In this document: piece after piece, positions 1 through 48,195 of the stretch
Layout: the number at the start of each line of letters is the position of its first letter
How positions within the stretch are numbered: position 1 is the stretch's first letter
Origin: a virus
Lineage: Duplodnaviria > Heunggongvirae > Uroviricota > Caudoviricetes
DNA length: 48,195 bases
Reading direction: 5' to 3' (one strand)
IMG/VR virus record: IMGVR_UViG_2519899780_000006
Position numbers and translations under genes: made by a program
Notes under the pieces: model-generated
What the model was told of the DNA's origin: nothing
The model's database searches: none
What the model saw: the letters and a program-made list of their open reading frames with translations, nothing else

Positions 1-582
1 TTACTCTGCAGGTGAAGTCGGCCACTCAATATCAGGTGCAGTTGATGTATCAACACGGTTCAGCAACACCCGATACTTTTTCCAGGCTTCCAGCAATGAG
101 GTTTCTTCCTCCGTTGCAATTTCCAGATCTGCAGCATCCTGAAGCGGCGCAATATGCTCACTGGCTACCTGCATCAGGTTGTTTTTTGTTTCTTCCGCCT
201 CCCGGATCCGGAACAGTTTTTCTGCTTCCGTATCCTTCACCCAGGCTGTGCCGTTCCACTTCTGAAACTCCCCTTCCGGCGATAACCAGGTAACATTTTC
301 CGGTAACGGACCGAGTTCAGAAATAAATAACTCGTCCCCTGACGCTACGTCATAAACCGTTTTACCCCGATGGTCTTCAACGAGATGCCACGATGCCTCA
401 TCACTGTTGAAAACAGCCACAAAGCCAGCAGGAATATCTGGTGGTGCAATATCGGTACTGTTTGCTGGCAGACCTGTATGAGGCGGAATATATGCGTCAC
501 CTTCACCAATAAATTCATTAGTTCCGGCCAGCAGATTATAAATTTTTATGGTCCGTGGTTGTTCACTCATTCTGAATGCCAT
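1..582 (-). CDS. tfa: Tail fiber assembly protein Tfa
   Basis: 193-aa ORF beginning [24 protein letters not shown], near-identical in my recollection to lambda Tfa; stop codon at window positions 1-3; follows stf as in lambda. Confidence 0.9.
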
Positions 583-3374
583 TATGCAAGCCTCACAATA
601 TAGTTAAATGCGATGTTTTTGACGGTGTTTTCCGCGTTACCAGCAGCGTTAACGGTGATGGTGTGTCCATGTGAACCAATCGCAACGGAGTGCGCATGAG
701 CACCAATTGGAACAGAGTGCGCATGGTTACCTGTAGTGCTTGTGGCACCAGACCAGGTTCTGGAAGCGTTAAAGTTTACAGGAACACCATAAGTAAATTG
801 AGAGCCCGTAAATCCATGGGCTGGCGCAGAGCCACCCAGTGTAAATGCTCCACTTGCTGTATAGAAATTACCGCTATCACTTCTGAAGTAACCGAGAGTA
901 CCGGTAATTTCCATAGTGCCTCGGCTGTGGTTATGGTCACCAGTGGCATTTGAAGACTTAGTACCATAATCAAACGACGACGTGGTTTTCGTCCCCAAAT
1001 CCGTACTGGATGCACTGGCGCTGTGGGTGTGCGATTTAATGCCGTCCTGTTCCTGAGACAATACGGCACGACCACTGGCAGGTTTGCCCTTAATCGTCCA
1101 GCCACGCATATCAGGGATCACGCCTGACGGATAAGCGGCTGCAAGTTTCGGGTAGGCAGATTTGTCAAAAGTCTGCCCCTGCATCAGGGCATAACCAGAC
1201 GGAACGGTATCTGATGGCCACGGGATTGGTGCGCCGACTGGGTAGCTTTCTGGTGGAAGATTTTTCGAGGTATAAACTTCTGCCCAGTCTTCCTCAAAAC
1301 CATAACCGTCTCTTGAAGAACGGTAGAACAGACCACCATTTCTGTAATGCGCCTTCATCTGCAGGGTCCGGCAACTTCCGACTCCGGTATAGAAGTTAAC
1401 CAGAATATAGCTGTCGCCAGAGCGGGTGACATTGTAAGCGCCTGATTCGGCATTCCAGGGAACGGCTCCATCCGAATCCGCATAAGCCCCCGTCGAACGT
1501 CGGGCAAATGCACCAATATTTTCCGGCGTGAGGTTAATATCCGCCGAGCCATCAAACTTAACACCGTTAATTTTTGGGGCTGCCGCAAGTTTCGTCGCGG
1601 TATCGGCGTTCCCCTTCAGTGCCCCGGTGATCCCATCAGTAACAGACAACGGACCTGAAATAGTCCCTCCAGTCGTTGGCAGCGCTCCAATATCTGATGG
1701 TGTAGGTTTCTGATGTGAGCTATACATCGTATAAACAACACCATCGGTAACGCTGGAAGGCTTACTCGCTGAATATGTTGGCGAGGTATAAATAGAAACT
1801 GACGCATTTGTAGTACAATCCCAATGGATATTTACACTCGTCGCATAATTGCCAATCTCAACGTAAATATCATATGTATCGCCGGATGTATTGACCCAGG
1901 CAAAATTTGTAAACCCTGTCGATGTGCGCTGCCATAAAGCACCAGTAATCCCCTTCGGATTACCATTACCTGCACGCAAAACAAGTTCAGATATACCTGC
2001 CTGTTGAGGTGCCCCCACGTTAAATCCAGCGCCACCAATCAACGTAATTGAAACAACAGAACTCGCCTGTGGCATGGTTACCGTTGCTAATTTGAACCAA
2101 CCAGCACCACCGCTGAATGACATTGTTGTTGAGTTAAGCGTACCAATATCTTTCGGCGTCAGTGTTATATCCGCCGAAAGCGCCTTACCATTCACCTTAC
2201 GGTCAGAAGGTACCCGACCATTCGCATTGTCATTCGCTGCTTTAACTGCCTTCGGTGTCGCGGCAAGCGTTTCAGATGTGCTGTTGGTCGCACTGCTGAG
2301 CTGTACTATCCCCTTTTTCGTCGTGCTCGCATCCTCAAGCGCCACGGCGGATGCAATATCCTCTGCCCGTTTTGCCGCTGTCTCAGCGCGCGTTGCTGCA
2401 GATTCCGCCGTACTTTTGCTCTGAGCTGCTGCCGTCGCACTGCCAACTGCCTCTGTCGCCTTCGTGGATGCCGTCGTGGCGCTGCCCTTCGCTGCTGACG
2501 CCTGTCTGGTCGCCTCATCTTTTGAAGCAGACGCCGATGATGCCGATGACGCCGCCGAACTGGCGGACGATGCCGCTGCCGTTTTTGAGGATTCTGCGCT
2601 GGTTTCCGAGGCTTTCGCGTTCGTTTCGGATGTCTTCGCTGCCTCTTTTGAGGCCGCCGCATCCCGTGCTGAAGTGGCTGCTTCTGACGCTTTCGTGGTC
2701 GCGGTGGATGCAGAAGTGGCTGCTGATTGTTGTGACGCTGCCGCATTCGTTTCTGACGTTTTCGCCGCACCGGCACTGGTGGCCGCCGCGCTTTTTGAGG
2801 ACTCTGCAGCGGCAGCACTTTTTGATGCTTCAGTGGCCTTTGTTGATGCCGTTCCTGCGCTGGAAGTCGCTGACTGAGCCGACGACGCGGCCTGTCCGGC
2901 TGACGTGCTGGCTGCGCGTGCTGAGCCTGCAGCATCAGTCGCATGGGTTGCCGCCTCACGGGCTGATGTGCTGGCATCACTGGCTGACTTCTTCGCGGCT
3001 GCCGTGTTCTGTGCCACCACGGACGCGTTACGCGCCACCTCTTCCACCATCAGTTCAAAACGTCGCAGTGCCTCCGGACGGGCATCATCCTCCGTCATGG
3101 CACCGAGAAAATCATTCAGCGTACCCGGTTGTGAGTCTTCATACACGGTGATGGTCCCGGCATGCGATGGCGGGAAGCCTTCCACCAACAGAATAACGCT
3201 GTACTGACCGTACTCAACGTCCATGCTGTAACGCCCTGCTTCATCCAGATTTTCAGATGCCAGCGTGTTCACCACCACCGTGGTGCTGTTACGTTTTGCT
3301 TTCAGCTGGATTGTGCAGTTCTGTACCGGTTTACCTACACCGTCTTTCAGTACACCTGAAATCTTTACTGCCAT
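582..3374 (-). CDS. stf: Side tail fiber protein Stf
   Basis: Long ORF with a central Ala/Ser/Thr-rich low-complexity segment and C-terminal His-x-His repeats ([21 protein letters not shown]). ATG at 3372-3374 is preceded by GGGGTG; the ORF track starts at an upstream GTG (3380). Confidence 0.85.
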
Positions 3375-3385
3375 ATTCACCCCAC

Positions 3386-3411
3386 AAAAAAGCCCGCCTG
3401 AACCGGCGGGC
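3386..3411 (-). terminator. Intrinsic terminator downstream of lom
   Basis: GC hairpin gcccgcc...ggcgggc followed on the minus strand by a U-run, just before the stf ribosome-binding site. Confidence 0.45.
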
Positions 3412-3438
3412 TGTCATAACACTGAGTTGCCTGGCTAA

Positions 3439-4038
3439 TCAGAACTTATAACCGACACCCACGATGAAACCGTCAGTGCGCCAGTCGCCACTGCCGGAGC
3501 CTTCATAAGCAATATCAATGGCCACGGATTCGGTCGGGTTAAACTGCACGCCAGCCCCCCACGCCAGAGACGTGTTGCTGTGGCGACCGTCATCACTTCC
3601 GGTCAGCACGTCGTGCGTTTTCCCCTTGTTGTCAGTTACGCGGAGATAATCCCCGGAGAAAGTCGACACACGGCTGTAAGCCACACCCGCCATCGCATAC
3701 GCGCTGAACCATTCATTCACGCGCACAGACGGCCCCGCCATTACGCTGAACCAGCGGTTACGAACGGAATCTTCATGCCAGCGGGTATCGCTGTAGTGCG
3801 TTTTTTTCTCATCTTCAGCATTGGCATAACTGAAGGACGTAATCAGCCCCAGCGCGTCCGTAAACTCATAACGGTATTTCACGTTAATCCCGTTCAGATT
3901 ATCGCTGCCGGGAGCGTTCGTACGGGCATGAAGATACCCCGCGCTCAGTGTGGACTGATGTTCAGACGCCCATGCAGGCGCACCGGATACGGACAGACAG
4001 ATGGCTGCGGACAAAATGGCTGCACAAACTTTACGCAT
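3439..4038 (-). CDS. lom: Lom/Ail-family outer membrane protein
   Basis: 199 aa with N-terminal signal peptide (MRKVCAAILSAAICLSVSGAPAWA) and beta-barrel-like sequence ending in F; sits between J and stf as in lambda. Confidence 0.85.
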   Translation of the reverse strand: MRKVCAAILSAAICLSVSGAPAWASEHQSTLSAGYLHARTNAPGSDNLNGINVKYRYEFTDALGLITSFSYANAEDEKKTHYSDTRWHEDSVRNRWFSVMAGPSVRVNEWFSAYAMAGVAYSRVSTFSGDYLRVTDNKGKTHDVLTGSDDGRHSNTSLAWGAGVQFNPTESVAIDIAYEGSGSGDWRTDGFIVGVGYKF

Positions 4039-4059
4039 AATTACCTCTCGCTTTTCTGC

Positions 4060-4086
4060 AATAAAAAAGGCGCCATTTCTGGCGCC
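4060..4086 (-). terminator. Intrinsic terminator between J and lom
   Basis: Hairpin ggcgccatttctggcgcc (4069-4086) followed on the minus strand by TTTTTTA. Confidence 0.45.
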
Positions 4087-4105
4087 CGTATATGGGTTAT
4101 AAAAT

Positions 4106-7100
4106 TCAGCTGATACTGATGCCTGCGGTGGCTTTCTTCATCACCACAACCAGCAAATCGCTGATACTTGCTGTGGGATACCAGTTATTCATCAGCCATG
4201 CTGATACCGAAAACTCCAGCGTCATGTGACCGTGACCGGCAGGCATATCAATAACGCCACTGTAAATCAGCGTATTATCCAGCGCGGTACGGTTATAAAT
4301 TTCAGCACCGTTTTTCCGCACTATCAGACGGCATGAGGAGTAAATATCAGTATGCTCTCTCTTATGCTTAGCGCCACTGAATGCCACTGCCGGAATAACA
4401 ATCTGCCGGTCAAACGGCTGATCGTCATAAACCCTGACGGTAATGGTCCCTGATGGCCACCGCTCCGGTGCACGGGAATCCCGGGGGAAAGCTTTGCCCA
4501 CTGTTTTAACGAGATCGCCTTCAATCTGGTTCGCGGACAGTTTTCCCAGAACCCGACAGTTCTCGTTAATCGTGACGTTGTTGAGCGTCCCGGAATTCGC
4601 ATTCACGTTACCGCTGATATCAGCATTTCTTGCGGTCAGCCTGCCCTCCGGCGTCAGGGAAAACGTCGGGGGATTGCCGGACGAGGTGATACTCACCGCA
4701 AACAGCCGCTTCAGGAACACATCGTTCATGAACAACTGATTCCCCTGCGCCACAAATAACGGCGTGGTGTTGCCGTCCTCCGGGTTAATCATCGCAATAC
4801 GGTCAGCCAGCAGCAGTATGTTGCTCAGGGGCTGGCCATCAGTATCCTCAATCCCCGCTCCAATACCGGCAACATAGGGTATGCCATTTTTTGTTTTCTG
4901 TACCTTCAGCATGTAAAGTGCAGCAAGGTCATCATTTGTGTCCTTCTGCACGCGCTGTATCTGCTGTATGGTGGCGCTCTGGTCCTCCAGCGTTTTACTG
5001 ACCGTCTGTGTGATTTCATTGCGGGTTTCGGTGATGGTGGTCTTCATCTCCGCCATCTCATCCGCAAGCTGGCTGTTGTCTATCAGCTCCCACAGCCCCT
5101 GAGCCAGATGCAGTTTTCCTATTTTTTCCCGAAACAGCCCCAGATACCCTTCTGCATCATTGCTGGCCCGTCCACTGGCTTCAACAAAAGCAGATTTCCC
5201 CACCAGGTTAACGCTGCGTACATAAAACCAGAAATCCTTCCCGGGCTTAATGTGCGGGCCGGAGACAGTCCACTGACTGCCAGTCCCCAGATAACGGGCA
5301 GATTTTTCCACCTGTGCCGTGTTCGTGATGCGTTTTTCTGAGAACCAGAATTCAAACTGTACCGTCGGGTCATACACCGCCAGCACCGGTACCGCTGTTA
5401 TCTGAAAATACCCCGGCGTCAGTTCAATGGTGGCGGGTTTTGCTGGCGCGTTAATCCGGAAGGTGGTGGTGGCCGGTTCGCCCTGCTGGCCATAACTGTT
5501 AATTGCCCTGACTGTCAGGGTGTATTCCCCGAGCGGCAGACCACTGAAACGATGCTCTGTATCCGCAGTGATAGCGGTGGTCACCAGACGGCTGTCTTCT
5601 CCGCTTCCGCTGGTCAGTCGCAGACTGAAGCGCACCCCCTTCACCACCCGCGGCGTGTCCCATTTCGCCTGTGCCAGATACTGGCCGTCAGCTGCGCTCA
5701 CCTCCACCGTCAGGTGCTGCACTGCCGGTGGGATGACGCTGTTCAGGGAGCCTGACTGCGGCTCAAAGCGGGCACCGTTATCCACGATGGCTTCTTTTTC
5801 CGGTACGTGCTGCACCGCCGTGATGGCAAAGGTGCCGTCCGTGTTTTCCCGGACGGAGACACAGCGGAACAGGCGACGGCGCAGTGACGGCAGGGAGAGT
5901 CCCCACACCCCGTATGTCTCCACACCATCAGGCAGGGTACTGACCTGTATCCGGTCCGGCGCGGGGTGTGCGGTGATGTCCACACTCACCGGCTTACCGC
6001 TGCCGTTAATCAGGTTCACCGCCGATGTACCTGTCTCCGGCAGGGTAACCTCACGGTCCAGCGTCAGGGTGCGGGTGGCAGCATCAATGGACAGGATACG
6101 TCCGCCGGTCATGGTCCCGGCATAGTCGTTATCACAGATTTCAATAATGTCACCGGGTGTGTGACGCAGCCCCTGTGACCCGAGCGTGAAGTCCACCGTC
6201 TGCGTTTCCAGCAGTTCGGTCTTTATCACCCACAGCCCGGCACGGTGGGCCTGACCGCGGCTGGTACAGCCGAACGCGTCCATCTTCAGCAGGTTGCGTC
6301 CGTAGCGCAGTATGGCTTCCGGGTCTTCCACCAGTTCCGTGGAGGTCTGCCAGCCGTTCTGCGGGTCGGTGTAATTCACCTCCACCGCCGTGTGCCGGTC
6401 CTTCAGGGCACTGAAGCTGTAGCGGAACCCCACGCCGTTATCATCCACCACCACATCGCTGTTGGTGTACGGCCACACCACATCCGACTGGCGGTCCTGA
6501 ACGAACGTCAGCGTCTGGCCGTTCCATACCGGCATACAGCGCATCGCCGAGCAGAAATCACTGAGAACGTCCCACGCCTTACGCTGTTGTGCCAGGTACG
6601 CATTAAAGGTCATCCGCGGCTCTGTGCCCCCGAAACCATCCGGGACCGTCTGGTCGCAGTACTGCCCGATGGCATACAGCGCCCACTTGTCCACATCCGC
6701 CGCCCCCAGACGTTTTCCCATGCCGTAGCGCGGGTGAGTCAGCATGTCCCACAGACACCAGGCCGGGTTGTTGCTGTATGCCGGTTTCAGACTGCCGTCC
6801 CAGATACCACTGTACGTGCGTTTTTCCGGGTCATAGTTTGACGGCACCTGGATGATGCGACCGCGGATATGGTAGTTCACCGTCATCTGCTGGCCGCCGA
6901 ACTGCTCCGCATCCACCTGCAGCCCCACAATGGCCGTGTTCGGGTAGCACTGTTTCACATCGATAATTTCAGTGTACGATGACCAGAGCGTTCTGTTCTG
7001 CAACTGGTCCGTGGTGCTGTCCGCCGTCTCCCTGACCATCCGGATGTTAAAGGGCCGGGGCGGCAGATTATCCAGAATCACCGAGGCCAGGAACTGTGAG

Positions 7101-7579
7101 GTGGTCTTGCCGTTAATGGTGACGTCCTTTTCCGTCACCCAGCGGCCATTACGCTGTAACTGAATCAGAATCCGGACAGAGGAAGGATTACGGTCGCCCT
7201 TTGACGTGGTCTGCACCAGTGACTGCACCCCGAAGGTAACCCGCAGGCGGTCAATGTTCGCGGACGTAATGGTGCGCGTCACCGGTTTTGCCTTCGTCAC
7301 TTCCACGCCCAGTCCGGTTTCAGCTCCGGAGGACTCAAAGCCTTCCGGTGGTGTCTGCTCCTGCTCCCCGGCGCGCCAGACCGCCGTCACACCGTGTATC
7401 ACGGGATTACCGTCCGTGTCCGTCAGCGGGGTTTTGTTCACCAGAATACTCTGCAGGCCTTTCACCGGGCCTTCTATCGGTCCCTCACCAATCGCATCAA
7501 TCACGCTCATCATCTGCGTGGATTTGAGATTGTCTTTCGCCTCACGCGGTGTGTGCGCCCTGCCGCCGCCTTTGCCCAT
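4106..7579 (-). CDS. J: Tail tip host-specificity protein J
   Basis: 1157 aa, N-terminus [22 protein letters not shown] matches lambda J as I recall it; position after I. Confidence 0.9.
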
Positions 7580-7682
7580 TACATCACCTCTTACCGTGAT
7601 AATTGTTCACTCACAAAAACAACAGGCACCTCACCGGGTGCCTGCGTCATGACGGAATAAAATTTCTGAATATCTTCACATT

Positions 7683-7710
7683 TTCACACACTGACTGTGG
7701 CGCTTATAAT
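7683..7710 (+). promoter_or_regulatory. Candidate sigma70 promoter for an I-J intergenic small RNA
   Basis: TTCACA (7683-7688), 16-nt spacer, consensus TATAAT (7705-7710), on the strand opposite the tail genes. Confidence 0.35.
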
Positions 7711-7716
7711 TTCGCT

Positions 7717-7815
7717 GCGTTAGTGTTTTTTTGCCCGGGTAACCAAAACAACTCCTTAACATTAATCTTCATTTGTCTGTCCCCGCAGCTCCGCGATCAC
7801 TGCGGGATTTTTTTA
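7717..7815 (+). ncRNA. Candidate small RNA in the I-J gap (possibly AgvB-like anti-sRNA)
   Basis: About 100 nt between the promoter above and a hairpin cccgcag...ctgcggg (7782-7806) plus U-run (7808-7814). No ATG or RBS. Body is C/A-rich (AACCAAAACAACUCCUUAACAUUAAUC). Confidence 0.3.
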
Positions 7816-7819
7816 TGTT

Positions 7820-8500
7820 TTATCCCTGTCGACCAATAACCACCACCTTTCCGCCCCCGCCTTCATCACGGGTGCTGATGTCCTGAGAGATACGTCGTGA
7901 ACCAACCAGCATTTCACCGTAGGGCACCGGCATCGGGTTGCCCTGGGCAATCATGTTGTCCAGTGAGGAAAAGTACGTGTTCTGTTTACCGTTATCCGTT
8001 GCGCGGTAATCCGGTGTTTTTGCCTTCGGGGCCAGCATCTGGGCCACACCGCCCAGAATCATACTGGCACCCAGTGAAAACAGCATCGTGGTGGCAGAAA
8101 AACCACCGGCACTCAGGGCTGTACCCCATAACGCCATCGAGCCTCCGGCCGTGAAGAAAGAGCCCACGATGGCTGCCGCCCCCAGCACAATCTGCAGTCC
8201 GCCCTTTCCGGCACCGGCCAGTCGCGGCACAATGTGGATGACCGTTCCCTCACCCAGCTGTTCGTGAAGGCGGGCATACACCGCCTCCGGTGCCGTGTCC
8301 TCACCGGCAATACGTATCTGGTACCAGCCTTCGTTCATCTGACGGCGGAATCCGGGCACCTGTAACGACAGCGCCCGGATGGCTTCCGCTGCCGTGTTCA
8401 CATACAGGCTGAGGCGGCGGCCAAATCGTTGTAAATCCCCGTGAAGGCAGATGCGTGCCAGTGGCGGTGACGCCAGACAGAATGCGTTCGTCGTTGCCAT
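7820..8500 (-). CDS. I: Tail assembly protein I
   Basis: 226 aa, lambda gpI-like with Gly/Ala-rich hydrophobic core; overlaps K 3' end as in lambda. Confidence 0.85.
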   Translation of the reverse strand: MATTNAFCLASPPLARICLHGDLQRFGRRLSLYVNTAAEAIRALSLQVPGFRRQMNEGWYQIRIAGEDTAPEAVYARLHEQLGEGTVIHIVPRLAGAGKGGLQIVLGAAAIVGSFFTAGGSMALWGTALSAGGFSATTMLFSLGASMILGGVAQMLAPKAKTPDYRATDNGKQNTYFSSLDNMIAQGNPMPVPYGEMLVGSRRISQDISTRDEGGGGKVVVIGRQG

Positions 8501-9141
8501 TTTTCGGAATACCTCTCCCGTTTACTCAGTTGTTCAGGCAGATGGTGAAGCAGCTCACCGTTGCCGCAGTAAATGGCGGCATGGTTCGGTACCGAAGCAC
8601 CAAAGCAGCACAGCAGAATATCGCCCGCCTGTGCAGAGGACAGGGGCACCCGGTAAAAGCCGGTGACCGCCATATTGTCCAGGTACAGGTTCTGGCCGTT
8701 GCGCCACCAGTCATCCTCGCGATGAAAATCCGGCATTTCAGTCCCCGCCAGATGATAAGCATCCCGGAACAGCGTGTAACAGTCCGTCACCCCGTGCTCA
8801 AAGCGCCGTCCTGTCAGATGTGGCACACAGCGGAATTTGTGAATGTCACCCCGGCAGACCAGCCACCAGGGCAGTGCGCTTTTTATCTGCAGCCGCCGGT
8901 CAGCCTCGCTCAGCCAGGGCAGCCCACCGGGATGACTGTGGACCAGTGCCACAATCTCCCCCTGCATCTCTGCCCGCAGCCAGTCTTCCGGTGCGATACG
9001 AAAATACGCCTCCGGCTCTGCGGAAATATTCACACAAGGGATATACCGCTCCCCCTCCGGCGTGCTTATCACGAAGCCGCACGACTCCGCAGGCGCACAC
9101 CGCCGGGCATGTGCCAGAATCGCTGATTCAGTCTGTGTCAT
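8398..9141 (-). CDS. K: Tail assembly protein K (JAMM/MPN plus NlpC/P60-like)
   Basis: Start taken at MTQTESAILAHARRC (ATG 9139-9141), directly after the L stop; HSHPGG motif. The ORF track extends it upstream to 9402. Confidence 0.8.
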   Translation of the reverse strand: MTQTESAILAHARRCAPAESCGFVISTPEGERYIPCVNISAEPEAYFRIAPEDWLRAEMQGEIVALVHSHPGGLPWLSEADRRLQIKSALPWWLVCRGDIHKFRCVPHLTGRRFEHGVTDCYTLFRDAYHLAGTEMPDFHREDDWWRNGQNLYLDNMAVTGFYRVPLSSAQAGDILLCCFGASVPNHAAIYCGNGELLHHLPEQLSKRERYSEKWQRRTHSVWRHRHWHASAFTGIYNDLAAASACM

Positions 9142-9151
9142 AAACCGGGAT

Positions 9152-9850
9152 TTACTGCGAAAGTTTATTAATGGAAAGGAAACCGCCAAAATTGCCGACA
9201 TTCCTGCGCAGTTCACACCCGCGCATGCACTTGCTGCATCTGTCCTTACGGATATCCGTGGTGGGGTTGTCGAACTCATCCGCCACCGCAGGACCGTTAT
9301 ACCCGCATTCATCTCCCCGGTAATCCCACATACAGGTGTTCGCCAGCATGATGCGACCGGGAAACAGCGCCCCGTCCGTCTCGGTCGGTGTAGCCAGCAC
9401 AAACGAGGCCGTCATGGCTGTCAGCTGCGACATCTGCTCCACCACCCAGCGGTCACTCAGCTCCTGCTCCGGGTCCGCCTCCGGATTGCCCGCAACGAAA
9501 TTCACCGCATCCAGAAAACGGGCATACACCCGGCGGCGGACCACCGTGGCCCCCACCAGACTCTGCAGGTCTTCCGCCATCCCGGTGACCAGACCGAACA
9601 GATTGGACACCGTCAGCGACGGTCTGGCACTGCTGCCCCGGCCGTTCATCTCAAAGCCGCTGCCGTCAATCGGGTATGCCTCATACTTACGCCCCTGCCA
9701 GGTGACCGGCTCCCCTTTTTCATTCAGCTCATTACAGAAAAAATACCGCTCACCACCCTGTACCGTCAGGTCGATTTCCCAGAGTACCACCCGCGGTGAC
9801 TGCTCTGACTTAACCGACTCGTTCAGACTTTCTTCGCGAATATCCTGCAT
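9152..9850 (-). CDS. L: Minor tail protein L
   Basis: 232 aa, same length as lambda gpL; Cys-rich C-terminus; between M and K. Confidence 0.85.
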   Translation of the reverse strand: MQDIREESLNESVKSEQSPRVVLWEIDLTVQGGERYFFCNELNEKGEPVTWQGRKYEAYPIDGSGFEMNGRGSSARPSLTVSNLFGLVTGMAEDLQSLVGATVVRRRVYARFLDAVNFVAGNPEADPEQELSDRWVVEQMSQLTAMTASFVLATPTETDGALFPGRIMLANTCMWDYRGDECGYNGPAVADEFDNPTTDIRKDRCSKCMRGCELRRNVGNFGGFLSINKLSQ

Positions 9851-10179
9851 CAGTTCACCACCTGCTTAAACTCCGCGCTGAACTCAACGCGCAACATCCC
9901 GACCCGTGCAGACCACCCGGCACAGGTCACCTTTATCTGCCGGTATGCATAAGGAGGTGTCCACAGAAACGCCTTCCAGCCACCGTGCTCTGCCAGGAAT
10001 GCCTCCAGATGTCGGGCCTCCTCCCGGGTCACGGAAAGCGTCACCCTGTATGTTTTCAGGTCAGCATTCAGCCCTGCCGCCATACGCTGTGAGTACCCGT
10101 CACCAAAACGCACTTCACGCACCGATGGCTGCGAGTTCACCTCCATATCCGGCTTCACTTTCCAGCGAAAGGTTTTCAT
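9850..10179 (-). CDS. M: Minor tail protein M
   Basis: 109 aa, same length and position as lambda gpM. Confidence 0.85.
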   Translation of the reverse strand: MKTFRWKVKPDMEVNSQPSVREVRFGDGYSQRMAAGLNADLKTYRVTLSVTREEARHLEAFLAEHGGWKAFLWTPPYAYRQIKVTCAGWSARVGMLRVEFSAEFKQVVN

Positions 10180-12788
10180 CCACCGCTCCCTGATAACATA
10201 CCGCCATCACGCAACTGCAGCCGGAGTTCATCCTGTGCCCCCTTGCGGGCCATCTCATACACCGCTTTCATCAGCTGCGGCCCTGCCCGCCCGTTGGGGC
10301 CGTCGTTCTGAATCACCACGTGATTGTTCTGATTAAAATTAATGCCTTCCGCCCGCCGCATCTGCGCCGGACTTCCGGCACCGCCGACATAACCACCTTC
10401 CGCATAGCCCCGCATCAGGCGGTACAGATTGCCGACACCAATCCGGCTGGTCGCCTCCTTCGTGAAGACAAACTCCCCGCGATGAACAATCCCCGCAGGT
10501 TCATATTTACCCCCCGTCCCCGTAAATCCCCCGGTCGCGAAATGGAAGTTCGCCGCCGCAGCCTGAATGGCTGTACCGCCTGACGCGGATGCGCCGCCAC
10601 CGAAAGCACCGCCAATGGCGCTGCCGATACTCCCGACTATCCCCACCATCGCCTGCTTCAGAAAAATCTCTGTCAGCATGGACAGCACAGAACGGGTGAA
10701 ACCACGCCAGTTCTGTTCGCTGCCGGTCAGCATCGCTGCCATATTCTGTGCAATACCGTCAAAGGTCTGCGTGGCCGCGTTTTTAACCTGCGAAAAACTG
10801 TCCGTCGCACTTTCCGCCCACTCGCCCCAGCCGGACTTCATCCCGGCCATCCAGCTTCCACGAAGCTGCTCCTCCGCAGACCAGGTGTTCTTCAGTGCAG
10901 ATGTGGCCTTCGCCAGCGCAGCCGGATTATCACCGTACACCTCACGAAGGCGCTGCTCTTCCGACTCCCGCTGCGCCTGACGGTCGGTGAGTCCGCGGGC
11001 TTTTGCGCTGATTGCCGCCTGCTTCGCGCTCTGCTGCTGTTCAAACCGCGCCGCCTGCTGTGCCAGCTCATTCAGCCGTTTCTGGTGTTCAATCTTGTCG
11101 CCCAGCTCAGCCAGCTGGCGTTTGTACTCCAGCGTTTCTTTCTCATGGGACAGCAGGGATTTTTCCTGCTCAGATAACTGCCGTTTCGTGGCAGCCTCTT
11201 TCAGGACCGCATACTGACTTTCCGCCTTCCATAAATCACGGCGCTGCCGGCTGATTTTCTCATTCGCACCGCTGTGTTTTTCCAGCGTCCTGAGCTCAGC
11301 TTCAAGGGCAAGCAGAGCCTCTCTTGCCTGCTCCTCTTCCCTCTCCCCGGCAGAGCGCGTTTTCGGTGATGTATGCTTTTTACCTGTCAGCTCTTCAGCC
11401 AGACGGCTGACGGCTTCCTGCTGCCCAGGACCTTTGCTGACGCCTGTTGCACGCGAGCGGTTGATGTACCCCATTTCCCCCTGGCGTATACGCGCATCCC
11501 GTTCCGCAATGGATTTTCTCAGCGCCAGTTCATCGCGTTTTGTTTTCTCAATAAATACGCGGTTCTCTTCTGCCAGTTCACCAAACAACGCACCAACGCC
11601 GGGCACATTCTTTGTCGTTTCCCAGGCTGACTGAATAAATTCAGCCAGCGCCAGATCCCCCTGCACAAGCAGCAGCTTCACCTGTTCAACGGTTCCGGCC
11701 ACCACGTCAGTGATCAGACTGAGTGCCCCCAGTGTATGATCACCTATCCATGCCCATGCGTCAGAAGTCCAGGTTTTAACATCGTCCCAGATTTTTTCCA
11801 CCGGCGTGGCCGCTTTATCAAGTTGCTCCAGACGTGCATTCATGACATCCGCAAACAGGGACATCGCCTCCGTCACCGCAGCCTGTTTACCTTTCGTGCG
11901 CTCAAGCTCATCAATATGGCGTAACTGGGAAACGCTCAGGAAGTTATACTGCTGATTCAGGGAGGCCAGCGCCTTCACCGGATCTGCTGCAATCCCTTCA
12001 AAGGCTTTTTCCACCTTCCAGGCATCGTCCCCCACCGTCTGCAGCCATCTCTGAGAGGTTTCCCCCATGATCCGTAGCTGCCCGGCGGTATATTTCCCGC
12101 TTTCTGCCAGACGGGCCAGATTTTCTGCCGCCTGTCTGATACCACCACCGGCTTCATCGCTGATCACCCCGGCCATTTTCCACAATTCTGCCGTTGTGGT
12201 GGCAGCCGCCCCTCCGGTCAGGATCAGTGAACGCAATAAGGCCCGGTCAGCCTGCTCTGCCTGCCAGGCGGCGGCAGCAAGCGCGGCCAGTACGGCAACC
12301 CCGCCACCTGCCGCCACACGGGCCACCGACATAAATCGTCCCAGCTCACCGGCATTCCGGGCATTTTCAGCCAGTGCATTTGCCGTATCTGACAGCGACT
12401 CCTCTGATGATTCAGAGGCATCCCTGATCCCGAGAAGTTCCTCCTTCAGCAGGGTAAGCAGGCTGAGCGGTCCACCGAATGAATCGCTGATCTGCCCCCC
12501 CTGCTGCAGCATGATAAGGAAGGGATTCTGACCACCGGCAAGCTGAGTGACAATATCCGTGAACTGTGCGGGCAGTGTGCGCATGGCAGCCTTATACTGT
12601 CCGACTGATATCCCGGCTTTTTGTGCAGCCAGCGCCTGTCGGCTCAGCCCCTGTTCAACAGTACTGGCGGTTTTTCTGGCATCCGCCTCCAGACTGGAAA
12701 AATGACGGCGTACCCGGGCCATCTGTTCATCAAACCGGGCCGCATCCAGACTCAAATCAATAACCAGATCACCCGCTGGCTGGGACAT
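10176..12788 (-). CDS. H: Tail tape measure protein H
   Basis: 870 aa, coiled-coil-rich middle and Gly-rich C-terminus; downstream of G/T. Confidence 0.9.
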   Translation of the reverse strand: MSQPAGDLVIDLSLDAARFDEQMARVRRHFSSLEADARKTASTVEQGLSRQALAAQKAGISVGQYKAAMRTLPAQFTDIVTQLAGGQNPFLIMLQQGGQISDSFGGPLSLLTLLKEELLGIRDASESSEESLSDTANALAENARNAGELGRFMSVARVAAGGGVAVLAALAAAAWQAEQADRALLRSLILTGGAAATTTAELWKMAGVISDEAGGGIRQAAENLARLAESGKYTAGQLRIMGETSQRWLQTVGDDAWKVEKAFEGIAADPVKALASLNQQYNFLSVSQLRHIDELERTKGKQAAVTEAMSLFADVMNARLEQLDKAATPVEKIWDDVKTWTSDAWAWIGDHTLGALSLITDVVAGTVEQVKLLLVQGDLALAEFIQSAWETTKNVPGVGALFGELAEENRVFIEKTKRDELALRKSIAERDARIRQGEMGYINRSRATGVSKGPGQQEAVSRLAEELTGKKHTSPKTRSAGEREEEQAREALLALEAELRTLEKHSGANEKISRQRRDLWKAESQYAVLKEAATKRQLSEQEKSLLSHEKETLEYKRQLAELGDKIEHQKRLNELAQQAARFEQQQSAKQAAISAKARGLTDRQAQRESEEQRLREVYGDNPAALAKATSALKNTWSAEEQLRGSWMAGMKSGWGEWAESATDSFSQVKNAATQTFDGIAQNMAAMLTGSEQNWRGFTRSVLSMLTEIFLKQAMVGIVGSIGSAIGGAFGGGASASGGTAIQAAAANFHFATGGFTGTGGKYEPAGIVHRGEFVFTKEATSRIGVGNLYRLMRGYAEGGYVGGAGSPAQMRRAEGINFNQNNHVVIQNDGPNGRAGPQLMKAVYEMARKGAQDELRLQLRDGGMLSGSGG

Positions 12789-13631
12789 ATCTCACACCTC
12801 CGGAAATCCCCGCTGAAGCCATCATTAATGCAACATCATCCTCGCTGACATCCACCACATCCGCAGAAGGTGAAATATCGCGCCCTCCGTCCCCTCCGAA
12901 CCGGACGCCTCCGGCAACTCCTGTCGCTTTCTGCATCAGCATTTCTTCCTCGTCCGGCATCTCCGTCTGCTCTTCCTCACACGCTGGAGCAAGCAGACTG
13001 AAATCCGCCGGATGCATATCCGGATCGCCAAAAAACAGGCTGAGTACGGCGTACATCAGCCCGGAAAAATGAGCGTCCAGTTGGGTATCCTGAAAATAAT
13101 GCGTGCAGTAAAAACGTCGCCAGTCGGCATATTCGGTGGATGTCATCCCGGCAAGCATGGCGCGCCAGTCGGGTCTCCCCATCTCTCGCGCCAGTTTCAG
13201 GACAAAGTTCAGCTCGCCTTCGAATGCTTTTTTGATGTTACCGGCTCAGTCGCTTCTGCTTTCCCGGTTTGTTCAGGATCGGCATCGTGCCGGTTATCCA
13301 GCATACCTGAAAGATAAAGCACCCGGTTCGTTGCCTGATTCAGTGCATCAGCAGGCCATCCCAGCATCACTTCACGGCGGATCTGCTGCATCTCTGTCTC
13401 CGGAGAGGCCAGAGTGCCTTTGAGGGAATGGGTATGCCATAGCGACATCGCCACAAGCAGGGATGCCGTTTCCAGATATCGCTGGTTAATGTGCACGACA
13501 TCATGCTTCGTTGTCTCCTGTTGTTCTGCGTCTGAAACAAACTTTATATAATCAAACCGCTGCAGCGCAGACAGCTCAGAAAGCGTGACAGACACACCGT
13601 TATATTCAAATTGTTCTGTTTTCAGAAACAT
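12769..13631 (-). CDS. Tail assembly chaperone G-T fusion (programmed -1 frameshift)
   Basis: The T frame (ORF 12769..13182) is -1 relative to G and is open from 13245 downward. Slippery heptamer A AAA AAG at 13227-13233 lies in the G frame (TCA AAA AAG = S K K). Confidence 0.6.
13209..13631 (-). CDS. G: Tail assembly chaperone G
   Basis: 140 aa, same length as lambda gpG; between V and T/H. Confidence 0.8.
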   Translation of the reverse strand: MFLKTEQFEYNGVSVTLSELSALQRFDYIKFVSDAEQQETTKHDVVHINQRYLETASLLVAMSLWHTHSLKGTLASPETEMQQIRREVMLGWPADALNQATNRVLYLSGMLDNRHDADPEQTGKAEATEPVTSKKHSKAS

Positions 13632-13644
13632 GTATTACCTCCGT

Positions 13645-14397
13645 TTACCCTGCAGCGCCCGCTTCAGTAACGGTGACTTCAGCCACTGCGGCGAACTGAC
13701 CATTTCCGCTCACCACAGGGATCTGCACCTTACCTGTCGCCACGCCGTTTACCGTAATTGTCATATCTTTCACACTAATGGTGGCTTTCGACGGATCGGC
13801 GGAAACCGCTCTGAACGTCTTGTCGGTTGCACTTTCCGGCTCAAAAGAAACCGTCAGGGTGGTTGTTTTCCCTTTTGCCACCGTACCGGATGTCGGCGTC
13901 ACCTTAATCGCACTGACCGGCGTAATTTTGCTGCGTTCTTCCGCTACAGAAGGTTTACCCACGTTAGTGACTTTCACCGTGCGGGTGATCACTTCTTTCG
14001 CCGTCACGGCCTTACCGATACTGCTGACCCAGCCACGAAACACATCCACCGTGCCATTCGGAAAACGGATTTTATAGGCCCGGACATCGCCGCTTTCAAA
14101 CCAGCCTATAAGCCCTTTCTGGCCTTCCTCTCCCGGTTTCCAGGCCAGCGTAAAACTGGTATCACCTGCAGATTTCTGCCCCTGCCCGGTCGCGGTCCAG
14201 TCCGCGTCTTCATCATCCAGGTAGTTATCATCGTAGGATTCTGCCGTCATCTCGCCCGGCGTCAGATCCTTCACCTTAGCCAGTCGCTGCCAGTCATCGT
14301 CTGACAACGGGTTTGCATAAGCATCAGCCTTGCCGTTGTAAACCCACAGAGTGGTACCGGCACCTTTTACCGGCTCCAGGGGATTTGGTGTTGCCAT
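13645..14397 (-). CDS. V: Major tail protein V
   Basis: 250 aa; C-terminal Ig-like segment ([20 protein letters not shown]). Confidence 0.9.
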
Positions 14398-14404
14398 ATC
14401 GTCC

Positions 14405-14800
14405 TCACATCTCGTATGTAATGGAATAAGTCAGATCCGCAGAGCTCCATAACGCCATATCGTCATCACGACGATACTCATAGCCCTGCGTAACCATCGT
14501 GGTAATCAGTCCTGCCAGTGCAGGGATCGCAGTCATCGCCGGATAAATCCGGCTTTCCATCCACTGATCGAGCTCCGAATCAGGTACCTGTGCCGGTAAA
14601 AACACCTCAATATGCAGTGTGGCCCGCCAGGTATCTGCATCCAGCTCTTCACCGGTATACTCTGCATCCGTCAGATAAACCGCGATCGCAGGAAAATCCT
14701 CTTCGTCAAAAACAACGGGGCGACCATCAAACAGCGTCGCCCCGTGTTCATGCTGCTCGAGTGCATCCAGCACTGCGGCACGAATGTCAGTGTGTTTCAT
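14405..14800 (-). CDS. U: Tail terminator protein U
   Basis: 131 aa, lambda gpU length and position. Confidence 0.85.
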
Positions 14801-15372
14801 CGTTTTATCGCAATCCTCAGTTGTTGTTTCAGCGCGTATGCCAGTTCTTTAGGCAGGCGTTCACGCCGGATACGGTCAACATTCTCATCAAATGCCTGTT
14901 TCAGTGGGGCCGCCATCGGGATTTTCACCACCTGAATGGGAAGGCGATTACGCTTTTTCCTTCCCTTGTCGTCATTGCCCTCCTCATATCTGGCCTGGGG
15001 AAGACGTTGCATGACATGCCAGCGACCATTTTTTAATCGCTGAATAAATGCCCGCTGATACCGATGCTGACCGGCTTTAAGTATGCTGTTCGGGCGACGC
15101 CCCAGCATCCTGATCCCCAGCTTAATCACAGGGAGATCACCGCGGTTAACGATAATTTTGGCATTCGGATTTCTGACCGTCGCCCGTTTCAGTCTGGACC
15201 GTTCCTTAACCAGTTTCCGTCTCACCCTGGTTTCCCGGGCAACCTGTGACGAAGACTGATTAATCGCCGTTGTGGCCACGCGGTTAATCGTCATTGCTGA
15301 AGCCGCCGGAATGGCGTTTTTACGAACCCGGCTCAGATTATCAATCGCCTGATCAAGCCCTTTTATCGCCAT
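14797..15372 (-). CDS. Z: Tail completion protein Z
   Basis: 191 aa, basic, lambda gpZ length and position. Confidence 0.8.
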   Translation of the reverse strand: MAIKGLDQAIDNLSRVRKNAIPAASAMTINRVATTAINQSSSQVARETRVRRKLVKERSRLKRATVRNPNAKIIVNRGDLPVIKLGIRMLGRRPNSILKAGQHRYQRAFIQRLKNGRWHVMQRLPQARYEEGNDDKGRKKRNRLPIQVVKIPMAAPLKQAFDENVDRIRRERLPKELAYALKQQLRIAIKR

Positions 15373-15387
15373 AATTTCACCCTGCGT

Positions 15388-15741
15388 TTATCGTCGCCGG
15401 TTAACAGCGGGTGGTTGCCCACGGTTGAGCCAGAGATAACAGCTTCCCCCGTCATCCGGAGAAACACGATCCACCCAGAACATCTCGCCGTTAATGGTCA
15501 GCGTGTCACCACGCCGCACAGCCCGAACCGTATCCGTCCGCACAAATAATGACGGGCTGCTTCCTTCAATACGGACCCCGCCACCGGCAAAACCCAGCGA
15601 CTCCGGATCGTCAAAAACCCCCTGAACTTCGCCACCACGCTGTGCCCCCGAGGTGAACTGCGCACAGAGTCCCATCACTTCAACAATCGTGCTGTCCACC
15701 CCGGCGAGGGCAGCATCGAAGGCATTCTGAAAATCACGCAT
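15388..15741 (-). CDS. FII: Head-tail joining protein FII
   Basis: Start taken at MRDFQNAFD (ATG 15739-15741), giving 117 aa; C-terminus WVDRVSPDDGGSCYLWL matches lambda FII as recalled. Confidence 0.85.
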   Translation of the reverse strand: MRDFQNAFDAALAGVDSTIVEVMGLCAQFTSGAQRGGEVQGVFDDPESLGFAGGGVRIEGSSPSLFVRTDTVRAVRRGDTLTINGEMFWVDRVSPDDGGSCYLWLNRGQPPAVNRRR

Positions 15742-16102
15742 AAACGGCCATTCCACTCTTGACCATGTCTTTTGCCACTGAGGGGGGCATCAGAATTACT
15801 CTGCCAGCATCAACATGCTCAACAGGCTCACCTGTTTCATCGTCAACACCGCACAGGTAAAAACACTTCAGAAGCATGATACGTTCCAGAATACCGAAAG
15901 CATCCTCACCGGTGTTCCTGTATGCCTGCTCATAAACGGTATCATCAACATCTGCGATTTCATTTTCCGATGCGCAAACCTCCTCTTCCCACTCTGCCAC
16001 ACGCTGTGCGATATCCGCTGCACTCCCCGACATATCCGCCTCGCGCCCCAGCAGGCCAGCCAGTTCACGAAGACGTTTCTGATTTTCTTCTTTTGTTGCC
16101 AT
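15734..16102 (-). CDS. FI: DNA-packaging accessory protein FI
   Basis: 122 aa acidic protein between E and FII, lambda FI-like architecture. Confidence 0.7.
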   Translation of the reverse strand: MATKEENQKRLRELAGLLGREADMSGSAADIAQRVAEWEEEVCASENEIADVDDTVYEQAYRNTGEDAFGILERIMLLKCFYLCGVDDETGEPVEHVDAGRVILMPPSVAKDMVKSGMAVYA

Positions 16103-16154
16103 ATCCAGCCCCCTGTGAAAAAAGACACGGGGGCATTTCGCCCCCGCTCACGGA

Positions 16155-17183
16155 TTATTTCACCTGTACCACCACAAACTCATCCGGATCCGGCAGCACC
16201 ATCAGCGGAGCGGACTGCGTCATGGTGAATTCACGGGCCGGATCGCCCACGGTCATCCAGTGTTTCGGATAACGGGAAGAGGCCACCACACCTTCGGACA
16301 ACGCCTGCGCATCCTGAATGGCACCATAGCAACGAATGCCCTCAGCAGCCGTATTTCCCAGGACCAGCGTGCCCTCCGGCAGATAACGTTTTTCGGTACC
16401 GTCCTCTGCCACATAAGATGTTTTCGCCACCACAATAGCCAGATCACCGTAATACCCCTTGAAGGACACCACCGACCCCAGGTCTTTCACTGCCGTTTCG
16501 AGTTGTGAATTTGAGCCGCGACGAGTATCCAGTTTTTCGCGGAACAGCTTAAAGCCATTCAGCAGACGCCAGACGGTACCGTCCATGATGGCAATATTCA
16601 CAAGACCGCTGGCCTGATCACAGAAAAGGTCGATATCATATGTCGGGTCGAACGTGTCACGGTCCTGTTTTGACCACTCCTTACCGCTACCCTGTATGAT
16701 GTTATTCTTCGTCGATCTGCCAAAATCAACCTCAATTTTCTCGAACTGGTCTCCTTCCATGGTGTATTTGCCATACAGCACGGCATTCACCGCCTGCATT
16801 TCTTCCACCTGGACAATGGCGTGCTCTTCCTGTTTGAGGTTATCGGTGATGATACGCAGACGACGGTAGGTCGGGTCGTTCAGCTGCGCCGGATCTTCAC
16901 CGGGAAGGCGCTCCACCGCCTGCTGGTAATTAAATTCGTGTTTCGGCTTGACGTAGCCCGGACGTAACACGCGGGTTTCACCACCACGATGACGCAGCAC
17001 TTTTCCTTCAACAACCGGGGAGACATAGGCTGCCACCGGCGTTTTTCCGGTAATTTTGTCCAGCATCACCTCTTCGGTGTGGAAATTCACCGTACGGCGG
17101 AAAAACAGTTCCAGAAACAGCGCACGAAATTTCACTTTTTGTTCGGTATAACCGAGTAACTGGCGGGTCGTAAACAATCCCAT
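16155..17183 (-). CDS. E: Major capsid protein E
   Basis: 342 aa, lambda gpE length; follows D. Confidence 0.9.
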   Translation of the reverse strand: MGLFTTRQLLGYTEQKVKFRALFLELFFRRTVNFHTEEVMLDKITGKTPVAAYVSPVVEGKVLRHRGGETRVLRPGYVKPKHEFNYQQAVERLPGEDPAQLNDPTYRRLRIITDNLKQEEHAIVQVEEMQAVNAVLYGKYTMEGDQFEKIEVDFGRSTKNNIIQGSGKEWSKQDRDTFDPTYDIDLFCDQASGLVNIAIMDGTVWRLLNGFKLFREKLDTRRGSNSQLETAVKDLGSVVSFKGYYGDLAIVVAKTSYVAEDGTEKRYLPEGTLVLGNTAAEGIRCYGAIQDAQALSEGVVASSRYPKHWMTVGDPAREFTMTQSAPLMVLPDPDEFVVVQVK

Positions 17184-17240
17184 AAATCAGTTCCTTTCAT
17201 TCAGAAATCAGTCAGGCCAACGCGGTGGCCTGATAACGTG

Positions 17241-17588
17241 TTACGGCAGCGCCTCGTGACTCAGGGCTGTGCCGACAAAGGCGTTGGCCTTTTTGTGTTC
17301 ATCCACACTTTCAGGCCAGCGGATTGCCTCCGTCGCAAAGGTCCCCGACTTGTAATACGTCAGCACCGTCTCTGTGCCTTCAAGCGGCAGTACCAGTATG
17401 CCAGCCGCACTACCGGCTTTCTGTCCGTCCCAGACCACCAGTTTCCCGCTGGCTTCATCCAGCATCAGGGGCGTCAGTGCCGGTGTTGCCTGAGAAATCC
17501 CGCTGCTGCCTGTGGCGGTATGAGCCGGATCATTACCGGCAAAAATACGTACTTCTGCACGTTGTTCAGTGATGGTTTTCGTTACCAT
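17241..17588 (-). CDS. D: Head decoration protein D
   Basis: 115 aa, lambda gpD-like; between C and E. Confidence 0.85.
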   Translation of the reverse strand: MVTKTITEQRAEVRIFAGNDPAHTATGSSGISQATPALTPLMLDEASGKLVVWDGQKAGSAAGILVLPLEGTETVLTYYKSGTFATEAIRWPESVDEHKKANAFVGTALSHEALP

Positions 17589-17624
17589 ATTGTAAAAACC
17601 TCATATTGATGGTCAGCACTGACT

Positions 17625-19130
17625 TCATGGCATGGCCATGAGCATTTTCACGTCCGCATCACCGTCTGCTGACGTCTGTGACACGCCACCCCGCACCGCT
17701 GCCGGTGAATGATTCGCCATGAAATGTTCAAACAGGGCAGTTGTGGATGCAGAGACCGGTTCTGCTTTATCCGGCGATGAGGACAGAATGTCGCGGGCAG
17801 CCTCCACCGTCATTCCGGGAAACGCCGCCAGTTTTTCAGCCTGCGCCTCAGCCCCTTTTGCCTCATCCAGAGCCATAATCTGATCACGGAGTGAGGGTCC
17901 GGCATCCGCCTGCGGTGAAGCCGCCAGGATCGGGCGGGCTTTTTCCACCGTCATCTCCGGCATCGCCGCCAGCGTTGCCGCCAGTTGTTCACGACCTTTA
18001 GCCTCTTCACACGCCATAATGCGATCGGCTTCACTCTGCGTGGATGCCACCGGCTGCTGTGGTGCTGCCGCGGTCAGAATCGCCCGGGCCTGTTCAACGC
18101 TCATGCCCTGTTGTCCTGCCAGCATCGTGGCAAGGTGTTCACGTCCTTTCGCTTCCTGACACGTCAGGATCCCCATCACTCGCTGGTTCTCCTGCGCGGC
18201 AGCTTCCGTTGCAGTTAATTGCGGCATAGTGCCTCCTGTATCATGTGTGTTCAGCGCCGCAGCCATCACGCTGATGGCATCCGACGCATTGATTAATTCA
18301 TCCGCCAGCCCGGCCTCAATGCCGGACTGACCTTCAAAAACGGCGGCCTCTGTTCCCGTGACTGCATCAACAGACAGACCGGTATACATCGCCACTTTTT
18401 CGGCAAACATCCGGCGCGCCGCATCAATCCGCTGCTGCATGTCCTGGCGAACCTCTTCCGGCAACGCTTCAAACTGATTGCCATCCACCTTGTGCGCCCC
18501 TGAGTAAATCAGCGTGATATCCACACCGGCCTGCGCCAGATGACCGGCATAGCTGACATGGCTCATCATCACGCCAATGGAGCCGATACGGGATGTCTGG
18601 GTAACCAGCCGTCGGGAGCAGGCCGACGCCAGCAGCATGGCTGCAGAACAGGCCGTGTCATTGCACAGTGCCCAGACCGGCTTCTGCTGACGGAGGCGGT
18701 AAATCATGTCAGCACAGTCAAACGCACCGGCGGCCTGCCCGCCCGGACTGTCAATGTCCAGCAGTACGCCCCGCACCTGGCTATCCGCCATTGCCTGCTG
18801 AAGACAGGCGACAATGCCGTCATAGCCTGTCATTCCGGAAAATGGCCGCATACCCCCCAGCCGGTGCACCAGCGTGCCTGTCACCGGCAGTACAGCAATA
18901 CCGTTCACCACCCGGTAAACACGGGCCGGTCGTTTACCTCCGGCCATGTACTCGTCCGTTTCAGCCAGCATTCCGGGTGCATCAAGCTGTACCTGCTGTT
19001 GTGGTACCGAAAGACTTGCTGCCCCCATCTCGCGCCCGAGCGCGCAAAAGAAAACCCGCGCATAGGCGGGCTCCAGAAGCAGCGGTTCATTGAATGCTGC
19101 TGCAATAATGTGTGAAAGATTACGTCTCAC
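17625..19130 (-). CDS. C: Prohead protease C (S49/ClpP-like) with nested Nu3-like scaffold region
   Basis: 501 aa; N-terminal S49-peptidase-like region; C-terminal Ala-rich region with three tandem repeats of about 47-50 aa. Confidence 0.85.
   Translation of the reverse strand: MRRNLSHIIAAAFNEPLLLEPAYARVFFCALGREMGAASLSVPQQQVQLDAPGMLAETDEYMAGGKRPARVYRVVNGIAVLPVTGTLVHRLGGMRPFSGMTGYDGIVACLQQAMADSQVRGVLLDIDSPGGQAAGAFDCADMIYRLRQQKPVWALCNDTACSAAMLLASACSRRLVTQTSRIGSIGVMMSHVSYAGHLAQAGVDITLIYSGAHKVDGNQFEALPEEVRQDMQQRIDAARRMFAEKVAMYTGLSVDAVTGTEAAVFEGQSGIEAGLADELINASDAISVMAAALNTHDTGGTMPQLTATEAAAQENQRVMGILTCQEAKGREHLATMLAGQQGMSVEQARAILTAAAPQQPVASTQSEADRIMACEEAKGREQLAATLAAMPEMTVEKARPILAASPQADAGPSLRDQIMALDEAKGAEAQAEKLAAFPGMTVEAARDILSSSPDKAEPVSASTTALFEHFMANHSPAAVRGGVSQTSADGDADVKMLMAMP
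17760..18230 (-). repeat. Three tandem in-frame repeats of about 140-150 bp in the scaffold part of C
   Basis: Protein repeats IMxxxEAKGxExLAxxLAxxPxMTVExARxIL three times; DNA units begin near 17858, 17997 and 18147. Confidence 0.5.
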
Positions 19131-20712
19131 GTGGTGTTGTCTCCTCTTCCGGCCTGCGACTCTCCGCTATCTGCTGCTGATACGCCTGCGCTATCCACAC
19201 CGGACGTGAGAGTCCGGCTTTTTCCCGCTCTGCAGATTCCCTGACCTGCTGGCGGAAAATGTCCTGATAATCCTCGCCCATCAGCGCCAGCTCTTTCTCA
19301 TACGTGCTCAGTCCGGAATCAATACGCATCACCGATTCCTGAACCTCCTTGAGCCCGTCAATGGCCATTCTTCCGGCACCAATCCACTCAGCCCGTGACC
19401 AGGCTGAACGCGCCTGATAAAAATCAAAACGTGCCCGTGGCGGACGAATAATCCCCCGAAGAAGTGCCTCTTCCAGCCAGCAGGAAAACATCTGCGTGGC
19501 CAGCCGGGACGCAATAAATTTTCGCCGCCCCATAAAATAGCGCCACGACTCATTGGCGGAGGCGCGGGCACTTGAATAACTGACCTTCGAGTAATCACGG
19601 GACAACTGTTCGTAGGAAACGCCAAGACCGGCGGCGATATACCGCAGCAGCGCCTGTTCAAGCGCCGAAAATCCATTGTCTGAATCCTGCGCGGTCTGAA
19701 GTTTCAGATCATCACCGGGGAAAAGGTGCGGAATTTTGACACCGCCCAGCGTCACGCTATTCGTGTCATACCAGGTGGAGAACTTATCCAGAATATTAAT
19801 AAGCGGATTATCCTTCTGCCCCTGCGGCGCACCGGCGATATATTCAAAGGCCTTTTCGGTATCAAGGTCACTTTCAATCGTCGCTGCATACATCGCCTTC
19901 ACTATGGCCGACTGAAGCTGTGTTGCCTGCAGGGAATCCAGCATCTTCAGCCGTTCCATAACGCTGTAAAACTGATTGGCTCCACGGGTCTGCCCGTCCT
20001 CCACCGGCTCGAAAATATGCAGCATGGCCGGACGCCCGGTGGGAAGTTCACGCGGGATCCGTTCCCATCGTCCACTCCCGGAGCGAGGAAAATCATCCTC
20101 ACAGATATGGTACGCAACGGCACGGCCATATCGATCAACCTCCACACCGGCCCGCAGAAAACGGTTCCCGATACCGTGTCCTGGCGTGTCCACCCGTTTC
20201 GGACTCACGGCTTTAAAACGCGTACGAAACAGTTGCGTGCTCTCCGTATCCCAGACCGGCTGCACAAAGATTTCGCCGTTAAACGCATGAACGCCCACAC
20301 CTTCACGGATAAATTCCGTAAACGTGCGTTTCCCTTCCACGTCGATCTCACCAAACATCCCTTCTGCGTATTCTGACCAGGCCGCCTCCACCTCATCGAC
20401 AAAACTTTTTGCCGCGGTCTCCCGCATCCCCAGCCAGCGCCAGTTCGGACGGTAGCTAATCAGAAACATATGCCCGACAATGTGATCCTTATGCAGGGCC
20501 ACCGCATTGGCCGCTATTCCGTTATTGCGCACCAGATCATCTGCCCGGGCATTCCCCAGACGCAACGCGGGCAGCAGGGCCGCATCGGCACTCTGCGCCG
20601 GTGGCAACCACTCAGCCATTTGCCCGCCAAATCCTGCACCGCCCCCGTTGTAGCTGAGACTATCACGAAGCGGAACGCCGTTCACATCAATCAGGACAGG
20701 CGTTCGTTTCAT
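19120..20712 (-). CDS. B: Portal protein B
   Basis: 530 aa, lambda gpB length; between W and C. Confidence 0.9.
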   Translation of the reverse strand: MKRTPVLIDVNGVPLRDSLSYNGGGAGFGGQMAEWLPPAQSADAALLPALRLGNARADDLVRNNGIAANAVALHKDHIVGHMFLISYRPNWRWLGMRETAAKSFVDEVEAAWSEYAEGMFGEIDVEGKRTFTEFIREGVGVHAFNGEIFVQPVWDTESTQLFRTRFKAVSPKRVDTPGHGIGNRFLRAGVEVDRYGRAVAYHICEDDFPRSGSGRWERIPRELPTGRPAMLHIFEPVEDGQTRGANQFYSVMERLKMLDSLQATQLQSAIVKAMYAATIESDLDTEKAFEYIAGAPQGQKDNPLINILDKFSTWYDTNSVTLGGVKIPHLFPGDDLKLQTAQDSDNGFSALEQALLRYIAAGLGVSYEQLSRDYSKVSYSSARASANESWRYFMGRRKFIASRLATQMFSCWLEEALLRGIIRPPRARFDFYQARSAWSRAEWIGAGRMAIDGLKEVQESVMRIDSGLSTYEKELALMGEDYQDIFRQQVRESAEREKAGLSRPVWIAQAYQQQIAESRRPEEETTPRET

Positions 20713-20915
20713 AACCTCACTCCCAGCGGACGACGGCGACGCCGGGTTGTCCCCAGTACCGACTCCGCATCATTGATCGCCCGGTTAAGCTCATCCAGAG
20801 AAGCCGCCGTATATTCAATTCTGCGACCATCTTTCTGGACAGACACCACCCGTTTACCGGTTAATAAATCAAGGCGCGCCTGACGCAGCGCCTGCAGTTC
20901 AGCGACTGTAACCAT
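20709..20915 (-). CDS. W: Head-tail connector protein W
   Basis: 68 aa, exactly lambda gpW length; between A and B. Confidence 0.8.
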   Translation of the reverse strand: MVTVAELQALRQARLDLLTGKRVVSVQKDGRRIEYTAASLDELNRAINDAESVLGTTRRRRRPLGVRL

Positions 20916-22827
20916 TCACTCCTCCGGACAGCTTCGCTGCCAGTTCTTTAAGGGTTGGCCGGGTCGTCTCTTCTTCCCGGGATTTTGCCAGTACAGCCAG
21001 ATCAAGCTGCCAGCGTTGCACGGACACACGTAATGCCGCGTAGGCATACACCAGGCAGTCCAGCGCTTCGTTACGCCGCTTTTTGTTATCCCACAGCAGA
21101 CGCATCTTTCCTTTTTCCCACTTCTCCACAAGCTCTTCCGCCACCAGTTGCTGCGCCTCTGTCTGCGAAAAAATCTCCGGATCATCAGGAAAACGGATGG
21201 CATACGACGTGGCTTCATCCGCAGGCGTGGGATCGGCTTTCATACGGGCATAGAGAATTTCTTTTGCGGTGTCCGTCCCCACTTCGCACAGATACACGCC
21301 CCGCTGATTGCGGGTTTTTGGCATGGTGATCACCGGCTTGCCATAAACAGATGCACCTTTTACCGGCAGCACCCGGAAAACACCGTGTTTTTTTGACCTC
21401 TGATAGACAATTTCGCCATCGATCCCCCCTGTGTCCCAGCAGACACGGGAAATGGTCATTTCGGTTCCGTCTGCATGGCGGTATTTTTTGTTGATCGCCA
21501 CATCCACACGTAACAGCGTCTCTTCCTCATCGGGACGCCCCATAATGATGATTTTATCCACCAGAAAGGCTTCCTCTCCCGGAGCCCATCCCCAGACATA
21601 CATCTCAAAACGGTTTCGCTGCGAGTCAATGCCCGCCGTCAGATAAACCACCCGGGCAGGCACCGCCGCCGTGTAATGCACGACCTTATCCATCAGTACC
21701 TGGTGATCGAGTTTTTCGCCCACGGCCTCTTCCCAGGTCTCGCCCAGCGTGGTGTTCACAAATGTTTTCAGGCCGTTGGGATCTTTCAGTGCATCCAGCC
21801 AGTCATAGACAATCTGTACCCAGGTGGTGAACGGACTGTACGCCGTCCAGATATGGAATGTGATGGAGCGCGGCGGCGGAATTTCATTACCCGCAGCGCT
21901 GAAAAACGTCAGGCCGTCACGGGTCCACATGCCCGTGTTTTCACAGATCCACCGCCCGTTGCTCTGGTCAAGATCAGACTGATGGATCACGCAGCCATGA
22001 TGTTCACAGAGGTAGAAAACACTTTCTGGACTGTCCTTCTCCCATTTAAGGCCAAAAGGCGTGGACTCATCGCCAAATTTCAGATACTGCTCCTCCCCGC
22101 AGTGTGGGCAGGGCACATAAAAACGCATAAAATGCGCCGACTCGTTGGCCGCTTTTTCGATCTGGCAGGAACCTTTTATTTTTGGCGTCGAGCCGCGAAT
22201 GGATTTTGGCCATACCGAGCCCTCAATACGCTTATCCCCCAGCAGGGTTGGCGAGCCCTCTTTTTCGACATCCGGTTCGAACGAGGAAAGCTCGTCATAG
22301 CAGACCACATCCACGGATTTTTCACGGTAGTTTTTTGCTGCCGCACCACCCAGGCACCAGAAACCCACACCCGATGAAAAGCGTTTCAGCGTGAGGGTAT
22401 TATCACGATGTTTACGTCCCAGCCAGGGAGAAAGTTTTTTCAGGCAGGGAACATCGCGAATCGTCGCCTCCACGTGAGACTTCATAAAATCTTCAGCGGC
22501 AGAATCCGTGGGCTGAAAAAGCAGACTGTTTCGGGATTTATGCTCAATAAAATACCCGGCGACTCCCAGCAACATCTTTGTATAGCCAACACGGGCAGAT
22601 TTAATCAGATTAACAGTCCGGATCTGATCATTCCCCATGCTGTTCATGATGGCGATCTGGAACGGCAGCGTTTTCCATTCGCCGTCACCATATGAAGATT
22701 CTTTAGGCAGATAATAATTTTGATCAGCCCATTCAACTGGCGTCACCGGCAATGCCCTTATCAGGGGCTGTAATGCTGTTGTGACAGCACTCATCATATT
22801 ATTCAGTTGTTGCTCTGATATATTCAT
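20899..22827 (-). CDS. A: Terminase large subunit A
   Basis: Start taken at MNISEQQLNN (ATG 22825-22827), giving 642 aa; WADQNYYLPKESSYGDGEWKTLPFQ matches lambda gpA as recalled. The ORF track extends 19 codons upstream. Confidence 0.9.
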   Translation of the reverse strand: MNISEQQLNNMMSAVTTALQPLIRALPVTPVEWADQNYYLPKESSYGDGEWKTLPFQIAIMNSMGNDQIRTVNLIKSARVGYTKMLLGVAGYFIEHKSRNSLLFQPTDSAAEDFMKSHVEATIRDVPCLKKLSPWLGRKHRDNTLTLKRFSSGVGFWCLGGAAAKNYREKSVDVVCYDELSSFEPDVEKEGSPTLLGDKRIEGSVWPKSIRGSTPKIKGSCQIEKAANESAHFMRFYVPCPHCGEEQYLKFGDESTPFGLKWEKDSPESVFYLCEHHGCVIHQSDLDQSNGRWICENTGMWTRDGLTFFSAAGNEIPPPRSITFHIWTAYSPFTTWVQIVYDWLDALKDPNGLKTFVNTTLGETWEEAVGEKLDHQVLMDKVVHYTAAVPARVVYLTAGIDSQRNRFEMYVWGWAPGEEAFLVDKIIIMGRPDEEETLLRVDVAINKKYRHADGTEMTISRVCWDTGGIDGEIVYQRSKKHGVFRVLPVKGASVYGKPVITMPKTRNQRGVYLCEVGTDTAKEILYARMKADPTPADEATSYAIRFPDDPEIFSQTEAQQLVAEELVEKWEKGKMRLLWDNKKRRNEALDCLVYAYAALRVSVQRWQLDLAVLAKSREEETTRPTLKELAAKLSGGVNGYSR

Positions 22828-23308
22828 CGAGTAAATCCGGTAATTTATCCCCCGCCCGCGCACACTGATTTGCCCCCTTCGCAATAAGGGTTTTCAGATG
22901 GTCAAGATGGCGCGGAGTTAAATCAGGAAACTGTCGCTGCATGGATAAAGGGATGGAATCAAGCGTACTGGATAACGCCATTGCCAGCTTGCTGAGGGCA
23001 AAAATACAGAACCCGGTGTCAATAAGTTTTCCTTTTGACACCTCATTTTTTAACTGCTGTGTAACAGCCTGTTCTGCTGTCAGTTCCCATCTGGCAATAA
23101 GCAATTTCTCCTCATAGTCGTCTTCGCTATCGCCATCAGGCACATCGTTTTTACTTCTTCTCAGATACGATATGTAAAAATCGCGCCAGGCATCCAGATC
23201 CAGTTGCCCTCGCTTATTCGATATCGGGGCACCCGGCAATTTCTGCAATCTGCGAAGCTGGCGATCGGTCAGACTTAAATGCCTGGCAACTTCAGTCTGC
23301 GTAGCCAC
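22799..23308 (-). CDS. nu1: Terminase small subunit Nu1-like
   Basis: 169 aa; C-terminal half resembles lambda Nu1; N-terminal HTH region diverged; overlaps A start; adjacent to cos. Confidence 0.8.
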   Translation of the reverse strand: MATQTEVARHLSLTDRQLRRLQKLPGAPISNKRGQLDLDAWRDFYISYLRRSKNDVPDGDSEDDYEEKLLIARWELTAEQAVTQQLKNEVSKGKLIDTGFCIFALSKLAMALSSTLDSIPLSMQRQFPDLTPRHLDHLKTLIAKGANQCARAGDKLPDLLDEYIRATTE

Positions 23309-23339
23309 TCCTCACCTCGCAAAAACTCTCACCTCACAA

Positions 23340-23503
23340 TCACAACAAAACCGGTCATGTCCGGTTTTAGTGTCTATTTTTTGCGCATGTCCGGTTCATG
23401 GAAAGCATGTTTTTATATTTTTCATATGGTTAACTTGCAGAGAAACCGGACATGGATCCCGGAAAATTTTCATAAATAGTGAAAATCCGCGAGGTCGCCG
23501 CCC
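23340..23503. other. cos: Cohesive end site cos (cosB repeats plus cosN)
   Basis: cosN aggtcgccgccc at 23492-23503 (reverse complement GGGCGGCGACCT, the lambda 12-nt cohesive end). Flank matches lambda cos in reverse complement. Three copies of CATGTCCGGTT: 23356 and 23386 direct, 23444 inverted. Confidence 0.7.
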
Positions 23504-23709
23504 CGTAACCGGTCGGATCGCCGGAAAGGACCCACGAAATGATAATTATTATCATCTATATAAGGTTTATCACAACATGTGTGTACGCCATCAAACCACG
23601 AGAAATAATCAATTATGACGCAGGTATCGTATTAATTGATCTGCGTCAAATTAACGTAAAAGCAACTTCTGATAATACAAATCAGCAACACTGAATATGG
23701 GGAAACATT

Positions 23710-23895
23710 ATGTCATCAAAGAACAGAACGCGCAGAACAACAACCCGCAACATCCGATTTCCAAACCAGATGATTGAACAAATTAACATCGCTCTTGATC
23801 TGAAAGGTTCAGGAAACTTTTCAGCGTGGGTTATTGAAGCCTGCAGAAGAAGGCTGTCAACAGAGAGTTCGGGTATGAATTACATAATTAAGTAA
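23710..23895 (+). CDS. Small basic protein, possible ribbon-helix-helix (YlcI-like position)
   Basis: 61 aa, MSSKNRTRRTTTRNIRFPNQMIEQINIALDLKG; on the strand opposite the late genes, in an AT-rich stretch next to cos. Confidence 0.4.
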   Translation: MSSKNRTRRTTTRNIRFPNQMIEQINIALDLKGSGNFSAWVIEACRRRLSTESSGMNYIIK

Positions 23896-24518
23896 CATGG
23901 TGTTCACAGAACACGCAGTTACCGGACACATCAGTTTTCCATTCGCTCCCTGGCAGTACAGGCTTCCCCTCTGACGGGATAGCCTGAAAAAATAACACAG
24001 AAAATTATTTGTTATAATTAATATAACTTACTCAAAAAAAAGCGACGAGAAAATCAGCATCAACGAACAATAAGCGCCAATACGTGATAACAAATGGCAG
24101 CCATATTTATCTGCAGTATAAGCAATGGACAGGATAACCACACCAGAAACCGTCAGCATAAAATCCATTTGAACTTCCCCGGACAAAATCGACTCATCTA
24201 AAGATTTACAGCTCTTTTTATTATCAATATGTTAAAAGTAAAATAAACAGATGTTCAATAACACGAATACAAAAACGTGCTGAAATTCAATGAATCCATT
24301 TCTGTGTCATCAATTAATAGTGATAAACATCCGGCTTCTTCCACCATCGCACCGGACAGGCGACTATGAGGGGACAACGCCGCGCTCCGTTAACGCGGTA
24401 AACCCCGGTGTGTATCGTTTTTGATTATCCCCGCACACTCGCGCAGAGGAGTCTCCCTGTCGGGCTGCGGTCTCTGTTAATGCGGGGATACGGCGACAAT
24501 ACCGCGCATCAGCAAAAC

Positions 24519-24986
24519 TTATTTCAGGCACTGAGTGCGGATATAGTCCTGTGCCCCTTCCAGTTGCTTCTGCATCGTCATCAGCCGCTCTCTGAGGGTG
24601 AAATAATCCCGTGTAACGGTGTCTGCCAGTTGGGGGCCGGTTGCATTATCCACGCGGGCGGTGCCGGTGGCTTCACGCACGGGACCTGGACAGGTGGCGT
24701 TGATCCGCAGGCTGCGGTGACCAGCGGCAACGTCAGCGCGAAGAGTTTCATTTTCAGCTCTCGCATCGGCTAATTCCCTCGAGTATCTGGCATCAAGTGC
24801 AGCAACATCACGCTGGCGCTGCTGCATATCAGTAATGGTTGCATTTGCCAGCTCCAGCTCACTGACTTTTTTATCGCGCTGCTCTTTGTAGGTTATGGCG
24901 TTATCACGGTAATGATTCAGCCCCAGACTAAGCGCACCACAGGCCACCAGCAGGGCAATGATGACCACGCACAGTACGCGGTTCAT
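24519..24986 (-). CDS. Rz: Spanin inner-membrane subunit Rz
   Basis: 155 aa; N-terminal TM helix then NHYRDNAITYKEQRDKK and C-terminal FTLRERLMTMQKQLEGAQDYI, matching lambda Rz as recalled. Confidence 0.9.
   Translation of the reverse strand: MNRVLCVVIIALLVACGALSLGLNHYRDNAITYKEQRDKKVSELELANATITDMQQRQRDVAALDARYSRELADARAENETLRADVAAGHRSLRINATCPGPVREATGTARVDNATGPQLADTVTRDYFTLRERLMTMQKQLEGAQDYIRTQCLK
24581..24751 (-). CDS. Rz1: Spanin outer-membrane lipoprotein Rz1 (embedded in Rz)
   Basis: Embedded +1-frame ORF; start taken at MKLFALTLPLVTAAC (lipobox), followed by Pro-rich CVKPPAPPAWIMQP. Confidence 0.8.
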   Translation of the reverse strand: MKLFALTLPLVTAACGSTPPVQVPCVKPPAPPAWIMQPAPNWQTPLHGIISPSESG

Positions 24987-24987
24987 T

Positions 24988-25086
24988 TCACCACCAGCGT
25001 ATCTGACCGATGAAATAACCGGAGGCCATAATCACAAACACCAGCCAGATAAGAATGAACTTCCAGGTGGATAATTTTTCAGCCAT
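24988..25086 (-). CDS. Candidate 32-aa single-TM micro-protein translationally coupled to Rz
   Basis: MAEKLSTWKFILIWLVFVIMASGYFIGQIRWW; its TGA stop overlaps the Rz start (TGAAATG). Not in the ORF track because it is under 60 aa. Confidence 0.25.
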   Translation of the reverse strand: MAEKLSTWKFILIWLVFVIMASGYFIGQIRWW

Positions 25087-25156
25087 CACTCGAATCTCCC
25101 GAATCAGTTTGCTAAAATCAAACACACTTTCTCCTTTGACTTTTCCAGAGTCAGGA

Positions 25157-25196
25157 AACACAAAACCCCGCTTGCAGCCAACAAACGGGGTTTTTA
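25157..25196. terminator. Bidirectional terminator-like hairpin between R and Rz
   Basis: ccccg...cgggg stem (25166-25190) with a T-run after it on the plus strand and a U-rich tract after it on the minus strand. Confidence 0.4.
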
Positions 25197-25284
25197 CTTT
25201 TATTCACTTAGTTTTTGTCAGTTCGCAGGATTTCGTGTTATCCGTCCGTGTGAGCAAACCGCATTTTTCAGCAAAATATTCTGC

Positions 25285-25818
25285 TTATCTGTCAATTCCC
25301 CAGCACGCCAGCGCACTCTCCTGGTCGCGACGGGATACCTGACCGTAACAGTTGTTTGAGCGAATACGGCAGTCTCTGCCACCGTCCTTAATCCACCAGC
25401 GAATCGCCTCACACGCCCCCCTGCGATCGCCTGCATTAATTCGTTTATAAAACGTCGACGGGAAACACTTACCGGGACCAATGTTGTACGGACAGAATGA
25501 CGCGATCCCCGCTTTCTGGGGTTCGGTCAGTGGCACTCTGATGTTTTTCTCCACCCACGCCAGCGCTTTATCACGCTCAATGGCGTTAACCTGGTCGCAT
25601 TTTTCCTTCGACAACTTCATGCCCGGAACGACAGGTTTGCCATCCACCATGATGGCACCACGGCAGATGGTCCAGATACCTGCACCATCACGGTATGCCG
25701 TGGTGTGATTGCCTTCCTTTTCATCCAGAAACTGGTCGAGAATGTCAGGCGCAGGCGCACCAGCGGCAATCAGCGCCAGAACGGCAGCCGACAGGCCGTA
25801 TTTGATTTTGGTGTTCAT
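25285..25818 (-). CDS. R: SAR endolysin (T4-lysozyme-like muramidase, GH24)
   Basis: 177 aa; weakly hydrophobic Gly/Ala-rich N-terminus (YGLSAAVLALIAAGAPAP); catalytic E-x8-D-x5-T spacing (EGNHTTAYRDGAGIWT). Confidence 0.85.
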   Translation of the reverse strand: MNTKIKYGLSAAVLALIAAGAPAPDILDQFLDEKEGNHTTAYRDGAGIWTICRGAIMVDGKPVVPGMKLSKEKCDQVNAIERDKALAWVEKNIRVPLTEPQKAGIASFCPYNIGPGKCFPSTFYKRINAGDRRGACEAIRWWIKDGGRDCRIRSNNCYGQVSRRDQESALACWGIDR

Positions 25819-25860
25819 GGATATTTATCAGGATTTATCGGCAACAGATAACGAGCCAGC

Positions 25861-26667
25861 TTATATACGTCCTTTAAGATAAGTCAGTCCTGGATGAAAC
25901 CAGTAAGCCGGCACTTTTTTAAAGGGCGGATTATCAAAATCACGAAGAAGAGCCTCCCGCACAACTGCATCCTTGTCCGCACCACTGGCCAGCGCTTCAA
26001 TCTCAGCAGCTATCTGCAGATATCCCATGCAACGGCCAATGCGCTTCATCAGCCCCTGCTTTTTATTGTTCTTCAGGTAATCAATGGCAAATTCAATGAG
26101 CGCCTCACTATGCTGGTGCGATGGCGGTGTTAATTTCCCATTTTCTGAGATGGTTATTTTCCCGCCATCTCCGTATACAACAAAGGATGGCCGGTTACAC
26201 TCCCATTCCTGATCTTTATCAGGTGCAGACGCAATAAAATAACGTTTATTTCCTTCCTCTCCGGCACTTTTAACCGTAATGGAGTACTCAGACTGCAGAC
26301 AAGACGCCTCTTTTTCTGACCGCAGTGTTGACGGCGGCATCTTCAGAGAACCAGTAATTCTTCCCGGTAGCTTTCCTTTGTAGGTTATCAACACATCCTG
26401 CGCCTCTAAAATTATGGGGCGCTTTTCCGGCAACGGTTCGTTCCCTTCACATAACCCGGCAGCAACATCCATGAAAAACTGCTTCGCCTGCTTTTTCGCC
26501 TCAGCTTCGTAAAACTCCAGCGTGGCACCTTCAGTACGGTCAAGACTAATCGCCACATCTGGCAACAACAGTGACGGATACCCACCAATTTCCAGTGCCA
26601 CAGTAACAGTAATCTTATCCGGATAATTATTTATCCCTTTAACACCCAGTTCGTATTTTTTCTTCAT
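25861..26667 (-). CDS. Hypothetical 268-aa protein inserted between holin and endolysin
   Basis: Intact ORF with GGGGGAG RBS directly after the S stop; lower GC than flanks; no TM segment or signal peptide; no motif I recognise. Confidence 0.6.
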   Translation of the reverse strand: MKKKYELGVKGINNYPDKITVTVALEIGGYPSLLLPDVAISLDRTEGATLEFYEAEAKKQAKQFFMDVAAGLCEGNEPLPEKRPIILEAQDVLITYKGKLPGRITGSLKMPPSTLRSEKEASCLQSEYSITVKSAGEEGNKRYFIASAPDKDQEWECNRPSFVVYGDGGKITISENGKLTPPSHQHSEALIEFAIDYLKNNKKQGLMKRIGRCMGYLQIAAEIEALASGADKDAVVREALLRDFDNPPFKKVPAYWFHPGLTYLKGRI

Positions 26668-26671
26668 CGCT

Positions 26672-26887
26672 TTACTCCCCCCGCGCCGCCTTACGACGGT
26701 CCTCTCTGATTTTGAAATACAGGTTAGTCAGATATGTCAGCAGCCCAAACAGCAGACTCCCCAGCACGCCTATTGCCGCCCACTGAGACGGGGAAACCCT
26801 GTCCAGCAACTGCAGGAACCAGTAGCCCGTTCCCACCGCTGACGTGGTGTATGACACACCTGTTGTGATTTTTTCCATCTGGTACAT
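26672..26887 (-). CDS. S: Class II holin, phage 21 S21-type pinholin
   Basis: 71 aa from dual-start motif MYQM (ATG 26885-26887); [50 protein letters not shown] matches S21 as recalled. The ORF track extends it upstream to 26965. Confidence 0.85.
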
Positions 26888-26919
26888 ACCCCGTCTCCCG
26901 TTATCCGGAAGCTGACAAC

Positions 26920-26952
26920 AATAAAAAAAGCCACCAGTTAAGTACTGATGGC
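26920..26952 (-). terminator. Terminator-like hairpin upstream of S
   Basis: Imperfect 9-bp stem (26930-26952) followed on the minus strand by UUUUUUUAUUG. Confidence 0.35.
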
Positions 26953-27037
26953 TCTGATAACTCATGCAGGCATCTCAGACGACCCACTGACACTACCGGT
27001 GAGTTTAACGATACCTTCCATTTGACTGGCTCACTTT

Positions 27038-28891
27038 TTATGATGATGCCGGTGCATTTATCTCCAGCACCAGACTTTCTATCTCAACGCCATACGCTGC
27101 ATTTTTGGTAATATCCGTCAGCGTCAGCGCATTCAGCCCCAGTGTCAGACTGTCTTTTATGACCTGGAATGCCGGGCCAGCCACTCCATTCAGTTTCGGA
27201 GTAACCGTGGCACTGCCGGCGGTGAACACCAGCTCCAGCGTCTGCCAGTCGTTACTGTAATTCCCGAACTCGCCCAACTTTGTGTTTCCGGCTTTCTTGT
27301 GATGCATCAGATTCAGTTTGCCGTCTGTGGTCTGGGTGAAGAACGACATCAGGAACGGGTTACCAGTCCCGGTCATCGCCACGACGTCAGGTAACGCTAC
27401 ATCGGTATACAGATAAATTCCCAGACCGAACTGGTTGTTGGTCAGTGCGCCTGACAGTCGAAACTTACAGCTCAGTCTGCCACCCCGTGTCAGCAGGGAG
27501 ACTGCGTCATCCACCGGGCGCGTCAGGGACCAGGCTTTATTGCTCTGCTTGGTGATCTTAAATACACCATCTGACAACTGAATTCCGCCATTCTTAATGC
27601 TCCAGCCCTGCGCAGCAGCATCTCCGGCTGTCGGCAACAGGGAGATTGTGCGTACGGATGCATCTTCAGACGGCCCCGATGGCGTGTCGACGCCGGGCGA
27701 GGGTTTGATTTCCGGTGCCTTACCACTGATGAAGGCTGAGGTGCGCCCGGCTGCGTTCAGAATAGCGGTTGCCATACGATCCGGAATAATGCTCCTGCGC
27801 GCCCATGAACTGAAATGTGTCGGGCGGTTTGATGATACCTGGTTTCCATTCGTTCTCGATGCCGCACCGTAATATCCTGATGCCGGAATATCCGGATCTT
27901 CTGCCGGTGCGTTAGTGGCGGTATTGACGCCGTTACCGTCTGTCATGAAGGGCACAAAATAAACGCCCTCACTCTCCCTGTTTTTATACCCTCCGTACAC
28001 GGTGTCGTACTGGGTAGCGTATGTATTTTTCCAGTAATACGTCGTGTCACCACAAATCCACGGTACAACTGCAGCACTGCCGCCATGGCACTGCGCGTTA
28101 AATCCGGAAAGGTCAGTACGGAACTGCTTCAGCATGGCCGTGAACAGGTCCGGTTGCTGTGCGTAGGTGGCAGCGCTCATGTCAAATTCGCCCTGCATCC
28201 AGCACACCGCCAGCAACACATTTTTCGGGTTCTTCTGTAATGCAGCTTTAGTGCGCGCAATCAGGTCCTGATATAGCGGTTTACCCACACCCCAGCGTGC
28301 CGAATCCTGGCTGGCCCCCGCGTCCGCACTGAATGTCCCCTCCGCGCCCTGGGTGAATGCCGAACCACCACGACAGCATGGTACCAGCAGGATCCCAGCG
28401 TTATTCGGGATATACGGGAGCAGTTTTTTGGCAATATGTAAGCCCTGGCCGACACAGCCGTACTGCCCTTTGCTCAGGTCTGCCTTCGGATGATTCAGCG
28501 TACTCATATCCTGCACATCATGCAGACAGTGGTCAGCCGGGATGATGTCGTTATACGTACAACTCTCTCCCCCCGGAGTTACCGTGCTGCGGCGCGCCAG
28601 CTGTTTAATGCGCGGATCCGGAGCATCGTAAGAATCCGGTAACGGAAGCCCTTCACCGTAGGCCATGCCGTTGGACTGTCCGGCAAGCACAACCACGTAG
28701 AACCAGTCCGGCTCAGATGAAGGGCCGACCTGTGGATCTCCTTCAATAGCCACCGCCTGCATCAGTGTGTACGGCGTAATGGCAACCGGTCCGCCATATG
28801 GCTGCCAGCCCTCTTTCAGTTTGTGTGTCAGCTTTTCCGCAAGGTCTGACGGCGACGCCGCCCTGACAACATCATAGTGTTTAAATGCCAT
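27038..28891 (-). CDS. NanS-like sialate O-acetylesterase (SGNH hydrolase)
   Basis: 617 aa; GQSN motif (VLAGQSNGMAYG); occupies the slot between the tRNA cluster and S where Stx phages carry this esterase. Confidence 0.75.
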   Translation of the reverse strand: MAFKHYDVVRAASPSDLAEKLTHKLKEGWQPYGGPVAITPYTLMQAVAIEGDPQVGPSSEPDWFYVVVLAGQSNGMAYGEGLPLPDSYDAPDPRIKQLARRSTVTPGGESCTYNDIIPADHCLHDVQDMSTLNHPKADLSKGQYGCVGQGLHIAKKLLPYIPNNAGILLVPCCRGGSAFTQGAEGTFSADAGASQDSARWGVGKPLYQDLIARTKAALQKNPKNVLLAVCWMQGEFDMSAATYAQQPDLFTAMLKQFRTDLSGFNAQCHGGSAAVVPWICGDTTYYWKNTYATQYDTVYGGYKNRESEGVYFVPFMTDGNGVNTATNAPAEDPDIPASGYYGAASRTNGNQVSSNRPTHFSSWARRSIIPDRMATAILNAAGRTSAFISGKAPEIKPSPGVDTPSGPSEDASVRTISLLPTAGDAAAQGWSIKNGGIQLSDGVFKITKQSNKAWSLTRPVDDAVSLLTRGGRLSCKFRLSGALTNNQFGLGIYLYTDVALPDVVAMTGTGNPFLMSFFTQTTDGKLNLMHHKKAGNTKLGEFGNYSNDWQTLELVFTAGSATVTPKLNGVAGPAFQVIKDSLTLGLNALTLTDITKNAAYGVEIESLVLEINAPASS

Positions 28892-29044
28892 GAATCCTCC
28901 CGGCCGGGATAATATTGTGAGTAAAATGAGGAGCGGGCTGAAGTCCGGAAGTTACAGGACAATGGCAGAAGAGAGACAACAGCCCGCAATACGAAAAAGG
29001 CCGCGCTATTGCGCAGAGTGATTACTGTCGGATATTATTCGCCA

Positions 29045-29114
29045 GCTGAAATATTACTTCACGTTTTGTTGTTTATTCCTTGCCGCCCGCGTCTCCCAGC
29101 GCGGGCTTTTTTTT
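29045..29114 (+). ncRNA. Speculative small RNA of about 70 nt
   Basis: Possible promoter TTGCGC (29009-29014), 18-nt spacer, TATTAT (29033-29038), then the terminator above; G/U-rich body. Confidence 0.2.
29085..29114 (+). terminator. Plus-strand intrinsic terminator with no upstream plus-strand gene
   Basis: 7-bp GC stem gcccgcg / cgcgggc followed by TTTTTTTT (29107-29114). Confidence 0.45.
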
Positions 29115-29341
29115 GTCCATAAGAAAGCCCCTCCGGAGAGGGGCTGGAGAGTGGCGCTATGTGCCATTGCATGGTGCCGGGTGCCTCCCGGTGAATTCAG
29201 TACCAGCACCTGAATCCGCGATTATCCCATATACCTACTCGCTGATTGCCCCTCCGCACAGGGGGATTCACCATGCCAGTTTCTTTTAACAAACTCCCCG
29301 CAAAACAGACAACTGTCAACCGTCTGAATTGTGAGACATTT

Positions 29342-29367
29342 AAAAAAAAGGCCCGCAAAAGCGAGCC
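29342..29367 (-). terminator. Intrinsic terminator after the tRNA cluster
   Basis: Hairpin GGCUCGC UUUU GCGGGCC followed by an 8-U run on the minus strand. Confidence 0.45.
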
Positions 29368-29381
29368 AGGGAAAATAAGTG

Positions 29382-29458
29382 TGGCGCGTTGTACTGGATT
29401 CGAACCAGTGACCGATTGCTTAGAAGGCAATTGCTCTGTCCGGCTGAGCTAACAACGC
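29382..29458 (-). tRNA. argO: tRNA-Arg (anticodon UCU)
   Basis: 77-nt cloverleaf folded by hand: acceptor GCGTTGT/ACAACGC, D stem GCTC/GAGC, anticodon loop CUUCUAA, T loop TTCGAAT, 3' CCA encoded. Confidence 0.85.
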
Positions 29459-29474
29459 AGGATACAGATAATGA

Positions 29475-29548
29475 ACCGCCTTCGGGGACCCGAACTCCGC
29501 GCAACCAGCTTCGAAGGCTGGCGCTCTATCCTGATGAGCTAATGGCGG
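29475..29548 (-). tRNA. argN: tRNA-Arg (anticodon UCG), slightly imperfect
   Basis: About 74 nt; anticodon loop CUUCGAA; T loop TTCGGGT; one mismatch each in acceptor and T stems; no encoded CCA. Ends approximate. Confidence 0.6.
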
Positions 29549-29555
29549 TATGTGA

Positions 29556-29631
29556 TGGTGGCCCTTGCTGGATTTGAACCAGCGACCTGGCGATTATGAG
29601 TCGCTCGCTCTCACCACTGAGCTAAAGGGCC
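29556..29631 (-). tRNA. ileZ: tRNA-Ile2 (anticodon CAU), ileX/ileZ-like
   Basis: 76 nt reading GGCCCTTTAGCTCAGTGGTGAGAGCGAGCGACTCATAATCGC...CCACCA, close to E. coli ileX as recalled. Confidence 0.85.
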
Positions 29632-29680
29632 GGGAGCAGAATAATAATGGTGCGTAATTAATTCTGCAATCTCATCCGTT

Positions 29681-30730
29681 TCAAACGATTAAATCCTGAA
29701 CTTCCCTGACTGTCTGCTCAAAACGTCCTGTCTCCAGTTCAACGCCAATCGCACGACGCCCGAGCGCCAGTGCCGCTTTTACCGTTGAACCCGACCCCAT
29801 GAAAAAATCCGCAACCAGATCACCAGGACGACTACTTGCGCTGATTATCTGCTGCAGCATTTCTGCCGGTTTTTCGCACGGATGTTTCCCGGGATAGAAC
29901 TGCACCGGTTTATGTGTCCACACATCCGTGTACGGCACCTGCGCCGTCACACCAAAATACCGCCGCAGATGTTTATATTCACTCTGCAGCTCCGCATACT
30001 GTCGGTTCAGTGAAGTATACGTATCCACCAGCTGGTGGTGGGGCTTTTCCAGTTCCCCCCGCTGATGCTTCTCTTCTGCCACCCTGGCAAACAGTGCCTG
30101 TAATTTCAGATAATCGCTTTCGTTCGGCAACTGCCACTGACTGGCACTGAACCAGTGCGACACCATGTTTTTCTTTCCTGTGGCATCTGCAATCTGTTTT
30201 GCCGTTATCCCAAGAGCAGCACGCGCATCACGAAAGTAAGAAATCAGCGGGGCCATCACATGCTGTTTCAGTGCCCTGCCCTTCGCCTCATCGCCATCAT
30301 CTTTCGGACGATACGGCCCCTGATAATGTTCCGCGAACAGAATGCGTTCTGTGGCCGGAAAATACGCCCGCAGGCTTTCCTTGTTGCACCCGTTCCAGCG
30401 TCCGGACGGCTTCGCCCAGATAATATGGTTCAGCACACTGAAGCGTTCACGCATCATGATTTCGATATCAGATGCCAGGCGATGACCACAGAACAGGTAA
30501 AGACTTCCGGCAGGTTTCAGCACCCGCCAGAACTGCGCCAGACACTGGTCCAGCCACTTCAGGTAATCATCGTCGCCCTTCCACTGGTTATCCCAGCCCT
30601 CAGGCTTCACTTTAAAGTACGGCGGGTCCGTAACTATCAGGTCAACAGAATTTTCGGGTAACGACCGGATAAATTCCAGGCAGTCGGCGTTGATTAACTC
30701 ACAACTGGATATTTTTACAGTATTAAGCAT
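29681..30730 (-). CDS. DNA methyltransferase, beta-class N6A/N4C (DPPY family)
   Basis: 349 aa; motif IV LIVTDPPYF near the N-terminus and motif I DFFMGSGSTV near the C-terminus. Confidence 0.8.
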   Translation of the reverse strand: MLNTVKISSCELINADCLEFIRSLPENSVDLIVTDPPYFKVKPEGWDNQWKGDDDYLKWLDQCLAQFWRVLKPAGSLYLFCGHRLASDIEIMMRERFSVLNHIIWAKPSGRWNGCNKESLRAYFPATERILFAEHYQGPYRPKDDGDEAKGRALKQHVMAPLISYFRDARAALGITAKQIADATGKKNMVSHWFSASQWQLPNESDYLKLQALFARVAEEKHQRGELEKPHHQLVDTYTSLNRQYAELQSEYKHLRRYFGVTAQVPYTDVWTHKPVQFYPGKHPCEKPAEMLQQIISASSRPGDLVADFFMGSGSTVKAALALGRRAIGVELETGRFEQTVREVQDLIV

Positions 30731-30865
30731 GGATCATTAAGCCTGTCTCTGATAGGCTCATTCTGCTTTTGCGTAAAGCAGTGGGCCTGAGGTTTGCTTG
30801 TGAACCCAACGCATGAGCAGATGGCTGGTGGGTGCCCCTAACACCCACCAGCCGCCCATTTACCA

Positions 30866-30894
30866 CAAATAAAAAAGCCTTCACTGCGGAAGGC
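30866..30894 (-). terminator. Intrinsic terminator at the end of the small post-Q ORF
   Basis: Hairpin gccttc...gaaggc (30877-30894) followed on the minus strand by UUUUUUAUUU. Confidence 0.4.
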
Positions 30895-31078
30895 GTCTGT
30901 AACAACCGAACTGATAGTCTGCCAGACCCGCCATAACCAGCTGGGTCAGTATTAACTGGCAGCGTTCGCGTGAAAGGTAAGTATTCTGCGCAATCTCCCC
31001 GACTGTCGCCGGGTCGGTAACGCTTAATTCATTAAACACCACTCTGGCGGTTTCTGTCATATCCTGCTGTTTTAGCAT
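30881..31078 (-). CDS. Hypothetical small protein
   Basis: 65 aa from ATG 31076-31078 (MLKQQDMTETARVV...); lies between two terminators downstream of Q. The ORF track gives a longer version from 31165. Confidence 0.3.
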   Translation of the reverse strand: MLKQQDMTETARVVFNELSVTDPATVGEIAQNTYLSRERCQLILTQLVMAGLADYQFGCYRRLPQ

Positions 31079-31198
31079 GTCTTTTTCCCTTTTCCGGTTA
31101 ACGTGACACACCAATAACTCTTGTCGAAAAAGCCAGCAAGCTGAAAGACAGGTATTCACCGCCACCAGCGCGTTTACTGTACTGACGCGATTTCAGTC

Positions 31199-31223
31199 AT
31201 AAAAAACCCGCCAGGCGGCGGGG
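31199..31223 (-). terminator. Candidate tR' terminator downstream of Q
   Basis: Hairpin CCCGCC GCCU GGCGGG followed by UUUUUU on the minus strand, about 80 nt after the Q stop. Confidence 0.45.
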
Positions 31224-31271
31224 TGTAAAAAATCTTCTAACGTCAGGCATAAAACGCCCATCGTTAGAGCA

Positions 31272-31299
31272 AATTTACCACAGATTCGGGAAAAATCAA
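31272..31299 (-). promoter_or_regulatory. Candidate late promoter pR'
   Basis: On the minus strand TTGATT (31294-31299), 16-nt spacer, TAAATT (31272-31277), immediately after the Q stop and before the hairpin above. Confidence 0.3.
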
Positions 31300-31304
31300 C
31301 AACA

Positions 31305-32126
31305 CTATCGCGTTACCCTCTTTAACTGCCGCTCCGCCCATGCCTCTTCAATGTCAAACCGAACCACCAACGTATCGTAAAAGCGTTTCACTGATTTTTT
31401 CCACGTATCAAGCGTGATAGCACTCGTCACTTTGCATATGGCATTAAATGCCTCCGTTGATGGTAGTCTTTCACAGCCACGACCACCACAACGCTGGCAG
31501 TCTCTGATAACAGGCATACCACGTTTTACCGACTCTTCACGATGAATGGCGACACCACGCCCACGGCAATCCTTACAGGCGGTGGAAACCTCACCCTTTC
31601 CGCCACACTCCGGACAGGCAACTTTTACCACCTCCCTGACTTTTTTCCATTCTTCCCAGTAAGACGGATACACACCTTTCGTACACTTTGCCCATACCGG
31701 CGGCTTACCATCCGGATACTGGATCTTGTTTGTAAAAACCTCGCTTTCAATAAATTTTTTTCCGTGACAGCAGGAGCACTGTTTTTTGCTCGCCGCGCTA
31801 CGGGCATAATCTTCAAACGCATACGAAGCCATAATACGCATCACTGCCGGTTTTATTTCTGCCGGGAGTTTTCTTAACGCCGCCACGCGATCACACCGCC
31901 TGAGTGCATATTCTGTCAGCAATTCTGTTGCCCGCTCTCTGTCATTCATACTAATGCCCATTTTCCCAAGGAACGCAGAAAACCCCATCTCAGCCCGATT
32001 CTGTGTCATGCCCTGCGCGGCCATCACATCAGTGATACTCAGCGCATCTTTCGACGTTGAGGCCGATGCATCAGTCAGGCCGGGGGATTTTGGGGAGTAG
32101 TATTTCGGTAAATCTTCCAGTTTCAT
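31305..32126 (-). CDS. Q: Late antiterminator, Q-like
   Basis: 273 aa with several CxxC pairs; sits upstream of the pR'/tR' candidates, the tRNA cluster and the lysis genes. Confidence 0.65.
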   Translation of the reverse strand: MKLEDLPKYYSPKSPGLTDASASTSKDALSITDVMAAQGMTQNRAEMGFSAFLGKMGISMNDRERATELLTEYALRRCDRVAALRKLPAEIKPAVMRIMASYAFEDYARSAASKKQCSCCHGKKFIESEVFTNKIQYPDGKPPVWAKCTKGVYPSYWEEWKKVREVVKVACPECGGKGEVSTACKDCRGRGVAIHREESVKRGMPVIRDCQRCGGRGCERLPSTEAFNAICKVTSAITLDTWKKSVKRFYDTLVVRFDIEEAWAERQLKRVTR

Positions 32127-32497
32127 TTTTTGACCTGCCCTTCAAGCATTATGGGGTAAATCTTCACCCCCAGACGTCCACCAGATACTGGCTGACCACG
32201 AACGATATTGATTTCATCAAACTGCTCATCGTCCATTAACACTCCCGCATGCGTCAGCGCATCCAGCGGTGCTTTCAGGATATTGTCCAGGTCGCGACGA
32301 CGCTTATCCGGTGGCTCTGCAATCACCTTTATCGCCAGCCTTCCGGACAGGCTTAATTTCAGCCGCTGCTGGCGAACAATAAGCGCCACAGCCCGGCGAT
32401 AACGCTTTCCCTCCTCCGAGATAAAATATGTGCTGCCACGGCGTCGCCAGTAAGTGTTCACCGTCGGCGGGTAAGGTAAAACCAAATCTATGAGCAT
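32123..32497 (-). CDS. rusA: Holliday junction resolvase RusA
   Basis: 124 aa, MLIDLVLPYPPTVNTYW...DLDNILKAPLDALTHAGVLMDDEQ, RusA family as recalled; directly upstream of Q. Confidence 0.85.
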   Translation of the reverse strand: MLIDLVLPYPPTVNTYWRRRGSTYFISEEGKRYRRAVALIVRQQRLKLSLSGRLAIKVIAEPPDKRRRDLDNILKAPLDALTHAGVLMDDEQFDEINIVRGQPVSGGRLGVKIYPIMLEGQVKK

Positions 32498-32509
32498 CAG
32501 TCACCTCTT

Positions 32510-33559
32510 TTACCCAAGCACGCCAGTTGCAAAGGCGTGATCAAGAAAACGAAAAATTAAATCAACCTGAGAACCATGCTTTTCTTCGAACGCCAGCGGA
32601 TCCGCATGAAGCTCGTTGTGATGCTCCCGACACAGCGGTAGCGTGAAAATATCGTGAGATTTTGTCCCCATTCCGCCCTGACCATGACCAATCAGGTGAT
32701 GGGGATCGTCGGCTGGCTTACCACAACACGCACACGGCTGTGTCTTCACCCAGCGTGTGTATTTCTCGTTAACCCAGCGGCGACGTTTAGGTCGTTTCAT
32801 GAAAGATTCCGGAGACTCAGGATCAACGGCAATGCTGACCACCGTCTTTTCCTGTGGTGGGTTCTGTTGCTGGTGGGCGTGAGGCAGCGGCGCAAGATTT
32901 TTTGTGCGCTGTTTCAGTATGCTGGTGGCGGTCTGCTCTCCCGGTACGATGTCGCTTTCACGGTACATTGAGCGGATTTTTTCCGCACGCAACCCCAGCG
33001 AACGACGTAATACCGCTTCCGGTAGCGCGTCCGCCACCTGATTGCGGACCGCCCACCAGGATAATTCAGCCAGCGATAATTCCCGTTCCTGCGAGCCATT
33101 CATTGCATGGCGTATGACGTCAATCATCCATGCAGACAGGTTTTGGTGAGCAAGTTGCCCGAGTGATTCGGATGTCTGGTCGCGCAGCTGGTTGTCGCAG
33201 TGCCAGCACAACACCATTGCGCCGGTACCATAACGGTGAATGACGGTTTCACTGTGGTGATAATCACCGTGTGGCCACTGGCAGGATTTAACATGGCGCA
33301 GTAACCAGTCAGACAATGCGCCAGCGCCACCAGCAGCACGAATCACTCGTTCGTCGCTGAAAAATGGCAGTAATGATTTATCCTCCGCCAGCGGCTGGCG
33401 AACGGCAGGAACGACCCCGGACGGCAGATTACGCATGCTTTTCGGTTCCGGCTCCACCAGTACCCGGGTATTGTGGAATACCGGCATGGATTCACGGCCC
33501 GGCTTAACGATCACCAGCCCGAGTTCCGGTACCAGAACAGGTCGAAGTAATACCCGCAC
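32510..33559 (-). CDS. Prophage protein with C-terminal Cys/His (HNH-like) motif, possibly DUF968/YdfU-like
   Basis: 349 aa; C-terminal CACCGKPADDPHHLIGHGQGG...CREHHNELH. Confidence 0.55.
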   Translation of the reverse strand: MRVLLRPVLVPELGLVIVKPGRESMPVFHNTRVLVEPEPKSMRNLPSGVVPAVRQPLAEDKSLLPFFSDERVIRAAGGAGALSDWLLRHVKSCQWPHGDYHHSETVIHRYGTGAMVLCWHCDNQLRDQTSESLGQLAHQNLSAWMIDVIRHAMNGSQERELSLAELSWWAVRNQVADALPEAVLRRSLGLRAEKIRSMYRESDIVPGEQTATSILKQRTKNLAPLPHAHQQQNPPQEKTVVSIAVDPESPESFMKRPKRRRWVNEKYTRWVKTQPCACCGKPADDPHHLIGHGQGGMGTKSHDIFTLPLCREHHNELHADPLAFEEKHGSQVDLIFRFLDHAFATGVLG

Positions 33560-33560
33560 G

Positions 33561-33839
33561 TTACCTCCAGATGCGTTGCTGGAATGTGCGGGACGGACGC
33601 GGTGGTCGTTCGGAGTAAGGAAGCCTGACGGAGATTATCCAGTGACGATAATCGAGGCTGAGGGCTTTCTTAATCTCGTATCCGTGTCTGCGGTAGCACT
33701 GAATTAGCCACTCGGCCTGTTCTTCAGTGCATGGGGGATGCTGGAACCAGTCAGATTTGAAAGTGCGGGAACGCCGCCCGTGCCTGCTGGCAGGGGCGGC
33801 AGAGTTATCCGAATTGTAAAATTTGGTATCGTGCGCCAT
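33561..33839 (-). CDS. Hypothetical small protein
   Basis: 92 aa from internal ATG 33837-33839 (MAHDTKFYNSDNS...); between hok and the 349-aa gene. The ORF track version runs to 33968. Confidence 0.35.
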   Translation of the reverse strand: MAHDTKFYNSDNSAAPASRHGRRSRTFKSDWFQHPPCTEEQAEWLIQCYRRHGYEIKKALSLDYRHWIISVRLPYSERPPRPSRTFQQRIWR

Positions 33840-34006
33840 CTGTTTTCTCTGCTGGCGCAGCAGGTGCCAGTTGTTCAGGCTGACGGATGGATTGTAAACC
33901 AGAACGACCAGAAAAAACAAAACCCGCCGAAGCGGGTTAAGTGCGGGTGCGTTGAGGATGCCTGACACATCAGCGGTGGCGAGGGATTTCTCCCCCGCCG
34001 GGTCTC

Positions 34007-34162
34007 TTACTCCTCAGGTTCGTAAGCTGTGAAGACAGCGACCTCCGTCTGGCCGGTTCGGATTCGTACCTCGCAGAGGTCTTTCCTCGTTACCAGTGCC
34101 GTCACTATGACGGTTAAACAGATGACGATCAGGGCGATTAACATCGCCTTTTGCTGCTTCAT
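34007..34162 (-). CDS. hokD: Hok/Gef-family type I toxin
   Basis: 51-aa ORF MKQQKAMLIALIVICLTVIVTALVTRKDLCEVRIRTGQTEVAVFTAYEPEE, hand-translated; absent from the ORF track (under 60 aa); matches HokD/RelF as recalled. Confidence 0.85.
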   Translation of the reverse strand: MKQQKAMLIALIVICLTVIVTALVTRKDLCEVRIRTGQTEVAVFTAYEPEE

Positions 34163-34420
34163 AGCCTGCTTCTCCTTGACCTTTCGGTCCGTAAGAGGCT
34201 AATCTCTATGTGTCGCATAGATATGGCCTCAGATTAATGTTAAGCGTCTTGCAGGACGCGTAATGTTAACTGGGGCTTTTCTCTATCTGCCTTTTGGTGT
34301 TCATGCCTGAGACAGATAGCCTCAAGCACCCGCAGTCATTCTACTTAACTAAGATTTCCCCGCAAACCGTTTTTGTCCGGCACAGTAAATATCCAACTAA
34401 ACCAATGGCGTTCGCTGTAT

Positions 34421-34600
34421 TTACCGCCAGTATTCAATGCACATGACCGCCATGAACACCCCTAAAAAAAGGGCATTTATATATCCAAATATTAATATCA
34501 AAACATCAACTTTTTCCATATACCTTGCTGTGAAGATGATGGGCATACATGATACGAACAACCAGAACGCAACAAACAAAAACTGCAATGCGTTTTTCAT
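34421..34600 (-). CDS. Hypothetical 59-aa two-TM membrane protein
   Basis: MKNALQFLFVAFWLFVSCMPIIFTARYMEKVDVLILIFGYINALFLGVFMAVMCIEYWR; AGGAGG 5-6 nt upstream of ATG 34598-34600; inside a markedly AT-rich islet. Confidence 0.45.
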   Translation of the reverse strand: MKNALQFLFVAFWLFVSCMPIIFTARYMEKVDVLILIFGYINALFLGVFMAVMCIEYWR

Positions 34601-34829
34601 TATTCCTCCTACAATCAATGTGCAATTACATTTAAACACACCTCAATTTGGCCGGACATATAAATATCTAAACCAGAAAAAATCACTTACATAGCGTTAC
34701 AAACTCTTTAGTCTAAATATTCATCGTAAAACATTCCCCATACTTATCAGCCCGTTCTGCGCCAGGTAGCTCATTGCCTTATCTGGGAATCTGTAATCAG
34801 GTTTCCGGATGCTGGTGGATTTTCGCGTT

Positions 34830-35087
34830 TTAGTTGTTCATAAAAGTGCACAGCTTTAACCAGTTCTTCTGATGTAACCGGGACTGGCGGGGCAGTGAAT
34901 AAGGCCTGAATTTCATAGTTCGGCCTGTCGTTACAATCCTCTTTTTTCGGTACATATTTCCAGTCACCAGACCACTACTTCCCCTGAAAGTCCGTAACGC
35001 CTTTTTTTTCACGTAGCGATATCGCCATGCCACTGTTTTTGCTTGTCCCGCCGTTTCATGCCCTTCCTGATAATTAACCTCGCTCAT
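34830..35087 (-). pseudogene. Probable decayed fragment of an ea22-like gene
   Basis: Begins MSEVNYQEGHETAGQ, like the N-termini of the two Ea22-like genes, then becomes basic low-complexity; a T8 homopolymer lies inside it. Confidence 0.3.
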
Positions 35088-35260
35088 TCATCGCCCCACT
35101 CATCACAATATGCTTCGACCGGAGTTTTTCCTGCTTCATAATCATCACGCCATGCTTCAGCATCAGCAGCACTGCCACCACGTAACTCTGCATAGTCCAT
35201 TAACAGTTCATGCCATGCTTCAAAACTGACGTTGTATTTAGTTGAACCAAAATCAGCCAT
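35084..35260 (-). CDS. Hypothetical highly acidic 58-aa protein
   Basis: Hand-translated MADFGSTKYNVSFEAWHELLMDYAELRGGSAADAEAWRDDYEAGKTPVEAYCDEWGDE; about 15 acidic versus 4 basic residues; not in the ORF track. Confidence 0.4.
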   Translation of the reverse strand: MADFGSTKYNVSFEAWHELLMDYAELRGGSAADAEAWRDDYEAGKTPVEAYCDEWGDE

Positions 35261-35435
35261 TTTGCTCTTCCTCTTCGTCTTTTATTTCGTGATATGAGTA
35301 ATTGCAGTAGTTAAAGAAAATATCTTTTGCTTCGTCATGTATTTCATCAGGCGTCGCATCATCATCCACTTCGAATTCATCCTCGAAATCTCCACCGGCT
35401 ATTCCCGTTTCAATAATTATTTTAAACTTTCGCAT
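35253..35435 (-). CDS. Hypothetical highly acidic 60-aa protein
   Basis: MRKFKIIIETGIAGGDFEDEFEVDDDATPDEIHDEAKDIFFNYCNYSYHEIKDEEEEQNG; about 20 acidic versus 5 basic residues. Confidence 0.4.
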   Translation of the reverse strand: MRKFKIIIETGIAGGDFEDEFEVDDDATPDEIHDEAKDIFFNYCNYSYHEIKDEEEEQNG

Positions 35436-35528
35436 TTAACTACCGCCCTTTCGGGCGGCCTCCTGATGTTCTGAGGGTGCAGAAATTCCTCCGGTTAAGG
35501 ATTAAATTTTTAACAGAGCTAAATTTAA

Positions 35529-35885
35529 TTATTCAGTTCTGGATTTTGTCGCCCTGCGTATCCGCGCTTTCGCGTTACGCTCAATCTGAATTAGCTTTTC
35601 TATATTTTTTCGCCTTTCCCGCTCCTCCTGGCGCAAGTGCCTTACATCATCTGCCAGTCTGGTTTCTCTTTTCGCCACAGAGAGCATCCAGTCAAATGGT
35701 TCCACAACTGCACCGCAGATTTTACAGCGGACCTGACGCTCTTTTTCGTCAACCCGGACAGAGGCGTGATGACAATATGGTCTTTCCGATGGCTCATAAA
35801 GAAAATTAACCTGATTACGAGGGTCATCCTCTTTTACCGGAAATAAAACGATATTGCTTAACTCATCCTCTGGTTTTATTTCCAT
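35529..35885 (-). CDS. Hypothetical protein with Cys/His zinc-ribbon-like motif
   Basis: 118 aa from ATG 35883-35885 (MEIKPEDE) with AGGAGAGGAG upstream; CHHASVRVDEKERQVRCKICG. Confidence 0.45.
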   Translation of the reverse strand: MEIKPEDELSNIVLFPVKEDDPRNQVNFLYEPSERPYCHHASVRVDEKERQVRCKICGAVVEPFDWMLSVAKRETRLADDVRHLRQEERERRKNIEKLIQIERNAKARIRRATKSRTE

Positions 35886-36016
35886 GCTCCTCTCCTTTGA
35901 TGCGAATGCCAGCGGTAATTGAAGCCTGATAGCTAATTTCACTCACAGTACCGCCTCCTGAAAATTTAATGAACAATTCAATACGTTCTTTGGTAATAGT
36001 GGTCATGTGTTACTCC

Positions 36017-36280
36017 TTAACCCGCAGTGCTTTCAACTGATGAGGGGAACAAAATCTTTTCATCAAACCCTGCATTCATATCATGAACAGCAACACACCA
36101 ATCCATCGACGAACGATTATCAAGAGCCTCCATGATTTCATCCATGCGGCGCAGGTCATACAGGTAAATGCTTTTATCGCCAATGGTGTAAAAACCAATT
36201 TTTTTCGGTGATGGGCAGCGATCAAGAACGTCCTGTAATTCGTTCAACCATGCCCGTTCTTTTTTTGTTAAAGTTGCCAT
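36017..36280 (-). CDS. Hypothetical protein
   Basis: 87 aa from MATLTKKERAWLNELQ (ATG 36278-36280), start coupled to the upstream stop. Confidence 0.45.
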   Translation of the reverse strand: MATLTKKERAWLNELQDVLDRCPSPKKIGFYTIGDKSIYLYDLRRMDEIMEALDNRSSMDWCVAVHDMNAGFDEKILFPSSVESTAG

Positions 36281-36281
36281 A

Positions 36282-36689
36282 TCACTCTCCTTTCCCATGA
36301 AGCATAGCGGCGCGGCAGGCGTTCCATATTTCGGCAGCAATATCGCGCTCGCTATCGGTTAATTTGTACGTGGAAACATAGCCAGAGAGCATTTCTACGT
36401 TTTCCGGAGTTGCTTCTTCCGGCACTATCGGCGCTGGAGGGGCGGCAAATAGATATCCGCCAAAGTCAGGAAGCTCTCCAATGGCCTGTACGAACTTTTG
36501 TTTGCCTACGTCAACTCCTAATGGGTAATGAGCTATAATCTTTGCCACCGGCTCTGCTTCCAGCGATACCAGTGCAATTCGTGCCAGTTCTTCCGCTTCT
36601 TCTGCTGGCAGTACAACGTTGCTACCCGGTCCGTATGTTTCGCGCCACTGCTTGATTGTCAGCAGTCGCCCTTTGGTAATAGTGATCAT
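36282..36689 (-). CDS. Hypothetical protein
   Basis: 135-aa ORF in the tightly packed nin-like array. Confidence 0.5.
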   Translation of the reverse strand: MITITKGRLLTIKQWRETYGPGSNVVLPAEEAEELARIALVSLEAEPVAKIIAHYPLGVDVGKQKFVQAIGELPDFGGYLFAAPPAPIVPEEATPENVEMLSGYVSTYKLTDSERDIAAEIWNACRAAMLHGKGE

Positions 36690-36765
36690 GCCGCGTTTCC
36701 TTCTTTCTTATTAACAATCACACCGTCATATATTTCATTAAGGTGCCCTCTCAACTCCATGCGCC

Positions 36766-37200
36766 TTAATGCAGATAACATGTAATCGCATTCAACCTGC
36801 TTATTCCCAGTAAATGGCTTATCGTCAGGATTACCCCAACAGCAATTACCCCTGGGCCATCCATGTACTTTCCGTACTCTTCCGTTAACAACGTGAAGTA
36901 TCCCCAGCCGGGAGGTAAATCCTCAACTGAAATAATTTCCGGCTCACTAATAAAGAATCGCCAGTCGCCCATGCCAAGTGAGGGATTTTTACGGAAACGC
37001 TTTTTTCTATCTGCCAACAAGTCAGCACGAGAACACTTCGCCTCTATCAGGCATGATGCTGAATTTCTGAATCCCATAGCATCTGGCTGTTCTCCGGTAC
37101 TGGTTACAGCAACAAAGCGGTCATGAAAGCAAACCTTGAACCCGTTGCGCTTAAGGAACTTGTACGCAATCTGACAGAGTTCGCGGTGTGTTAACGCCAT
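36766..37200 (-). CDS. Hypothetical protein
   Basis: 144 aa; D...EAK pattern (DAMGF...CLIEAKCSRADL) is a weak hint of a PD-(D/E)XK nuclease-like fold. Confidence 0.45.
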   Translation of the reverse strand: MALTHRELCQIAYKFLKRNGFKVCFHDRFVAVTSTGEQPDAMGFRNSASCLIEAKCSRADLLADRKKRFRKNPSLGMGDWRFFISEPEIISVEDLPPGWGYFTLLTEEYGKYMDGPGVIAVGVILTISHLLGISRLNAITCYLH

Positions 37201-37201
37201 A

Positions 37202-37951
37202 TCACTCTCCTTTGATGCGAATGCCAGCGGCGCGGATTGCAGCGATGACTTCAGAAACTTTGTATGCCATTACCGTTTGGTAATCATCGTGAAAATCTGT
37301 TCGATGAAGCATGCTGCTACGTTCCGGGAGCGATATTTCCCGAGCATCCAGTTCCTTAACGCGTTCCTCCAGTTCGTAGACCCTGCATTGTTCTCTATCA
37401 TCAATCAGATATAACCCAAGACATTCGCTTTCTACCCAACCGCCAAAATCATGATCGTAACGCTCACATGAAAACTCACCGTCACCGTCCTTTGTTGGAA
37501 TGGTGTAACTATCTAATGGGCCACCATATGTCGGCACATTCCCCAATGTTGGATGCTCAATCCACATGAAAAATGCACGTCCGGTTATTGGGCAAATATC
37601 TGGCCGCCATTGGTTACGAACAGCCTTGGTTTCGGATAATTCTTCAGCGTGTTGTTTTACTTCCTCAAGCTCAACTCTCAGCTTCCCTACCGTTAGCGCA
37701 ATATCCTCGTTCTCCTGGTCGCGGCGTTTGATGTATTGCTGGTTCCTTTCCCGTTCATCCAGTAGTGCCAGCACGGTTTCTGGTCCGGTCAGAAATTTGA
37801 AGGCATTGAGCGCATCAATATCCACACCGTAATCTTTAAGTTCCTGTTCACTTAACAAATCATCATCAGTTGGCAACATTAACAGGCGTTCCATTGCTGG
37901 AATTGCACGTTCTGCTGCCTCACGCAGTGCCTGGTAATTAATTTCGCTCAC
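37202..37951 (-). CDS. Ea22-like protein (paralogue 1)
   Basis: 249 aa; N-terminus MSEINYQALREAAERA shared with the next gene; coiled-coil middle. Confidence 0.5.
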   Translation of the reverse strand: MSEINYQALREAAERAIPAMERLLMLPTDDDLLSEQELKDYGVDIDALNAFKFLTGPETVLALLDERERNQQYIKRRDQENEDIALTVGKLRVELEEVKQHAEELSETKAVRNQWRPDICPITGRAFFMWIEHPTLGNVPTYGGPLDSYTIPTKDGDGEFSCERYDHDFGGWVESECLGLYLIDDREQCRVYELEERVKELDAREISLPERSSMLHRTDFHDDYQTVMAYKVSEVIAAIRAAGIRIKGE

Positions 37952-38634
37952 TGGTTGCCTCCTTTGCGAAGCTGGGCAGCAAAGTCAACTAACCACTCAG
38001 TCATTTCAACCTTCCCTACCAGGTCTGAACCAGGGTGCATACAGCAATCACTCTGCGCCGCTTTGAAATCCTTATACTCATATTCTTGGGCCACCAGATT
38101 TTTTGCAGCTTCTATAGCAGCATCCACCCCCTGCGCCCGGACTTCAGCCAGGAAAGCATCAGTGGTTGGCGTTTCAGGTATCTGTCTCCTCATCCGTTCT
38201 ATTGCATGATAGAACCCGAAGTCTTCCGCGAGAGATACGTCATCCATATTGTCATTGTCATCCTCAATATCCCGTGATTTTGGAATTGCAGACTTTATTC
38301 CCGCATTCTCAGCAGCCAGCGCCGCGCACTTGGCCTCAAGAGCGGCAACCACTTCCTGATGGTCTTTGTACTTAACGTATGAGCCGGAGATGTCATCACC
38401 TTCGGTGTTTAGCCATGCGTCATTGCAATTCACTGCGTAGGTTCTGATGCTCATGTTGATGCTCTCCCGCCCCTGACAGACGCCAGGCCAGTCAATAAAG
38501 TATCCGCAATGCCTACCCTCAGACGTGCGCGCAGGATAAATGCCGTTATGACCCGGCAAAATATATGCTACCCATTCATCTTGCGTTGCCTGTTCCGCCG
38601 CCTCGCGCAGTTCTTGATAGTCAATCTTGCTCAC
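37948..38634 (-). CDS. Ea22-like protein (paralogue 2)
   Basis: 228 aa; N-terminus MSKIDYQELREAAEQA; C-terminal segment QELREAAEQA repeats the N-terminal motif. Confidence 0.5.
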   Translation of the reverse strand: MSKIDYQELREAAEQATQDEWVAYILPGHNGIYPARTSEGRHCGYFIDWPGVCQGRESINMSIRTYAVNCNDAWLNTEGDDISGSYVKYKDHQEVVAALEAKCAALAAENAGIKSAIPKSRDIEDDNDNMDDVSLAEDFGFYHAIERMRRQIPETPTTDAFLAEVRAQGVDAAIEAAKNLVAQEYEYKDFKAAQSDCCMHPGSDLVGKVEMTEWLVDFAAQLRKGGNQ

Positions 38635-39115
38635 TGGTCGCCTCCTTCATAAAAATAATCCAGTGGGTCTTGTCACCCTTTCCTGTTCGTTGACCGATAA
38701 CAGGCTTTCTGTCGGTCAGTGCCAATATCTGGCGAACAGGTATTTGCGTTTCATTCCAGTTAAAAATCAGAACTCTGTATGGCCGCAACACACGAAAGGC
38801 TTCTTTAAATCCCTGCCGCAAATCATCACGCCAGGTATCTTTATTCAGCCGTCCATATTTCTTTCCCATCCAGGCGTTATCACCAACACGCTCAAGATGC
38901 GGAGGGTCGAATACAACAACCGGAAACGATGCGTCTGCAAATGGTAATGCACGAAAATCTGCTATCAGGTCAGGGCTAATTATCAGTCTTCGTCCATCAC
39001 ATAATGTGTGCTCTTCCTTTCTGATATCGCTAAATATCGCCCGGTCGTCATTCTTATCGAACCAGAACATGCGGCTGCCACAGCACATATCAAGAATGGT
39101 TGCCGGTGCACTCAC
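38621..39115 (-). CDS. Small methyltransferase-like protein (motif I then DPPH)
   Basis: 164 aa; ILDMCCGSRMF (SAM-binding-like) followed by VVFDPPH (N6A/N4C motif IV-like); too short for a typical target-recognition domain. Confidence 0.4.
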   Translation of the reverse strand: MSAPATILDMCCGSRMFWFDKNDDRAIFSDIRKEEHTLCDGRRLIISPDLIADFRALPFADASFPVVVFDPPHLERVGDNAWMGKKYGRLNKDTWRDDLRQGFKEAFRVLRPYRVLIFNWNETQIPVRQILALTDRKPVIGQRTGKGDKTHWIIFMKEATSEQD

Positions 39116-39534
39116 TGCGCTACCTCCTGAAAATTACCCTGATAAAACGACAATATGCGCTGCATAACTTCGCTCTTCCGGCACTCACGACAGATTATGT
39201 TCTGACGCCTGTCGTAGCGGCGTATTTCGCCGTCTGGTAATAGCCAGATAAGGTCCGGATCAACCACAGATGGTTTCTTCAGCTTTGCCCTTGAGAGTTT
39301 TTTGCGGGCGTTTTGCCAGTCCTTGCGCGCCTGCTCAGACGGGAATACTCCGTAACCGGAATTGTAAACATCACCACTGGCGGCCAGCTCCATGCATAAA
39401 CGACCGACAGACGCATGACTGACACCAATTTCATCCGATAACTGCCGAATCGTGCCTCGTCCGTTAAGGCGTACGAATTCCACGATCAGCCCTTTAATTT
39501 TTTCCCGCTCTTCTTGTGTAAAAACTTTTTCCAC
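39112..39534 (-). CDS. Hypothetical protein
   Basis: 140-aa ORF translationally coupled to neighbours. Confidence 0.45.
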   Translation of the reverse strand: MEKVFTQEEREKIKGLIVEFVRLNGRGTIRQLSDEIGVSHASVGRLCMELAASGDVYNSGYGVFPSEQARKDWQNARKKLSRAKLKKPSVVDPDLIWLLPDGEIRRYDRRQNIICRECRKSEVMQRILSFYQGNFQEVAQ

Positions 39535-39574
39535 AAGCCCTCCTGAAAATTACCTCATGACCAGAAATTAACAC

Positions 39575-40552
39575 TTACCCCCTGAAGCCCGGCGGAATTT
39601 CAGTGTCCGGTTCAGAAATGTGATTCACGCAACGCTGCGCAGGCGAACGCCCCAGGCGGATAACCAGTTCATCCCATTTTTCCCGGAGTTTTGCCGGACT
39701 CATGATGTTTTTTACCCAGAACGAATCCCGCTGGAGACGCCCAAACATTTCACAAATTTGTCTGTGAGTTCTGCCATCCAGCATCCGCATTGTGCGAACG
39801 TCATTGGCCCATGCTGTCCAGTTGGGTTCTTTCGGTCTAGTGATCTCGCCATCATCGCTGGCCGCCTGCTCGTAAAGACTCACGATTCGTCCCCAGATCC
39901 ACTGTGCGCACACCAAATCTTCCTGACTTCCCCACTGGCGTTTTTTCGCACTGAACACAACCGCGTCAGGGTGTCGGGTTAAAAAATCCTGTTCAGCCGT
40001 CTGCGGGTCCGGTTGCGAAGCGTCCGGACAAGAAGATCTTTTATCTGACGGATCAGGTTTTAATACTGACGGATCGGGGTCAATCATCGCCCCCCTAATC
40101 GGCAGTTTTTTATCAACGGTTGATCCATCAAAATTTGACGGGTCAACCGTTGAGGGGTCAATATTTGACGGGTCAACTGTTAACGGGTCATTTTTTGCCG
40201 GGCTAATTTTTCTTTTCGGTTTATATGACTCACGCGCCGCCGCCGCAGCTGCTTCGAGTTTTTCCACATTAAGCCGATAGATATTGCTTACATTACGCCC
40301 ACCGACCTTACGCTCTTCCTTCGTCAGCCAGCCCTCTTTCGCCAGTTCTGCAATAGCCGATTTCACTGTGGATTCACTTCTTGCACCGATCTGACGCCGG
40401 ATAGTTTCAATGGCAGGCCATGACACGCCCTCGTCATTGCTGTAGTCTGCAAGACGGGCCATAACCGCCACCCTGGATAAGATCATGCCGGTGAAGGCGC
40501 ACCCTTCCCAGACAAGACCATGAAGCTTGCTGCTCATAAAACCCCCGAACAC
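39575..40552 (-). CDS. Replication initiator, O-like (winged-HTH N-terminus)
   Basis: 325 aa; HTH-like N-terminus; internal peptide repeats DPLTVDPSNIDPSTVDPSNFDGSTVD coincide with DNA iterons; follows the Cro-like and YdaT-like genes. Confidence 0.6.
   Translation of the reverse strand: MFGGFMSSKLHGLVWEGCAFTGMILSRVAVMARLADYSNDEGVSWPAIETIRRQIGARSESTVKSAIAELAKEGWLTKEERKVGGRNVSNIYRLNVEKLEAAAAAARESYKPKRKISPAKNDPLTVDPSNIDPSTVDPSNFDGSTVDKKLPIRGAMIDPDPSVLKPDPSDKRSSCPDASQPDPQTAEQDFLTRHPDAVVFSAKKRQWGSQEDLVCAQWIWGRIVSLYEQAASDDGEITRPKEPNWTAWANDVRTMRMLDGRTHRQICEMFGRLQRDSFWVKNIMSPAKLREKWDELVIRLGRSPAQRCVNHISEPDTEIPPGFRG
40046..40235. repeat. ori: Candidate replication origin: iterons plus AT-rich tract inside the initiator gene
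   Basis: About six copies of GACGG(G/A)TCA-type repeats (near 40048, 40069, 40137, 40150, 40167, 40183) followed by an A/T-rich stretch 40190-40235. Confidence 0.5.
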
Positions 40553-40559
40553 CGTGCTT

Positions 40560-40985
40560 TTAGTGCATCACCACAGCATTCCCTGCCGGGCCGCCGCGAT
40601 TCATCTGGTCATACAAAACAACCGCTGACGCAACAAAATCATCGACATCCTTCACCAGCCGATCCCTCCGTTCGACGATCTCACGGTAATATTCAGAACT
40701 GTGGCTGCGCATACGGGCCACCAGCAAAGGCGGCATCGCCTTTTCGATCGCCGGTAACAGAGCCTGCATTTTTTCAACAGCATCAGGGGTGTCTTTATCC
40801 AGCCAACGGAAAATTTTCTGGGTATTACGGGCCAGGGCTTCCGGATGGCTGTCGTCATACAGTTCCGGGAACGTCATTCCCAGCTCGAAATACGCTTTGG
40901 TAATTTTCGCAGCCGGTACTTTTTCGCCGTCCGGATGCGCCCAGGCATTCATTGCCATGCGGATGTGTTCATGCTTGATTTTCAT
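40560..40985 (-). CDS. YdaT-like protein in the CII position
   Basis: 141 aa, MKIKHEHIRMAMNAWAHPDGEKVPAAKITKAYFELGMTF; resembles Rac YdaT as I recall it. Confidence 0.5.
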   Translation of the reverse strand: MKIKHEHIRMAMNAWAHPDGEKVPAAKITKAYFELGMTFPELYDDSHPEALARNTQKIFRWLDKDTPDAVEKMQALLPAIEKAMPPLLVARMRSHSSEYYREIVERRDRLVKDVDDFVASAVVLYDQMNRGGPAGNAVVMH

Positions 40986-41244
40986 GAATCACCCCCGCCT
41001 CTGGTTGTGTGTTAGCCTGATACTCGACAGGTAAGCCGTCGGTTGGGTTGGGATAAGTACTGCCATCAATCTCGTGCGGAGTTACTATCCAGCCTGTTGC
41101 TTCGCACCAGCGTAAAATTTTTTTCCCCGTAAGTTTCGCCCGTCCGGTAATGACATGGCTTACCATCCCTTGGGTTACCCCAACAATTTCAGCAAAATGC
41201 TTCTGAGTTATACCGGAATGATGCAAATATTCTCCAAGATTCAT
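40969..41244 (-). CDS. Cro-like HTH regulator (YdaS-like)
   Basis: 91 aa; HTH ITQKHFAEIVGVTQGMVSHVI; divergent from the repressor gene. Confidence 0.6.
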   Translation of the reverse strand: MNLGEYLHHSGITQKHFAEIVGVTQGMVSHVITGRAKLTGKKILRWCEATGWIVTPHEIDGSTYPNPTDGLPVEYQANTQPEAGVIHENQA

Positions 41245-41351
41245 TGTTCACCTCATGTGATGTCATCACGATCATTAATAGCATTGTTATTTTTAAAAGT
41301 AAATAGCATCACTATTTCAAAGAGATTAATAATCTTATTAGAATTGAAGGT
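41245..41351. promoter_or_regulatory. Divergent promoter/operator region of the immunity switch
   Basis: 107-bp AT-rich gap between divergent HTH genes; repeated AATAGCAT half-site-like motifs. Confidence 0.4.
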
Positions 41352-41852
41352 ATGAAAAGAAAATCCCTGTCAGAGATCGACCTGCAAGCCGCCCAGAGAC
41401 TGAAAGAAATCTGGACGGCGAAAAAAAATCAACTAGGGTTAACCCAAGAGCGTGCGGCAGAAATTCTGGGATTTTCGACACAGGGAGCTGTAAGCCATTA
41501 TCTAAATGGTCAGACACCTTTAAATCTTGAGGCTGTTATCAAGTTCGCAGGGTTGCTGCAAGTTCCTCCCGAGTCAATCAGACCAGATATGGCCGAGTTG
41601 TTACAAATTGTAAGGATGTATCCCCAAGAATCTGGGGAGGACAATGTTGTCACTATATCTGCAGATATGGAACAATCGGAAAACGAACTTCCGTTTAATA
41701 TAGACCCCATGGAGCGGGATTTGCTCCAGACGTTCAGGGCTTTCCCCAAAGAAGATAAAGAGAAAATGCTTAAGGAAATGAAGGAGAAAAAAGAATCAAT
41801 TGAAGAAATCGTTGCGCGATGGCTAGCTGCGCAAAAGGGTCGTCGCGCCTAA
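41352..41852 (+). CDS. HTH repressor in the CI position (PaaR2/RacR-like)
   Basis: 166 aa; HTH LTQERAAEILGFSTQGAVSHYLNG; no obvious S24 peptidase domain; first gene of a three-gene operon. Confidence 0.6.
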   Translation: MKRKSLSEIDLQAAQRLKEIWTAKKNQLGLTQERAAEILGFSTQGAVSHYLNGQTPLNLEAVIKFAGLLQVPPESIRPDMAELLQIVRMYPQESGEDNVVTISADMEQSENELPFNIDPMERDLLQTFRAFPKEDKEKMLKEMKEKKESIEEIVARWLAAQKGRRA

Positions 41853-41869
41853 TCTGAGGAGGTAAAAAC

Positions 41870-42061
41870 ATGAGTACAGCCCTTTCCCCGATAATTTCTG
41901 AATTTGAAACAGTCGAACAAGAAAACAGCTATAACGAATGGTTGCGAACCAAAGTGGCAGCAAGCCTCTCAGATCCCCGTCCTGCAATTCCACATGACGA
42001 AGTAATGGCTGAAATGGAAAACCTTATTGCTCAATTAGCTGCAACGAACAGGAGTGAGTAA
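41870..42061 (+). CDS. Antitoxin, PaaA2-like
   Basis: 63 aa acidic protein immediately upstream of and overlapping the ParE-like toxin gene. Confidence 0.65.
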   Translation: MSTALSPIISEFETVEQENSYNEWLRTKVAASLSDPRPAIPHDEVMAEMENLIAQLAATNRSE

Positions 42062-42351
42062 TGCTGCCCATTTTATGGCTACCTTCTGCACGTGATGATT
42101 TACGTCAGATCGTAGCCTATATTGCTAAGGAAAACCCTCCCGCTGCACGTAGACTAAAAATACGCATTGAAACATCAGTTTTGTCACTTACTGAACACCC
42201 TTATCTGTACCCACCGAGCGAAAGAGTTCCAAGTCTTCGTGAGATAGTGACTCATCCTAACTACATAATACTTTACCGAGTAACAGCATCTAACATCGAG
42301 ATCGTAAATGTAGTTCACTCACGAAGACAGTATCCAAACAAAACCTGTTAA
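42061..42351 (+). CDS. ParE/RelE-superfamily toxin (ParE2-like)
   Basis: 96 aa; EHPYLYPPSERVPSLREIVTHPNYIILYRV matches the ParE family as recalled; ATGA-coupled to the antitoxin. Confidence 0.7.
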   Translation: MLPILWLPSARDDLRQIVAYIAKENPPAARRLKIRIETSVLSLTEHPYLYPPSERVPSLREIVTHPNYIILYRVTASNIEIVNVVHSRRQYPNKTC

Positions 42352-42365
42352 TCCTTCCTGTCAAC

Positions 42366-42388
42366 AACCACCTTCGGGTGGTTTTTTT
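42366..42388 (+). terminator. Intrinsic terminator of the repressor-TA operon
   Basis: Hairpin aaccacc ttcg ggtggtt followed by TTTTT. Confidence 0.5.
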
Positions 42389-42620
42389 CTTGCCACGATA
42401 ATAGCACTGCTATTTACATAATTAAATAGTAGTGGTATTGTTCATTCATCAACCCACCCCGCCCCACAGAACGCCAGGCAATACTTCGAGTTACCCGGCA
42501 GTGGTCAGGGGTTAAGTAGCCAGCCCGAGGCGTAAGAACATGACGGCAGGGTTCAACTTTAATAACTATGCAGCAGGTTTTTGTTCCGCTACCCCGGCGT
42601 TAAGGGGAAATGAGGTCAGC

Positions 42621-42773
42621 ATGGATACTATCGATCTTGGCAACAACGAATCTCTGGTATGCGGTGTGTTCCCTAACCAGGACGGCACCTTCACCGCGAT
42701 GACGTATACCAAAAGTAAAACGTTTAAAACCGCAGCTGGCGCGCATCGCTGGTTAGCAAGAAACACTGACTGA
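42621..42773 (+). CDS. Small prophage protein (YdaF-like)
   Basis: 50 aa MDTIDLGNNESLVCGVFPNQDGTFTAMTYTKSKTF with GAGG 5 nt upstream of ATG 42621; the ORF track gives a longer version from 42540. Confidence 0.4.
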   Translation: MDTIDLGNNESLVCGVFPNQDGTFTAMTYTKSKTFKTAAGAHRWLARNTD

Positions 42774-43123
42774 TGAGGTTGACGATGGAATTTAAAGATT
42801 TACCTCCTTCAATCCAGGAGATTGCAGCACACACACTTCGTCATCGTCTGAACGAACTTGAATTGGAATCGGTAACAAAAAAAGACACTGATAATATGGC
42901 TCGTAATGTGCGCGATGCGTTTACTGGGCTGTTTTCAGATACAGCTTTAAATATCCATGGCACAGAGGATACAGCAAAACAATTTGCAGAAAAAGAAGTG
43001 GAAGATCCCAGCTCAAAGAGCCAGAAACAGCCAAACAACCATGAAATTAACGAACTGCTTCTGGCAACAGGCTTCATAAATATTAACGAATATGAACGCC
43101 GTAAAAAAATGTTATCTGATTAA
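42773..43123 (+). CDS. Hypothetical protein
   Basis: 116-aa ORF; likelier start at MEFKDL (42785) with GAGG upstream. Confidence 0.4.
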   Translation: MRLTMEFKDLPPSIQEIAAHTLRHRLNELELESVTKKDTDNMARNVRDAFTGLFSDTALNIHGTEDTAKQFAEKEVEDPSSKSQKQPNNHEINELLLATGFININEYERRKKMLSD

Positions 43124-43306
43124 TCCATCAAGATATCTTTTTAGCATCAGCGTTTCTACGTTATTAAAACCATCAGATTTTAACATAGCTTCGATTCGCT
43201 GATTTAAATTGCCAACTAACTGTTGATACTGAGTAGATGGAAGCATGTGTACCAGCTCCTTGAGAACACAATAACATGCACCAAGTTTTAACTCCTGCTC
43301 TGACAT
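43112..43306 (-). CDS. Hypothetical small protein
   Basis: 64 aa from MSEQELKLGACYC (ATG 43304-43306) with GGAGGA RBS; the ORF track gives an 88-aa version. Confidence 0.4.
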   Translation of the reverse strand: MSEQELKLGACYCVLKELVHMLPSTQYQQLVGNLNQRIEAMLKSDGFNNVETLMLKRYLDGLIR

Positions 43307-43872
43307 TTTATCCTCCATTGAGGTTACTGGTTGAGAATGGAGACCTCTCGTGACAGCGTGTGGTCGTGCGCCGGACACGGATAAGAATCCGGCACTGACA
43401 GTTTACTGAAAGGATATTTCCCTGAAAAGTCAGACCATAACGCGAAAGCGCACGGCGAGGTAGCTGGTTCATAGATAGCCTGTCGTTAAATTTTCGTCGA
43501 CCGTGCGCTTCCGGTTGTGGCAATCCGCGAAATGGCGCGGCGGTAAGTATGGCGGGGTTATTCCTTCCCCCGTTGAGGACACCGGGTTGTCAGGTTGGCC
43601 ATACGCTTAAGTGACAACCCCGCTGCAACGCCCTCTGTTATCAATTTTCTGGTGACGTTTGGCGGTATCAGTTTTACTCCGTGACTGCTCTGCCGCCCTT
43701 TTTAAAGTGAATTTTGTGATGTGGTGAATGCGGCTGAGCGCACGCGGAACAGTTAAAACCAAAAACAGTGTTATGGGTGGATTCTCTGTATCCGGCGTTA
43801 ATTGTTAACTGGTTAACGTCACCTGGAGGCACCAGGCACCGCATCACAAAATTCATTGTTGAGGACGCGATA

Positions 43873-44061
43873 ATGGAAACGTTATTACCAAACGTTAATA
43901 CGTCTGAAGGTTGTTTTGATATTGGTGTTCTGCTCAGTAACCGGGAGTTTACTGAAGATGCCATTAATATGAGGAAATATGAGCCTTATCTGCTCAATGA
44001 TAATTCCATACTTTCCCGAATTGCTCTTCTTGAACTTGGTATTTTCGGAGAGCGTCAATGA
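43873..44061 (+). CDS. Hypothetical small protein
   Basis: 62 aa METLLPNVNTSEGCFDIGVLL; GAGGA upstream; ATGA-coupled to the next ORF; low GC. Confidence 0.35.
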   Translation: METLLPNVNTSEGCFDIGVLLSNREFTEDAINMRKYEPYLLNDNSILSRIALLELGIFGERQ

Positions 44062-44246
44062 CTTCAGCATTTGCACTGATGATGACGGTTTTTCTTATAA
44101 CGGGTGAATCACAGAATGTGATTACCGGAATTTATGCCAGTAAAGAATCCTGCCTCCAGGCAAGAGACGAGCAAAAAATTTCTGGTGAATGCCTCCCGGT
44201 AAAAAAAGTATCGCTGTACCTGAATAACGAAACACCGGCTGGATAA
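44058..44246 (+). CDS. Hypothetical small protein with hydrophobic N-terminus
   Basis: 62 aa MTSAFALMMTVFLITGESQNV; possible signal peptide or TM helix. Confidence 0.35.
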   Translation: MTSAFALMMTVFLITGESQNVITGIYASKESCLQARDEQKISGECLPVKKVSLYLNNETPAG

Positions 44247-44338
44247 CCCTCCAGCCATATTAACACCATACCAACGGATTAAAAATGCCAGCAATGGCAG
44301 GGATTTGTTCACCCTTAAATCTGTAATGAGGTTTATCA

Positions 44339-46777
44339 ATGAGCACTGATAAAGAAGAATTTGCGCTATATTGCGAAGCAAAAAATGACAAAGTCAGAAA
44401 ACGTCTGGGAATTAAAGGTGGTTTTTACTGGACTACAGCAAAAAAATTATCTGTTGCCATCTCCCGCTGCATTACCGCAATGGATGACAACGATTATGAT
44501 GAAGACGACTTTAAAAAACCCGTTCGCGTCCATTTACCCGTTGTGAATGACCTTCCACCTGAAGGCGTGTTTGATACCGAATTCTGCAACCGATACGAAA
44601 AAGGCGGGGAAGATGGCATTACAATGGTATTTATCGCGCCCTCTCCCTCCGTGCAGGAGAAACCAGCCAGTACTGACAATACCAACGTCAACGGCGAAGA
44701 CATGACGGAGATTGAGGAGAATATGCTCCTGCCGGTTTCTGGTCAGGAGCTGCCCATTCGCTGGCTTGCGCAACACAGCAGCGAAAAACCAGTAACGCAC
44801 GTTGCACGGGAAGAACTTCAGGCATTACATATAGCACGGGCGGAAGAACTGCCGGCTGTTACTGCCCTGGCCATTTCTCACAAAACAAAGCTGCTCGACC
44901 CGCTGGAGATTCGCGACCTTCACAAACTGGTACGCGACACTGACAAAGTTTTCCCTAATCCCGGTAATTCAGACCTGGGACTGATAACTGCTTTTTTCGA
45001 GGCATACCTGGACGCTGATTACACTGATCGGGGTCTGCTGACAAAAGAGTGGATGAAAGGAAATCGTGTTTCGCGTATCACCCGTACGGCTTCCGGTGCA
45101 AATGCCGGTGGCGGGAACAAAACCGATCGCAATCCGAATTTAGTACACACCTTCGATGCGCTGGATGTGGAGATTGCAGCAGCCACACTTCCGATGGATT
45201 TTAATATTTATGAAATTCCGGGCAGCGTTTATCGTCGCGCAAAAGAAATCGTCCTGAAAAAAGAAAGTCCGTTCAGGGAATGGTCCGCAGCACTTCGCGC
45301 AACCCCTGGTATCCTGGACTATTCCCGCGCAGCTATTTTTGCACTTATCCGAAGCGCCCACCCTGAGTTTTATCACTACCCGGGGCGCCTTCAGGGGTAT
45401 ATCAATGCCAACCTGACAGAAACTGATCACGAGAATCCCACAGCTGAAACGCTCATGGCTGCCCGGCATACACCGGAAAAAGATATCCTGGAAGAAATTA
45501 ACGGCGGACTGGCTGCTGAGTGCAAAACAGAAGAAGAAAAAAATGATGAAGATAACCCGCAACCATCTGGCGCAATGGCAGATGAACAGGCAACGGCTGA
45601 AACAATGGCAGCGGATACAGTTGAACATCATCAGGACCCGCAGCCGCTGGATGACAAGTCACAGGTAAAAGTTACCGCTGACGAAGTAAACAAAATTATG
45701 CAGGCAGCCAATATCAGCCAGCCTGACGCCGATAAGTTGCTTGCTGCCTCTCGCGGAGAATTTGTTGCAGGGATTAGCGCCCCGAATGATCCGAAATGGG
45801 TAAAGGGGATTGAAACCCGCGATTCTGTAAACCAGAACCAGCAAGAATCGGAACAGAACGACCAGAAAGCGGAACAAAACAGCCCAAATGCGTTACAAAA
45901 CGAGCCAGAAACGAAACAACCTGAACCAGTAGTGCAACAGGAACCGGAAAAGATCTGCACAGCCTGCGGTCAGACCGGCGGCGGCAACTGCCCTGATTGT
46001 GGCGCGGTGATGGGCGACGCAACATACCAGGAAACATTCGATGAAGAGAATCAGGTTGAAGTTCAGGAAAATGATCCGAAGGAAATGGAAGGCGCTGAAC
46101 ATCCACACAAGGAGAATGCTGGCAGCGCTCAGGATCACGCCAGCGATAGTGAAACTGGCGAGACGGCAGATCCCTTAATTACGGTGAACGGTCATCACGT
46201 TATCACATCCACCAGCAGGACGTGTGACCATCTAATGATCGACCTTGAAACCATGGGAAAAAATCCTGATGCCCCGATCATCTCAATAGGTGCAATATTT
46301 TTCGATCCGCAAACCGGAGATATGGGACCGGAATTTAGTAAGACTATCGATCTGGAAACTGCTGGCGGGGTCATTGATCGGGACACCATTAAATGGTGGC
46401 TTAAGCAATCACGCGAAGCGCAATCTGCCATTATGACCGATGAAATCCCGTTAGATGATGCACTGTTACAATTGCGGGAATTTATCGACGAAAACTCCGG
46501 TGAATTTTTTGTTCAGGTCTGGGGAAATGGAGCCAACTTCGACAACACGATTTTGCGCCGTTCATACGAACGGCAGGGGCTCCCCTGCCCGTGGCGTTAC
46601 TACAACGATCGAGATGTACGCACAATCGTTGAGCTGGGGAAAGCCATAGACTTCGATGCCAGAACGGCTATTCCATTCGAAGGTGAGCGCCATAATGCAC
46701 TTGATGACGCCCGTTACCAGGCAAAATACGTTTCAGTTATCTGGCAAAAACTGATCCCGAGTCAGGCTGATTTTTAA
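44339..46777 (+). CDS. RecE-like protein with C-terminal DEDDh 3'-5' exonuclease domain
   Basis: 812 aa; central region resembles Rac RecE N-terminal part as recalled ([31 protein letters not shown]); C-terminus has DnaQ-like motifs [29 protein letters not shown]. Confidence 0.65.
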
Positions 46778-46838
46778 TGTTCAACCGTCGCCAGTTGTCG
46801 TTGATATTCTGCAACTGGCGCGTTCCGGAGTGATAGCC

Positions 46839-47108
46839 ATGAGCGAACAGTACCTGATAACGCTCGACGAGTGGAAACCAAAACGGTTCAGTCTCCCAAT
46901 AACAAACACTACCCTGGTGAAATACGGAAAACTAGGATACATCGTTCCAAGACCACAAAAAATTCGTGGGCGTTGGCTGATAGATCGCCGAGCAGTATTT
47001 GTTGGGCCTGGTGAAACGGGAATTGCGCCGGAAATTCATACTGGCGATGATGATGCACTGAAGGAGATTTTAACTCATGTCACCGAGGCCACGAAAAAAC
47101 AGCACTGA
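46839..47108 (+). CDS. xis: Excisionase-like protein
   Basis: 89 aa from MSEQYLITLDEWKPKRF (ATG 46839); immediately upstream of and overlapping int. The ORF track starts at an upstream GTG. Confidence 0.55.
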   Translation: MSEQYLITLDEWKPKRFSLPITNTTLVKYGKLGYIVPRPQKIRGRWLIDRRAVFVGPGETGIAPEIHTGDDDALKEILTHVTEATKKQH

Positions 47109-48195
47109 CGTAGCCGGTCTTTACGAAAAGTTTGATCGCAGAACTGGCAGAGTTTACTACCAGTATAAAAATCCTGTGACTGGAAAATTTCACGGACTCG
47201 GAACAGACAAAGGTAAGGCAGAAAAAATCGCTTCCACAGCCAATCAGCGAATAGCTGCAGCAGAAGCTGAATATTTCATGCGCAAAATTGATGAAAGTCC
47301 GTCAGCAACAAAACGTCGGGGTATCAGATTAAAGGCATGGGTTGATCGATATCTGAAAATACAGGACACGCGACTGAAAAATGGAGATATTGCAGCTACA
47401 ACTCACAAAGAAAAAACTCGAATGGCTGCATACCTGGTTTCCCGTCTGGGAAACCACCCATTGAAAGAACTGGAAGTAAGAGACTTTGCATTAATACTGG
47501 ATGAGTGGCTGGATAAAGACATGGTCAGCACAGCGAGAGTAAATCGTGGATTATGGGTTGATATTTATAAAGAAGCACAGCATGCAGGGGAAGTTCCTCC
47601 TGGATGGAATCCTCCGGAGGCTACCCGTAAACCGATCCCTAAAGTAACCAGAGCCAGGCTCACCATGGAAGACTGGCAAAAAATTTACAATGCAACGCCT
47701 GAAAAACACTTTATCCGTAACGCAATGCTTCTTGCGATTGTTACTGGTCAGCGCCGTGATGACATTTGCCACATGCGTTTTTCAGATGTGTGGAACGAAC
47801 ACTTGCATATCACCCAGGGAAAAACCGGAATGCGTCTGGCGTTACCGCTTACACTACGCTGTGATGCCATTGGGATAACGTTAAAAGAAGTTATTGATGG
47901 GTGCCGAGACAGAATATTAAGTCCATATCTAATCCATAGTCGGCACCAGAAACAACCGAAGCCGATGAGTAAAGACAACCTGAGCGACTACTTTGCCAAA
48001 GCACGGGATCTGGCTGGGATAATTCCACCAGCAGGAAAAACTCCGCCAACATTTCATGAACAACGCTCTCTATCAGAACGGCTGTACCGTGCACAGGGTA
48101 TCGATACAAAAACATTACTAGGACATAAAGTCCAGGCAACCACCGATCGCTATAACGATACTCGAGGTCAGGAATGGGTTAAGCTGGTTATTTGA
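47077..48195 (+). CDS. int: Tyrosine integrase
   Basis: 372 aa; C-terminal catalytic-type residues (HEQRSL, LLGH, DRYNDTRG); stop codon is the last three bases of the window. Confidence 0.85.
   Translation: MSPRPRKNSTDVAGLYEKFDRRTGRVYYQYKNPVTGKFHGLGTDKGKAEKIASTANQRIAAAEAEYFMRKIDESPSATKRRGIRLKAWVDRYLKIQDTRLKNGDIAATTHKEKTRMAAYLVSRLGNHPLKELEVRDFALILDEWLDKDMVSTARVNRGLWVDIYKEAQHAGEVPPGWNPPEATRKPIPKVTRARLTMEDWQKIYNATPEKHFIRNAMLLAIVTGQRRDDICHMRFSDVWNEHLHITQGKTGMRLALPLTLRCDAIGITLKEVIDGCRDRILSPYLIHSRHQKQPKPMSKDNLSDYFAKARDLAGIIPPAGKTPPTFHEQRSLSERLYRAQGIDTKTLLGHKVQATTDRYNDTRGQEWVKLVI

Follow-up and report, generated by a model that had tools for sequence, protein, structure and literature searches.

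A small gene upstream of hok in lambdoid prophages of Escherichia coli encodes a predicted two-helix membrane protein

Introduction

Immediately upstream of the hok toxin gene of a lambdoid prophage lies a short AT-rich segment, and the question it raises is whether it contains a genuine gene and, if so, whether that gene is a working part of the phage, a decaying relic or a recent foreign arrival. The window, meaning the whole 48,195-nucleotide stretch of virus DNA analysed here (IMG/VR record IMGVR_UViG_2519899780_000006), is an E. coli prophage, lambdoid, Rac/Qin-like and complete. A preliminary description, made from the sequence letters, had noticed in the segment a small hydrophobic protein next to hok, had proposed recent horizontal insertion and had suggested an exclusion factor or toxin. 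The reading preferred here, with a probability of about 0.6, is that the segment holds a genuine gene, unannotated in RefSeq, whose product would form a hairpin in the inner membrane; the gene would belong to one unit with hok/sok, be expressed from the early operon and encode a membrane-active accessory protein.

The locus and its neighbours

The gene lies on the minus strand between the replication genes and the antiterminator gene. The order of the features around it, read in the direction of the minus strand, is as follows.

40969–41244, minus strand: cro-like HTH gene
after the cro-like gene, minus strand: YdaT-like gene, O-like replication gene, then DUF977 gene
37202–38634, minus strand: two Ead/Ea22-like genes, intact
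further on, minus strand: several small nin-type genes, then the 59-codon gene, then hok
34812–35087, minus strand: 5′ part of a 119-aa gene, fused to the remnant of a 114-aa gene; pseudogene; 94% identical to locus L203 of phage vB_EcoS-689R5 from position 3965 onward
34721–34805, minus strand: 3′-end remnant of the 114-aa nin-region gene, its TGA (34723–34721) forming the edge of the AT-rich islet; 79% identical to L203 2653–2737
34338–34366, minus strand: hok promoter inferred by direct reading, with a −35 element TTTGCG/TTGCGG at about 34366–34360 and a −10 element TAGAAT at 34343–34338
34160–34331, minus strand: hok mRNA leader and antisense sok region (Rfam RF01794, 106.7 bits, E = 2e-23)
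34007–34162, minus strand: hok toxin gene, 51 aa (Pfam HOK_GEF, E = 1.2e-23; RefSeq hokD in an identical locus)
33921–33938, minus strand: hairpin resembling an intrinsic terminator, past hok; no other was detected on the minus strand from 37500 to 33800
after hok, minus strand: Rem-like gene, DUF968 gene and RusA
31305–32126, minus strand: antiterminator Q

The HOK_GEF match at 34162–34007 bears out the earlier statement that the small gene is next to hok. Going downstream from the islet edge, the inferred hok promoter is reached after about 12 nt; it immediately precedes the Rfam leader match, and its sequence is common to loci that lack the islet. On the other side, the supposed ‘decayed ea22-like fragments’ proved to be something else: they result from a deletion that fused two other small genes, while the Ead/Ea22 genes of this prophage stand intact at 37202–38634. 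The deletion that made the fusion took out Ea22/EaA-type genes that are present in vB_EcoS-689R5. RefSeq describes the fragment of the 119-aa gene as ‘frameshifted; internal stop’, and mosaic joints occur in other loci at the positions corresponding to 34750, 34756 and 34807. In the other arm of the window, Rfam recognises DicF at 43647–43698.

The gene, its ribosome-binding site and base composition

34379–34720, minus strand: AT-rich islet, comprising upstream spacer, Shine–Dalgarno (SD) sequence, gene and downstream spacer; 35.4% GC; delimited by comparison with vB_EcoS-689R5
34601–34720, minus strand: untranslated spacer upstream of the gene, 120 nt, 30.8% GC, with no promoter-like site and no significant RNA fold
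34610–34605, minus strand: SD sequence AGGAGG, followed by the 4-nt spacer AATA and ATG (direct reading)
34421–34600, minus strand: 59-codon gene for a predicted two-helix inner-membrane protein, branch A of the family described below (direct reading and ORF list)
34464–34470, within the gene, no strand assigned: A7/T7 homopolymer at codons 44–46, the site of frameshifted database variants according to the protein alignment

The islet fills a slot that is bounded by the end of the preceding nin-type gene (its stop codon) and by the hok promoter. The open reading frame begins with ATG at 34600–34598, has 59 sense codons and ends with a stop at 34423–34421; its product is MKNALQFLFVAFWLFVSCMPIIFTARYMEKVDVLILIFGYINALFLGVFMAVMCIEYWR. 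The program-made ORF list begins the same frame at GTG 34639 (72 aa), but this GTG has no usable SD sequence. By a composition-based estimate of our own, a perfect SD sequence, a well-spaced ATG and a 59-codon frame would occur together by chance in 342 bp at 36% GC with a probability of about 1e-4. A small hydrophobic protein with two transmembrane (TM) segments and an AGGAGG ribosome-binding site, as first described, is thus what direct reading, an AlphaFold2 model and a GRAVY value of 1.31 all return. A spacing of 4 nt between SD sequence and start codon is short, though still within the functional range.

The low GC content of the segment is equally plain: 35.4% in the islet against 51.8% in the whole window (sd 5.7 for 342-nt windows), with only 0.25% of windows of equal size as GC-poor. 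The slightly different span first delimited, 34380–34700, has 36.1% GC, and the flanks have 54% on the hok side and 44% on the other. Comparison by codon position nevertheless gives a different picture from overall composition. GC1, GC2 and GC3 of the ORF are 0.33, 0.27 and 0.50, and GC3 of the neighbouring phage genes ranges from 0.27 to 0.67; since the third-position value falls within the range of the neighbours, the low GC of the coding part probably comes from hydrophobic codons, with T at the second position, and not from a foreign mutational background. The non-coding remainder of the islet (120 + 42 nt) is ordinary AT-rich spacer. Composition says nothing on how recent the segment is.

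Predicted structure of the protein

In the AlphaFold2 model, predicted from the single sequence, helices span residues 3–24 and 31–58 (mean pLDDT 84). The N-terminus is basic in both branches of the family (MK or MRK), the C-terminus reads E-x-W-R in both, and the loop of branch B is acidic (SEYLTEAS). By the positive-inside rule, the basic N-terminus, the acidic branch B loop and the E-x-W-R ends favour a topology with both termini in the cytoplasm (N-in/C-in) and a short periplasmic loop. Hydrophobicity is the same in both branches, with a GRAVY of 1.3.

Twenty positions are invariant in nine aligned sequences: M1, L5, L8, W13, S17, C18, P20, I21, I22, T24, L36 and F38, and further G39, N42, A43, L44, G47, E56, W58 and R59. 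Several of them form a conserved small-residue face on helix 2, G39-x3-A43-x3-G47, which in the predicted hairpin lies opposite S17-C18-x-P20 on helix 1. Faces of this kind typically serve to pack helices in oligomers or to dock onto a partner. Under the preferred reading, the 59-aa protein would insert into the inner membrane, and these two elements may mediate its self-association or its docking on another membrane protein.

A diverged paralogue and the evidence for coding

An initial word-index search returned only near-identical sequences from E. coli and Shigella. When 1.84 billion cluster representatives were searched exhaustively with HMMER, a single diverged paralogue emerged; it too has 59 aa, MRKILMYLCISIWIVISCVPIILTSEYLTEASIMALMFGHANALCIGVFISIIYIECWR, and is referred to here as branch B. 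The homology search that had been suggested as a check thus yielded a single diverged relative and no match to a toxin or exclusion family. The proteins of branches A and B are 41% identical across residues 1–59 with no indels, and the DNA of the branch A islet and the branch B locus (L206) is about 60% identical over the whole islet. The start region of branch B has AGGGA, a 6-nt spacer and ATG.

The alignment of the two branches carries the case for a gene. Several indels occur in the flanks and none in the 177 coding bases. The differences at codon positions 1, 2 and 3 number 25, 16 and 31; the Nei–Gojobori estimates are pS 0.71 and pN 0.33, with a dN/dS of about 0.21, and a z-test of our own on the pS and pN figures gives Z of about 4.3. 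When the alignment columns were shuffled, both sequences were free of stops in only 13 of 20,000 trials (p about 6e-4), and the observed 24 identical amino acids compare with 18.6 ± 2.6 in the shuffles (p = 0.027). The five other frames carry 2–12 stops, so that the gene frame is the only one of six open in both branches. Taken together, the lack of indels, the dN/dS, the shuffles and the broken alternative frames provide strong evidence that the gene is real and that its protein has been under long-term purifying selection.

Two candidates were set aside in the course of this comparison. An 85-aa ORF on the plus strand, which two phage records name ‘hornerin’, was rejected as a gene because branch B does not keep it open; a match in Asticcacaulis (27 residues, 41% identity) was rejected as a relative because it is explicable by chance. 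Neither a third branch nor, for either branch, a host other than E. coli and Shigella came to light when 5.8 billion proteins were searched with the combined A+B profile and 185,579 species were scanned at one genome each. As far as these searches reach, the two branches make up a previously unclassified protein family that is confined to E. coli/Shigella prophage DNA.

Distribution and annotation

Branch A is present in 1567 of 5426 complete E. coli genomes, in all of them with at least 95% identity. Branch B is found in 1045 of the same 5426, and 1037 of these 1045 copies are at least 99% identical. Carriers of one branch or the other include ST131 EC958, O104:H4 and NC101; in K-12 neither branch is present. 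The islet also occurs in isolated phages, namely vB_EcoS-640R1, vB_EcoS-813R8 and PhiR42_1. In NC101, branch B is situated in the ttcA prophage attachment region, between fragments of an integrase and a DUF1627 gene and a decayed ABC-permease gene beside uspF; in such a dead prophage remnant, its presence could be due to passive vertical inheritance. One IMG/VR contig has cdtB and cdtC just upstream of branch B.

The gene is scarcely visible in annotation. A gene call for branch A is absent from all 60 RefSeq records sampled across the ranking, branch B is annotated in none of the records listed, and GenBank submitters have labelled branch A ‘hypothetical protein’ or ‘putative membrane protein’. 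A full-text search of the accessible literature for the peptide sequences of both branches gave no match. Annotation pipelines thus miss a conserved small membrane protein whose gene is carried by about a third of complete E. coli genomes, with the paralogue in another fifth. Even if the gene were inert, annotation would be improved, and its case would illustrate low GC arising from hydrophobic coding instead of foreign origin.

Recent variation within branch A

Recent constraint was assessed on 113 IMG/VR loci gathered with a 26-nt anchor, which together with the window give 114 sequences. The anchor lies outside the ORF, so the sample is unbiased towards intact copies. Among the 113 loci, 112 have an unbroken ORF (with the window, 113 of 114 sequences); the remaining locus has lost 1 nt from the A7 run. 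Polymorphic sites are fewer in the ORF (10/180) than in the flanks (29/239; Fisher p = 0.027). All five common variants are at positions that also differ between branches A and B, two of them, I37M and Y40H, introducing the branch B residue, and changes at conserved positions are singletons only. These observations make recent constraint on branch A plausible.

The same data bear on an alternative in which the gene was formerly functional, now drifts neutrally in prophages and their remnants and stays open because of the shortness of the time elapsed. This is unlikely, yet it draws on several facts. The polymorphisms in branch A comprise 10 nonsynonymous changes, in the 114 sequences, and one synonymous change, from a second sample, a ratio compatible with neutrality (P = 0.33). 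The SD sequence is weakened to AGGGGG in about half of the copies (59 of 114). Branch B sits amid pseudogenes, and its near-uniformity across 1037 of 1045 genomes is consistent with vertical inheritance. Clusters frameshifted at the A7 run exist in the protein database as well, but many of them come from automated read-archive assemblies, in which homopolymer errors are common. Neutral drift also accords poorly with an ORF intact in nearly every copy and less polymorphic than its flanks, with common variants that avoid the conserved positions and with the presence of the gene in isolated, viable phages.

Origin of the segment

The proposal of a recent horizontal insertion holds in part. Related phages do differ in having or lacking the segment: vB_EcoS-689R5 shares the hok locus and the upstream genes, with 94% identity over hok and its promoter, and has 73 bp (L203 2580–2652) in place of the 342 bp of the window, with homologous sequence on either side from 34378 and 34721. 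In a pool of 197 hok loci from two IMG/VR scans, one anchored on the islet and one on the hok leader, 94 lack the islet; because the first scan was islet-anchored, islet-bearing loci are over-represented in this pool. The claim that the insertion was recent fares less well, given the GC3 of 0.50, the old pairing with hok described below and the absence of any relative outside E. coli and Shigella, which leaves no candidate donor. A 25-nt direct repeat (34372–34396 and 34647–34671, 72% identical) was considered as an insertion scar and rejected, as about one such match is expected by chance according to our binomial estimate.

A foreign ‘moron’ that was acquired recently and gives the lysogen a superinfection-exclusion factor or a toxin would account for the variable presence of the segment at the same site among related hok-bearing phages, for its very low GC and for a small hydrophobic product behind a strong SD sequence; the nearby hok/sok is, moreover, a type of locus that reportedly excludes T4. 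We nevertheless regard this as doubtful. The third codon positions carry no compositional sign of foreign origin, consensus scans disclosed neither a promoter nor a terminator belonging to the gene, and the pairing with hok predates a split between branches whose synonymous sites are saturated. Relatives beyond E. coli and Shigella were absent from the searches, and neither PADLOC nor the Pfam models of small toxins and exclusion proteins match the product.

Expression signals

Consensus scans of the minus strand from 37500 to 34300, which would miss atypical promoters, detected no sigma-70-like promoter and no intrinsic terminator, and a relaxed scan of 34900–34560 returned nothing. A moron typically brings a promoter and a terminator with it, together with atypical composition, so the 59-codon gene departs from that layout. 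Since these scans found no promoter or terminator belonging to it, the gene probably forms part of the early-right operon as a further cistron and would be transcribed during induction or infection. A hok-type toxin gene offers a precedent for the timing: HokW of prophage Sp5 is made after mitomycin C treatment, depends on RecA for this, and brings forward both growth arrest and the release of phage (PMC8621323). In the preferred reading, the 59-aa protein would be produced on prophage induction or phage infection at about the time when Hok is, and could serve as an accessory protein that is active in the membrane. It might perturb the membrane and so contribute to growth arrest, tune Hok or the timing of lysis, regulate a membrane protein of the host, or keep out other phages. 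Its expression timing, topology, oligomerisation and toxic or exclusion activity are all put forward here as predictions.

The link to hok

All islet-bearing loci that extend far enough run on into the hok leader. In branch B, a stretch about 80% identical to hok codons ~24–51 follows 50–80 nt past the stop codon, while the hok promoter, the leader and the N-terminal half of hok have been deleted and the 59-codon ORF has been kept. The position of branch B beside a hok remnant, together with the saturated synonymous sites, points to an old pairing, and the gene-then-hok arrangement is older than the split between A and B. In about 25 branch A loci and in PhiR42_1, an insertion sequence (IS) lies exactly on the hok start codon and the 59-codon frame is intact.

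The adjacency of both branches to hok invites the idea of a dedicated partner of Hok, that is, an enhancer, timer or immunity factor in the membrane. That other SD-led small hydrophobic genes occupy the same slot, two families of them with an excess of synonymous change, would fit as well. Such a role is improbable all the same: the ORF is intact in the loci whose hok start is occupied by an IS and in branch B with its truncated hok, and many hok loci, among them the chromosomal ones of K-12 (Qin was the one examined), are without such a neighbour. The hok locus of R1 is not known to have one either. The adjacency may merely reflect inheritance as one block.

Non-coding readings of the segment

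Long ORFs are present on both strands within the islet. Rfam finds near the gene only the neighbouring sok/hok leader, and the folds of both spacers are no better than those of shuffled sequences (z −0.8 and −1.2). On the plus strand within the islet there is no Rfam match, promoter-like site or terminator, so no antisense RNA was detected.

That the ORF arose by chance in T-rich intergenic DNA, the segment being a non-coding element such as a hok upstream element, an H-NS-binding region or an RNA, is very improbable: a T-rich strand does translate into hydrophobic residues, ORFs are long on both strands, the islet abuts the hok −35 region and RefSeq has no call, but the gene frame alone stays open in a paralogue of 59% identity (p about 6e-4) with a dN/dS of 0.2 and an indel-free alignment, the 85-aa frame of the plus strand is interrupted there, the islet gives neither an Rfam match nor a fold better than shuffles, and branch B keeps the ORF though its hok promoter is deleted.

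Comparison with known families and systems

The protein of the window has no Pfam family at E ≤ 0.1 and no PHROG, NCBIfam or PADLOC match. A profile search of the PDB found nothing at E ≤ 10, and Foldseek against viral structures (BFVD) gave generic helical hairpins only (best E = 0.9). Matches of branch B and of the profile to DUF4212 and to the small subunit of a sodium symporter (E 0.03–0.08) were rejected as sub-threshold and compositional. Judged by these comparisons, the two branches form a new, unclassified family of a familiar kind, the small prophage-encoded inner-membrane proteins.

Several known systems resemble it in part. It shares with the type I toxins of the Hok/Gef group a small size (about 50 aa), a predicted place in the inner membrane and a gene in the early-right region of lambdoid prophages, and production on induction is likely, as for hokW (PMC8621323). 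It differs in having no HOK_GEF match and two helices instead of the one of Hok, and no mok-like leader, fold-back mRNA or antisense RNA was detected for its gene. A type I toxin–antitoxin locus is marked by a cis-encoded antisense RNA that has a promoter and a terminator to itself, and none was found within the islet. With the GhoT-type toxins of type V systems it shares the length (about 57–59 aa), two predicted TM helices and strong hydrophobicity; unlike them, it has no Pfam match, a result that covers GhoT/OrtT only if the library holds a model, and no GhoS-like gene is adjacent.

The superinfection-exclusion proteins T4 Imm and HK97 gp15 are likewise short, hydrophobic, phage-encoded and variably present, but the 59-aa protein matches no Pfam, PHROG or PADLOC model, the comparison of sequences being through these libraries only. 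The prophage expresses HK97 gp15 as a moron; for the 59-codon gene, the scans found neither a promoter nor a terminator of its own. Class II holins or pinholins such as S21 resemble it in the two TM helices, in a topology that is likely N-in/C-in and in a packing motif of the small-xxx-small kind. The position of the 59-codon gene is different, however, between the replication genes and Q, with the lysis cassette about 6–9 kb away past Q; its product ends in EYWR and has no basic C-terminal tail, and neither a Pfam or PHROG holin match nor a Foldseek lead was obtained.

Other small genes in the slot upstream of hok

Many of the 94 islet-free loci in the pool of 197 have another small hydrophobic ORF with a strong SD sequence in the same slot, from the last nin-type gene to the hok promoter.

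F2, 27 aa, MTWPEALTTVGIAMAVALVVYSICRWG: 26 loci analysed; about 1324 complete E. coli genomes
F3, 29–30 aa, M(V)LVLKCALAIAAVMAIYCLAVVLMDHLSD: 20 loci analysed; at least 1568 complete E. coli genomes
F4, 34 aa, MSDDISLAMEGALAVIAVVGVYCLVVFLMDRLGN: 6 loci; 673 complete E. coli genomes, in up to five places each, O157:H7 included
99 aa, phrog_3772: 2 loci

Counting the 59-aa protein, the slot is occupied by at least four families, of 27, 29–34, 59 and 99 aa. The peptides of F2–F4 belong to no Pfam or NCBIfam family and are absent from the searchable literature. They agree with the 59-aa protein in position, strong SD sequence and hydrophobic helix; apart from the 99-aa protein, they differ from it in having one helix and not two. 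Beyond a short, unproven C-terminal likeness (MAV...C..W[GR], then stop), there is no detectable sequence relationship. This likeness prompts the speculation that an internal deletion of the 59-aa gene gave rise to the 27-aa ORF found in 689R5-type loci.

A tentative and rather unlikely generalisation would make the position upstream of hok a dedicated slot for small inner-membrane proteins, with the slot protein and Hok constituting a two-gene membrane module that acts at induction. If so, the slot protein would tune when or how Hok, or the holin, collapses the membrane, and the 59-aa protein would be the two-helix version. The pattern may also simply mirror the commonness of tiny membrane genes in lambdoid accessory regions. 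The adjacency of the 59-codon gene to hok, along with the other slot genes, offers a lead on how prophages handle membrane damage, growth arrest and lysis timing after induction, the stage at which hokW has recently been shown to be important.

The ratios of synonymous to nonsynonymous polymorphisms are 12:14 in the 27-aa family and 7:10 in the 29–30-aa family, and both have an excess of changes at the third codon position; this synonymous and third-position excess suggests that the two families are real genes too. The slot proteins of 29–34 aa have in common the sequence ...AVMAIYCLAVVLMDHLSD.

Loci related to the 59-codon gene

In about 25 IMG/VR loci and in phage PhiR42_1, an insertion sequence lies exactly on the start codon of hok (after AGCAGGCTAT), at the equivalent of window position 34161/34162 (for example, in loci L142, L150 and L120). 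The toxin gene is inactivated by this insertion; the 59-codon gene upstream remains intact.

The diverged branch-B paralogue of the gene is located in a ttcA prophage-attachment remnant, followed at its 3′ side by a hok fragment that lacks the promoter, leader and N-terminus:
L206 (branch-B contig) 5001–5180, and L207 (NC101) about 6151–6330: branch-B paralogue
L206 5233–5310: hok fragment, codons about 24–51

In contig L206, the genes cdtB and cdtC are found about 1.5 kb upstream of the paralogue.

Features within and around the islet

34437–34694, plus: 85-aa ORF antisense to the 59-codon gene; two phage records, ON470612 and ON470619, name it ‘hornerin’
34464–34470: A7/T7 homopolymer inside the 59-codon gene
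34372–34396 and 34647–34671: imperfect 25-nt direct repeat, 72% identical, bracketing the Shine–Dalgarno sequence and the ORF
34771–35087, minus: deletion-fusion pseudogene that combines the 5′ part of a 119-aa gene with the 3′ end of another, of 114 aa

The ‘hornerin’ ORF looks spurious; it is interrupted by stops in the paralogous branch-B locus. Most frameshifted variants of the 59-aa protein in the protein database arise at the homopolymer run, and assembly errors, decay or slippage may be their source. The direct repeat was not accepted as an insertion scar, since by our own estimate its frequency is about that expected by chance. Upstream of the islet, the deletion that fused the parts of the 119-aa and 114-aa genes removed the Ea22/EaA-type genes, which are present between them in phage vB_EcoS-689R5.

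Islet-less loci

Among hok-bearing lambdoid loci of IMG/VR without the islet, the slot directly 5′ of the hok promoter carries other small hydrophobic ORFs led by a Shine–Dalgarno sequence, for example:
L210 2296–2379
L238 2839–2928
L242 5080–5184, minus
L250

They comprise single-helix families of 27 aa (about 1324 of the 5426 complete E. coli genomes), 29–30 aa (at least 1568) and 34 aa (673), as well as a 99-aa phrog_3772 protein. Synonymous polymorphism is in excess in the 27-aa and 29–30-aa families.

Other features of the window

Rfam matches were taken at the gathering score:
41–239, minus: IS009 RNA
29115–29305, minus: STnc100 sRNA
29385–29631, minus: three tRNA genes, downstream of Q
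43647–43698, plus: DicF

The lowest GC content of the whole window, 31%, occurs at 23855–24395, between a small-terminase-like gene and the lysis region. This stretch adjoins a 61-aa ORF (23710–23895, plus), which, from its sequence, we take to be YnfO/DUF3950-like.

What the first reader, a model, noticed from the sequence alone, without database searches (positions are those of the whole stretch)
35084..35435. Two adjacent, translationally coupled, highly acidic mini-proteins
The 58-aa and 60-aa products have net charges of roughly -11 and -15. Very acidic small phage proteins in the early/nin region are often DNA mimics or other inhibitors of host defences (Ocr or ArdA-like logic, some anti-CRISPRs). 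The 58-aa gene is missing from the ORF track.
Basis: inference. Interest (0 to 1): 0.5.

Follow-up and report, generated by a model that had tools for sequence, protein, structure and literature searches.

The report
Two unrelated acidic mini-proteins, function unknown
Two real, very acidic 60- and 58-residue genes sit back to back in the early operon of an E. coli lambdoid prophage, but they belong to two unrelated, already catalogued and uncharacterised families that also occur apart, so an anti-defence role is plausible and unproven.

Summary
On the minus strand, A60 (35253-35435, 60 aa, net charge -15) and B58 (35084-35260, 58 aa, net -11) overlap by 8 nt (ATGGCTGA). They lie in the nin region of a lambdoid prophage. 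Both are real genes (pN/pS 0.06 and 0.18). They are the only two of 235 small ORFs in the window with net charge of -10 or lower.

A60 belongs to Pfam DUF7167. B58 belongs to PHROG 519 and has no Pfam family. The two are not paralogues and not an obligate pair:
- DUF7167 occurs without B58 in Klebsiella, Serratia, Yersinia, Pseudomonas and Enterococcus phages.
- B58 occurs without DUF7167 in Enterobacter prophages, about 180 Vi01-type virulent phages and 554 plasmids, mostly conjugative IncI2.

Acidity is conserved at specific positions in both families.

No experimental data exist. One paper lists the B58 family among machine-learning anti-CRISPR predictions.

My best guess is that each protein acts alone as an inhibitor of a host nucleic-acid-binding or defence protein. 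Interest is moderate.

The parts
35253..35435 (-). A60: 60-aa DUF7167-family gene, net charge -15. Predicted fold is a beta-hairpin plus alpha-helix with a low-confidence acidic C-terminal tail.
   Evidence: ORF. Charge. Pfam PF23768 E 7.9e-15, 55.1 bits against a cut-off of 24.4. phrog_1997 E 9e-31. pN/pS 0.06. AF2 pLDDT 85.7.
35084..35260 (-). B58: 58-aa gene of the PHROG 519 family (no Pfam family), net charge -11. Predicted fold is a compact three-helix bundle.
   Evidence: ORF. Charge. phrog_519 E 2e-22. 58 representatives among 1.84 billion proteins. pN/pS 0.18. AF2 pLDDT 89.2, helices 13-27, 34-42 and 47-55.
35253..35260 (-). 8-nt overlap ATGGCTGA: the B58 start codon lies inside the A60 stop region, with GAGGAAGAG upstream as a Shine-Dalgarno-like stretch.
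   Evidence: Sequence. Same geometry in 83 of the 84 related loci that carry both genes; the other differs by 1 nt. Same 8-nt overlap between a DUF1187 gene and the B58 homologue on IncI2 plasmids.
35443..35464 (-). AGGAGG followed by a perfect 6-bp hairpin with a GAAA loop (CCGCCC-GAAA-GGGCGG), ending 7 nt before the A60 start. It has no U-tail, so it does not look like a terminator.
   Evidence: Sequence and pattern search. RNA fold. No terminator or promoter called here. The same 40-nt cassette precedes a different gene (DUF4014) in E. coli O157:H7.
34830..35087 (-). Downstream 85-aa ORF whose ATG overlaps the B58 stop (ATGA). It is a frameshifted remnant of a 171-aa gene.
   Evidence: ORF. 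PGAP note 'frameshifted; internal stop'. The 171-aa form follows the pair in 40 of 83 related loci, the 85-aa form in 34.
35529..35942 (-). Upstream zinc-ribbon-like gene (phrog_1621; its start is probably the ATG at 35885). It usually travels with the pair in E. coli prophages.
   Evidence: It is the upstream neighbour in 73 of 85 loci.

Best explanation
A60 and B58 are two genuine, unrelated, single-domain acidic proteins. They are carried as cargo in an accessory slot of the delayed-early rightward (nin) operon of an E. coli lambdoid prophage.

Shown:
- They are co-transcribed with the upstream genes, since no promoter or terminator is predicted between them.
- Their reading frames overlap.
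- Each family moves independently among mobile elements.

Inferred: each protein works on its own as a small stoichiometric binder that blocks a host protein, most likely one that handles nucleic acid (a defence nuclease, RecBCD, a CRISPR complex or a nucleoid protein). It would do so by presenting a conserved negatively charged surface early after induction or entry. B58 would do this as a 45-residue three-helix bundle. A60 would do it as a beta-hairpin plus helix with an acidic tail.

Their adjacency here is a common E. coli prophage arrangement, not a two-component system. True DNA mimicry is one possible form of this mechanism and is not demonstrated.
For: - Real genes: family matches, purifying selection, confident folds.
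- Early operon context. The same pair lies in the early-left exo-xis-type region of Stx phage ArgO145, so it is mobile accessory cargo.
- A shared hairpin junction precedes different cargo in O157:H7.
- Independence: DUF7167 occurs alone in Serratia, Klebsiella, Yersinia, Pseudomonas, a Bacilli MAG, Klebsiella Guernseyvirinae and Enterococcus Herelleviridae phages. B58 occurs alone in Enterobacter prophages, about 180 Vi01-type virulent phages, Autographiviridae phiKDA1 and 554 plasmids, 516 of them conjugative and mostly IncI2.
- Conserved negative charge: median -10 for B58 and -12 for DUF7167, with acidic residues held at specific positions. These are B58 positions 14, 15, 33, 42, 49, 53 (39 and 40 acidic in 70%) and A60 positions 9, 19, 22, 24-26, 30, 35, 38, 50.
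- No consistent neighbour gene across taxa. This points to a host target rather than a phage-encoded partner.
- The pair is frequent: 1745 of 5426 complete E. coli genomes carry at least 80% of the locus.
- PHROG 519 members were scored as anti-CRISPR candidates by machine-learning tools (PMC9409062).
Against: - There are no functional data of any kind, and no paper mentions DUF7167, DUF1187 or the two WP accessions.
- In Vi01-type phages, B58 sits directly after the major capsid gene, which is not an obviously early position.
- On IncI2 plasmids it lies about 18 kb from the relaxase/oriT end and beyond repA, so it is not clearly in the leading region.
- Copies of about 90% identity in decayed prophages are pseudogenes. 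It therefore gives no benefit to the lysogen once the phage is dead.
- High acidity is also found in small proteins with unrelated roles.
Confidence: 0.4

Rival explanations
1. Phage-internal accessory factors. One or both proteins modulate the element's own DNA replication, recombination or modification machinery, or the lysis-lysogeny decision. The small lambda exo-xis proteins Orf60a/61/63/73 are reported to influence that decision. No host defence is involved.
For: - The pair sits among replication, methyltransferase, Ead/Ea22, RusA and DUF968 genes, and in the exo-xis-type region of ArgO145.
- DUF7167 overlaps a DUF2800/PD-(D/E)XK nuclease gene in Klebsiella Guernseyvirinae. It lies 2-3 genes from Nmad5 and Nmad1 (nucleotide-modification-associated) genes in two distant phages.
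- It follows a DUF3850/ASCH gene in Enterococcus phages.
- Small exo-xis proteins of lambda affect developmental decisions (PMC8614690).
Against: - The neighbours differ from lineage to lineage. The genes labelled 'exonuclease' are unrelated families, so there is no conserved partner.
- B58 is on conjugative plasmids and in virulent phages that make no lysogeny decision.
- Neither protein is related to lambda Orf60a/61/63, Ea8.5 or Ea22.
Confidence: 0.3
2. One reading: the proteins are DNA mimics of the Ocr/ArdA/gp5.9 type that occupy the DNA-binding site of restriction enzymes or RecBCD.
For: - Charge density is -0.25 per residue for A60 and -0.19 for B58. From my own knowledge this is within the range of known mimics.
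- Acidic positions are conserved.
- The pair lies in an early operon.
- Distribution across mobile elements includes conjugative plasmids.
Against: - No sequence match to Pfam anti-restriction families at E of 0.1 or lower, or to any PDB chain at E of 10 or lower other than noise.
- Each folded core is only about 45-50 residues as a monomer. From my own knowledge that is shorter than the DNA segment most target enzymes contact, unless the proteins oligomerise.
- In B58, conserved acidic residues lie on all three helices rather than in one stripe (inferred).
Confidence: 0.15
3. A functional two-protein unit: A60 and B58 form a complex, or act as effector plus partner, which would explain the coupling.
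For: All 84 related prophage and viral loci that carry A60 also carry B58, 83 with identical overlap geometry and one differing by 1 nt. The pair moves together between the nin region and the early-left region.
Against: - Those 84 loci are near-identical E. coli-type sequences, with A60 100% identical at the protein level.
- Outside that clade the families never co-occur in the loci examined.
- Both proteins are strongly negative, so a heterodimer would be electrostatically unfavourable (inference).
- Overlaps are common throughout the operon.
- The first codons of B58 supply a stop for any upstream gene in that frame, including a DUF1187 gene on IncI2 plasmids.
Confidence: 0.1
4. Spurious or decaying ORFs with no function.
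For: Copies of about 90% identity in cryptic prophages carry stops and frameshifts. The ORF immediately downstream is a pseudogene.
Against: - pN/pS of 0.06 and 0.18.
- Homologues at 35-60% identity in distant phages and plasmids keep length, fold-determining residues and charge.
- AF2 models are confident.
Confidence: 0.02

Closest known systems
Pfam DUF7167 (PF23768) / PHROG 1997
   Same: A60 is a full-length member: 55.1 bits against a gathering score of 24.4, covering profile positions 1-60 of 60. It matches phrog_1997 at E 9e-31.
   Different: Nothing differs. The family itself has no known function, and no paper in the library mentions it.
PHROG 519 (unknown function; machine-learning anti-CRISPR candidates in Kuttervirus, PMC9409062)
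   Same: B58 matches at E 2e-22. Vi01/CBA120-type homologues are 50-60% identical.
   Different: B58 covers only profile positions 76-137 of 143. The longer members look like alternative gene calls (149-aa entries). The anti-CRISPR label is a score from prediction software, not a result.
Ocr (T7 gp0.3) and ArdA anti-restriction DNA mimics
   Same: Very acidic, carried by mobile elements, and expressed early.
   Different: No sequence or fold similarity. From my own knowledge, Ocr and ArdA are 117-166-residue dimers that imitate 20-40 bp of DNA, whereas A60 and B58 have cores of 45-50 residues.
Minimal acidic inhibitors such as T7 gp5.9 (RecBCD), phi29 p56 and Ugi (uracil-DNA glycosylase), T7 Gp2 (RNA polymerase)
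   Same: From my own knowledge, these share the size class (50-85 aa) and strong negative charge, and each is a single-gene stand-alone inhibitor of a DNA-binding host enzyme. This is the best functional analogy.
Lambda exo-xis small proteins (Orf60a, Orf61, Orf63, Orf73, Ea8.5, Ea22)
   Same: Same genomic niche. The pair lies between Ead/Ea22-like genes in ArgO145 and after two Ead/Ea22 genes here. These are also small early proteins of unclear function (PMC8614690).
   Different: Unrelated in sequence: best hmmsearch E is 0.04-1.4 against the six-sequence set of lambda exo-xis proteins. Their charge also differs: Orf60a is +6, Orf61 is +3 and Orf63 is -4.

Membership tests
Pfam DUF7167 (A60) | Score against the family HMM at or above the curated gathering threshold, over the full length | tested here: met
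   55.1 bits against 24.4; residues 2-53 on profile positions 1-60 of 60.
PHROG 519 (B58) and PHROG 1997 (A60) | Significant match to the family profile | tested here: met
   E 2e-22 and 9e-31. B58 matches only the C-terminal 62 of 143 profile positions.
Ocr / ArdA / ArdB-KlcA anti-restriction proteins | Sequence homology to the family | tested here: not met
   No Pfam hit at E of 0.1 or lower other than DUF7167 and a sub-threshold AnkX_ins match. Profile searches of all PDB chains gave only noise, E of 0.067 or higher.
Ocr / ArdA / other structurally defined DNA mimics (gp5.9, p56, Ugi, Arn, AcrIIA4, AcrIF2) | Fold similarity to a solved mimic | tested here: not met
DNA mimics in general | Surface carboxylates spaced like the phosphates of B-DNA, usually on an oligomer | not testable with these tools
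Only charge density and conserved acidic positions could be shown.
DNA mimics / anti-defence proteins | Binding to, and inhibition of, a defined host enzyme | not testable with these tools
   This needs experiments or complex prediction. No literature data were found.
Anti-CRISPR loci | Homology to a known Acr, or an adjacent Aca-type helix-turn-helix regulator gene | tested here: not met
Obligate two-gene system (A60 + B58) | Co-occurrence of the two families across divergent lineages | tested here: not met
   They co-occur only in the E. coli/Shigella-type clade. Each occurs alone elsewhere. The two profiles are unrelated.
Translationally coupled gene pair | Stop/start overlap with a ribosome-binding sequence inside the upstream gene | tested here: met
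   ATGGCTGA overlap and GAGGAAGAG 4 nt upstream of the ATG. Actual coupling was not measured, and 8 of 19 junctions in this operon overlap.
Lambda exo-xis small proteins | Sequence homology to Orf60a, Orf61, Orf63, Ea8.5 or Ea22 | tested here: not met
   hmmsearch with both family profiles: best E 0.04 in a six-sequence database.

The most novel reading that the evidence does not exclude
B58 could be a pan-mobile-element inhibitor. It is a roughly 45-residue three-helix bundle shared by temperate lambdoid phages, virulent Vi01-type and KP34-type phages and IncI2 or large conjugative plasmids. It might neutralise one conserved enterobacterial barrier to incoming DNA, such as a restriction or CRISPR complex, RecBCD or a nucleoid silencer. 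That would make it one of the smallest and most widely shared anti-defence folds. DUF7167 would then be a second, independent inhibitor with a reach from Pseudomonas to Enterococcus phages.
Probability: 0.25. Interest if true: 0.65.

Novelty: new member of a known kind. Interest (0 to 1): 0.35.

Why it matters
About a third of complete E. coli genomes carry this locus. The B58 family is also on the IncI2 plasmid type, which is reported as the most common vector of the colistin-resistance gene mcr-1 (PMC8053102), and in Vi01-type phages, a group whose Kuttervirus isolates have been studied for phage therapy (PMC9409062).

If either protein disables a host barrier to incoming DNA, it would be a compact, broadly distributed counter-defence tool. 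That would bear on phage host range, plasmid spread and the design of therapeutic phages. If not, both remain ordinary accessory genes of unknown function.

The practical result here is twofold. The two genes should be tested separately, not as a pair. And sequence or fold comparison alone will not reveal their target.

Tried and rejected
1. DUF1187/YdaC-like proteins precede B58 on IncI2 plasmids, and by eye they looked like DUF7167. hhalign gives probability 0.2%, so they are not related.
2. A recurring link between DUF7167 and exonuclease genes. The neighbours labelled 'exonuclease' are unrelated families, DUF2800/PD-(D/E)XK and DUF3850/ASCH, so there is no conserved partner.
3. Homology to the lambda exo-xis proteins: none.
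4. A60 and B58 as paralogues: no.
5. NCBIfam and PADLOC: no hits.
6. Pfam scan of 30 divergent B58 relatives: only a DUF1187 hit caused by a fused gene call.
8. Literature searches found nothing functional. I searched for DUF7167, DUF1187, the WP accessions and peptide motifs. I also searched the supplements of the Silas et al. accessory-gene screen and IncI2 deletion studies (which deleted only the neighbouring regulator), and looked for Kuttervirus transcriptomes.
9. The hairpin upstream of A60 as a terminator: it has no U-tail and was not called by the scan.
10. The other very acidic ORF in the window (plus strand, 2464-2877, net -28) lies antisense inside a 932-aa gene and is a shadow ORF.

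Full report
**What is there**

The window is a complete lambdoid (Rac/Qin/mEp460-like) prophage of E. coli. The 421 nt around the finding (35060-35480) are 100% identical to the chromosome of strain FDAARGOS_401.

On the minus strand the rightward early operon runs in this order: cro-like repressor, YdaT, replication genes, DUF977, a SAM methyltransferase, two Ead/Ea22-like genes, several small genes, the two ORFs of the finding, hok/sok, DUF968, RusA, and the Q antiterminator. 'Early/nin region' is therefore correct.

- A60 (35253-35435) encodes 60 residues with net charge -15.
- B58 (35084-35260) encodes 58 residues with net charge -11.
- The two overlap by the 8 nt ATGGCTGA, with a purine-rich stretch just upstream.
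- The B58 stop in turn overlaps the ATG of an 85-codon ORF. That ORF is a frameshifted remnant of a 171-aa gene that is intact in other prophages.
- No promoter or terminator is predicted between these genes.
- Upstream of A60 an AGGAGG is followed by a perfect GAAA-loop hairpin ending 7 nt before the ATG.

**Is it more than chance?**

Yes.
- Among 235 six-frame ORFs of 40-80 codons in the window, these are the only two with net charge of -10 or lower.
- A60 is a full-length member of Pfam DUF7167 and PHROG 1997. B58 matches PHROG 519.
- Natural alleles show purifying selection, with pooled pN/pS of 0.06 for A60 and 0.18 for B58.
- PGAP annotates both genes.
- At least 80% of the locus is present in 1745 of 5426 complete E. 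coli genomes.

**Are they a pair?**

All 84 related viral or prophage loci that carry A60 also carry B58; 83 have the same overlap geometry and one differs by 1 nt. However, these loci are near-identical E. coli-type sequences. Outside that clade the families separate.

DUF7167 occurs without any B58 relative in:
- Serratia, Klebsiella and Yersinia prophages
- Pseudomonas and a Bacilli MAG
- Klebsiella Guernseyvirinae
- 17 Enterococcus phage records, of which the one examined (PBEF129) is a Herelleviridae phage

B58 relatives occur without DUF7167 in:
- Enterobacter prophages, directly after an Ead/Ea22 gene, in both the nin and the xis-int regions
- about 180 large phages of the Vi01 type, directly after the major capsid gene in Vi01
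- Autographiviridae phiKDA1 and Lastavirus ZX1
- 554 plasmids, 516 of them predicted conjugative

Most of these plasmids are IncI2 plasmids of about 60 kb. There an 86%-identical copy lies in a cluster made of a CaiF/GrlA-type regulator, a DUF1187 gene, B58, SPFH and NfeD, next to repA. It has the same 8-nt overlap, this time with the DUF1187 gene. That overlap is built into the first codons of B58 (ATG GCT GA).

The two family profiles are unrelated. Both proteins are strongly negative. Overlapping junctions are common in this operon, at 8 of 19. I conclude that the adjacency is a frequent E. coli arrangement of two independent cargo genes, not a two-component system. The same SD-hairpin cassette precedes a different cargo (DUF4014 then DUF551) at the equivalent slot in O157:H7, which fits a cargo-swapping site.

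**What are the proteins like?**

With a 30-sequence alignment, AlphaFold2 gives B58 a compact three-helix bundle: pLDDT 89, helices 13-27, 34-42 and 47-55. With 46 sequences, A60 is a beta-hairpin (2-8, 17-23) packed on a helix (29-43), followed by a less confident aromatic-rich segment and an acidic tail (pLDDT 86).

In B58 the invariant or near-invariant residues are aromatic or turn residues: F13, W16, W37, Y41, G44, P47, and an aromatic at 51 and 55. In A60 they are F4, F21, V23, A27, T28, I32 and A36. These are fold determinants.

On top of that, acidic residues are conserved at specific positions. In B58 these are 14, 15, 33, 42, 49 and 53, with 39 and 40 acidic in 70% of sequences. In A60 they are 9, 19, 22, 24-26, 30, 35, 38 and 50. 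Net charge is conserved, with medians of -10 and -12. The charge is therefore selected, not incidental.

**Comparison with known proteins**

- Profile searches of all PDB sequences return only noise.
- BFVD returns only uncharacterised relatives.
- NCBIfam and PADLOC give nothing.
- The lambda exo-xis proteins that occupy the same niche are unrelated.
- B58 is a small family, with 58 representatives among 1.84 billion clustered proteins.
- The DUF7167 profile finds 218 clusters.

**Literature**

No paper in the library mentions DUF7167, DUF1187 or the accessions. One genome paper lists PHROG 519 among machine-learning anti-CRISPR predictions in Kuttervirus phages, and points to acr loci that lie among head-assembly genes in Mu-like Pseudomonas phages. 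There is no experiment (PMC9409062). An IncI2 study deleted the neighbouring regulator gene without effect on fitness and did not touch the B58 homologue (PMC8053102).

**Most likely mechanism**

Shown: these are real, early-operon, independently mobile genes. Their negative charge is conserved, they have no conserved gene partner, and they are restricted to mobile elements.

Inferred: each is a stand-alone stoichiometric binder of a host protein. For B58 the spread over temperate phages, virulent phages and conjugative plasmids points to a host function that all incoming DNA meets, such as restriction, CRISPR, RecBCD or nucleoid silencing. I put this at about 0.4. Literal DNA mimicry is a subset at about 0.15, because charge is the only mimic-like feature I could verify.

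A phage-internal role in replication, recombination, DNA modification or the developmental decision is the main rival, at about 0.3. It is supported by the neighbourhoods. It is weakened by the lack of any conserved neighbour and by the plasmid and virulent-phage distribution.

Points against an anti-defence role:
- B58 sits after the capsid gene in Vi01.
- On IncI2 plasmids it lies about 18 kb from oriT and beyond repA.
- Copies in dead prophages decay.

**Verdict**

The anti-defence interpretation is neither confirmed nor excluded, and the Ocr/ArdA comparison is not supported beyond charge. The functional pairing of the two genes that their coupling might suggest is not supported. Both families are already catalogued as unknowns. 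Interest is moderate (0.35), and the most useful next step is to test each gene separately against a defence panel.

Noticed in passing
window 35441-35480 (minus strand): A 40-nt cassette (AGGAGG, a 6-bp GC hairpin with a GAAA loop, then 7 nt to the ATG) is 100% conserved in many E. coli genomes that lack the acidic pair. In O157:H7 F8092B it precedes a DUF4014 gene and a DUF551 gene at the same nin-region slot. It looks like a shared junction for swapped cargo. The Shine-Dalgarno is 23 nt from the ATG unless the hairpin folds.
   Followed up: partly
window 34830-35087 (minus strand): The 85-aa basic ORF coupled to the B58 stop is a frameshifted remnant of a 171-aa gene (start MSE[IV]NYQEGHE...). 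The intact form follows the pair in 40 of 83 related loci and the truncated form in 34.
   Followed up: partly
window 35529-35942 (minus strand): A zinc-ribbon-like protein (phrog_1621, weak TFIIB zinc-ribbon match, basic C-terminus) is the upstream neighbour of the pair in 73 of 85 related loci. It may belong to the same mobile module.
   Followed up: no
L113 8793-9177 (IncI2 plasmid CP088666.1): On IncI2 plasmids the B58 homologue is overlapped, by the same ATGGCTGA, by a DUF1187 gene. The Rac-SA53 phage homologue of that DUF1187 gene (43% identical) lies at the position of ralR, the restriction-alleviation gene. The cluster continues with SPFH and NfeD genes and is headed by a CaiF/GrlA-type regulator.
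   Followed up: partly
L100 2546-3244 and L088 1027-1347: Nucleotide-modification-associated genes (Nmad5, Nmad1/DUF1599) lie two to three genes from DUF7167 in a Klebsiella Guernseyvirinae phage and in a Bacilli phage MAG. This may be a coincidence of early-region location.
   Followed up: no
window 34007-34331; 43647-43698; 29115-29305; 29382-29631: A hokD/sok toxin-antitoxin locus lies just downstream of the finding. DicF sRNA, STnc100 sRNA and three tRNA genes (Arg-tct, Arg-tcg, and a CAT-anticodon tRNA called Met by ARAGORN and Ile by PGAP) lie elsewhere in the prophage.
   Followed up: no
L004 (PP818812.1) and L086 (JAIHTM010000290.1): A record named 'Actinobacillus phage vB_Apl-pPE4' carries DNA about 91% identical to this E. 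coli prophage, and a contig of a 'Collinsella' MAG encodes A60 at 98% protein identity. Both are probably host misattribution or contamination.
   Followed up: no
window 2464-2877 (plus strand): The only other very acidic ORF in the window (137 aa, net -28) lies antisense inside a 932-aa minus-strand gene. It is a shadow ORF, not a gene.
   Followed up: yes
L104, L105, L106: Copies of the pair at about 90% identity in Qin-like cryptic prophages and in some induced-phage records carry internal stops or frameshifts in one or both genes.
   Followed up: partly
window 33921-33938 (minus strand): The only intrinsic-terminator-like site in this stretch (7-bp stem, T-rich tail) lies downstream of hok, inside the long GTG-started ORF call 33561-33968.
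   Followed up: no

What the first reader, a model, noticed from the sequence alone, without database searches (positions are those of the whole stretch)
40046..40235. Origin-like iterons and AT-rich tract embedded in the replication initiator gene
As in lambda, where ori lies inside O, about six GACGGGTCA-type repeats occur in-frame and encode a DPxxVDPSN peptide repeat, next to an A/T-rich unwinding-type tract. No P or DnaC-like helicase loader gene is obvious downstream, so the initiator may recruit host factors directly.
Basis: partly seen in the sequence, partly recalled or inferred. Interest (0 to 1): 0.45.

Follow-up and report, generated by a model that had tools for sequence, protein, structure and literature searches.

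The report
Replication origin inside prophage initiator gene
The repeats are almost certainly the replication origin of a lambda-like E. coli prophage, embedded in its own initiator gene as in phage lambda; this arrangement is textbook, but this initiator type carries no helper gene and ends in a peptide copied from the host protein DnaT.

Summary
In gene 39575-40537 (-) six 12-bp palindromes (TTGACCCGTCAA) lie 15 bp apart at 40120-40206. Two more sites lie at 40045-40077, and A/T-rich tracts flank both sides. The gene encodes a lambda-O-like initiator: a winged-helix N-domain, a disordered linker encoded by the repeats, a C-domain homologous to lambda O (E 5e-26), and a 21-residue tail matching E. 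coli DnaT.

The constraint acts on the DNA:
- Synonymous-codon identity across nine relatives is 0.80 in the linker against 0.43 and 0.48 in the domains. The known origins of lambda and phi80 give the same signature.
- Serine codons in the repeats are almost all TCA.
- Sister initiators with other N-domains carry other repeats at the same place, often with periods of 22-23 bp.

Two refinements:
- The window has no loader, yet 51 of 80 near-identical initiators elsewhere have a DnaC-like gene next door.

Tail type tracks loader type: 28/28 lambda-type tails have a P gene, 0/17 DnaT-type tails do.

Verdict: new member of a known kind, moderate interest.

The parts
39575..40537 (-). Replication initiator gene (320 aa), lambda-O-like; RefSeq calls it a helix-turn-helix domain-containing protein
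   Evidence: ORF and PGAP start; PHROG 391 'replication initiation O-like', E 2e-115; Pfam HTH_36 at aa 30-76
40223..40537 (-). Codes for the N-terminal winged-helix DNA-binding domain (aa 1-105), the presumed iteron-binding part
   Evidence: AlphaFold2 model with pLDDT 73-90; Foldseek matches to MarR/PadR/ArsR-type winged-helix regulators
39992..40234 (.). Proposed origin: the stretch under DNA-level constraint. It encodes the disordered linker (aa 102-182).
   Evidence: Synonymous-codon identity 0.80 here against 0.43 (N-domain) and 0.48 (C-domain) in nine relatives. The linker is predicted disordered, pLDDT below 50 for aa 109-180.
40188..40229 (.). Its low-coordinate end overlaps the two degenerate repeats.
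   Evidence: 40203-40227 is the least stable 25-mer of the gene. It is absent from SfIV-type relatives.
40120..40206 (.). Iteron array: six 12-bp imperfect palindromes (TTGACCCGTCAA) spaced 15 bp apart, with a 30-bp super-period
   Evidence: The same array occurs in SfIV, a Klebsiella phage and Edwardsiella, Erwinia and Pantoea prophages. Copy number varies in 15-bp steps among close alleles.
40113..40153 (.). 41-bp extended dyad symmetry within the array; could form a hairpin or cruciform
   Evidence: Inverted repeat with 20-nt arms, 90% complementary. Single-strand fold z = -5.0.
40045..40077 (.). Two further initiator-type sites (GATCCGTCAG), 21 bp apart, each containing a Dam site
   Evidence: This pair is the most conserved DNA in the class.
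40028..40065 (.). 3' A/T-rich, GATC-rich tract: the candidate unwinding element by homology with lambda and phi80
   Evidence: Second least stable 25-mer of the gene. The equivalent stretch is the least stable in lambda, SfIV, the Klebsiella phage and PhiR42_1. It aligns with the right end of lambda's A/T-rich region. It lies in the densest GATC cluster of the window.
40000..40036 (.). Inverted repeat (GTCCGG ... CCGGAC) at the 3' edge of the constrained zone
   Evidence: repeat I3; synonymous identity 0.89-0.90 over aa 165-178
39647..39997 (-). Codes for the C-terminal helical domain (aa 181-297), homologous to the C-domain of lambda O and phi80 gp15
   Evidence: BLASTP 39% identity, E 5e-26 to lambda O aa 171-277; 36% identity to phi80 gp15
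39578..39640 (-). Codes for the 21-residue C-terminal tail AQRCVNHISEPDTEIPPGFRG, which matches the last 21 residues of E. coli DnaT
   Evidence: NCBIfam DnaT model positions 159-179; PDB DnaT chains 2ru8, 6aep and 9zbt_D; hhalign aligns only the tail
39112..39534 (-). DUF977 / Ren-like gene directly downstream of the initiator, where lambda has P. Not a loader.
   Evidence: Pfam DUF977, PHROG 142

Best explanation
The region is the prophage's replication origin, built into the coding sequence of its own initiator as in lambda.

Shown:
- The gene encodes a three-part protein: a winged-helix N-domain, a disordered linker and a lambda-O-type C-domain.
- The linker's DNA (about 39992-40234) is under strong selection at the nucleotide level.
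- That DNA holds an array of six 12-bp palindromes at 15-bp spacing, two more sites, and A/T-rich tracts on both flanks.
- Its position corresponds to ori-lambda and to the phi80 origin.

Inferred:
- Dimers of the N-domain bind the palindromes and build a nucleoprotein complex.
- That complex destabilises a flanking A/T-rich tract. The more likely one is the conserved GATC-rich tract at 40028-40065; the alternative is 40203-40227.
- Transcription from the cro/cII-like operon runs through the site, as in lambda.
- The C-domain and its DnaT-like tail then bring in the host DnaB helicase through a DnaC-type loader: host DnaC in this prophage, or a phage DnaC paralogue in relatives that carry one. 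This takes the place of a lambda P protein.
For: - Clustered, phased repeats occur well beyond chance.
- Synonymous-codon identity is 0.80 in aa 102-182, against 0.43 and 0.48 in the flanking domains, across nine relatives with median 58% protein identity.
- The same signature marks the experimentally known origins of lambda and phi80.
- All six core Ser codons are TCA (p about 4e-5). TCA accounts for 7/10 Ser codons in the linker and 1/18 elsewhere in the gene.
- About 60 initiators share the C-domain. Nearly all have tandem repeats at 30-50% of gene length. Sequence and period (12, 15, 21, 22, 23, 24 bp) differ by N-domain class, and many periods are not multiples of three.
- The procedure recovers the annotated phi80 gp15 sites.
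- The C-domain is homologous to lambda O. DNA at the 3' edge aligns with lambda and phi80.
- The linker is predicted disordered, so the protein tolerates DNA-imposed sequence.
- For host recruitment: the tail matches DnaT. Lambda-type tails have an adjacent P gene in 28/28 loci. GFRG tails have P in 0/17, a DnaC-like gene in 2/17 and nothing adjacent in 15/17.
- Phage SfIV, isolated as a phage, has no loader or helicase gene.
Against: - No binding, unwinding or replication data exist for this class. None were found in the held literature.
- The two A/T tracts are only 67-68% A+T, and which one melts is unknown.
- The 15-bp spacing puts half-site centres 7-8 bp apart, which is unusual for winged-helix dimers.
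- High synonymous identity could in principle reflect recent exchange of the linker segment rather than selection.
- The partner of the DnaT tail is not known even for DnaT itself.
- The tail-loader association is a correlation across loci that are not phylogenetically independent.
- This particular prophage may be defective.
Confidence: 0.8

Rival explanations
1. The repeats are only a low-complexity, slippage-prone peptide linker (DPSxx repeats) and have no function as DNA.
For: - The repeat is in frame and encodes a 5-residue peptide repeat.
- Copy number varies among close alleles.
- The linker is predicted disordered.
Against: - Synonymous sites are far more conserved here than in the folded domains.
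- Ser codons are fixed as TCA, which completes the palindrome.
- Sister classes have 22-23-bp repeats that cannot encode peptide repeats.
- The units are palindromes.
- The same signature marks the proven origins of lambda and phi80.
Confidence: 0.04
2. The repeats do bind the initiator but serve control rather than initiation, for example autoregulation, titration or handcuffing of the initiator, or exclusion of related phages. The true origin would then lie elsewhere, for example in the A/T-rich immunity region near 41260-41340.
For: - Iterons have control roles in plasmids (general knowledge).
- The 41260-41340 intergenic region is only 20-25% G+C.
Against: - No initiator-type site occurs outside the gene, apart from one chance-level match.
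- 41245-41351 is the divergent repressor/cro-like promoter region.
- Position and flanking DNA are homologous to ori-lambda and the phi80 origin.
Confidence: 0.08
3. The origin is real, but this prophage is replication-defective because it lost the DnaC-like loader cassette that relatives keep. On this view the missing loader reflects decay, not a host-dependent mechanism.
For: 51 of 80 contigs with a 99-100% identical initiator carry a DnaC-like gene plus DUF1627 directly downstream.
Against: - 29 of the 80 have the loaderless arrangement, combined with diverse DUF977 alleles (71-97% identity). It is therefore widespread, not one recent deletion.
- 15 of 17 GFRG-tailed initiators in other species have no adjacent loader.
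- SfIV, isolated as a phage, has no loader in its genome.
Confidence: 0.12

Closest known systems
Phage lambda ori-lambda inside gene O
   Same: - The origin lies inside the initiator gene, between the DNA-binding N-domain and the C-domain.
- It consists of tandem sites with internal dyad symmetry plus an adjacent A/T-rich tract.
- The gene follows the cro and cII-like genes.
- The C-domain is homologous (39% identity, E 5e-26).
- DNA at the right edge of the origin aligns.
   Different: - The N-domain is HTH_36 winged-helix, not Phage_rep_O.
- There are six 12-bp sites packed at 15-bp spacing plus two outliers, rather than four 18-bp sites spaced 20-24 bp apart.
- An extra A/T tract lies on the 5' side.
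- There is no P gene.
- The C-terminal tail is DnaT-like instead of lambda's ...TDWIYGVDL.
Phage phi80 gene 15 origin (gp15 / gp14)
   Same: - Same architecture and a homologous C-domain.
- The annotated gp15 sites lie at the same relative position.
- The flanking sequence AAAAGATCTTCGTCCG is shared.
   Different: - phi80 has 21-bp iterons of a different sequence and a lambda-O-type N-domain.
- phi80 has a P-like partner (gp14) and a lambda-type tail.
Replication module of Shigella phages SfII, SfIV and SfV, coliphage mEp460 and Klebsiella prophages (PHROG 391)
   Same: - Same protein family (56-59% identity).
- Same TGAnnnnTCA array at 15-bp spacing and the same GATCCGTCAG pair.
- Same GFRG tail and no loader.
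   Different: - They lack the 5' A-rich KPKRK-coding tract.
- They have different spacer sequences and copy numbers.
- The origin is not annotated or discussed in the SfIV genome paper.
E. coli DnaT (primosomal protein I)
   Same: The last 21 residues are nearly identical (VNxxSEPDxxIPPGFRG). This explains the database name 'primosomal protein I' given to these phage proteins.
   Different: Only the tail matches. A profile comparison finds no similarity to the DnaT N-domain or to its three-helix C-domain.
Iteron plasmids (winged-helix Rep proteins with iterons and an A/T-rich unwinding element)
   Same: A winged-helix initiator binds tandem repeats next to an A/T-rich, Dam-site-rich stretch. 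This is a functional analogy resting on general knowledge.
   Different: - Plasmid iterons are usually non-coding direct repeats of about 22 bp bound by monomers.
- Here the sites are palindromes inside a coding region, and the protein is not a Rep-family member.

Membership tests
Lambda-type origin embedded in an O-like initiator gene | Initiator gene sits in the early rightward operon, after the cro-like and cII-like genes and opposite the repressor | tested here: met
   Repressor-like gene 41352-41852 (+), cro-like 40969-41244 (-), cII-like/YdaT 40560-40985 (-), then the initiator
Lambda-type origin embedded in an O-like initiator gene | Four or more tandem initiator-type sites with dyad symmetry inside the gene, between the two protein domains | tested here: met
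   Six sites at 15-bp spacing plus two more, at 34-51% of gene length. The lambda sites lie at 39-48%.
Lambda-type origin embedded in an O-like initiator gene | A/T-rich, easily melted tract next to the sites on the 3' side in the sense direction | tested here: inconclusive
   A conserved 3' tract exists (40028-40065, 68% A+T, second least stable in the gene). The least stable tract is on the 5' side. Unwinding cannot be tested here.
Lambda-type origin embedded in an O-like initiator gene | DNA-level constraint on the coding sequence at the origin | tested here: met
   Synonymous identity 0.80 against 0.43-0.48. Lambda and phi80 used as controls behave the same way.
Lambda-type origin embedded in an O-like initiator gene | Initiator binds the repeats and the segment supports initiator-dependent replication | not testable with these tools
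   Needs footprinting and a mini-replicon assay
Lambda O protein family | C-terminal domain homologous to the C-domain of lambda O | tested here: met
   BLASTP E 5e-26, 39% identity over 119 residues
Lambda O protein family | N-terminal Phage_rep_O DNA-binding domain | tested here: not met
   Pfam finds HTH_36 only. There is no BLASTP similarity to the lambda or phi80 N-domains.
Lambda O protein family | Partner lambda-P-type helicase loader encoded immediately downstream | tested here: not met
   No P-like sequence in the window. Across species, 0 of 17 GFRG-tailed initiators have one, against 28 of 28 with lambda-type tails.
DnaT (primosomal protein I) | Similarity to DnaT over its N-domain and its three-helix ssDNA-binding C-domain | tested here: not met
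   phmmer and hhalign align only the last 21 residues. The NCBIfam score is 16.7 against a cutoff of 201.
DnaT (primosomal protein I) | C-terminal peptide ...SEPDxxIPPGFRG | tested here: met
   17 of the last 21 residues are identical to E. coli DnaT 159-179

The most novel reading that the evidence does not exclude
The last ~20 residues of DnaT may be a portable adaptor peptide for DnaC-type helicase loading. On this reading, a whole group of lambda-O-like phage initiators swapped their P-binding tail for this host peptide. They therefore need no loader gene, or only a DnaC paralogue. If so, the phage data point to the DnaT tail as the missing link between the restart preprimosome and DnaB-DnaC. 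A 2026 cryo-EM study leaves that link open and tentatively assigns it to the DnaT N-domain.
Probability: 0.35. Interest if true: 0.65.

Novelty: new member of a known kind. Interest (0 to 1): 0.4.

Why it matters
- It locates the probable origin of a common family of E. coli, Shigella and Klebsiella prophages. The family includes the serotype-converting phages SfII and SfIV and a prophage of the O104:H4 outbreak lineage. Databases label these initiators only 'helix-turn-helix protein' or, misleadingly, 'primosomal protein I'.
- It gives a simple, validated sequence test for origins hidden in coding DNA: a peak of synonymous-site identity.
- The link between tail type and loader type gives a testable handle on two questions. 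One is how lambda-O-like initiators choose their helicase-loading route. The other is what the conserved C-terminal peptide of DnaT does.

Tried and rejected
- A window-wide count of the 12-mer was not significant (8 found, 4.9 expected). Only the clustering test was informative.
- Foldseek on the full model returned only winged-helix hits for the N-domain and said nothing about the C-domain.
- I suspected the whole C-domain might be DnaT-like. A profile comparison aligned only the tail, so that idea was dropped.
- Tandem Repeats Finder does not detect lambda's own iterons because their spacing is irregular, so the record's annotation was used instead.
- Literature searches found nothing on this origin class, on 'initiator-solo' modules, or on the function of the DnaT tail. 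The library is incomplete, so this is not proof of absence.
- The Stx-phage 'Eru' typing paper does not treat this module in any useful detail.
- A resemblance of GATCTTTTATCTG (40035-40047) to the oriC 13-mer consensus was noted from memory. It is kept only as a lead.
- FNR-like or CRP-like readings of the palindrome were rejected because the half-site spacing is wrong.

Full report
**What the window is.** The 2.9 kb around the finding is 100% identical to chromosomes of E. coli O104:H4 and related strains, and it lies in a lambdoid prophage. The local gene order on the - strand is:
- a repressor-like HTH gene, 41352-41852 (this one on the + strand);
- a cro-like HTH gene, 40969-41244;
- a cII-like gene of the YdaT family, 40560-40985;
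- the gene that holds the finding, 39575-40537 (320 aa from the RefSeq start);
- a DUF977/Ren-like gene, then a small DNA methyltransferase, then two Ead/Ea22-like genes.

**The observation.** On the sense strand, six 12-bp imperfect palindromes related to TTGACCCGTCAA sit exactly 15 bp apart between 40206 and 40120. They carry 3, 2, 0, 1, 0 and 4 mismatches. Two further sites, CCGATCCGTCAG and CTGATCCGTCAG, lie at 40077-40066 and 40056-40045, 21 bp apart.
- Tandem Repeats Finder reports period 15 and a better-scoring period 30, so alternate units resemble each other more.
- The units are in frame and encode DPLTV-DPSNI-DPSTV-DPSNF-DGSTV.
- A window-wide count of the motif is unremarkable (8 found, 4.9 expected).
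- The clustering is not: 7 core sites fall within 170 bp, whereas 200 Markov simulations never gave more than 4.
- The A/T-rich tract is real. 40203-40227 is the least stable 25-mer of the gene. It is only moderately A/T-rich.

**The protein.**
- PHROGs places it in family 391, 'replication initiation O-like' (E 2e-115). Pfam sees only an HTH_36 domain at residues 30-76.
- An AlphaFold2 model built on 32 homologues gives a confident winged-helix domain (aa 1-105), a disordered stretch (109-180), a helical domain (181-297) and a disordered tail (298-320).
- Foldseek matches the N-domain to MarR/PadR/ArsR-type dimeric winged-helix regulators.
- The C-domain is homologous to the C-terminal domains of lambda O (39% identity, E 5e-26) and phi80 gp15 (36%). 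The N-domains are unrelated in sequence.
- The repeats are therefore encoded exactly in the disordered linker, where lambda and phi80 have their origins. Lambda's iterons are annotated at nt 349-433 of O, and phi80's gp15 sites at nt 365-441 of gene 15.

**Is the constraint on DNA or on the peptide?** Four tests point to DNA.

1. Synonymous sites. Nine class members were compared, from Escherichia, Shigella, Klebsiella, Edwardsiella, Erwinia, Mixta, Pantoea and Citrobacter, plus one uncultured Enterobacteriaceae assembly. Their median protein identity is 58%. The measure is the fraction of identical codons at identical residues.

| Region (window residues) | Synonymous-codon identity |
|---|---|
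| N-domain (1-101) | 0.43 |
| Linker (102-182) | 0.80 |
| Linker, 3' part (146-182) | 0.84 |
| C-domain (183-297) | 0.48 |
| Tail (298-320) | 0.41 |

. The same calculation on lambda O plus three relatives peaks at 0.83-1.00 over O residues 128-173. On phi80 gp15 plus three relatives it peaks over residues 119-172. Both peaks fall on the experimentally established origins. The constrained zone in the window corresponds to about 39992-40234, some 55 bp longer at the low-coordinate end than the finding.

2. Codon choice. All six Ser codons in the D-x-S cores are TCA, which completes the palindrome (p about 4e-5 under the window's codon usage). TCA accounts for 7 of 10 Ser codons in the linker and 1 of 18 elsewhere in the gene. 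Across the class the counts are 67/118 against 27/197.

3. Sister classes. I fetched 68 loci from one genome per species that encode the same C-domain. Of these, 59 initiator genes were analysed, together with the window's gene and those of three phages. They fall into about ten N-domain clusters. Nearly all carry tandem repeats at 30-50% of gene length. Sequence and period differ by N-domain class: 15 bp TGAnnnnTCA, 21-24 bp GTGAAnnnnTTCAC-type, 22 bp CCGCAGAATCGCGGAA, 23 bp CCATCAGGTCAAAATGA, 12 bp CCGCACATAAAG, and phi80's 21 bp CCGAAAACGGGAAAA. Periods of 22 and 23 bp cannot encode peptide repeats. Expansions there occur in frame-preserving triplets of units, for example 69-bp duplications in L106 and L114.

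4. Conserved architecture. All members of the 15-bp class share the same layout: a variable-copy array, a spacer, then the pair GATCCGTCAG...GATCCGTCAGATAAAA(G)ATCTTCT. Close alleles differ by whole 15-bp units, giving proteins of 320, 315, 310 and 305 aa.

**Where would the DNA open?**
It is missing from SfIV-type relatives.
- In lambda, used as a control, the least stable 25-mer of O is the known A/T-rich region just 3' of the iterons. The same holds for SfIV, the Klebsiella phage and PhiR42_1.
- In the window the 3' tract (40041-40065) ranks second. It aligns with the right end of lambda's A/T-rich region and with phi80: GATAAAAGATCTTCTTGTCCGGA against AAGAAAAGATTATTCGTCAGAG and TATTAAAAGATC-TTCGTCCGAG.
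- It also falls in the densest GATC cluster of the whole window, four sites in 100 bp. That cluster is conserved across the class.
- I therefore favour 40028-40065 as the unwinding element. The 5' tract cannot be excluded.
- The array itself has extended dyad symmetry: 20-nt arms and a single-strand fold with z = -5.0.

**The missing loader.**
- No lambda-P-like or DnaC-like gene exists anywhere in the window.
- This is not a fixed feature of the initiator. Among 80 IMG/VR contigs with a 99-100% identical protein, 51 have a DnaC/IstB-like ATPase plus a DUF1627 gene starting about 10 bp after the stop codon. The other 29 have DUF977 directly, as here, combined with diverse DUF977 alleles.
- SfIV was isolated as a phage. 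It has the same module, and no loader, helicase or primase gene is annotated or detectable in its 39.8-kb genome.

**The tail.**
- The last 21 residues, AQRCVNHISEPDTEIPPGFRG, match the last 21 of E. coli DnaT, [21 protein letters not shown].
- A profile of the C-domain family aligns to DnaT only over these 21 residues. This is a shared terminal peptide, not DnaT homology.
- Across the 59 initiator genes analysed from the genome loci, tail type and downstream loader co-vary:

| Tail type | Lambda-P gene adjacent | DnaC-like gene adjacent | Nothing adjacent |
|---|---|---|---|
| Lambda-type (W..W/G..L, as in lambda's TDWIYGVDL) | 28/28 | - | - |
| GFRG (DnaT-like) | 0/17 | 2/17 | 15/17 |
| DYRAGVxADGxF (Oxalobacteraceae) | - | 7/7 | - |

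- In the lambda-type group the P gene (Pfam PF06992) usually overlaps the initiator's stop codon.
- One allele (P0070) keeps the GFRG tail on an unrelated C-domain.
- I infer that the extreme C-terminus is the adaptor that selects the helicase-loading route, and that the DnaT-type tail works with DnaC-type loaders, whether host or phage. This is a correlation across loci that are not phylogenetically independent. The partner of the tail is not known even for DnaT.

**Comparison with what is known.** An origin made of iterons plus an A/T-rich tract inside the O gene is textbook for lambda, phi80 and their relatives. The C-domain homology makes this a true relative, not merely an analogue. It differs in four ways:
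- the N-domain family (HTH_36);
- tightly packed palindromic sites at 15-bp spacing;
- the absence of P;
- the DnaT-like tail.

I found no paper in the held library that describes this origin class. The SfIV genome paper mentions the module only by gene number. I rate it a new member of a known kind. The tail-loader association is the one observation that could lead somewhere new.

Noticed in passing
L086-L152 (59 initiator genes analysed from the 68 genome loci); window 39578-39640: The extreme C-terminal tail of lambda-O-like initiators co-varies with the downstream loader. Lambda-type tails have an adjacent P gene in 28/28 loci. DnaT-like GFRG tails have P in 0/17, a DnaC-like gene in 2/17 and nothing adjacent in 15/17. 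A DYRAGVxADGxF tail in Oxalobacteraceae has a DnaC-like gene in 7/7.
   Followed up: yes
L006-L085; L001:1910-3448: Of 80 viral contigs with a 99-100% identical initiator, 51 carry a DnaC/IstB-like ATPase plus a DUF1627 gene as a cassette between the initiator and DUF977. The other 29 lack the cassette, as the window does.
   Followed up: yes
window 40035-40125; methyltransferase gene 38621-39115: Four GATC sites in 100 bp form the densest cluster in the 48-kb window, and the cluster is conserved in all class members. DNA methyltransferase genes (Dam, MT-A70 or a small SAM-dependent type) often lie just downstream of these initiators. This suggests methylation-sensitive origin control.
   Followed up: partly
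L004:3541-3576 and equivalents in L092-L095, L103, L106, L109, L112: Sister classes with 23-bp iterons have three tandem 12-mers (ACAGAGAATACA) directly 3' of the iterons, at the least stable spot of the gene. These look like a repeated unwinding element.
   Followed up: partly
L106, L114, L086 (initiator linker regions): Recent iteron expansions occur in frame-preserving blocks. Examples are 69 bp (3 x 23) at up to 99% identity and 45 bp (3 x 15) at 95%. This shows how an origin can grow inside a reading frame.
   Followed up: partly
protein P0070: This allele has the same N-domain, the same iteron-encoded linker and the same GFRG tail, but an unrelated C-terminal domain. The tail therefore behaves as a separable module.
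   Followed up: partly
window 41870-42351: A RelB/RelE-type toxin-antitoxin pair sits immediately downstream of the repressor-like gene, inside the immunity region.
   Followed up: no
window 45836-45919: A 21-bp tandem repeat (about 4 copies, 67% matches) lies inside the 812-aa exonuclease-like ORF 44339-46777.
   Followed up: no
window 40560-40985: The gene in the cII position belongs to Pfam YdaT_toxin and to PHROG 163, 'CII-like transcriptional activator'. The two names imply very different functions.
   Followed up: no
window 36766-37200 and nearby (L002:555-1201): RefSeq marks short frameshifted or partial pseudogenes just downstream of the Ead/Ea22-like genes, so this prophage has undergone some decay.
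   Followed up: no

What the first reader, a model, noticed from the sequence alone, without database searches (positions are those of the whole stretch)
41352..42392. Immunity repressor co-transcribed with a ParE-family toxin-antitoxin pair
The gene in the cI position, divergent from the Cro-like gene, is the first gene of a three-gene operon whose other members are a 63-aa antitoxin and a ParE/RelE-fold toxin, closed by a clean terminator. This links lysogenic maintenance to an addiction or abortive-infection module and resembles the PaaR2-PaaA2-ParE2 arrangement of O157 prophages as I recall it. The repressor has no obvious LexA-type autocleavage domain, so the induction mechanism is unclear.
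Basis: partly seen in the sequence, partly recalled or inferred. Interest (0 to 1): 0.55.

Follow-up and report, generated by a model that had tools for sequence, protein, structure and literature searches.

The report
PaaR–PaaA–ParE prophage immunity operon
A lambda-like E. coli prophage has its repressor gene in one operon with a ParE-type toxin-antitoxin pair; this arrangement is already characterised in O157:H7 prophages, and the only difference here is a lambda-cI-like DNA-binding head on the repressor.

Summary
Three co-oriented ORFs (166, 63 and 96 aa; 41352-42351) are followed by a hairpin and T-run terminator, and they diverge from a Cro-like gene.

The 63-aa protein is a PaaA antitoxin (Pfam PaaA2, E 1e-21; PDB 3zbe, E 2e-22). 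The 96-aa protein is a ParE toxin (PDB 5cw7_B, E 5e-36). They are 84-85% identical to the second O157:H7 paralogue and 62-65% identical to PaaA2/ParE2.

The whole circuit has been worked out experimentally for CP-933P (Jurenas 2021, PMC8630535). That work covers a repressor in the cI position, YdaS as Cro, YdaT as CII, a leaderless repressor mRNA, the TA in the rexAB slot and the absence of an autocleavage domain.

The new detail is that the repressor is a mosaic. Residues 1-90 are a lambda-cI-type N-terminal domain, and only residues ~117-166 are PaaR-like.

Four matching palindromic operators (AATAGn5CTATT) lie in two pairs. One pair overlaps PR and abuts PRM; the other overlaps a PL-like promoter just past the terminator.

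The Cro head, the repressor head, OR and OL are specific to this immunity type. The TA and the repressor tail are shared with other types.

Verdict: a new heteroimmune member of a known system. Interest is low to moderate.

The parts
40560..40985 (-). YdaT-family gene (141 aa), the CII analogue, second gene of the rightward PR operon
   Evidence: Pfam YdaT_toxin E 2.8e-10. 99% nucleotide identity to the CP-933P-type locus L005. The CII-like role was shown for the CP-933P homologue (PMC8630535, PMC9986795).
40975..40992 (.). YdaT-operator-like inverted repeat TTGATTttcatgAATCAc at the ydaS/ydaT junction (PRE region analogue)
   Evidence: One mismatch to the published YdaT site TTGATTN6AATCAA, and in the same position as OM of CP-933P. 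A single such site is not significant by count alone (2 found against 2.5 expected at up to 2 mismatches), so position is the argument.
40969..41244 (-). Cro-like (YdaS-position) HTH gene, 91 aa. Its N-terminal HTH is specific to this immunity type; its C-terminal ~40 aa are shared with the second O157-type loci.
   Evidence: Pfam HTH_3 E 9e-6; alignment A6; DNA similarity to L003/L004/L006 stops at 41059.
41275..41303 (-). PR-like promoter read by eye: -35 TTTACT (41303-41298), 17-nt spacer, -10 TATTAA (41280-41275). A GAGGTG Shine-Dalgarno lies 4 nt before the ATG at 41244.
   Evidence: Read from the sequence. It falls below the scan tool's threshold. It has the same layout as the PL-like promoter, with the shared motif GCTATTTAC spanning the operator end and the -35.
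41277..41291 (.). Operator OR-a, AATAGCATTGTTATT; overlaps the PR -10
   Evidence: Half-sites are conserved in relatives 77-92% identical.
41302..41316 (.). Operator OR-b, AATAGCATCACTATT (perfect palindromic half-sites). It overlaps the PR -35 and abuts the PRM -35. Its centre lies about 43 bp upstream of the repressor ATG.
41316..41344 (+). PRM-like promoter: -35 TTCAAA, 17-nt spacer, -10 TAGAAT. The -10 ends 7 nt before the ATG, which is the geometry of a leaderless mRNA.
   Evidence: The same geometry is seen in L005 (GATAAT, 6 nt, ATG), where leaderless translation is experimentally shown, and in L003 (TAAAAT, 6 nt, ATG).
41352..41852 (+). Immunity repressor, 166 aa. Residues 1-89 (41352-41618) form a lambda-cI-type five-helix N-terminal domain. 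Residues 90-116 are a disordered linker. Residues 117-166 (41700-41849) form a PaaR/DicA-type helical C-terminal domain.
   Evidence: phmmer to lambda cI N-terminal domain, E 1e-9. AF2 model with Foldseek: TM 0.81-0.93 normalised to the target, rmsd 1.0-1.7 A for the best-superposing entries and 2.9 A for 1rio_A. The PaaR similarity lies mainly in the C-terminal ~50 residues (BLASTP 47% identity over 87 aligned positions, E 8e-23). The DicA C-terminus matches at E 1.5e-7, below the family cut-off. No Peptidase_S24 domain.
41870..42061 (+). PaaA-type antitoxin, 63 aa, with no DNA-binding domain
   Evidence: PDB 3zbe PaaA2 E 2e-22; Pfam PF21217 PaaA2 E 1e-21. 84-87% identity to L003/L004/L006 and 62% to PaaA2. 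dN/dS 0.05-0.2.
42061..42351 (+). ParE-family toxin, 96 aa; its start overlaps the antitoxin stop
   Evidence: PDB 5cw7_B ParE2 E 5e-36; Pfam ParE_toxin E 7e-18. 85% identity to the L003 toxin and 65% to ParE2. dN/dS about 0.03 where it could be estimated.
42366..42392 (+). Intrinsic terminator closing the operon
   Evidence: Stem of 7 pairs, 4-nt loop, T-run.
42400..42414 (.). Operator OL-a, AATAGCACTGCTATT; overlaps the PL -35
   Evidence: The 40-nt block 42400-42439 is an inverted copy of 41277-41316 (I1). Conserved in relatives.
42425..42439 (.). Operator OL-b, AATAGTAGTGGTATT; overlaps the PL -10
42413..42441 (+). PL-like promoter (-35 TTTACA, 17-nt spacer, TG-extended -10 TATTGT). It drives the ydfA...dicF-dicB-exo-xis-int direction.
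   Evidence: This segment differs in each immunity type, whereas the sequence from 42450 onward is conserved in all of them.

Best explanation
This is the immunity region of a lambdoid prophage of the Qin/CP-933 kind, integrated between potB and potC in E. coli. It is built on the published PaaR-PaaA-ParE plan.

The 166-aa protein is the prophage's cI-equivalent. Its lambda-cI-type N-terminal domain binds 15-17-bp palindromes (AATAGn5CTATT). Two of these lie at OR, 25 bp apart, where they cover the -10 and -35 of PR. Two more lie at OL with the same spacing, where they cover PL.

The PRM-proximal OR site sits about 43 bp upstream of the repressor's start. By my recollection this is where lambda cI at OR2 touches sigma, and the two acidic activation residues are conserved (E33 and E37, matching lambda E34 and D38). 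Bound repressor therefore probably also stimulates its own leaderless transcript.

The short helical C-terminal domain is shared with PaaR1, PaaR2 and DicA. It replaces the S24 autocleavage and oligomerisation domain of lambda cI, and it presumably provides dimer and higher-order contacts; PaaR2 is an octamer. This could allow cooperativity and looping between OR and OL, which are 1.1 kb apart.

The same transcript carries paaA and parE, which occupy the rexA-rexB slot. A labile PaaA neutralises a stable ParE that acts on the nucleoid or on topoisomerases. Cells that lose the immunity region are then poisoned, which is addiction.

The Cro-like gene and the YdaT (CII-like) gene provide the opposing and establishing arms of a bistable switch.

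Shown here: homologies, gene layout, operator repeats, promoter geometry and mosaic boundaries. Inferred from the CP-933P experiments: DNA binding, leaderless translation, bistability, toxicity and addiction.
For: The TA pair is identified by PDB and Pfam matches.

The repressor N-terminal domain matches lambda cI by sequence and by fold. Its C-terminal domain matches PaaR1 and PaaR2 and the C-terminus of DicA.

The operator pattern occurs 5 times at up to 1 mismatch against 0.65 expected, and none of 100 shuffles reaches 5. Four of the five sites lie in two pairs that flank the operon as inverted 40-nt blocks.

The operator half-sites are conserved and the central 5 bp vary in relatives 77-92% identical.

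The PRM and PL promoters were found by the scan tool. The leaderless geometry is shared with the experimentally leaderless paaR2.

A YdaT site lies at the expected position.

OR, OL, the repressor head and the Cro head are specific to this immunity type, while the TA, the repressor tail and the flanks are shared.

dN/dS for the TA genes is 0.03-0.2.

The annotation of the near-identical prophage shows no other repressor gene.

Experimental precedent is in PMC8630535, PMC9986795 and PMC4803016.
Against: Nothing was tested functionally for this allele.

Only two good operators are found per side, whereas lambda has three and CP-933P has four repeats. No convincing OR3-like site overlapping PRM was found, so negative autoregulation is unexplained.

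The PR promoter was read by eye and falls below the scan tool's threshold.

The C-terminal domain was modelled only as a monomer, so oligomerisation is extrapolated from PaaR2.

Jurenas et al. detected no ParE2 activity in either transcriptional state, so the biological role of the TA remains a hypothesis even in the model system.
Confidence: 0.85

Rival explanations
1. The TA pair is mainly an anti-phage (abortive infection or exclusion) cargo, expressed from the lysogenic transcript as rexAB is in lambda, rather than an addiction module for the prophage.
For: It occupies exactly the rexA-rexB slot (PMC9986795). In relatives with the same repressor head the slot holds other cargo, HipA_2 plus DUF3037, or is empty. 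That is typical of a variable accessory slot. No activation of ParE2 was seen in either switch state.
Against: There are no PADLOC matches for any of the three proteins. Plasmid stabilisation by post-segregational killing has been demonstrated for the homologous locus. No phage-defence phenotype is reported in the papers read. The two roles are not mutually exclusive.
Confidence: 0.15
2. The 166-aa protein is only the detached DNA-binding part of the antitoxin, that is, a regulator of the TA operon and not the repressor that maintains lysogeny.
For: This was the original view of PaaR in three-component TA systems. The PaaA-ParE complex also partly represses the promoter.
Against: The same operators sit over the divergent PR-like promoter and over a PL-like promoter beyond the terminator. 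The head is 52% identical to the cI heads of Stx2a phages. No other repressor is annotated in the prophage. PaaR2 was shown to repress PR and PL analogues.
Confidence: 0.05
3. The module is a decaying remnant: the toxin or the switch is inactive and the arrangement is a relic.
For: The best-studied homologue lies in a cryptic prophage. In the 99.9% identical FDAARGOS_401 copy the portal gene is frameshifted.
Against: All three ORFs are intact. dN/dS is 0.03-0.2 against diverged alleles. The region is present at 91% identity or more in 69 of the 71 complete E. coli genomes that carry it. In this window the portal ORF is intact, and a full set of lambdoid morphogenesis, lysis, Q, int and xis genes is present.
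Confidence: 0.05

Closest known systems
paaR2-paaA2-parE2 with ydaS-ydaT, immunity region of cryptic prophage CP-933P / Sp12 of E. coli O157:H7 (Hallez 2010; Jurenas 2021, PMC8630535)
   Same: The gene order R-A-E is the same, in the cI position and divergent from ydaS-ydaT and an O-like gene. The O and ydaT genes are 99% identical at the DNA level. The -10 sits 6-7 nt before the repressor ATG. There is an OL/PL set beyond the operon. The repressor has no S24 domain. The repressor's C-terminal ~50 aa are homologous. The antitoxin is 62% identical and the toxin 65%.
   Different: The repressor N-terminal domain is unrelated in sequence. PaaR2's head (PDB 7nkv) is not matched; here the head is lambda-cI-like. 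The protein is 166 aa rather than 123 aa, with a ~25-residue disordered linker. The operators differ: AATAGn5CTATT here, GTTTAGTAA repeats there. The Cro-like head differs. The prophage here looks structurally complete rather than cryptic.
Second paaR-paaA-parE paralogue of O157:H7. Locus L003 is taken to be the CP-933M-type paaR1-paaA1-parE1 by exclusion; the name was not verified here.
   Same: These are the closest TA alleles, with the antitoxin 84% and the toxin 85% identical. The repressor C-terminal domain is about 65-70% identical. The Cro C-terminal tail is shared. Downstream lies the same ydfA...dicB operon.
   Different: The repressor head, the Cro head, OR and OL are all different, so the two are heteroimmune. 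PaaA1 and PaaA2 do not cross-neutralise (PMC4803016). Cross-talk with this allele is unknown.
Bacteriophage lambda cI-rexA-rexB with OR/OL
   Same: The repressor N-terminal domain is homologous: 35-39% identity, TM up to 0.93 normalised to the target, rmsd 1.0 A for 3kz3. Operators are about 17 bp and palindromic, arranged in OR and OL sets. The promoter-proximal operator lies at about -43 of PRM, and the acidic residues matching lambda E34 and D38 are conserved. The mRNA is leaderless. Accessory genes are co-transcribed after the repressor.
   Different: There is no S24 autocleavage C-terminal domain. There are two clear operators per side rather than three. A ParE TA replaces RexAB. The CII analogue is a YdaT.
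DicA repressor of the Qin prophage (E. coli K-12)
   Same: It is a short HTH repressor in the cI position controlling a ydfA...dicF-dicB operon. DicF RNA and dicB lie downstream here too. The C-terminal ~55 residues are similar (NF007257 positions 75-130, E 1.5e-7).
   Different: The score of 31 bits is far below the family cut-off of 101, the head is different, and Qin has no PaaA-ParE behind dicA.
cI of Stx2a-converting phages (e.g. Lyz12581Vzw, F039)
   Same: Residues 2-90 are 52% identical, so this is the nearest known relative of the DNA-binding head.
   Different: Those proteins are LexA-family repressors with a cleavable C-terminal domain and are not followed by a ParE TA.

Membership tests
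PaaR-PaaA-ParE three-component TA / lambdoid immunity operon | Three co-oriented genes in the order regulator, antitoxin, toxin, tightly spaced and ending in a terminator | tested here: met
PaaR-PaaA-ParE three-component TA / lambdoid immunity operon | Antitoxin of the PaaA family: about 63 aa, with no DNA-binding domain | tested here: met
   Pfam PF21217, 77 bits against a cut-off of 27; PDB 3zbe E 2e-22
PaaR-PaaA-ParE three-component TA / lambdoid immunity operon | Toxin of the ParE family, close to ParE1/ParE2 of O157:H7 | tested here: met
   Pfam PF05016, 65.5 bits against a cut-off of 23; PDB 5cw7_B E 5e-36; 85% and 65% identity
PaaR-PaaA-ParE three-component TA / lambdoid immunity operon | Regulator homologous to PaaR over its whole length | tested here: not met
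   Only residues ~117-166 align convincingly with PaaR1 and PaaR2. The head is lambda-cI-type. PaaR1 and PaaR2 heads also differ from each other, so head identity may not define the family.
PaaR-PaaA-ParE three-component TA / lambdoid immunity operon | Located in the cI position, divergent from ydaS/ydaT-like genes, next to an O-like gene | tested here: met
PaaR-PaaA-ParE three-component TA / lambdoid immunity operon | Leaderless regulator mRNA | tested here: inconclusive
   The -10 TAGAAT ends 7 nt before the ATG, as in paaR2. There are no transcript data.
PaaR-PaaA-ParE three-component TA / lambdoid immunity operon | Toxicity of ParE, neutralisation by the cognate PaaA, protease-labile antitoxin, plasmid stabilisation | not testable with these tools
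   Only indirect support: intact ORFs and dN/dS of 0.03-0.2
Lambda cI / LexA-type (S24) phage repressors | Five-helix cI-type N-terminal DNA-binding domain | tested here: met
Lambda cI / LexA-type (S24) phage repressors | C-terminal Peptidase_S24 autocleavage domain (Ala-Gly site, Ser/Lys dyad) | tested here: not met
   No PF00717 hit. The C-terminal domain is modelled as two helices. A distant relative, P0031, with a related head (43% identity) does carry PF00717.
DicA family (NCBIfam NF007257) | Whole-protein score above the curated cut-off | tested here: not met
   31.2 bits against a cut-off of 101; only the C-terminal 55 positions match

The most novel reading that the evidence does not exclude
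In this prophage family the four immunity determinants lie on both sides of a conserved core. The determinants are the Cro head, the repressor head, OR and OL. The core is the repressor tail plus PaaA-ParE. Each immunity type carries its own TA allele, and the known alleles do not cross-neutralise. The TA may therefore act as a lock that forces the OR-side and OL-side determinants to be inherited together: only recombinants that keep a matched TA survive. This would turn the recombination-protection idea of Jurenas et al. into something testable by comparing breakpoints. The tandem-HTH forms, which join a lambda-like head to a whole PaaR1-like protein, could be fusion intermediates in such head swaps, or repressors with dual specificity.
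Probability: 0.2. Interest if true: 0.45.

Novelty: new member of a known kind. Interest (0 to 1): 0.25.

Why it matters
It extends a well-studied but narrow model (CP-933P) to a third immunity type. This type is found in about 1.3% of complete E. coli genomes, including O104:H4 strains, and here it sits in a prophage that looks structurally intact.

Because the head is lambda-cI-like, decades of knowledge of the lambda cI N-terminal domain apply directly. This includes operator recognition and the sigma contact made from OR2. The PaaR-type tail could therefore be studied on a familiar chassis.

The mosaic boundaries also bear on whether the TA stabilises the immunity region against recombination. 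None of this changes the current picture, so the value is incremental.

Tried and rejected
- **Phage collection, DNA search:** megablast of the region against the INPHARED phage collection found nothing.
- **Phage collection, protein search:** this found only a ParE2-type locus in phage Evi and cI heads in Stx2a phages.
- **PADLOC:** no defence-system match for any of the three proteins.
- **SOS-controlled antirepressor as the induction route:** only two exact CTGTN8ACAG sites exist in the window. One lies in a tail gene and one inside ORF 42773-43123. PHROGs gave no antirepressor among nine early-region ORFs, and none is annotated in the near-identical prophage. This does not exclude one.
- **Third OR operator over PRM:** only a weak half-site-like match at about 41337-41351 (D1) and an unrelated 13-bp palindrome, AGATTAATAATCT, at 41323-41335. 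Neither could be assigned.
- **Conserved PL leader (42445-42545) as a structured RNA:** z-score -0.05, and no Rfam hit there.
- **Internal promoter-like site at 41647-41676:** it lies inside the repressor gene, but promoter-like sites in the region are not enriched over shuffles (4 against 2.6), so it was not interpreted.
- **Offset error:** my first assumption of a simple coordinate offset to FDAARGOS_401 failed because of a 1-nt indel in the portal gene.
Full report
**Observation**

The coordinates are accurate. Three + strand ORFs run from 41352 to 42351: 166 aa, 63 aa and 96 aa. A 17-nt gap carrying a GAGGAGG ribosome-binding site separates the first two. The antitoxin stop and the toxin start overlap (TAATG). 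A hairpin plus T-run lies at 42366-42392. A 91-aa HTH gene diverges from the operon across a 107-bp intergenic region. It is followed by a YdaT-family gene and an O-like gene.

**Origin of the window**

The window is 99.9% identical to a prophage lying between potB and potC in E. coli FDAARGOS_401. The 1.2-kb immunity segment is 100% identical in several other complete genomes, including O104:H4 strains.

The prophage has a full lambda-like set of tail, head, terminase, lysis, Q, int and xis genes. It is not in the phage-genome collection at megablast level.

**What the three proteins are**

- **63-aa protein.** It matches PaaA2 in the PDB (3zbe, E 2e-22) and the Pfam PaaA2 family (77 bits against a cut-off of 27).
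- **96-aa protein.** It matches ParE2 (5cw7_B, E 5e-36) and Pfam ParE_toxin.
- **Comparison with O157-lineage loci.** I fetched the two paralogous loci. L005 encodes proteins identical to the crystallised PaaR2 head, PaaA2 and ParE2. L003 is the second O157:H7 locus, which I take by exclusion to be the paaR1-paaA1-parE1 paralogue. The window's antitoxin and toxin are 84-85% identical to the L003 pair and 62-65% identical to PaaA2 and ParE2.
- **Selection.** Against these alleles dN/dS is 0.03-0.2, with synonymous sites near saturation. The TA genes are therefore kept under purifying selection.

**The repressor is a mosaic**

BLASTP against the L003 regulator aligns the C-terminal part (47% identity over 87 aligned positions, E 8e-23). 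The multiple alignment shows that the invariant positions cluster in the last ~45 residues, in the motif LLQ.F.AFP......K.KK.S.....ARW.AAQK..RA. The same stretch matches the C-terminus of DicA (E 1.5e-7, well below the family cut-off).

Residues 2-90 instead match the lambda cI N-terminal domain (E 1e-9). An AlphaFold2 model built on 22 homologues has these features:

- a confident five-helix head (pLDDT about 86-94 over most of it);
- a disordered linker (residues 93-113, pLDDT below 50);
- a helix-turn-long-helix tail.

The ten best Foldseek matches in the PDB are all structures containing the lambda cI N-terminal domain. TM scores normalised to the target are 0.81-0.93 for the isolated-domain entries, and rmsd is 1.0-1.7 A for most, with 2.9 A for 1rio_A. 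Pfam finds no Peptidase_S24 domain.

The nearest heads in sequenced phages are those of the LexA-type cI proteins of Stx2a-converting phages (52% identity over residues 2-90).

**Operators and promoters**

The palindrome AATAGn5CTATT occurs five times in the window at up to one mismatch. The expectation is 0.65, and none of 100 shuffles reaches five. Four of the five sites form two pairs, each with 25-bp spacing:

- 41277 and 41302, in the divergent intergenic region;
- 42400 and 42425, just past the terminator.

The two 40-nt blocks are inverted copies of each other.

In relatives whose immunity segment is 77-92% identical, the half-sites are conserved while the central five bases vary. This is what protein contacts at the half-sites would predict.

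The scan tool finds two promoters:

- A PRM-like promoter: TTCAAA, 17-nt spacer, TAGAAT, at 41316-41344.
- A PL-like promoter: TTTACA, 17-nt spacer, TG-TATTGT, at 42413-42441. Its hexamers overlap the two OL sites.

Reading the minus strand by eye gives a PR-like promoter with the same layout: TTTACT, 17-nt spacer, TATTAA, at 41303-41275. It overlaps both OR sites and is followed by a GAGGTG ribosome-binding site before the Cro-like ATG.

The PRM -10 ends 7 nt before the repressor ATG. The corresponding distance is 6 nt in L005 and L003, and paaR2 is experimentally leaderless.

The promoter-proximal OR site is centred about 43 bp upstream of the ATG. From my own knowledge, lambda OR2 is centred near -42 of PRM, from where cI activates through Glu34 and Asp38. 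The aligned residues here are Glu33 and Glu37 (alignment).

I found no convincing third OR site.

A near-perfect YdaT site (TTGATTttcatgAATCAc) lies at the ydaS/ydaT junction. That is where the high-affinity OM site lies in CP-933P.

**Mosaic structure of the region**

- **Against the CP-933P-type locus.** The O and ydaT genes are 99% identical up to 40991. There is then no similarity until 41781.
- **Against the L003-type loci.** Similarity stops at 41059, inside the Cro-like gene. It resumes at 41697-41722, at the start of the repressor tail, and runs through the TA at 77-78%.
- **Terminator and OL/PL segment (about 42352-42449).** This differs in every immunity type. From 42450 onward all types are alike.
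- **The Cro-like protein.** It shows the same pattern as the repressor: a divergent HTH head and a shared C-terminal tail.

The specificity determinants are therefore type-specific. They are the Cro head, OR, the repressor head and OL. They flank a shared but anciently diverged core made of the repressor tail plus PaaA-ParE.

**Relatives of the repressor**

The 166-aa form occurs in E. coli, E. albertii and Shigella at 77-100% identity. It is present in 71 of 5426 complete E. coli genomes. By comparison, 841 genomes carry some paaA-parE homologue.

- **Tandem-HTH forms (240-255 aa).** Metagenome-derived proteins carry a head of the same kind as the one here (about 63-75% identical), followed by an entire PaaR1-like HTH and the PaaR tail. 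They occupy the same cI position. The slot behind them holds HipA_2 plus DUF3037, or nothing.
- **S24 form.** A more distant relative (43% identity over the head) has a related head joined to a Peptidase_S24 domain.

**Comparison with what is known**

- Hallez et al. 2010 defined the three-component paaR-paaA-parE systems and showed that PaaA1 and PaaA2 do not cross-neutralise. I take this from PMC4803016 and PMC3141249, not from the original paper.
- Jurenas et al. 2021 (PMC8630535) established the following:
  - PaaR2 sits in the cI position and binds OR-like repeats.
  - It represses the PR and PL analogues and activates PRM at low dose.
  - It is translated from a leaderless mRNA.
  - Together with YdaS (Cro-like) and YdaT (CII-like) it forms a bistable switch.
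  - It lacks the RecA-dependent cleavage motif and does not respond to mitomycin C.
  - The locus stabilises plasmids.
- Prolic-Kalinsek et al. 2023 (PMC9986795) state that paaA2-parE2 replace rexA-rexB.

The present locus is thus a further heteroimmune member of this system. Its distinguishing features are a lambda-cI-type head and its presence in a prophage that appears structurally complete. The portal ORF is intact here but frameshifted in the FDAARGOS_401 copy.

**Mechanism and its status**

- **Shown by sequence:** the homologies, the operon layout, the operator sets, the promoter geometry and the mosaic boundaries.
- **Inferred from homologues:** DNA binding, leaderless translation, tail-mediated oligomerisation with possible OR-OL looping, ParE toxicity and addiction.
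- **Induction route:** it remains unknown here, as it does for PaaR2. I found no recognisable antirepressor and no convincing LexA box.

**Verdict**

The finding is a new member of a known kind, of low to moderate interest. The mosaic repressor and the split arrangement of the specificity determinants around the TA are the only points beyond the published picture.

Noticed in passing
window 43647-43698 (+) and 43768-44061 (+): A DicF antisense sRNA (Rfam, 76.7 bits) and a dicB-containing ORF lie downstream of the PL-like promoter. The leftward operon controlled by this repressor is therefore the ydfA...dicF-dicB cell-division-inhibitor operon known from Qin.
   Followed up: partly
window 34160-34331 (-): A sok antitoxin RNA (Rfam, 106.7 bits) lies next to the annotated hokD gene. 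This is a second, type I, toxin-antitoxin system in the same prophage.
   Followed up: no
P0013-P0022; loci L011 4001-4735, L013 4001-4768: Repressors of 240-255 aa have two HTH domains in tandem: a lambda-like head of the same kind as here, then a whole PaaR1-like HTH and the PaaR tail. They sit in the same cI position opposite Cro-like and YdaT genes. They could be fusion intermediates or repressors with dual specificity.
   Followed up: partly
L011 4787-6360; L012 2298-3871: In those relatives the slot behind the repressor holds a HipA_2 (PF20613) plus DUF3037 gene pair instead of PaaA-ParE. In L013 and L014 the slot is nearly empty. The post-repressor (rexAB) slot is a variable cargo site.
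   Followed up: no
window 42450-42540 (+): A ~90-nt leader between the PL-like promoter and ydfA is almost invariant across all immunity types (97.5% identical to L005), although the operator segment just upstream differs in each. It has no significant predicted RNA structure (z -0.05) and no Rfam match.
   Followed up: partly
window 42929-42944 (+): An exact CTGTN8ACAG (LexA-box-like) sequence, CTGTTTTCAGATACAG, lies inside ORF 42773-43123 of the leftward operon. It may be chance: 2 in the window against 0.5 expected.
   Followed up: no
window 41323-41335: A 13-bp palindrome, AGATTAATAATCT, lies between the -35 and -10 of the PRM-like promoter. It is largely conserved in relatives and unrelated to the main operator. 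It could be a site for the Cro-like protein.
   Followed up: no
window 19120-20712 (-): The portal ORF is intact (530 aa) in the window, but it is annotated as frameshifted in the 99.9% identical prophage of FDAARGOS_401 because of a 1-nt indel.
   Followed up: partly
L007 (Escherichia phage Evi LR597642.1) 2916-3776: A deposited phage genome carries a PaaR2/PaaA2/ParE2-type immunity region. Its ParE gene (locus 3501-3776) is not annotated.
   Followed up: partly
window 41-239 (-), 29115-29305 (-), 29385-29631 (-): IS009 RNA, the STnc100 sRNA and three tRNA genes (Arg, Arg, Ile in the annotated twin) lie elsewhere in the prophage.
   Followed up: no
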